Origin: a virus
Taxonomy: Duplodnaviria; Caudoviricetes
Length of the DNA stretch: 25,047 nucleotides
Virus record (IMG/VR): IMGVR_UViG_3300031519_000203
Location: 1-25,047 of that record
Direction: 5' to 3' (one strand)
A model generated the notes under the pieces. The model saw only the letters and a program-made list of their open reading frames with translations, searched no databases and had not been told where the DNA came from. Shown piece after piece: positions 1 to 25,047 of the stretch (its first letter is position 1; each line of letters begins with the position of its first letter). A program made the translations under genes and the position numbers.

Positions 1-3000
1 CTGTTAGATCTGAAACAATAGCACTTGCTAATGTTGTTTCTCCGGTTACTCCTAGTGTGCCGCCAACTGTTGCATTAGTAGTTACGCCAACACTTGCAAT
101 TGTTGCAGCGCCAGTTGTGATTGCATCAACTGTTGTGTTGCCAGTAACATCCAATGTGCCAGTAACATCCAATGTGCCTGTAACAACTGCATCGTCGTCA
201 ATTGTTGTAGTTCCGCCTACACTATTAAGTGTTAAGTTACCAGCACTTGTGTCAATTGTGTTGTCGTCGGTAACTGCAATCTGAACATTACCCGCTGCTA
301 CACCGTTTGATATATCTACAGTTTTTGCGTATAGTGTATTCCAACGTTGTGTATCTGTACCTAGGTTATAAGTTTCAGAAGCGTTTGGAATTAGATTACT
401 TTCAAAGTCTGCTGCAACAGTTACACTGTCTGTAGTTGCATCACCAATTGTGATGTTCCCGCCAAGTGTTAAGTTACCAGTAATATCAATATTACCTGCA
501 AGAATAGTGTCGCCTGTTACTGTTAGATCTTGTCCAACAGTTAGGTTGCCGCCTACTTCTGTGCTTGCATTTAAGTTGATTCCGTTTGTGCCTGCAGGAA
601 TTAGATTAATATCACCTTGAATACTTGAAATACTATTTCCTGATATTCTTAAATTTCCCGTTTGTAATTTAAACGGATCAACAATACTTAAATTTTCACC
701 ACTTACAAAATTAATACCAGTTAGCGTGGTAACATCAAATACGCCTCCTTGGAACGTAGTGTTGCCTGTTTGTTGGTCAACTGTAAAGTGTGCGCCAATT
801 CTAAAATCGCCTCTTTGGTCAACTGTTGAATAGTAAACTCTACCACCGTTTATTTCTGTAACTTCGTTTGCCTGAACTACTGCTGTGTCGTCGTTGTCTA
901 ATTTTTTACCAACACCAATGTAACCAAAGTTATGAGATACCATTCTCAAACTTGTATCTGGACCGTTGGCAATTATACCAAAGTTGCCATAGATATTTGC
1001 TGATGCAATTGAACGCATTTCTGCAGCAAACTCTTTTCTATTATAGCGTAAAATACTTGTAGCAGTTGCGCCAACTCCGCCTACAAATGTGATACTTTCT
1101 GGAGTATAATCAAATCCTTCTAGATCGTCGTTACGACCATTTTGTACAAGAGTAGTTCCGTTTTCAACTGCATCAACTGTCATTGTTACAACTGTTGAAC
1201 CGTCTGTAGATGTAAATGTTGCTAGGTCACCTGCTGTAATTGTTCCTACAACGCCGCCAAGTGTAATGCGTGTTTTGCCAGAGCCGCCACGGCCGACTGT
1301 ACCTGTAATACCCTTAATACCTTCATGTGCAAAATATGTAAAACTGTTTAACCATTCTACTCTTGCACCGTTGGTCATAATTAAACCAACTGAATTAGGA
1401 ACAATAAATGTAGCGCTATCAAACAACATTGCTGGTTGAATAGATCCAATATCAATACTTGCGCCGTCTACTAATGCACCGCGTCCTGCGTCGCCTGCAT
1501 CAAATCCGTACGGATCATCTAATCCGTTAGTTCCAAGTCTTACACTTGAACCAAAGTTAGCAACAGTAACATCTTTAATATATGCAGAACGAATAGTAAC
1601 ATTTGCTGTTGGCTTATATCTGAAAGCATAACCAGTGTCGTTGCCACTGTTGTATTCCATTTCACGGACAGTTAGACTTTCAATAACGACGCCGCCGTCA
1701 ATTCTAAATCCGTCTAAATCTCTTGTAGCAGCAGTTGGTTTAATCTGCGTAGCACGAACACCTTGACCTCTAACTGTAACACCTTCAGGAACATCTAGTG
1801 GAAATACTTCTTCAAAAGTTCCTGCACTTACAAATACAACATCACCGCCAGTTGCTTGCGTTAACGCATAATTAACTGATGCAAATGCATCGTTGGGTAG
1901 TGCGCCCGAATTATTATTGTTACCGTTTTGTGTAACATACCAAATATTGCCTTCTGGCATTGTAACATCAATGCCGTTAGCAAGTATTCTACCTGTGCCG
2001 CTTGCACTTAATTCTAAGTCTGAGTTTGAGTTAAGTGTACGAATTCTGTTGCCGTCTATTTCAATTTCATCAACAATAATACGTTGTGCATCAATTACAC
2101 TTGCTTCAAAACTAGTTTTACTACCGTCGTCTCCAAGAATTACAAGGCCGCCAGTGCCGTTGTCTTGCATTTTTAATCCACCTAAGTAGATTGTATTGCC
2201 GCTTACATATAAAGATCTCCAACGCTTTGCATCACTACCTAGATCATATACAGCATTGTCACTTGGAATCAAGTGACTTTCAAAATCTGCTGCAACTGTA
2301 ATACTATCTGTGTCTGCATCACCAATTGTAATGTTTCCACCTAATGTTAAGTTTCCAGTAATTTCTGCATCACCAGTTATAGTGAGCCTAGTACCATTAA
2401 ATGTTAAGTTAGCACTATCTTCGATAGCGCCAGCAGTACCGGCTAATACAACACGACTTGCTGTCAAGTCACTGATAGTAGCACTTGCAAGTGTTGACTC
2501 GCCTGTTACGTTAAGTGTTGTGCTTACATCAACTGCACCTGTTACAGCTAGGGTACTGCCATCAAATGCTAAGTTAGCACTATCTTCAACTGCGCCGTCT
2601 ACGCCAGCCAGTATAACTCTACCTGCTGTCAAGTCACTGATAGTAGCACTTGCAAGAGTTGATTCGCCTGTTACGTTAAGTGTTGTGCTTACATCAACTG
2701 CTCCTGTTACATCTAATGTAGTACCATCAAATGCTAAGTTAGCACTATCTTCAACTGCGCCGTCTACGCCGGCCAGTATAACTCTACCTGCTGTTAAATC
2801 ACTGATAGTAGCACTTGCAAGTGTTGATTCGCCAGTAACGCCTAATGTTGTACTTACATCAACTGCACCTGTTACATCAACTGTACCTGTTACAGCTAAT
2901 ATACTGCCATCAAATGCTAAGTTAGCACTATCTTCAACAGCTCCATCTACACCAGCCAATACAACACGACCAGCAGTTAAGTCACTGATAGTAGCACTTG

Positions 3001-4087
3001 CAAGAGTTGACTCGCCGGTAACGCCTAGTGTTGTACTTACATCAACTGCACCTGTTACATCAACTGCACCTGTTACAGCTAGGGTACTGCCATCAAATGT
3101 TAAGTTTGTGTTGTCTTCAACTGATCCGTTAGTACCAGCAAGTAATATACGACCTGAGGTTAGGTCACTAATTTCTAAACTTGGAATAACAGCATTACTT
3201 AAAAAGTCAATGTAGCCAGATCCTGCTGCCATTAATTCTAAATTGGCATTTGAATCAAATGTGCTTATCCTGTTACCATTAATTGTAATTTGACTTAGTG
3301 TTAGGTTACCATTTGGATCAATATTAAAGTTATCACCGATGTTAACTTCGCCGCCGCCAGTACCGATATTAGTTGCGCCAGACCCTGTTCCTAAGTTAAC
3401 TTCTCCTGATCCGGCTCCGATGTTAGTTGATCCGCCTTCACTTGATCCAATGTTAATATCGCCACCAGCGCCTGCGCCGATGCCTAAATTAATTCCAGGA
3501 GCAGTAGTAATATCTCCACTTCCGCCTCCGCCTACAATAACATCACCAAACTGTCCGCCGTTTGCAGACGATGTGCCAAGTGTTCCTGTATATAAAGCAC
3601 CTTTAATGTATATTCTTTTACTAGCAGTAAGTCCGCTTGGTAAGTTATCGCCAATAAAGTTTAATGTACCTGATGCATAGTCAAAGAACCATTCGTCGTT
3701 ATTTCCTGAACCAGCTGCAAAGATTTTTGTACCTGTTGTTGCAGGAGCAGCAGCGCCTGCATTATCAATATATACGCTAATTTGATATGTGGAACCAAAC
3801 TGTGGAGGTATCCAATTTTGGTATCCAGAAAGCCATGTTCTGCGCGGCGTTGCAGTAGTATCTTCAGTTGCTTCAACAGTATTTAAGGTTACTACTGTTG
3901 TACTTACTGCTGGTATTGTTAACGTAATACTTGCTGAGTCACCCCAAACTTGGTCACCTCTTAAAAGTAAGCCGCTTGGTATACTTTCGTTAACAGCACT
4001 TTTAATACTGTTAATATCTGTTTTAGTAACACCGTAACCTACTTTTTTCCAAAGCCAGTCAATTTTTTGTATGTCGCTTATCGCCAT
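1..4087 (-). CDS. Large virion structural / tail-fibre-like protein (>1360 aa, runs off the left end) with tandem shaft repeats and a central pectin-lyase-like beta-helix domain
   Basis: ATG at 4087 (MAISDIQKIDWLWKKVGYG...). The frame is consistent at spot checks to position 2 (...TLGVTGETTLASAIVSDLT); absence from the ORF track fits no stop in the window. Contains WYVTQNGNNNNSG...GDVVFVSAGTFEEVFPLDVPEGVTVRG (beta-helix N-cap-like), Gly/Thr/Val-rich repeats and LIP-x4-YDLG-x4-WRSLY motifs. Confidence 0.8.
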   Translation of the reverse strand, partial: MAISDIQKIDWLWKKVGYGVTKTDINSIKSAVNESIPSGLLLRGDQVWGDSASITLTIPAVSTTVVTLNTVEATEDTTATPRRTWLSGYQNWIPPQFGSTYQISVYIDNAGAAAPATTGTKIFAAGSGNNDEWFFDYASGTLNFIGDNLPSGLTASKRIYIKGALYTGTLGTSSANGGQFGDVIVGGGGSGDITTAPGINLGIGAGAGGDINIGSSEGGSTNIGAGSGEVNLGTGSGATNIGTGGGEVNIGDNFNIDPNGNLTLSQITINGNRISTFDSNANLELMAAGSGYIDFLSNAVIPSLEISDLTSGRILLAGTNGSVEDNTNLTFDGSTLAVTGAVDVTGAVDVSTTLGVTGESTLASATISDLTAGRVVLAGVDGAVEDSANLAFDGSILAVTGTVDVTGAVDVSTTLGVTGESTLASATISDLTAGRVILAGVDGAVEDSANLAFDGTTLDVTGAVDVSTTLNVTGESTLASATISDLTAGRVILAGVDGAVEDSANLAFDGSTLAVTGAVDVSTTLNVTGESTLASATISDLTASRVVLAGTAGAIEDSANLTFNGTRLTITGDAEITGNLTLGGNITIGDADTDSITVAADFESHLIPSDNAVYDLGSDAKRWRSLYVSGNTIYLGGLKMQDNGTGGLVILGDDGSKTSFEASVIDAQRIIVDEIEIDGNRIRTLNSNSDLELSASGTGRILANGIDVTMPEGNIWYVTQNGNNNNSGALPNDAFASVNYALTQATGGDVVFVSAGTFEEVFPLDVPEGVTVRGQGVRATQIKPTAATRDLDGFRIDGGVVIESLTVREMEYNSGNDTGYAFRYKPTANVTIRSAYIKDVTVANFGSSVRLGTNGLDDPYGFDAGDAGRGALVDGASIDIGSIQPAMLFDSATFIVPNSVGLIMTNGARVEWLNSFTYFAHEGIKGITGTVGRGGSGKTRITLGGVVGTITAGDLATFTSTDGSTVVTMTVDAVENGTTLVQNGRNDDLEGFDYTPESITFVGGVGATATSILRYNRKEFAAEMRSIASANIYGNFGIIANGPDTSLRMVSHNFGYIGVGKKLDNDDTAVVQANEVTEINGGRVYYSTVDQRGDFRIGAHFTVDQQTGNTTFQGGVFDVTTLTGINFVSGENLSIVDPFKLQTGNLRISGNSISSIQGDINLIPAGTNGINLNASTEVGGNLTVGQDLTVTGDTILAGNIDITGNLTLGGNITIGDATTDSVTVAADFESNLIPNASETYNLGTDTQRWNTLYAKTVDISNGVAAGNVQIAVTDDNTIDTSAGNLTLNSVGGTTTIDDDAVVTGTLDVTGTLDVTGNTTVDAITTGAATIASVGVTTNATVGGTLGVTGETTLASAIVSDLT
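2370..3170 (-). repeat. About 5 in-frame tandem repeats of 165/183 nt (55/61 aa) inside the fibre gene
   Basis: Anchor aagtt(agcactatcttc) recurs at 2406, 2571, 2736, 2919 and 3102 (spacing 165,165,183,183). Unit is approximately GAVEDSANLAFDGSTLxVTGAVDVSTTLxVTGESTLASATISDLTAGRVILAGVD. Confidence 0.9.
3334..3490 (-). repeat. Short Gly-rich 9-10 aa repeats (xNIGxGxGx) in the fibre gene
   Basis: ccgatgtt-like anchors at 3336, 3363, 3390, 3417, 3447, 3477 (27-30 nt period). Confidence 0.7.
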
Positions 4088-4099
4088 TTAATTATAACC

Positions 4100-7000
4100 T
4101 TAAGATATCGAAAGAGCCGTAATGCTCTGACCTGCTGTTAATGCTATTCTAACTAGTGCTACATTGTTAGTAGCGTTTGTTAAATTCTCTGTTCCAAGTG
4201 TCATTGTGTATGAGCCGCTCAATGCTACTGCTGGAACTATTCTTTCGCCTGTTGTGGTAGCACAGCCGTCACTGCCGTTGCCGCCACTTCCTGTATTTGC
4301 GCCCGGGACGCCTGATCCGTTATAAACTGCTGAACAATTTAACCAACCATTTAGTGTACTTGCCGCATCAATTGCTGTTCCTGGTGCTGCAATCCATACG
4401 CCCGATACGCCTGTTGAACTTGTAATATTAATATTGAGGTTCGCAACAACTTGTCTACGAAACGCAAATGTAAAATATTGTGTACCTGTATCTGCGCTTC
4501 TGTTTGGTCCTGCTGGTAAAAAGTTACTAAAATCATCTGTACTATGTTTTAATATACCTAGTCTAAGTGTTGCTTCTTTAGTACCGGTAACGCCAGGATC
4601 AGCTGCTTCTGTATACACGTTATTTGTATAAAAATTAAGCGTGTTATTGTAAACTGGAGTATTAGTTGTTTCAGCTGCAAAATTAAATATTCTTTTGCCG
4701 TCATCTGTATAAGTGCCGTTTCCTAGTGCATCTGCAACTACAATTGCAATTTCACTAATTCCGCCCTGTGCTGCACTGTGTACTTGTACTGCTTCGCTCA
4801 TTGTTACGTAGCTACTAGATCCGTTTGCGTTTCTAACTCTATAACGTAACTGTTCAACAGTTCTTACATTAGTAGCATTAATGCTAACAGTTAAGTCTCC
4901 AAATGCGTAAGGTGATCCGTTACCAGTATTAGCATTAGGAATTCCACCTGTTAAGAAGCTGCTTGTTCCGTCAACTTGTGCATATGTATAGTTTTGTTCG
5001 TTAATTGCATTAGCAGTTGTTCCTTCTAGGTTAGCTGCACTTGTAACTTCGATTATGTCACTAACGTCTGCGTATGTTTGTCCGATAAAGCTATCAGCAG
5101 TTGCACCACTTAATGTAAGAGTAGCGCCTGTATTATAATAAGGTACGCCGCTTATATAACGCAGTGTTCCTGCATTTGCTTGTGCTAGTGTGCCGCCTAT
5201 AGCAACTGGTACAGAATTAACATCGTCTTTTACAAACTCAATAGTGTTTGTATCACCTGTTACACTGTGGCTCAACTGGAATGAGTTAACTCCTGGAGTT
5301 ACTGTTGTAGCACTTTTACTAATTTTTGCAGTAAAGCCTGTGTATAGCGCTGGGTGGTAGATACTTTGTGCAAAAGATACACCGCTGCCAGTTGCATTAA
5401 ATAAATTGTAGTCACTTTCTGAAACAATATTTAAACTATTAGTTATTCCTGCATTACTGCCTGCGCCTAATACAACTGCGCCATCTGCAACTCCGTTAAC
5501 TAATGCAGACAATGTTCCTGCATCGGCATCGTATGCTAATGTTGTTACTGTTGTTTCAATGTTTCCTGATACTGCATCAACTCTACTTACTGATGTTCCG
5601 GGTGTTAATGTAGTAGCACCGGATACATCTGTAAATCCTGCTGCTAATTTTGGACTTGTGCCATCGGTGCCGGTAATACTAATTGTTTTTGTGCTTAACC
5701 CATTAGGAGTAGCAATGTTAGGATTATATACCTTTAATGTGTCAGTAACACTTATTGGAAATAGTTCTGGTGTTGCAGTGGTGTGAGATACTAATGTTAG
5801 TGTTAATGTGTCACTGCCTGTACTTGTATTAGTACTTGCACCCCATGTGTGTTGCAATCTTGCTCCGCTAACACCGCCATTTGCTGTGTCGTCGGCAATG
5901 TTGTCTAATGCAGTTCCGTCACCCCAGTTCATTGTATAGGTTACGTCTGCCATCAGTGTATTAGTTGTAATGTTTTCTAAATATAAACTATTGCCTTCAA
6001 TAACATATTTGTTATTTCCGGTAATTGCGCTGCCTCCTGATGCTGCTGTGTAAAGACCAAAAGCTACTGCTGGATCTGCTGTGTAGATAATAATGTAATC
6101 TGTATTAGTTACAAGTGCTTCGCTTCCATAACCAGTGCCGGTGTTGTTGTATGCTCTAACTTCAACAGTGTACGGCGAGTTAGTATTGCTTGTATATGTG
6201 TGACTTGGAGTATTGTCTGTAGTGCCGTTAGTGACACTTCCATCGCCCCAATCAATATCGTAACGATTAGGATTGCCGTCAATTGTTAAATTAAGTGTAA
6301 CTGTTGTTCCTTCACCACCTGCATTTGGTGTTCCAACAAAACTAACACTACGAACAAATGTGTTGTTGCGAATATTAAGCATAGTTTCGTTAAGTTGATC
6401 AATTGCTTCTGAAATATACCCTGTTGGATTTACTGATGTGTATGCACCGTCAGTGTACACTCCATCTGACGGGGTACCTAATATAATAGCGTCGCCTATT
6501 AAGCTGTTTACTGTGTTAGAAATATTACTATCAACATATGCTTTAATACTTTGTTGTGTTGCTAGTGCATTATCTCTGTTGCTTACTAATGTATCTTCAT
6601 CTAGAATGTCTGTAATTGTTGTTGTAAATCCAACTTGTAATTCAGATGCTCTTAATGTTCCTACAACATCAACTATGCCAGTACCAGCAGCACTTAGTTC
6701 TAAATTACTATTGCTTACTGTTGTACTAATTCTATTGCCGTTTAAATTTAAATCATCATCTACAGTTATGTTTCCTGCACGTAACGAAGATTCAAGAACA
6801 ATTTCCCCTGTACCAGCTGCACTAATAAACAAATTGCTGTTTGTTACAGTAGTAGCAATTCTATCTCCAGATAGCGTTAAATTATCATCAATGTTTGCGC
6901 CCGAAGCTTCTACAAATCCACCAAGTTCGCCAACAATTTTTCCTCCAGAAAGAACTTGTAGTTTTCCGTCGCCACTATCTTTTAATTGAAGATCGCCTAA

Positions 7001-7531
7001 GTTAATAGTTTGTCCACTAATATATAGCGAGCGCCATTTTTTAGTTGTACTACCTAAATCATATGTTACATCAGCATCTGGAATAAGATGACTTGCAATT
7101 TCTGCGTTGAACACAACGTTGTCTTGCGCAATATCGTCACCAAATGTAATCGAGCCGCCATCAGCAGTGATGTTTCCTGTTGCGTGAATATTACCAGTAA
7201 CTTCTAAGTCGCCTGTTAAATTAGTATTACCTGTTAATGTAATAAAGTCGGTAACAGTTGCTGGCGTAATTTCTATATCGCCGACAGTGGTTGTAATGGT
7301 ATTGTTATTTAATAATAGATCGTCAACTGTAAGAGATCCAACTCTTAATTCAGTTCCGTTGATCGTGCCCGTTACGTCAAGTGCATAACCTGGAGTTGCG
7401 TTGTTGACTCCAACAAATCGTGTTCCTGTGCCAACTTTGAGGTATAATAGATCATTGTCAATTGCTAGGTCATCGTCACGTAAGAGATTGCTCTTAAGTA
7501 ATTGACCTGATATTCTTCCTACGTTGGCCAC
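4100..7531 (-). CDS. Large virion structural protein (1143 aa) with N-terminal fibre-like repeats and two PKD/Ig-like domains
   Basis: GTG start with GAGGAG SD. YDIDWGDG...HTY and YTMNWGDG...HTW are PKD signatures. Thr/Gly/Ser-rich. Shares the LIPxxxxTYDLGS...WRSLY motif with the neighbouring fibre gene. Confidence 0.75.
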   Translation of the reverse strand: MANVGRISGQLLKSNLLRDDDLAIDNDLLYLKVGTGTRFVGVNNATPGYALDVTGTINGTELRVGSLTVDDLLLNNNTITTTVGDIEITPATVTDFITLTGNTNLTGDLEVTGNIHATGNITADGGSITFGDDIAQDNVVFNAEIASHLIPDADVTYDLGSTTKKWRSLYISGQTINLGDLQLKDSGDGKLQVLSGGKIVGELGGFVEASGANIDDNLTLSGDRIATTVTNSNLFISAAGTGEIVLESSLRAGNITVDDDLNLNGNRISTTVSNSNLELSAAGTGIVDVVGTLRASELQVGFTTTITDILDEDTLVSNRDNALATQQSIKAYVDSNISNTVNSLIGDAIILGTPSDGVYTDGAYTSVNPTGYISEAIDQLNETMLNIRNNTFVRSVSFVGTPNAGGEGTTVTLNLTIDGNPNRYDIDWGDGSVTNGTTDNTPSHTYTSNTNSPYTVEVRAYNNTGTGYGSEALVTNTDYIIIYTADPAVAFGLYTAASGGSAITGNNKYVIEGNSLYLENITTNTLMADVTYTMNWGDGTALDNIADDTANGGVSGARLQHTWGASTNTSTGSDTLTLTLVSHTTATPELFPISVTDTLKVYNPNIATPNGLSTKTISITGTDGTSPKLAAGFTDVSGATTLTPGTSVSRVDAVSGNIETTVTTLAYDADAGTLSALVNGVADGAVVLGAGSNAGITNSLNIVSESDYNLFNATGSGVSFAQSIYHPALYTGFTAKISKSATTVTPGVNSFQLSHSVTGDTNTIEFVKDDVNSVPVAIGGTLAQANAGTLRYISGVPYYNTGATLTLSGATADSFIGQTYADVSDIIEVTSAANLEGTTANAINEQNYTYAQVDGTSSFLTGGIPNANTGNGSPYAFGDLTVSINATNVRTVEQLRYRVRNANGSSSYVTMSEAVQVHSAAQGGISEIAIVVADALGNGTYTDDGKRIFNFAAETTNTPVYNNTLNFYTNNVYTEAADPGVTGTKEATLRLGILKHSTDDFSNFLPAGPNRSADTGTQYFTFAFRRQVVANLNINITSSTGVSGVWIAAPGTAIDAASTLNGWLNCSAVYNGSGVPGANTGSGGNGSDGCATTTGERIVPAVALSGSYTMTLGTENLTNATNNVALVRIALTAGQSITALSIS

Positions 7532-7650
7532 ATCAGCTCCTCAAAGTTCGGCGATCCTGTCGCTCCAACCACTTTTTCATCTGCTTTTACAGTTCTTTGC
7601 GGGTTGACCACAGTTTAATATTCCAACAGGCCAATCTGTTGTAACAATAG
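7532..7650 (-). promoter_or_regulatory. Structured 5' leader (candidate cis-regulatory RNA) of the 1143-aa gene
   Basis: About 115 nt between ATAAATA and GTG, with stems CAACAG/CTGTTG (7624-7641), TCAACC/GGTTGG (7602-7607/7565-7570) and GCGA/TCGC (7551-7563). Confidence 0.45.
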
Positions 7651-7657
7651 TATTTAT
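7651..7657 (-). promoter_or_regulatory. T4-type late promoter box ATAAATA
   Basis: tatttat on +, just after a terminator and upstream of a structural gene; matches the gp55-dependent TATAAATA core. Confidence 0.7.
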
Positions 7658-7660
7658 CAG

Positions 7661-7698
7661 ATCAAAAAAATAAGGGCCTGTTAGCCCTTATTTTTGAT
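7661..7698 (-). terminator. Rho-independent terminator (symmetric, possibly bidirectional)
   Basis: aaaaataagggc-ctgtta-gcccttattttt inverted repeat with A/T tracts on both sides, downstream of 7745..8272. Confidence 0.85.
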
Positions 7699-7744
7699 TC
7701 ACTTAAAACCTTGTGTTAAATACTGTTAAACGCTGGTTTTGCAG

Positions 7745-8272
7745 TTATTTGTCGAAATTATGTATCACTGTTATATCTTTTCCGGTCGGTGGAGGCGTAC
7801 CAAAATCTAGATACCAACCCACATCTTTACCTACTGGATTCTGTATTAGTACATAGTTTGTTGTTGGAACTTGATAAACGTTTTCTATATAAACAAGTAT
7901 ACTTGTAGGGTTGTTAGCAAAACTTAATGGATTTTCTACATCTTGATTGTCTAGAGGACCAAATATAGTTTCAATATCGTCGGCTCCATTAAACGTTTGT
8001 TGTATAATCGGAGTAGCAGTGCCCATACGAATTTTTTTCCAGTCGCCGTCTTGATAAAATTCTAACTTTCCATTTATTGGATTGCCTGGGGCAGATTCAA
8101 TAAGGTAACGCATCATACCTTCTTCGGCCACTAACGGTCTACTATTAATATCACCAACTGGTACTTTAATACTTTTTGGCGTATCAATTACTACTTCGTC
8201 ATTATGCTTTAATATAATGCCGCGTCCTTGTATATTTTTTATGTTAGTAGTTTGTTTTCTGTAGAATTTCAT
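7745..8272 (-). CDS. Hypothetical virion protein (175 aa)
   Basis: ORF track; in the structural operon; VPVGDINSRP...EGMMRY...LEFY motif of the kind seen in T4-like fibre/structural proteins. Confidence 0.7.
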   Translation of the reverse strand: MKFYRKQTTNIKNIQGRGIILKHNDEVVIDTPKSIKVPVGDINSRPLVAEEGMMRYLIESAPGNPINGKLEFYQDGDWKKIRMGTATPIIQQTFNGADDIETIFGPLDNQDVENPLSFANNPTSILVYIENVYQVPTTNYVLIQNPVGKDVGWYLDFGTPPPTGKDITVIHNFDK

Positions 8273-8273
8273 A

Positions 8274-8618
8274 TTAAATATCCACGTAACTAATTGTTGC
8301 TGATAGATTAGCAGGTGTAGCGCCCTTTAACACAAAACTATCACCTGCGTCTAACACAAGTTTTTCTGTATCCATTACAAATGTCTCGCCTGCTGTAATA
8401 GGCAATACATTAATAACCATATTTGTGTTAGTAATATCACCTACGCCGCCATTACTAACAATATGCACTGTAAGTGTTGTTGCTCCCGCAGTATCGTCGT
8501 TTACATCAGGCGCAGCAGTATTAACTACCATCATTGTAGTAATAACGTAAGTCTTACCAACTGGAACAGTGAGAATTGATGCTGCGGTGTTTTGTATATC
8601 TAAATTTGCTATTGCCAT
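8274..8618 (-). CDS. Small beta-rich hypothetical virion protein (114 aa)
   Basis: ORF track; AAGGA SD; tightly coupled to neighbours; EKLVLDAGD...ATISYVDI C-terminus. Confidence 0.7.
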   Translation of the reverse strand: MAIANLDIQNTAASILTVPVGKTYVITTMMVVNTAAPDVNDDTAGATTLTVHIVSNGGVGDITNTNMVINVLPITAGETFVMDTEKLVLDAGDSFVLKGATPANLSATISYVDI

Positions 8619-8629
8619 TTACTGTTTCC

Positions 8630-9619
8630 TTAAAATATTAATGCATATAATACAGCAGTGCGTCTACTTGCTAGCTCGCCTGATTTATTTGCATTAGTGA
8701 ATTGTATTCCTGTATCTTTTGTAGTTGTACTATCGTGGTATACAATAGTGCCAGTAACAGGTGCTGCAGGTGCAACGCCGTTTGTGTCACTATCTAAATG
8801 CAGTATATCTGCAATTTTAATACTGCCGCCTCCTAGTGCAACTAAATTTAAATCGTCTCCGCTATTAGAAGTACTAATAGTAGTGCCTGATATAGTTAAA
8901 TCGTATACTGTTGCAGAAGAATTTCCAACAATTACTCTGTTAAATCCGTCTGTTTGTATTCTAACAATACTGTCTACTCCAGTAATGTCAAAATCTTCAG
9001 CAGCTACTAATGTATCTAATTGTTTTATCGATGTTGGTGGATTTGAACCTGTAAATGAAGTTACATAATCTGTAACCCATTTACTATTAGGAATATCATC
9101 ATCAGTAATTACATAAGTTTCGTAATTAGCAGCAGCAGCTCTTAAAGGATTACTACCAGCATCAAACATTAGCGGGCCGCCGCCGGTATCAATACTGTTT
9201 GTTTGTATTCCTGCAATAGTTTCTGCGCCGTTACTGTCGACTATTTTAAAACTAAATGCTCCAAGACCTTGTGTAGCAGTAATTGGATCTTCATACGGTG
9301 CATTTTCATCAAATACTAATCTTGCATTTGGAAGACTACCGCGGACAATTTCAATACCTGATTGCGGAGGAACTCCTACGCCACCGGTGATGCCTGCACC
9401 TGTTTCGCCTACGTTTAGTCTAGCAATTCTATCTTCAATTTCTAAATCAGCAACGTTAGCATTAGTTGTATCTCCAAGGATAATGTTATCCCCTTCAACT
9501 ACTAAATTGCCGCTAATGATTACTCGTCCAGAAGAGTTTCCAGTATAAAGTAGAATGTCACCGCCTGGTTGGACAGCAATTCTATAGTCTCCGGTAGGTA
9601 TATCAAGTATTCTGCTCAT
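8630..9619 (-). CDS. Virion structural protein (329 aa), fibre/neck-appendage-like
   Basis: ORF track; ISGNLVVEG...LEIEDRIARLN...SGIEIVRG and IPNSKWV motifs typical of T4-like fibre-associated proteins. Confidence 0.65.
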   Translation of the reverse strand: MSRILDIPTGDYRIAVQPGGDILLYTGNSSGRVIISGNLVVEGDNIILGDTTNANVADLEIEDRIARLNVGETGAGITGGVGVPPQSGIEIVRGSLPNARLVFDENAPYEDPITATQGLGAFSFKIVDSNGAETIAGIQTNSIDTGGGPLMFDAGSNPLRAAAANYETYVITDDDIPNSKWVTDYVTSFTGSNPPTSIKQLDTLVAAEDFDITGVDSIVRIQTDGFNRVIVGNSSATVYDLTISGTTISTSNSGDDLNLVALGGGSIKIADILHLDSDTNGVAPAAPVTGTIVYHDSTTTKDTGIQFTNANKSGELASRRTAVLYALIF

Positions 9620-9635
9620 AAATTTTTCCTAAATT

Positions 9636-9656
9636 GAGGGGACTATTAATCCCCTC
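9636..9656 (-). terminator. Intergenic hairpin (weak terminator or mRNA-stabilising stem)
   Basis: gagggga-ctattaa-tcccctc 7-bp stem; poor U-tract on the minus strand. Confidence 0.45.
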
Positions 9657-9662
9657 TCTAAC

Positions 9663-10022
9663 TTAGATTGCAGTTAAACGTAATACTGTATCAGTTGAAT
9701 CGTCTTCAAGTGCCCAAGTATAACGGTTAGCAGCCCAGTCTGTAGCAGTTCTGTTAAAAAGTTTTTTAAGAACTACACGCTCGCCAGCAGTATTAAATGC
9801 TTCTAGTACCATTTGCCCTGCTACAATAGAAGCAGTTGCAACGTTTGCTAGTCTGCAAATAGCAGTAGCATTACCTGCATTATTGGAAACTGTGAATTTA
9901 TTTGTGCCTTTTTGATTTACGATATATGCTTGTTCGTCAACGCCGCCAACATATGCACGTACTGTGATGTTAGTGCCGTCTGCCGGATCACCAAGATATC
10001 TTTTATTTACTGGACGTCCCAT
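9663..10022 (-). CDS. Hypothetical protein downstream of the major capsid gene (119 aa, MGRP... start); possible capsid-associated protein
   Basis: ORF track; strong AAGGAG SD; has its own late promoter. Confidence 0.75.
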   Translation of the reverse strand: MGRPVNKRYLGDPADGTNITVRAYVGGVDEQAYIVNQKGTNKFTVSNNAGNATAICRLANVATASIVAGQMVLEAFNTAGERVVLKKLFNRTATDWAANRYTWALEDDSTDTVLRLTAI

Positions 10023-10109
10023 TTTTTTCTCCTTAATAGTTACGTTCTAGGTAATACGCGGATGGTGCCGCATAAGTCCTCATCTAGAGGTTCGTTCTCT
10101 ATGACAATG
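10023..10109 (-). promoter_or_regulatory. Structured 5' leader (candidate cis-regulatory RNA)
   Basis: Stems TATGCGG/CCGCGTA (10055-10074) and CCTC/GAGG (10078-10090); AGAACG repeated (10043-10048, 10093-10098). Confidence 0.45.
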
Positions 10110-10116
10110 TATTTAT
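10110..10116 (-). promoter_or_regulatory. Late promoter box ATAAATA
   Basis: tatttat on +, just downstream of the capsid terminator. Confidence 0.7.
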
Positions 10117-10135
10117 CAAAGTTTACTCAAGTCAT

Positions 10136-10162
10136 AAAAATAGGCCCCGTAGGGCCTATTTT
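10136..10162 (-). terminator. Rho-independent terminator after the major capsid gene
   Basis: Minus strand AAAATAGGCCC-TACG-GGGCCTATTTTT; C(UACG)G tetraloop plus U-tract. Confidence 0.9.
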
Positions 10163-10183
10163 ATTTTTCTATCTATTGCTAGA

Positions 10184-11356
10184 TTAGCTAAACGATACGT
10201 TACCGAATGTGTCAGCTAGACCAACTTTACCTAGGTAATCAGCAGCATTGCCTAGTGACGATGCTGTGTTGCTTAGTTCAACATATCCATAACGAGTCAT
10301 AAAGGATACGACTGGCTCGAATGTTGATGGATCTAGTACAACACCACTACTCATCAATGGAATGTAAGGGCAGTAGAATGCTGGTGCATCTGACTCGCTT
10401 GCGCCTTTGTATCCGATAAGAACGTCTGTACTGTCTGGTGCGTATGAATCAACATAAACTTTCATTGCATTGTTCAATGTACCAACAAACTTAGTGTTTG
10501 TAGGTGCTTCGAATGTGCCTTCAGTTGTACGTGCAAATGCACTAGTAGTTGCAGATTGTAGAATTGTTAGCGCGAAAGGCGAAACAACTGCGTAGTTACC
10601 TGCACCACGACGTGTACGCTGAGCAATAATGTTAGCAACACGGTTGATCTGAACTGCCAATGCGGCATGCTCGTCACCAACGAATGTAGCTGTACCGCTT
10701 ACAGTTGCTTGATTGTAATCAAGTAGAGCTGCGCCTGCTAGCGAACGTAAAGAAGCTAAAACTTCTTGGTCAATCTCAGCAGTGATCTCTTGTGCAAGAG
10801 CTGCCATGATTTCTGCTTCAATATCAATGCCATGCATTGATTGTGCATCTTGAGCAGCTTCAAAAGTCCAACGTGCGCTTAGTTTGCGTGTTTTGGCTTC
10901 TACAGTTTGCTTCAAGATTTGGATGGACATACGGTTACCCGCAACACCTTCCATTGATGCAGTTGCACTTGGTGCTGCATTTGATCCAGGTGCACCTGAA
11001 TACGCTTGAGCAATTTTGAATGGGCTTAGAGCTTCTTCACCTGCTGTTGCACCGTTTGATGTGTCGCTATAGCGAACACGTAGTGTGTGGATCTGACCCA
11101 CAGGACCAGTCATTGGTTGAACACCAACAAGCTCGTTTGCAATGACAGTTGGCATCACACGACGAATAACTGGAAGAATAACACGATTAAGTGTTGCGAC
11201 ATTACCGGCAGAAGTAGCGCCAGCTGTTGCGGATTCTGAAAGATACTTGCGGGTATTTTCCAAAGTTGTTTCCATAACAGCTTTCTTGTTGCCTTTTAGG
11301 CCCTCAACAAGTGCGCTTTTTGTTTCCTGCCAGCGACTTTCTAGTAGTTCTGACAT
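10184..11356 (-). CDS. gp23: Major capsid protein, T4 gp23-like
   Basis: LVGVQPMTGPVGQI, VEAKTRKLSARWTFEAAQD, AFYCPYIPL, FEPVVSFMTRYG are hallmark gp23-family motifs. Confidence 0.97.
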   Translation of the reverse strand: MSELLESRWQETKSALVEGLKGNKKAVMETTLENTRKYLSESATAGATSAGNVATLNRVILPVIRRVMPTVIANELVGVQPMTGPVGQIHTLRVRYSDTSNGATAGEEALSPFKIAQAYSGAPGSNAAPSATASMEGVAGNRMSIQILKQTVEAKTRKLSARWTFEAAQDAQSMHGIDIEAEIMAALAQEITAEIDQEVLASLRSLAGAALLDYNQATVSGTATFVGDEHAALAVQINRVANIIAQRTRRGAGNYAVVSPFALTILQSATTSAFARTTEGTFEAPTNTKFVGTLNNAMKVYVDSYAPDSTDVLIGYKGASESDAPAFYCPYIPLMSSGVVLDPSTFEPVVSFMTRYGYVELSNTASSLGNAADYLGKVGLADTFGNVSFS

Positions 11357-11366
11357 AATTGTCTCC

Positions 11367-12461
11367 TTAATTTAATCCAGCTAAACGACGAATGTCGATG
11401 ACATTCTCTTCGCGTGCTGTTCTACTAACGTTAGTTTCATTTCTGTTGCCTGTAATTTCTTTGCCTTCGGTTAATGTAGCCTTACGCTTTGCTGGAGTAT
11501 TTCCGTCGATAACCGATGGTAAGTACTTGCCAAATGAACTTTGCAGTTTACTTGTCTGTACAGATTCCAGTAAGTCTGTCATGATTTCGCGCTGGTCTTT
11601 GCTCAAAGGAGCAATTAAACCATGCATGATTTCTTTTCTTTGTGCAGATTCAACTAAGCGTGATTTCTCTTTATTAGTTGATTCTACTAGTGCTATTGCT
11701 TTAACAGCCGTTGCTTTTGCTTCTGCTAATTGACGATCTTTAGCATCGACAACTTTCATTAGCTTCGCTGTCTCTGATTTCTCATTGAGATAGCTGGTGC
11801 CGTATTCTGAAGCAAATGCTTCAAATAGCTTACGACCAAAGTCGTTTTTACGTGCAGTATCAATATCTTCTTTAAGTTGTCCAATTTCTCTATTAAGAGT
11901 TTTGTCAACAGTTTCTGATACCAATTTTGCACTTTTCTCGATAAACTTAGATTTAACTGCATTAATGTGTGCTTTACCTTCGCGGATTAAGCGCACTTTA
12001 GTTTCTGCTAAGTCTTTCTTATCTTCGTTGAACTCGGCGATTTCTTTAGCTAGAGCTTCAACTACAAATTCTTCAAGTTTAGAAAAGTTTTCAGCCATTC
12101 TAACTTGATCAGTATGTAGTTCCCCAACCTCTTTGCCTAACTGCTGCATTACAAAACCCTTTAGTAGTTTTGCGTTTTCACGCATTGCTACTGTATATTT
12201 TGCTTTTGCTTCAGCTAATTGTTTACGGTCTTCCGTAAACTCAGCAATTTCTTCGGCTAGTTTTTCTGAAATCATAGAATCAATTGCTTCAACCATAAGT
12301 GATTTGTCATGCTCATATTTTTGAGCAAACTCTTCACGTAGTTGAGCAGTTGCTTGCATCTTATTCTCGCGAATTTTTGCATTCCATGCTTCTTCGATCT
12401 GTGCTCTGACATCTTCGGAAACAACGTCGTTTTCAAATAGTGTTTTCAGTGCATCTATCAT
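11367..12461 (-). CDS. gp22: Prohead core scaffolding protein, gp22-like
   Basis: Coiled-coil Glu/Lys/Ala-rich 364 aa between the protease and capsid genes. Confidence 0.85.
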   Translation of the reverse strand: MIDALKTLFENDVVSEDVRAQIEEAWNAKIRENKMQATAQLREEFAQKYEHDKSLMVEAIDSMISEKLAEEIAEFTEDRKQLAEAKAKYTVAMRENAKLLKGFVMQQLGKEVGELHTDQVRMAENFSKLEEFVVEALAKEIAEFNEDKKDLAETKVRLIREGKAHINAVKSKFIEKSAKLVSETVDKTLNREIGQLKEDIDTARKNDFGRKLFEAFASEYGTSYLNEKSETAKLMKVVDAKDRQLAEAKATAVKAIALVESTNKEKSRLVESAQRKEIMHGLIAPLSKDQREIMTDLLESVQTSKLQSSFGKYLPSVIDGNTPAKRKATLTEGKEITGNRNETNVSRTAREENVIDIRRLAGLN

Positions 12462-12475
12462 TACTTTCTCCTAGT

Positions 12476-13099
12476 TCACTGGAGTTTGTTGATTATATTA
12501 ATCAACGATTCCTTTAAGTATTTTTGTGCCTTTGTGTCGTGTTTTGTTGCCTGCGCTAATTCGTATGCCTTATATCCGCCACGAGCGTTCATAAGGTGCT
12601 CATAGATTGGTGTAGGATATGCACCAGGGGCGCTAGGCTGAGCCACAACGTCCACAGTGATAATTTCAAAATCAGATACTTCACCGTTACCTGATTCACT
12701 TACGTTACCTGATCCCCTAGAGGAGACACCCAACTTAACACCTGCTTCAAGCATGGTTTTAATTAGCTGTCCCATAGGAGTAGGTAGAATTTTTAACTTA
12801 CCATAACCGTTTGCATCATCCATCCAGCATTGCTGAATCATATGACTTACACGATCTAAGTTAATATTAAGGCCTTCTGGATGATCAACTTCGCCGAGAA
12901 CACTATATCCTCCTTCAATTTGATCATTGAGAGTTTTGACAGCCCTACTAATTTCATTTACAGGATACACACGCTGGTTAGCATTGCGTATACCGCCCTG
13001 AATGATAATTCCCTTCATATAAAGGTCTTTACCTTCATTAGCAGACTCAACAACCATTTTTGCTTGGTCGAATGTCAAGTTCTCTCGTAAGTTAAACAT
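12476..13099 (-). CDS. gp21: Prohead maturation protease, gp21-like
   Basis: NANQRVYP, LGEVDHP, GVSSRGSG, TVDVVAQPSAPGA motifs (His/Ser/Asp of the prohead protease family). Confidence 0.95.
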   Translation of the reverse strand: MFNLRENLTFDQAKMVVESANEGKDLYMKGIIIQGGIRNANQRVYPVNEISRAVKTLNDQIEGGYSVLGEVDHPEGLNINLDRVSHMIQQCWMDDANGYGKLKILPTPMGQLIKTMLEAGVKLGVSSRGSGNVSESGNGEVSDFEIITVDVVAQPSAPGAYPTPIYEHLMNARGGYKAYELAQATKHDTKAQKYLKESLINIINKLQ

Positions 13100-13115
13100 A
13101 CCGTTTGTCCCTTAA

Positions 13116-14063
13116 TTACTTTGCTCTTCTAGGTGCGCCGTTTAACGGACTTCCAGCACCCTTGTCAGCAGTTTCGCCAGCGCCCTTTTTCTCTGCGCCA
13201 TGACCTTTTCCGTTTGCAGACATTGCTTTACCAGCTTTTCCGCCTGGAACATTAATGTTACCTGCGTTGTCTTCTTTTGGAGTTTGATTGTTTAGTGCTG
13301 AACCTTGCATTTTGCCTTTGCCAACTTCGCCAGTACTAGTTGTACCGCCTTTGGTCATGTTAGCAGTTGTTCCGCCCATATCATTTTTACCAGCTACAGT
13401 TGATTTTGTTTGTGCGCCATTGTCGCCCATTTTACCAAAATCTTTATATTGATCGCCGCCAATTTTCTCAACATACTCGCGCATTTGCTCGGTTGATGAT
13501 TTTTCTGTTGCTTCGTACTGGAATGCTTCTTCTTCTGGCTCTTCATCGTCAGCTTCTTCGTCGCCTTCTTCGTCGCCTTCTTCGTCGTCAGCTTCGTCGT
13601 CAGCTTCGTCGTCGCCCATCATAGCCGCAAATTCATCTTTCAATGCGTCAAGTGCTGCTTCTAAATCGTCAAGTGCTGCTTCTGCGCCGCCTTCTGATTC
13701 TTCTTCGCCGCCTTCTTCGTCGCCCATTGCTGGCATTTCTAAGTCGCCCATCATGTCGTCTGTTGGGTCTCCTTCTGTTGCCATTGGAGATATTTCTGCT
13801 TGGAATTCGTCTAATTCTTCATCAGTTGACTCGTCTAAGTCTTCGTCGTCTGAAGCTTCATCAACTTCTTCGTCGTCTGACTCATCAACTTCTTCGTCTG
13901 TTGTTTCATCAACTTCTTCGTCATCATCTGACTCGGATAGTAGTGCTTCGTAGATATCGCGTGATTTTTCAACTACGATTTCGTGAAATAGCTCTTCAGC
14001 GCCTTGTCTGTCTTCGTTGACTAGACGCTCAAGCATTTCTTCAAATTTACTTGTGTTTGACAT
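13116..14063 (-). CDS. Highly acidic prohead core/internal protein (positional analogue of gp67/gp68)
   Basis: 315 aa; long D/E tracts (DEEVDE repeats), Gly/Lys-rich tail; between portal and protease; AGGAG SD. Confidence 0.7.
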   Translation of the reverse strand: MSNTSKFEEMLERLVNEDRQGAEELFHEIVVEKSRDIYEALLSESDDDEEVDETTDEEVDESDDEEVDEASDDEDLDESTDEELDEFQAEISPMATEGDPTDDMMGDLEMPAMGDEEGGEEESEGGAEAALDDLEAALDALKDEFAAMMGDDEADDEADDEEGDEEGDEEADDEEPEEEAFQYEATEKSSTEQMREYVEKIGGDQYKDFGKMGDNGAQTKSTVAGKNDMGGTTANMTKGGTTSTGEVGKGKMQGSALNNQTPKEDNAGNINVPGGKAGKAMSANGKGHGAEKKGAGETADKGAGSPLNGAPRRAK

Positions 14064-14082
14064 GCTTTTTCTCCTGTAAAAA

Positions 14083-14120
14083 TATTTATATACCTATGGT
14101 AAGGCTGTCAATTGTATTTA
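14083..14120 (-). promoter_or_regulatory. Two late-promoter boxes (TATAAATA at 14083-14090; TAAATA at 14115-14120) flanking a small TACC/GGTA hairpin
   Basis: Direct motif match upstream of the core-protease-scaffold-capsid operon. Confidence 0.6.
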
Positions 14121-14152
14121 ACAAAGATGAGAAAAAATACATAGAAATAGGT

Positions 14153-14743
14153 TCAAAACGAGCCGTTTTGAAGTTTTGATAAGAAATCTTCTATAATTTC
14201 TGTGCTGTAGTTATAATTATTTAGTTCTTCTGGACAAAAGTTATCAAGTGCTATAACTCTTTTATAAGAAATATTTTGATTTTCTAATATAACATTACGA
14301 GTTTGTCTAAGCCAGTTTCCGTAATACGTAGAATTTGCATCTGTTGGTTTATAATTTTTTGTTCCTGAAAATATGTTATTAACCTTATCTTCGTTAATAC
14401 CTTTAAAATCAAATCCTAAAATATATATTGTTTTATGTTTATGTTGGCTAGCTAGCCACAGTGCTGTAGGACCGCTACTCCAACCTTTGCTAGGCTGAAA
14501 GAAATTTAGTTTTTCGTATTTTAAATGTCGTTTATTATTTTCATTTGTCCAAACTATATTCCTTAGTTGATAACCTGATTCACAAATTTCTACAATCATC
14601 TTTGAATCTACAGCTATTAAATAGTCAGGTGAAAACTCTCTGTATACTGCGTTGCACGCATATACAGATCCGTATTTTTTTAAGGATGTTAAATTAACTG
14701 GCAATCGACTAATGCCGTTGCCAACAACAAAGGCAATACTCAT
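14153..14743 (-). CDS. DUF115/MptE/sialyltransferase(CST)-like Rossmann-fold protein, putative glycosyltransferase
   Basis: FVVGNGISR, YACNAVYR, PDYLIAVD, SSGPTALWLA and IYILGFD follow the GNGxS / N / D / SG / IYLxGFD pattern of that superfamily. Confidence 0.6.
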   Translation of the reverse strand: MSIAFVVGNGISRLPVNLTSLKKYGSVYACNAVYREFSPDYLIAVDSKMIVEICESGYQLRNIVWTNENNKRHLKYEKLNFFQPSKGWSSGPTALWLASQHKHKTIYILGFDFKGINEDKVNNIFSGTKNYKPTDANSTYYGNWLRQTRNVILENQNISYKRVIALDNFCPEELNNYNYSTEIIEDFLSKLQNGSF

Positions 14744-14762
14744 ATAGTATATATTTGATTAT

Positions 14763-15008
14763 TTAAATTGCTGCTTCAGCATTGGCAGCAACGCCATACA
14801 TTTGACGGACAAAGTCGCGCTCTTTGGCTTTTTCTTCGTTGTGAAATTCACTAGCTTTACGCATTTTATTAATTTGCTTTAGTGTAAGACGAGTTTTACG
14901 TGTGTCATCATAGTCAATAGAGCTTTCGTCGGCAGCAAGATCAAGACTTTTGTCTTCTGTAGGCTCTAACGACTCTTTATCAAAATAATATAGTTCACGT
15001 AATATCAT
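14763..15008 (-). CDS. Small hypothetical head-module protein (81 aa, MILRELYYF...)
   Basis: The ORF track start (15137) overlaps the portal gene; ATG 15008 lies 4 nt after TATAAATA and just after the portal stop. Basic DTRKTRLTLKQINKMRK motif. Confidence 0.7.
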   Translation of the reverse strand: MILRELYYFDKESLEPTEDKSLDLAADESSIDYDDTRKTRLTLKQINKMRKASEFHNEEKAKERDFVRQMYGVAANAEAAI

Positions 15009-15012
15009 ATTG

Positions 15013-15020
15013 TATTTATA
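15013..15020 (-). promoter_or_regulatory. Late promoter TATAAATA overlapping the portal stop codon
   Basis: Exact T4 late consensus. Confidence 0.65.
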
Positions 15021-16761
15021 CCGTTTGCTCAGTATTCGGGTTCCCACCAATATTTGTATCAGTAGCTGTGCTTGGGCCTTCACCTTCACCGCCGTCAATT
15101 GGTGCTTCATCGTCTGGGATTTCTTCTTCGCCTGCACCTAAGTCGCCTTCGATGCCTGCGCCACTAATTCCTGCACTGCGCATTTCACCACTTGAATCAG
15201 TTTCAGGCATTTCTAAGTTTTCTTCGTTTTCTTCACGCCATAGTCTTTCGTTTTCTGCAATCTCTGTATCTGTCATACCTAAGAAACGAGACATTGCAAA
15301 ACGATTTGATATAAACGGTACTGCACTCATTGTTTGGAATGTAGGAATACGTGCATTATCAACTTCACTTTGACGATATGCTGCAAAATTCTGTGGTGGC
15401 TGGAATTCTAAATCAAACATTGCTGTATCAACGTTGATACCTTTTTCAAGCAAGTAGCGTTTAAATTCTATATTAAATTCTTCAGCTACTAATCCCTGAA
15501 GTCTTTTGCAATATTCATTGAATCTTAATTCTTGTATGTATGCTGTGCCCACACGTCCGTCATTATATTGTGAAGCTGAATCATCTGCTCCAGTTGGTAA
15601 GTACGAACTTGGGATACGTAATCCGCGTACCAGCTTATTAGTAAAGTATCTAAGGTCATCAATCTCTCCTAAGTTAGTACCGCCTGGCAGTGTTTCAACT
15701 TTAGATCCACGACCTTCTGCTGTTTGAGGGAAAAAGTAATCTTCGTTAATTGACAGTGGGTTGTAGCTTGAGTCTATGACATTAGTTCCGCCACCTGTCT
15801 TGGATGGGATTCTTCTTTGATGAATTTCCGTTTTAACACGCTCGACAAATTGCATAGCAAGGTGACTTGGCATATTACCCACATCAACGTAGAATACTCT
15901 GCGCTCTGGCGCACGTTGTACACGATAGATGATAATAGCATCTTCGAGTAATTCTTTTTGCTTAAAAACTTTAAAGATAGTTTCTAATAAACTATTTCCA
16001 AATGGAAAGTTGTTATCAAGCCCTTCTGACAGACTTAAATGAATAACATGTTCGGCATTAATTGCAACTTCGCCTTCTGCTTGTTGGAATCTATTTCCAG
16101 TTGTTGCTCCGGATACGTTACCAACCATTCCTCGTGCGCCGCCTGTTTGATAGTTAGCTGCTCCGCCACCTGTAATGTTTCCATTTGTCTGAAAAGGCGT
16201 TGTAGCAACCATTTCTCTAAAGTTTAAATTAAAGTCTTTAATGATATACTGCTCAGGCGTTTTGCCTTCGCTTTCGTTAACAATAATTCTGTTTACGTTT
16301 GCAGGATCGACATGAAACCATTTTTTAGTTTCTGGGTCTCGTACAAAGAATGCATCACCATATTTAAATACGTTGCGCATAATACGGAATAATCTTGTTT
16401 GAAAATTATTAAGTTTATTCCATTGTTTTAAGTATTGTTCTAGAATAGTAATTTCAACATTAGTTGCTTTTGTATTAAAATTTAATCTAAAACTTAAATT
16501 AGTTTCGCCGTGACGTTGTGTACAAAACTCAGCAAGAATATCTAATGCAGCATTTACTTCTGAATCCATATCCATAGTATTATACTGACCGTAACGGTCA
16601 ACTCGATTAGGAGTACCCATATACACATCAGGCAAATACGAACTGTAATTAGTACGAGCAGGTCCTGGTTGGTTTCCACCACGGGGTCCGCCAAGCGTAC
16701 TATAGCTGCCGTTCCCGCTACTACCTGTTTCTACAGGGGTAAAATATTTTTTCCAACTCAC
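15016..16761 (-). CDS. gp20: Portal vertex protein, gp20-like
   Basis: LEDAIIIYRVQRAPERRVFYVDVGNMP, EDYFFP, VETLPGG, ELRF motifs; GTG start with GAGGAG SD. Confidence 0.97.
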   Translation of the reverse strand: MSWKKYFTPVETGSSGNGSYSTLGGPRGGNQPGPARTNYSSYLPDVYMGTPNRVDRYGQYNTMDMDSEVNAALDILAEFCTQRHGETNLSFRLNFNTKATNVEITILEQYLKQWNKLNNFQTRLFRIMRNVFKYGDAFFVRDPETKKWFHVDPANVNRIIVNESEGKTPEQYIIKDFNLNFREMVATTPFQTNGNITGGGAANYQTGGARGMVGNVSGATTGNRFQQAEGEVAINAEHVIHLSLSEGLDNNFPFGNSLLETIFKVFKQKELLEDAIIIYRVQRAPERRVFYVDVGNMPSHLAMQFVERVKTEIHQRRIPSKTGGGTNVIDSSYNPLSINEDYFFPQTAEGRGSKVETLPGGTNLGEIDDLRYFTNKLVRGLRIPSSYLPTGADDSASQYNDGRVGTAYIQELRFNEYCKRLQGLVAEEFNIEFKRYLLEKGINVDTAMFDLEFQPPQNFAAYRQSEVDNARIPTFQTMSAVPFISNRFAMSRFLGMTDTEIAENERLWREENEENLEMPETDSSGEMRSAGISGAGIEGDLGAGEEEIPDDEAPIDGGEGEGPSTATDTNIGGNPNTEQTV

Positions 16762-16764
16762 GTT

Positions 16765-19700
16765 TTATACTCCTCGTTGAAGATCGCCACTTTTAACTGC
16801 TTTAGCAGTATCTTTGTGATATCCTCTACTTTCGTCTAAAATAGTTAATATTGATCTCATCGTAGTATTTAACAAATCTAGCTTTTCTGCACTTAAACCT
16901 GAGCCGCTACCACCGCCTATACTATCCATCTTACCAACAACGTCACCTGCATTAGTACCTGTACCAATACCTACTTTATTATCAGCACCTAGTTCGGCGT
17001 TCAATTCTCCTAATACATCAACTAACTGTTTCATAGCTTCAGTATACTGCAAGACACCCGAACTGTCAAGATTATTTAAAGTGTTAATTCCTGTTCCGAG
17101 ACTAGATGATGCTAGTGCATTAACTGAAGTTGCAAAAGAAGTTAAATCTGGTATGTTTGCTAAATCAGTTAGTCTTGATGCAAGATTTTTGTTAATTTCG
17201 ACATTGCTTATATCTTTAAATCCTTGCAATCCGGTACTCATTGCACCCATTGCTTCAGCGTTTATCTTAACACCGGCTGCGTTTATTTGTAAAGCACCAA
17301 ACTCTCTTAATTGATCAAACGGCGTATCACCACCAAACAAGCCACTTATTGCACCTGCAAAACTAGCAAATATCCCTTTTGTTGGCATCATTACAACACC
17401 GCTCATTGCTGCACTAAATGCAGCCATTGCTTCTGCATTAGTTTTAATAGCAGCTGAGTTTATTTCTAAAGCACCAAACTCTCTTAATTGATCAAACGGC
17501 GTATCGCCACCAAACAATCCACTTATTGCACCTGCAAAACTGGCAAATATTCCTTTTGTTGGCATCATTACAACACCGCTCATTGCTGCACTAAATGCAG
17601 CCATTGCTTCTGCATTAGTTTTAATAGCAGTAATGTCTACAGTTAATGCAGAAAACTTTACAAGTTGTGTAATAGGATCTTCGCCACCGAATAGTGCGCC
17701 AATACCGCCGGCTATTCCACTTACTAATGTTCCTAATCCTGAAACAGCGGAGCCGCCTGCGCCTACTGCCATTGCACTTGCAAATGCTGTCATAGCTTCT
17801 GCATTTGATTTAACAGCAGCAACATCAATATCATATGATGCAAATTTAATCATATCTTGGAATATATCGCCTTGGTCTTTGCCACCGAATAGTGCGCCAA
17901 TACCGCCGGCTATTCCGCTAATCATTGCTCCTAGTCCTTCTAAGGCCGCGCCGCCTGCGCCTACTGCCATTGCAGTACTAAATGCAACAAGTGCATCTGC
18001 ATTATTTTTAACTTTTGCGCCATCAATATCGGCTGCTGCAAATTTCTTTAACTGTTCAAGTGGATCATCTGCTCCAAATAATTTACCAATTGCACCTGTA
18101 ATTCCGCCAACCATTGCCCCGATGCCTGCTACTGCGGTGCCTGCTCCAAATGCTGCCATTGCTCCTGATAAAGCTAACATTCCAACTGCTGCTGATTTTA
18201 ATGCTGCACCGTCTAAATCTTCAAAGGATTTTAATCCGTCAACAAAGGTAGGAAGAGTTTTACCTAACATCCAAGCAGCAGCAGAAATTGCTGCGCCGAT
18301 TGCAACTACCACACCGCTGAATATCACAGCACCTGATAATACAGCTGGCGTAAATGCTTTTAATCCAGCTGCGGCACCTTTCATAACACCTGCGCCCATA
18401 TTACCTAAGAAACTACCAACACCTTTTCCTGCGTTGCCTGCTTTTGCTGCGCCTTTTCTTCCGTTATCGCCTTTTTCGCCACTGTCGCCTCCAAGCCCAA
18501 GAGCGCCTGTTATTTTGTTTCCTATTGTTTTGGTTGCAGCTCCGGCTAATGCTCCGACTACTGTCTTTGCTGCAAATAGTGCGCCTATACCAACAACCAT
18601 AGCAGCAATCAATCCTTTATTATTCCATAGCCCGCCTAGTGCATCTGTGAACAATCCCATTATAGCAGTTATTATATTTCCATCTGAAATATCTTTAACA
18701 AAATCTGCAACTGCTGTTGCTATTCCTAAAAACATTTCTGAAAACTTAACAAGCGCAGCACCTAGTGCATCTGCAAGGCCACTATCAACAAATGCTTCAA
18801 TAAGTTTTGTTCTTACCTTTTCAATTGCTTGTTGGAAGTTTGCCATTCCTGCATTAGTTTTGTCCTGTCTAGCCTGTTCTAAAGCAGCTTTCGCAGGATC
18901 AAAATTTGAATTAACAAAATCTCTCATTTGGTGAACACTGCCTAATAATTCACTAAAGCCTTCTTGCTGAAGTAGCGCTGATCTTTGTCCTGCATCTAAT
19001 CCATTAACAAACTCTAGTAATGCAGGGCCGCCAACGTTTTTAAGACTACTCATAAACTCTGTTGAATTAATATCGCCGCGCCCAAATGCTGCCGCTGCGT
19101 CTGCAACTGCCGGACTTAATGCAGCTAGTTTTTTACCTAATGCTGTTTGCGGAATTCCATCTGCCAAGTCCTCAATTGCATCACCAAATCCCGGCATTGT
19201 TTTTCTAACTGCTGCTAACCCTGCATTAAACTCTATTGCTTGTTTTTCAGTCATGTTAGCCATAAGAGCTTGTAAATTAGCTTTTTGCATATTTTGTTGC
19301 ATTTCAGCAGCAATTGCTTTTCGTGATTGCCCTGTGACTCTTGCAAGTTTGTCTATTTCTGTTAGATAGTTTTGAGATCCTTCAACTAATTGCTGTTGAG
19401 TCATTCCTTGCAATGTACCGTTACGAGATTGCAATTGTATATAATCACCTAGTCCTTCGTTAAGTTCTTCCATGGTGTAACCCATATTCATAAGTTTATC
19501 ACCAAAGCTTCCAACACGCAGTTGTTTTGATAATTGAGAAAACTGTGCAGCACCTTGAGACGCTGTTCCGCCTAACAATCTTAGCCTGTCAGAATTATTA
19601 GAAATCATACTCGAGAACTGATCAAGACTTAGCCCAGAGGAAGCTGCTTGTCTACGTACTTCTATTAAGCTGTTTCCAAATCCTGCGCCAACGTCGGATA

Positions 19701-20130
19701 AATTTCTAAATGTGTCTAACCCGTCCTGGAAGAATTGTGTTAGCATGCCTAGACTTCCGCCTAGTACCGGAATGTGTTGTGCAAAATCTCCTAGTTCAAC
19801 ACTACCTTTAGCCATTTCTTTGCCAAAGTTAGTAGCAGTGCCAGCAGCAAATCCTAATACTTTACCAAACGATTCTAGAGTAAATGCCTTCTTGAGAGTA
19901 TTCCCAACATCCTCCATTATGGTGGTTGTTTTTTCTATTTCGTCAGAGAACGATTTAAAGCTATTTGATGTCGTTTTACTAGCTCTTGCTAGACCTTCTA
20001 AATTCTTTCTACTTTTGTCATCTAACCCTTTGCTTTTTTCAAGAGTAGACACTAGACGTTGTAGTGTAACTTCACTAGCAACGCCGTCTTTTCCTACGTT
20101 CTTAATAACAATTTCGTCAAAGTCAGCCAT
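16765..20130 (-). CDS. Tape-measure-like / baseplate hub protein (1121 aa)
   Basis: Long Ala/Gly-rich helical protein with hydrophobic segments and ~59-66 aa C-terminal repeats; divergent from the gp26-like gene. Confidence 0.7.
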   Translation of the reverse strand: MADFDEIVIKNVGKDGVASEVTLQRLVSTLEKSKGLDDKSRKNLEGLARASKTTSNSFKSFSDEIEKTTTIMEDVGNTLKKAFTLESFGKVLGFAAGTATNFGKEMAKGSVELGDFAQHIPVLGGSLGMLTQFFQDGLDTFRNLSDVGAGFGNSLIEVRRQAASSGLSLDQFSSMISNNSDRLRLLGGTASQGAAQFSQLSKQLRVGSFGDKLMNMGYTMEELNEGLGDYIQLQSRNGTLQGMTQQQLVEGSQNYLTEIDKLARVTGQSRKAIAAEMQQNMQKANLQALMANMTEKQAIEFNAGLAAVRKTMPGFGDAIEDLADGIPQTALGKKLAALSPAVADAAAAFGRGDINSTEFMSSLKNVGGPALLEFVNGLDAGQRSALLQQEGFSELLGSVHQMRDFVNSNFDPAKAALEQARQDKTNAGMANFQQAIEKVRTKLIEAFVDSGLADALGAALVKFSEMFLGIATAVADFVKDISDGNIITAIMGLFTDALGGLWNNKGLIAAMVVGIGALFAAKTVVGALAGAATKTIGNKITGALGLGGDSGEKGDNGRKGAAKAGNAGKGVGSFLGNMGAGVMKGAAAGLKAFTPAVLSGAVIFSGVVVAIGAAISAAAWMLGKTLPTFVDGLKSFEDLDGAALKSAAVGMLALSGAMAAFGAGTAVAGIGAMVGGITGAIGKLFGADDPLEQLKKFAAADIDGAKVKNNADALVAFSTAMAVGAGGAALEGLGAMISGIAGGIGALFGGKDQGDIFQDMIKFASYDIDVAAVKSNAEAMTAFASAMAVGAGGSAVSGLGTLVSGIAGGIGALFGGEDPITQLVKFSALTVDITAIKTNAEAMAAFSAAMSGVVMMPTKGIFASFAGAISGLFGGDTPFDQLREFGALEINSAAIKTNAEAMAAFSAAMSGVVMMPTKGIFASFAGAISGLFGGDTPFDQLREFGALQINAAGVKINAEAMGAMSTGLQGFKDISNVEINKNLASRLTDLANIPDLTSFATSVNALASSSLGTGINTLNNLDSSGVLQYTEAMKQLVDVLGELNAELGADNKVGIGTGTNAGDVVGKMDSIGGGSGSGLSAEKLDLLNTTMRSILTILDESRGYHKDTAKAVKSGDLQRGV
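17290..17630 (-). repeat. Near-perfect tandem duplication (177-nt period, 59 aa) within the tape-measure-like gene
   Basis: 17290-17453 versus 17467-17630 differ at 4 synonymous positions. An older 198-nt-period pair has anchors at 17683/17881 and 17752/17950. Confidence 0.9.
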
Positions 20131-20157
20131 GAATTACTCAACCAGTTAAATGCGTAC

Positions 20158-20197
20158 ATAAATATAAGAGATACATACTTGTATATAATGTATTTAT
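20158..20197. promoter_or_regulatory. Face-to-face late promoters: ATAAATA on + (20158-20164) and on - (20191-20197)
   Basis: Both boxes lie in the 82-nt gap between divergent genes. Confidence 0.65.
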
Positions 20198-20212
20198 GCG
20201 GAGTAAAAAGTA

Positions 20213-21067
20213 GTGGAAAATACCAACCAAAATCCTTTAGGAAAATATTTTAGGCAACCTAAAATTTATATAAGATTGCCAAGTAAAGGCAGATTTTATG
20301 ATATAAGTGCGTTAGATGTCACAGAAACAGGAGAGTATCCTGTCTTTGCAATGACAGCTAAAGACGAACTGTCAATGAAAACTCCTGATGCATTATTGAA
20401 CGGTCAAGCAACAGTCGATGTAATACAAAGTTGTATTCCAAATATCCGCAATGCCTGGGGCATGCCTAGTATTGATATCGACGCTGTGTTAACTGCAATT
20501 AGAATTGCAAGTTATGGCGAAACAATGGACATGACTGTTAAACTTCCTAATACAGATATTGAAACAGTTTACACAATTGACTTGCGTAGAGTGCTTGACA
20601 CATTTGTAGACATTGAGTACGATAATATAGTAAATGTAAATGATATGGCTATTCATTTAAAGCCGTTAAGTTATAAAGTGTTTACGCAAAATGCAATTAA
20701 AACGTTTGAAGAACAAAGAATCTTTTCAATTGTTAACGACGACAGCATGAGCGACGAAAGAAAAATTGAATTATTTTCTAAGAGTTTTTCAAAGTTAACA
20801 TCACTAACAGTAAGCGTTGTTGCACAAGGTATTGAAAAAATTATTGTTGAGAACGATACTGTTGTTAATCCACTTCATATTGCAGAATTTATTAATAATG
20901 CAGATAAGAAATTTTACAATGCTATTATGGATCATATGGAAATACAAAAAGACAAGTTCCAAATGCAACCAATGAAAATTACAACTACTGAAGAACAACA
21001 GACCGCTGGTGCGCCTGCCGAAGTTGAAGTTCCAATAGTATTGGATGCCGCAAATTTTTTCGCATAA
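20213..21067 (+). CDS. gp26: Baseplate hub assembly protein / tail chaperone, T4 gp26-like
   Basis: RQPKIYIRLPSKG, MTAKDE, IDIDAVLTAIRIASYGE, LKPLSY motifs; ends in NFFA; GTG start with GGAG SD. Confidence 0.75.
   Translation: MENTNQNPLGKYFRQPKIYIRLPSKGRFYDISALDVTETGEYPVFAMTAKDELSMKTPDALLNGQATVDVIQSCIPNIRNAWGMPSIDIDAVLTAIRIASYGETMDMTVKLPNTDIETVYTIDLRRVLDTFVDIEYDNIVNVNDMAIHLKPLSYKVFTQNAIKTFEEQRIFSIVNDDSMSDERKIELFSKSFSKLTSLTVSVVAQGIEKIIVENDTVVNPLHIAEFINNADKKFYNAIMDHMEIQKDKFQMQPMKITTTEEQQTAGAPAEVEVPIVLDAANFFA
21052..21061 (+). promoter_or_regulatory. Candidate -1 ribosomal frameshift site (A_AAT_TTT / T_TTT_TTC)
   Basis: In-frame X_XXY_YYZ heptamers just before the gp26-like stop; the -1 frame is open to 21291. 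Confidence 0.6.
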
Positions 21068-21114
21068 AGATCCTAAGCTGGCCTCTTGACCGTATTTTAG
21101 ACGAAGTTAAAAAT

Positions 21115-21291
21115 ATGGAAAATCAATCTAAAAATATTAAAATGGAAACATTTAGATTAAGTTGGTTTATGAGAGGAGGCATGACGCTAGACGAAGCGTT
21201 TGCACTAGGAGCCGAAGAAAGAGAAATTGTTTCTGAAATAGTTAAAGAAAATTTTGAAACTACAAAGAAAACACAAATGCCGTATTTTTAA
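21115..21291 (+). CDS. gp51: Small gp51-like protein (58 aa) or frameshift extension of the gp26-like protein; missed by the ORF track
   Basis: MENQSKNIKMETFRLSWFMRGGMTLDEAFALGAEEREIVSEIVKENFETTKKTQMPYF; ERE motif and position after gp26; stop overlaps the convergent gene's stop (TTAA). Confidence 0.6.
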   Translation: MENQSKNIKMETFRLSWFMRGGMTLDEAFALGAEEREIVSEIVKENFETTKKTQMPYF

Positions 21292-22808
21292 ACAGCTTTT
21301 GGTTTTACAACCCTAGGCTTTTTAACTGCTGGTGCAGCAACACCACTAAGTTGACTCTTAATTTCAGCAGCAGCACCTGACTTTTTAATTTCAGCAGCAA
21401 GTTTCTTTAAGTCAAATACAGTATTTTCTTTACTTAATGTAACATCACTTTGCACACTAACTGCTTGAATTAAATCTGTATCCATTCCTGCATCTTGAAG
21501 TATTCCGTATATACTTCCAGTATCGATTGGGTTGCCTAAATTACTCCACGCTTGTTGTAATTTTTTAGCAGTAACTTTGTTACCTAATTCATTACCGACA
21601 TCTTTTGTTTTTTGTGCAATTGCTTGTCTTGCTGGTGCTGTTGCTTTTGCAACTTTATCGGCTCCAGTTTTCATTAAGCCTGCTGCTTTGCTTGCAATAT
21701 TGCCAAACGCACTTTCTTTAAGATATTGTTCATAGTCTGCTTCTAGCGATTCTTTTTTATTATTGCTACTAGCTGCCGAACCTTGTACTAGAGCAGTTAT
21801 ACCTGTTTTAGCACCCTCAATCCATTGAAATAAACTATCGTTTTCTCTAGCCACTGCTCCAATGTTTTTTAACATATCTTTATAATCAGTAGATTTAATT
21901 TCTTTAGATAAATTATAAAGTTTTTCAAATGCTTGACTTGCTCTGTCGCCGCCTTGTCCGATTACATCCATTAGGTTATTAATAGTAGCTGCATCGTCAG
22001 GTAACACCTTTATGTTAACGCCGCGAATTTCTCTAGTCCATTCGTAACCAGGAGCACTTAGAGTTTTAGATGCGCCATAATCAACATCAGCAAATCTGCC
22101 TTGGTCGATAACTTCGCCTCGTATGCCAGAAAAGAAGCCGCCTACTTTGTCAGCGGCAAAACCTGCTAGAGCACCAATAGCAGCAGTCTTTGCCGCTTTA
22201 CCAACTGCTGTTGAAAGTTTTTCACCTTGTAATAAATCTTTAGTCGAACGCAACAAGAAACCTGCTGCTGCGCCACCTGCCGGTCCGCCCATTACAGATG
22301 CTACCGCGGTCAAAATACCTACAGCAAGAGTTGCTTTTCCAGGATTTGCTTTGGCCCAATTACTAACTGCTTTAATACCTTGTACTATTTTATTGTCCGG
22401 ATTGTTAGCAGCAATATTTTTTGTTAATTCAGAAAACTTTGCATCCATATTGCTAACAGGACCAGAATCTTGAGCCATACGGCCTAGTTCATTAACTTTG
22501 TCGTTAACTGCCTTTAATACTTTTCCTGGTAATTTAACACCTGCAACTGCTGTATCACCTGCTTTGCCTAATCCTGATCTATTAGCACCACTATCTTTTG
22601 CAACTTGTTCTGCATTTTGAAAAATAGATTGTATTTGCTGTGTTGTTAAATTTTGTTCAAACAATGATTTAACATCTTCAAGCAACGGCCATAATTCTTT
22701 TTCAAATCTACTTAGATAAACTTTTTGTGTTTCAGTAAGGGTTTGATATCCTTCATTTAGAATACGATGAGTTTTATTTTCAAATAGTGTAACTTCGTGT
22801 AAGTTCAT
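21288..22808 (-). CDS. Hypothetical Ala/Gly/Lys-rich protein (506 aa), probable internal head/ejection protein
   Basis: ORF track; start overlaps the upstream stop (ATGA); hydrophobic glycine-zipper segment; LFE/LNE/LTE/LKE putative maturation sites. Confidence 0.7.
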   Translation of the reverse strand: MNLHEVTLFENKTHRILNEGYQTLTETQKVYLSRFEKELWPLLEDVKSLFEQNLTTQQIQSIFQNAEQVAKDSGANRSGLGKAGDTAVAGVKLPGKVLKAVNDKVNELGRMAQDSGPVSNMDAKFSELTKNIAANNPDNKIVQGIKAVSNWAKANPGKATLAVGILTAVASVMGGPAGGAAAGFLLRSTKDLLQGEKLSTAVGKAAKTAAIGALAGFAADKVGGFFSGIRGEVIDQGRFADVDYGASKTLSAPGYEWTREIRGVNIKVLPDDAATINNLMDVIGQGGDRASQAFEKLYNLSKEIKSTDYKDMLKNIGAVARENDSLFQWIEGAKTGITALVQGSAASSNNKKESLEADYEQYLKESAFGNIASKAAGLMKTGADKVAKATAPARQAIAQKTKDVGNELGNKVTAKKLQQAWSNLGNPIDTGSIYGILQDAGMDTDLIQAVSVQSDVTLSKENTVFDLKKLAAEIKKSGAAAEIKSQLSGVAAPAVKKPRVVKPKAV

Positions 22809-23440
22809 AGTAATGCTGCCAATTCTTTTTTCTGTTCAGGACTTAATGCGTCAATTTGTTTTTGCATTGCAGGTTTAACTTTAATTTTAGAACTGTCAAC
22901 TGAACCTGTTTTATCAGCAGCTGGTTTTCCAACAGGACTTGCCGACGGTTTAGCATTTGGATCAAAACTCTGTGCTACTGCTTTTGCAATAATAGTTGCA
23001 ACTTGAGTATCTTTTAAAGGAGCACTAATAGTTTTAAGTGTGTTAGTTGGCAAACCTTGCTTTGCCATAAAGTTTGCTAGTGTTTGTGCATCAACTGAAT
23101 TCTTGTTGATGTTAGCACTGCCAGCAACGCTTAACCAACGACGATAAATTAGGTTAGAACGTTCTTTACGATCTACATCTCCTGCCATACTAGCAGCAGT
23201 ATCTTTAGCACCTAGTTTAGCAGCAGCTTTAGCACCAAACTTTTTTAATCCAGTTCCTAAATCACTAAATGGTGCTTCATCGATTTTGTCAACAGAACTA
23301 ACTTGCGTACTTCCTACTAGTTTATTTCTAGTAGCATTTTTAGTTGTACCAGATGGCAATTTCTTAATAGCATCTTTAGCTTTAAGTTGTCCCTTAGGAC
23401 CTTTGTGCTGTTTTTCTGTGATTACTTGTAATACTCGCAT
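22805..23440 (-). CDS. Hypothetical basic protein (211 aa, MRVLQVITE...), probable internal head protein
   Basis: Start re-assigned to ATG 23440, which has a GGAG SD and ATAAATA at 23464-23470 upstream. Confidence 0.7.
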   Translation of the reverse strand: MRVLQVITEKQHKGPKGQLKAKDAIKKLPSGTTKNATRNKLVGSTQVSSVDKIDEAPFSDLGTGLKKFGAKAAAKLGAKDTAASMAGDVDRKERSNLIYRRWLSVAGSANINKNSVDAQTLANFMAKQGLPTNTLKTISAPLKDTQVATIIAKAVAQSFDPNAKPSASPVGKPAADKTGSVDSSKIKVKPAMQKQIDALSPEQKKELAALL

Positions 23441-23463
23441 TATTAACTCCGATAACTTATATG

Positions 23464-23470
23464 TATTTAT
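23464..23470 (-). promoter_or_regulatory. Late promoter box ATAAATA
   Basis: tatttat on +, 23 nt upstream of ATG 23440. Confidence 0.65.
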
Positions 23471-23479
23471 TATATAGTA

Positions 23480-24011
23480 TGTGTTTCGTTGCACGAAACA
23501 AGTTTTCGCTAACGCTCAAACTACTTACACTTCGTTTTAATTAAATGATTTATATATAAACAAGCAATATTACGAATGTAATATTGTATTAATTTCATGT
23601 AGATCGTTTCAGTCAGACGGAACCTGTTACGGCCCCGTCGTCTAAAAGATAAACTTCATGTGAGTCTTATCCAGCCATAGACATTGGAAGTAGGTGTTTG
23701 TTATACTGCTACACAATGGGCTCTGACCTTTCCCAACCTACGTCGACATCTATTACAGAAACTTGCAAAAAGTGCAAGTATCCTGCATTATACCTCTCGC
23801 TTCGTTCCTGTTGCTAAAGAGTTTTTATGTGTAATGTGCAGTTTTTCGATTGACAGCAATCAATCTATATCAACTAGTGAGCCCAATTTGTTTGGTGGCT
23901 TCCGCACTCTGGTGCGTCAATCAATATGTACGAGTGTCCTTCTCAGGGGACCTTTTTCTCAGCGGTATTTGCAAACTGGCCCGCTAACCTTATGTGCTGT
24001 ATTGACTTGCC
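23480..24011 (-). ncRNA. Candidate large structured ncRNA (unassigned family) directly downstream of the GIY-YIG gene
   Basis: By far the largest gap in a gene-dense window; at least 8 local hairpins, G-U pairs that work only on the minus strand, a GAGA tetraloop and long-range complementary blocks. Confidence 0.55.
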
Positions 24012-24437
24012 TTAGGGATTTTTTTTAAGATGTTCTTTGAGAATGTTTGATCCGCCAACTCTAACATTGATAATACCATTATAGTAATCATCTGTTTCGA
24101 GTACTCTACGTTCAAACTGTTCACGGGCCTCTAAGTAACTTGCTATGCCTCTGCTGGGACAAAAATGTAATATTTCACGTGTGAAATTTTCTGTGCCTAA
24201 CTCTAAAACGTCTGCGTTAAGTCTATCACTGGATCCCCAATAGTCTCTCCAGTCACTTTCTTTAGTGCTACGTCTTTTATTCTTCTTGCCTTTAAGCGGT
24301 GGTTTAGTTACTTTAAACTTTGCTAGTTTCTTGCCTACGTACATCATGCCATTGGATAAATTTGTTATCAAGTATACAAATGCTTCACAACCTTCCGGAA
24401 GTTCGTCTAGTTGTTTACCCTGATAAGTCCAATGCAT
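24012..24437 (-). CDS. GIY-YIG family endonuclease (endonuclease II/Seg-like), 141 aa
   Basis: AFVYLITN...YVGKK, YWGSS, FTREIL, LEAREQ, YYNG motifs. Start re-assigned to MHWTYQG (24437) because the longer ORF overlaps the upstream gene. Confidence 0.8.
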   Translation of the reverse strand: MHWTYQGKQLDELPEGCEAFVYLITNLSNGMMYVGKKLAKFKVTKPPLKGKKNKRRSTKESDWRDYWGSSDRLNADVLELGTENFTREILHFCPSRGIASYLEAREQFERRVLETDDYYNGIINVRVGGSNILKEHLKKNP

Positions 24438-24444
24438 AACATAC

Positions 24445-24660
24445 TTATTTTGCCTTTTGTTTCTCAGCTGCCTTCTTGGCTGCAAACGCTACGTGTATTT
24501 CTTCTTGCCTTAATTTTGCCAATCGCCTAATTTTTCGCAACCAACTACGACTTGCAGCATGTGTACGATAAGACAACCGATCTTCAAACGCCTCGTTTGC
24601 CTTAAAATACTCTAAGTATGCCTTAGTTAATTGATCGTGTATATCATCTTGTATATTCAT
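24445..24660 (-). CDS. Small helical basic protein (71 aa), possibly nucleic-acid binding (Hc1-like pattern)
   Basis: ATG 24660 just after the gp46 stop; AASRSWLRKIRRLAKLRQEEI basic helix. Confidence 0.6.
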   Translation of the reverse strand: MNIQDDIHDQLTKAYLEYFKANEAFEDRLSYRTHAASRSWLRKIRRLAKLRQEEIHVAFAAKKAAEKQKAK

Positions 24661-24670
24661 AATACACTCT

Positions 24671-25047
24671 TTATTCAACTATGTCAATGTCATTTTCGTA
24701 GGAAGTAAATCCATTTTCTTTTACAACACGCATAACATAATTAACTCGTCCTATTAGTTCGTCTTTGTGTGAGATAAGATAAACGTTTTTATCACCTTCA
24801 CGCCCCATTTTCTTAAGAACTCCTAGGGCACTTTCAACGCCGGCTGTGTCCATACCACTGTCGATAAGCTCGTCAATAAACAACAAGTTAATCTTTTGAT
24901 ATAGGCTTTCCCAAACATCGCGGAATGCAAAGCTCATACCTAAGATAAGTCTGTTGCGTTCACCGCGACTCAAGTTATCAAAGTCTAGATCTTGTCCTAG
25001 TTGAGTAATTTCAACATTCAAATCATTCTGGAACACAACTTGATGCG
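24671..25047 (-). CDS. gp46: Recombination endonuclease ATPase subunit gp46 (SbcC/Rad50-like), C-terminal part
   Basis: ABC signature LSRGE, Walker B LFIDE, D-loop SGMD, H-loop ISHK; begins beyond the right edge of the window. Confidence 0.92.
   Translation of the reverse strand, partial: HQVVFQNDLNVEITQLGQDLDFDNLSRGERNRLILGMSFAFRDVWESLYQKINLLFIDELIDSGMDTAGVESALGVLKKMGREGDKNVYLISHKDELIGRVNYVMRVVKENGFTSYENDIDIVE

Follow-up and report, generated by a model that had tools for sequence, protein, structure and literature searches.

The window analysed here is the whole 25,047-base stretch of a virus record that encodes a T4-like major capsid protein, a portal and a baseplate hub. On its minus strand a gp46-like gene, a 71-aa ORF and a GIY-YIG nuclease gene lead, in this order, into a gap of 568 nt (23444-24011), by far the largest between the main ORFs, the next measuring 220 nt. 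A preliminary description of this DNA had remarked on the size of the gap and had proposed that it holds a large, multi-junction RNA of the minus strand belonging to no recognisable family. We find there a conserved element of about 420 nt, followed by an AT-rich flank (Table 1). Judging from its consensus match, the promoter listed in the table is the likely source of a transcript running through the small ORF, the nuclease gene and the element.

Table 1. Positions of the element, its parts and the flanking features in the window
Feature	Position	Strand	Remarks
C-terminal part of gp46/SbcC-like recombination nuclease subunit	24671..25047	-	phrog_77, E 7e-26; conserved upstream landmark
Sigma-70-type promoter	24659..24687	-	11/12 consensus matches; consensus match only
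71-aa ORF	24445..24660	-	No family match; comparable small ORF ahead of the L223 resolvase
141-aa SegE-type GIY-YIG nuclease gene	24012..24437	-	PF19835, E 3e-32; phrog_447, labelled 'NAD synthetase'
Element	23589..24000	-	About 420 nt
5' domain	23848..24000	-	Pseudoknot 24000-23995/23858-23853; variable hairpins inside; exchangeable between classes
5' domain stems	23985-81/23965-61; 23960-58/23934-32; 23926-21/23873-68; 23865-61/23852-48	-	From alignment of relatives
Central domain	23684..23821	-	Invariant GGAACGA loop; variable long hairpin 23754-23787; stems 23741-36/23695-90 and 23735-32/23720-17
3' module, common to all classes	23589..23685	-	Heptamer copy 1, hairpin 23637-31/23624-18, TGAC, heptamer copy 2
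Heptamer copy 1, ACATGAA, after ACTC	23655..23661	-	Proposed guide
Heptamer copy 2, ACATGAA, after ATCT	23594..23600	-	Proposed target site on the opposite DNA strand
85% A+T stretch (window mean 61%)	23534..23593		Candidate unwinding element, from composition
Short-hairpin cluster (23565-23586, 23482-23500)	23480..23586		Relatives' loops cGNAg/cGNNAg, on both strands
Variable downstream ORF, 212 aa	22805..23443	-	No family match; outside the element

The variable ORFs past the element (22805-23443 and 21288-22808, minus strand) match no family and have M-x-(V/L/I)-x-(E/Q)-(V/I)-like starts, common in the downstream genes of relatives; such starts presumably recall the capsid-targeting ends of internal head proteins. 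Elsewhere in the window, an Rfam freshwater-2 RNA (RF02980, 56.2 bits) lies at 10020-10092 on the minus strand, ahead of a 119-aa ORF following the major capsid gene.

Fold and classes of the element

Homology to the nuclease gene yielded at least 80 viral loci, 28 of which show blastn similarity to the gap, and in large T4-like aquatic phages the element is conserved behind the SegE-type GIY-YIG gene. Covariation was assessed on 45 sequences of class A, the class of the window, taken from 76 dereplicated ones; helix 23821-23819/23798-23796, misaligned by MAFFT, was excluded from the count. The remaining 55 pairs in 11 helices, drawn from the window and the same alignment so that the figures lean their way, form in 99.1% of cells and have changes on both sides in 21 cases; none of 500 shuffles reaches this, and slid controls give 29-41%. 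The 5' helices covary strongly, including a pseudoknot that is missing from the stems listed in the preliminary description. The central and 3' helices are mostly invariant and hence less well supported, helices 7 and 10 showing no double change. The minus strand is fixed by wobble pairs, since G-U cells outnumber A-C cells by 227 to 17 in the paired columns (58 pairs, including the helix later dropped). The window sequence alone also folds better than its shuffles, although only modestly (z = -3.0 on the minus strand and -2.5 on the plus strand). We regard it as practically certain that a real structured element is present. This large, multi-junction, pseudoknotted element reads best as a minus-strand RNA, a reading supported by the covariation, by sigma-70-type promoters directly ahead of it in relatives and by the lack of any Rfam match at the site.

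Every stem and motif of the preliminary description is present on the minus strand where it had been placed. The GTAGGT/ACCTAC pairing covaries in relatives; a rival RNAalifold pairing of GTAGGT with heptamer copy 2 was rejected, as it breaks where the ACCTAC pairing covaries. Two partners had been suggested for one 12-mer: GGTCAGA/TCTGACT is kept in 43-45 of 45 sequences with no compensatory change, whereas GAGCCCA/TGGGCTC (23879-23885) is not conserved (25-39 of 45 per pair). The invariant loop of the central domain is able to pair with 23617-23611. The GTCC/GGAC hairpin, described as capped by GAGA, encloses an 8-nt loop in a variable hairpin rather than a plain tetraloop, and the hairpin at 23565-23586, formerly counted as part of the RNA, is assigned here to the downstream cluster of DNA-type hairpins, outside the RNA core. 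Short AGGCA and AGAC-N5-GTC motifs recur in the A/C-rich linkers ahead of the RNA (L021, L024, L028, L029, L058 and L160; first 100 nt past the nuclease stop), and AGGCA is present once at the start of nearly all members, at 24006-24011 in the window.

Database searches returned no Rfam match at the element, either in the window search or in 23300-24200 at E up to 10, and no tRNA or tmRNA in the window. A blastn search of 50,697 phage records gave nothing beyond short chance matches, and no description of the full element was found in the open-access literature.

Landmarks assigned 25 of the 79 loci with a stop codon to class A, 36 to the divergent class B and others, and one to class P; six were too short and 11 were left unassigned, four of which show the module by other tests. 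Another four of the 11, namely L004, L009, L072 and L079, gave no element landmark. Past the nuclease stop, L011, L017, L025, L026, L044, L054 and L068 hold further divergent classes, those of L025, L026 and L068 being not classable; no twin heptamer was found in L011 or L017.

One nuclease locus matched the Rfam model Polynucleobacter-1 (RF01718), a motif that appears in the tabulation of Weinberg 2010 (PMC2864571) as likely cis-regulatory, with 16 representatives. The core pattern of this motif drew 120 loci, many by chance; among the 20 chosen for testing, 14 gave RF01718 matches of 81-121 bits, all except one lying directly behind the same nuclease family (53-57% identity) at the end of the gp46 cluster. 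The match corresponds to the first ~140 nt of elements of ~400 nt, which continue for ~250 nt more and end in a twin-heptamer module. The window shares this module (ACTC and a 7-mer, a hairpin, TGAC, then ATCT and the same 7-mer) as well as the locus, behind a PF19835 gene at the end of a gp46 cluster. A model built from 26 P-class modules only had its top match in the window at 23589-23685, with 25.0 bits and an E of 0.0016 on a rough calibration, the next match scoring 9.3 bits; with E up to 1 it also matched 16 of 37 sources, among them loci of class B, of class A and of the small phages. The RF01718 model itself (threshold 37 bits) gave no match to the window's element in 23300-24200 at E up to 10; it spans 141 positions, all outside the 3' module, and the 5' domain of the window is unmatched. 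Because the P-class module model finds the 3' module of the window at the same kind of locus, RF01718 is a fragment of a larger element, namely the 5' domain of one class, and the window holds a sister class with a different 5' domain. The earlier view of an RNA of no recognisable family holds as far as Rfam matches at the site go, but the 3' module is common to the Polynucleobacter-1-headed elements.

Twin heptamer and downstream flank

The preliminary description had noted that ACATGAA occurs twice, and both copies fall in the 3' module. The same heptamer stands in both copies in 105 of 107 distinct loci, the copies being anchored on invariant structure landmarks and not on their identity. 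One exception is mis-anchored and the other has G/A at the last position, which leaves one true mismatch in 106. The heptamer differs between phages, with 18 variants, and copy identity reaches 77/78 and 19/20 versus 34.6 and 2.8 on shuffling. No complement of the heptamer was found at a constant place in the gene or the RNA, with or without G-U pairs.

Identity between the copies stops sharply at an invariant CTC/TCT difference, with a partial excess at -5 and +9 and, in class P, also at -6 and +10. Flanking mismatches between copy 1 and copy 2 run G/A 61 to 0 at +8 and T/C 21 to 0 at +9, counts that come from related loci and are not phylogenetically independent. Wobble pairing permits this direction only when the partner of copy 1 is the complement of copy 2. 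The bias is lacking at +10 and runs the other way at -6 in class P; such pairing would leave mismatches at -1 and -3, and another possible role for the G at +8 is to close a loop with the C at -3. In the description of bridge RNAs in PMC11208160, same-sense covariation marks bottom-strand pairing and is how the guides were found. Pairing of the RNA with DNA is, on these sequence patterns, the cause towards which we lean for the twin heptamers, strict protein recognition or gene conversion being the alternatives.

Three other explanations of the repeat were rejected. Copy spacing varies continuously between 48 and 68 nt, which rules out helical phasing on double-stranded DNA. Many heptamers lack the GA of a C/D-box or K-turn. 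Repeated genome-wide targets would be expected to show in the large contigs, where the 11-nt copy-2 site has two matches in G002 and three in G001 (two of these being one palindromic site), near chance. In L137 and L181, the GGCT preceding copy 1 and the GACT preceding copy 2 both carry a C-to-G change (columns 424 and 498 of alignment A1), which disrupts the proposed final pair of the pseudoknot; from this paired change, the unit that is repeated may extend beyond the heptamer.

The first 60 nt past copy 2 have a mean of 72% A+T in 120 related loci. Within 150 nt past copy 2, hairpins with cGNAg or cGNNAg loops were found in 102 of these 120 loci (cGNAg, 71 sense and 54 antisense), against 2.0 loci in mononucleotide shuffles. 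The flank of the window itself holds no perfect cGNAg loop; its loops are near-matches, GAAT closed by C-G on the plus strand and GCA closed by T-A on the minus strand. Loops of the cGNAg type are stable in DNA rather than RNA.

Sigma-70-type promoters, recognised by consensus only, stand directly ahead of the element in L001, L002, L011 and L017 (8 of 156 loci match the pattern, four of them here), and consensus matches occur at the same place in L044, L054 and one small phage. Part of the region is present in 14 metatranscriptome runs. Contigs from seven of these and from one run of unrecorded type cover the element; they are unstranded, lack ends and have unrankable depths, and may reflect DNA carry-over. 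One 315-nt contig from an RNA run spans 23604-23918 with two differences. No joint skipping the inter-heptamer sequence was seen among the RNA-run contigs listed. We consider it likely that the element is transcribed into an RNA of roughly 420 nt.

Small phages and the polymerase-fold gene

The two exceptions to the nuclease linkage are small siphovirus-like phages of ~29 kb with a terminase, portal, capsid and tail of their own. In three distinct small phages (L354, L357, L360), the RNA stands shortly upstream of the terminase small subunit, and each of the three has a matching heptamer pair of its own. Promoter and twin heptamers are retained, as are, by eye, the downstream hairpins, with no nuclease nearby. 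No replication family was recognised in 30 ORFs of an RNA-bearing small phage, represented by a 25.6-kb contig of 85% completeness and by two ORFs of a second contig that overlaps it. The small phages also show TATAAATA motifs, which we take to be T4 late promoters, hinting at a helper. We consider these ~29-kb phages (L354-L374; G005, G006, G009-G015) candidate satellites of large T4-like phages.

In five small phages (L366, L371-L374), in which no RNA was detected, the same slot ahead of the terminase holds a gene of 450-520 aa, preceded in four of the five by two or three near-identical repeats of 14-18 nt. The model of the protein (pLDDT 90.5) resembles family-A DNA polymerases in all the matches listed, the best with E 1.6e-6 and a TM of about 0.37, and an alignment shows polymerase-type motifs. 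Pfam and PDB sequence searches gave no match for this protein, and no helicase was recognised beside its gene. Members of the family (L366 10803-12242, L375 5410-6927, L377, L378) have an extra N-terminal domain besides the family-A fold and usually lie behind two to eight direct repeats. Going by the modelled fold, the family is a candidate Rep or primase; family-A-type proteins of this kind figure as predicted or shown primases in PMC2579912, PMC7581432 and PMC10061031.

The jumbo contig L375 has the same landmarks as the element-bearing loci, with a gp46 of 62% identity, a resolvase 32% identical to that of L223 and a baseplate hub of 38%. In its slot, a 16-nt repeat occurs eight times, together with an AT-rich run and a gene whose product is related to the L366 protein. 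No element landmark was detected in L375, using a class-A profile combined with pattern landmarks, a search that failed on L360, and a 3'-module profile that missed even known bearers. The evidence for replacement comes from partial contigs, this jumbo one and the five small ones, and in L375 the element may be located in another part of the genome. Past the polymerase-fold gene, a short palindromic stretch (L375 6980-7030) presumably resembles an IS200/IS605-type end. L359 and L361 have neither RNA nor polymerase gene in the stretch covered; their slot holds other cargo, such as an acetyltransferase, and a 260-aa ORF of L361 has no family and no atlas match.

The origin reading, its alternatives and known systems

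In-place displacement is treated in PMC2579912 as a recognised sign of equal function for replication modules. Because a polymerase-fold gene with a repeat array takes the same slot in relatives, the RNA likely starts genome copying. Furthermore, origin-type features are present, with a promoter pointing into the element and an AT-rich stretch downstream that is predicted to unwind. The context points to a cis-acting replication origin rather than to a free RNA such as ROOL or GOLLD. Taking the structured element as real, we hold its function as an origin to be clearly probable; that it is an RNA-based replication origin, with a loop heptamer likely pairing with its own DNA, is the reading that we favour with some reserve.

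We may hypothesize the following course of events. The host polymerase would transcribe the element early, from the upstream sigma-70 promoter, and the RNA would fold during synthesis. Heptamer 1 and its flanks may then pair with the template strand at heptamer 2, around the invariant CTC/TCT mismatch, forming a persistent R-loop that would hold the duplex open beside the AT-rich stretch. The 3' end of the RNA, left by RNase H or a nuclease, or else a nick, could be extended by the phage polymerase, while helicase and primase would load on the single-stranded hairpins downstream. Small phages would use a captured origin, to be copied by the large helper phage or the host. One point set against the origin reading is that GC skew is uninformative: in two large contigs it tracks gene strand, and the element lies near a local minimum (in the same 5-kb bin in G001, 8-22 kb off in G002) and near no global one. 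The transcript also crosses copy 2 anyway and could form an R-loop with no guide at all, which leaves the need for copy 1 unexplained. At about 225-240 kb in G002, no ATG-started ORF was called over ~10 kb, probably reflecting one very long gene cut by the 20-kb stretches.

A bolder form of the RNA-based origin, which we put forward tentatively and with more doubt than belief, is a self-targeting initiator: a multi-pseudoknot RNA that would replace a Rep or primase, find its own locus by a reprogrammable 7-nt guide and open or nick the DNA, either as a ribozyme or by making a mismatch bubble for any resolvase. Small satellite-like phages would steal it so as to be copied by the large phage.

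All the displacement evidence would fit equally well an origin acting as folded single-stranded DNA, in which transcription does no more than open the duplex so that the displaced strand can fold, after which heptamer 1 pairs again with the template at heptamer 2, or a replication protein binds the two. G-T pairs are possible in DNA, and the sense strand of the core does have cGNAg loops (14 versus 2.3 shuffled). However, the core also has an excess of GNRA loops lacking a C-G closing pair, on the sense strand only (45 versus 5.1 shuffled), and together with the many G-U cells, the several pseudoknots and the dedicated promoter where the element stands apart from the gene, this makes us consider folded DNA unlikely.

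The element could also act in trans, as an RNA scaffold or decoy offering two equivalent loops for protein binding; its heptamers would be alike by protein co-evolution or gene conversion, and in the small phages it would be an accessory gene. Its position behind an early promoter, in a variable slot that can hold other cargo, would suit such a role, as would the possible -3/+8 pair framing both heptamers alike and the metatranscriptome contigs. Yet loose protein binding would allow drift, of which the single true mismatch gives little sign, and both the DNA-type hairpins on two strands and the swap for a polymerase with repeats would be left unexplained. We give this explanation little credence.

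A role for the neighbouring gene deserves separate consideration. The RNA might guide the GIY-YIG nuclease in the manner of TnpB or IscB, heptamer 1 directing a nick at heptamer 2. Of 80 loci with long flanks, six were too short and 74 could be assessed; in 72 of these the gene does lie 156-584 nt ahead of the central motif. It also precedes nearly all Polynucleobacter-1 matches, and Ssn GIY-YIG proteins are described as cutting structured DNA beside their own gene (PMC11893778). This linkage is nevertheless not obligate. In L223 (884-1405), an unrelated Holliday-junction resolvase, phrog_244 (E 2e-20), takes the place of the nuclease, and no GIY-YIG homologue was found on its 89-kb contig. 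Conversely, no phrog_244 was found in four records bearing the GIY-YIG gene, phrog_447 and phrog_244 being mutually exclusive in five records. A whole gene is inserted between nuclease and RNA in L220 and L227, no GIY-YIG gene was found on the RNA-bearing small-phage contigs, and no RNA was found behind nuclease homologues of 89% and 74% identity (L004, Melnitz), Melnitz giving no blastn match to the element. Co-descent is likewise not observed: on a protein tree of weak resolution, the RNA classes and the genes without RNA intermingle, and proteins 94% identical accompany different heptamers. The GIY-YIG gene is thus the usual neighbour of the element, not an obligate partner, and guidance of the nuclease by the RNA is very improbable.

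Since the nuclease is swapped in place with the phrog_244 resolvase and is separable from the RNA, the phrog_447 'NAD synthetase' is likely, by this exchange, a branch or Holliday-junction resolvase. The protein model has a pLDDT of 89.4, and a PDB sequence search with the protein gave no match. Endonuclease VII gave no match in five records, nor in the controls. Reverse transcriptase (PF00078) was found in none of five records, one of them 99% complete, and in 3 of 14 controls, which speaks against a system of the DGR, retron or DRT kind; a host enzyme is possible.

Last, a packaging element (a pac signal or packaging RNA) would account for the position shortly upstream of the terminase small subunit in the small phages, but in large phages the element closes the gp46-resolvase cluster and adjoins baseplate genes, sigma-70-type promoters drive it, and its replacement is a polymerase rather than a packaging gene, so that we judge this highly improbable.

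What is new here is the Polynucleobacter-1 link, the twin-heptamer counts, the resolvase swap and the swap for a polymerase with a repeat array. If the reading as an RNA-based origin is true, an orphan Rfam motif from 2010 would gain a function and turn out to be one piece of a much larger phage element. This element is abundant, the central 17-mer of just one class occurring in about 820 stored stretches. An RNA with a guide-like heptamer would trade places with a primase-polymerase and its repeat array. The findings also suggest that the widespread phrog_447 family consists of junction resolvases, and they draw attention to the family of 29-kb phages as possible parasites of large ones.

Several known systems bear comparison with the element. 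ROOL, GOLLD, HEARO, RNase P, tmRNA and group I/II introns are likewise large, ornate RNAs in phage or mobile DNA; none matched at gathering score in the window, nor at E up to 10 around the element. The ColE1 RNA II preprimer is a long RNA whose fold is thought to control its hybrid with its own template, followed by single-strand initiation hairpins. It belongs to a plasmid rather than a phage, shows no sequence or Rfam match to the element and, to our knowledge, has no twin heptamer; no antisense regulator was seen here.

The IS110 bridge RNA (PMC11208160) is alike in that part of the RNA covaries with a DNA site of which it is a same-sense copy. In contrast with its left and right guides for both strands, the element has one same-sense 7-nt segment, occupies a fixed locus rather than forming a mobile element, and has flanking genes that are not recombinases. 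Ssn nucleases with their SRM hairpins (PMC11893778) offer a small stand-alone GIY-YIG gene beside a structured nucleic acid, but they are ~94 aa long, belong to cd10448 and accompany many hairpin repeats of ~28-37 nt, whereas we find 141 aa, PF19835 and one separable element of 420 nt. The replacement protein, for its part, resembles the TV-Pol and A-family primase-polymerases of PMC2579912 in its family-A fold, its lack of proofreading domains and its size of 450-520 aa.

A further parallel is offered by T4 itself. In the account given in PMC3016281, oriF and oriG combine a promoter with an unwinding element and are primed by R-loops, oriE has iterons, R-loop formation is independent of specific sequence, and the rules governing R-loops at origins count among the open questions. 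The element is alike in its T4-like phage background, in the succession of promoter and candidate unwinding element, in RNA as the likely primer and in having iteron origins as the alternative type. Unlike oriF and oriG, it has a conserved 420-nt fold, pseudoknots and a covarying twin heptamer and, if our reading is true, would represent a sequence- and structure-specific version of the RNA-primed T4-type origin.
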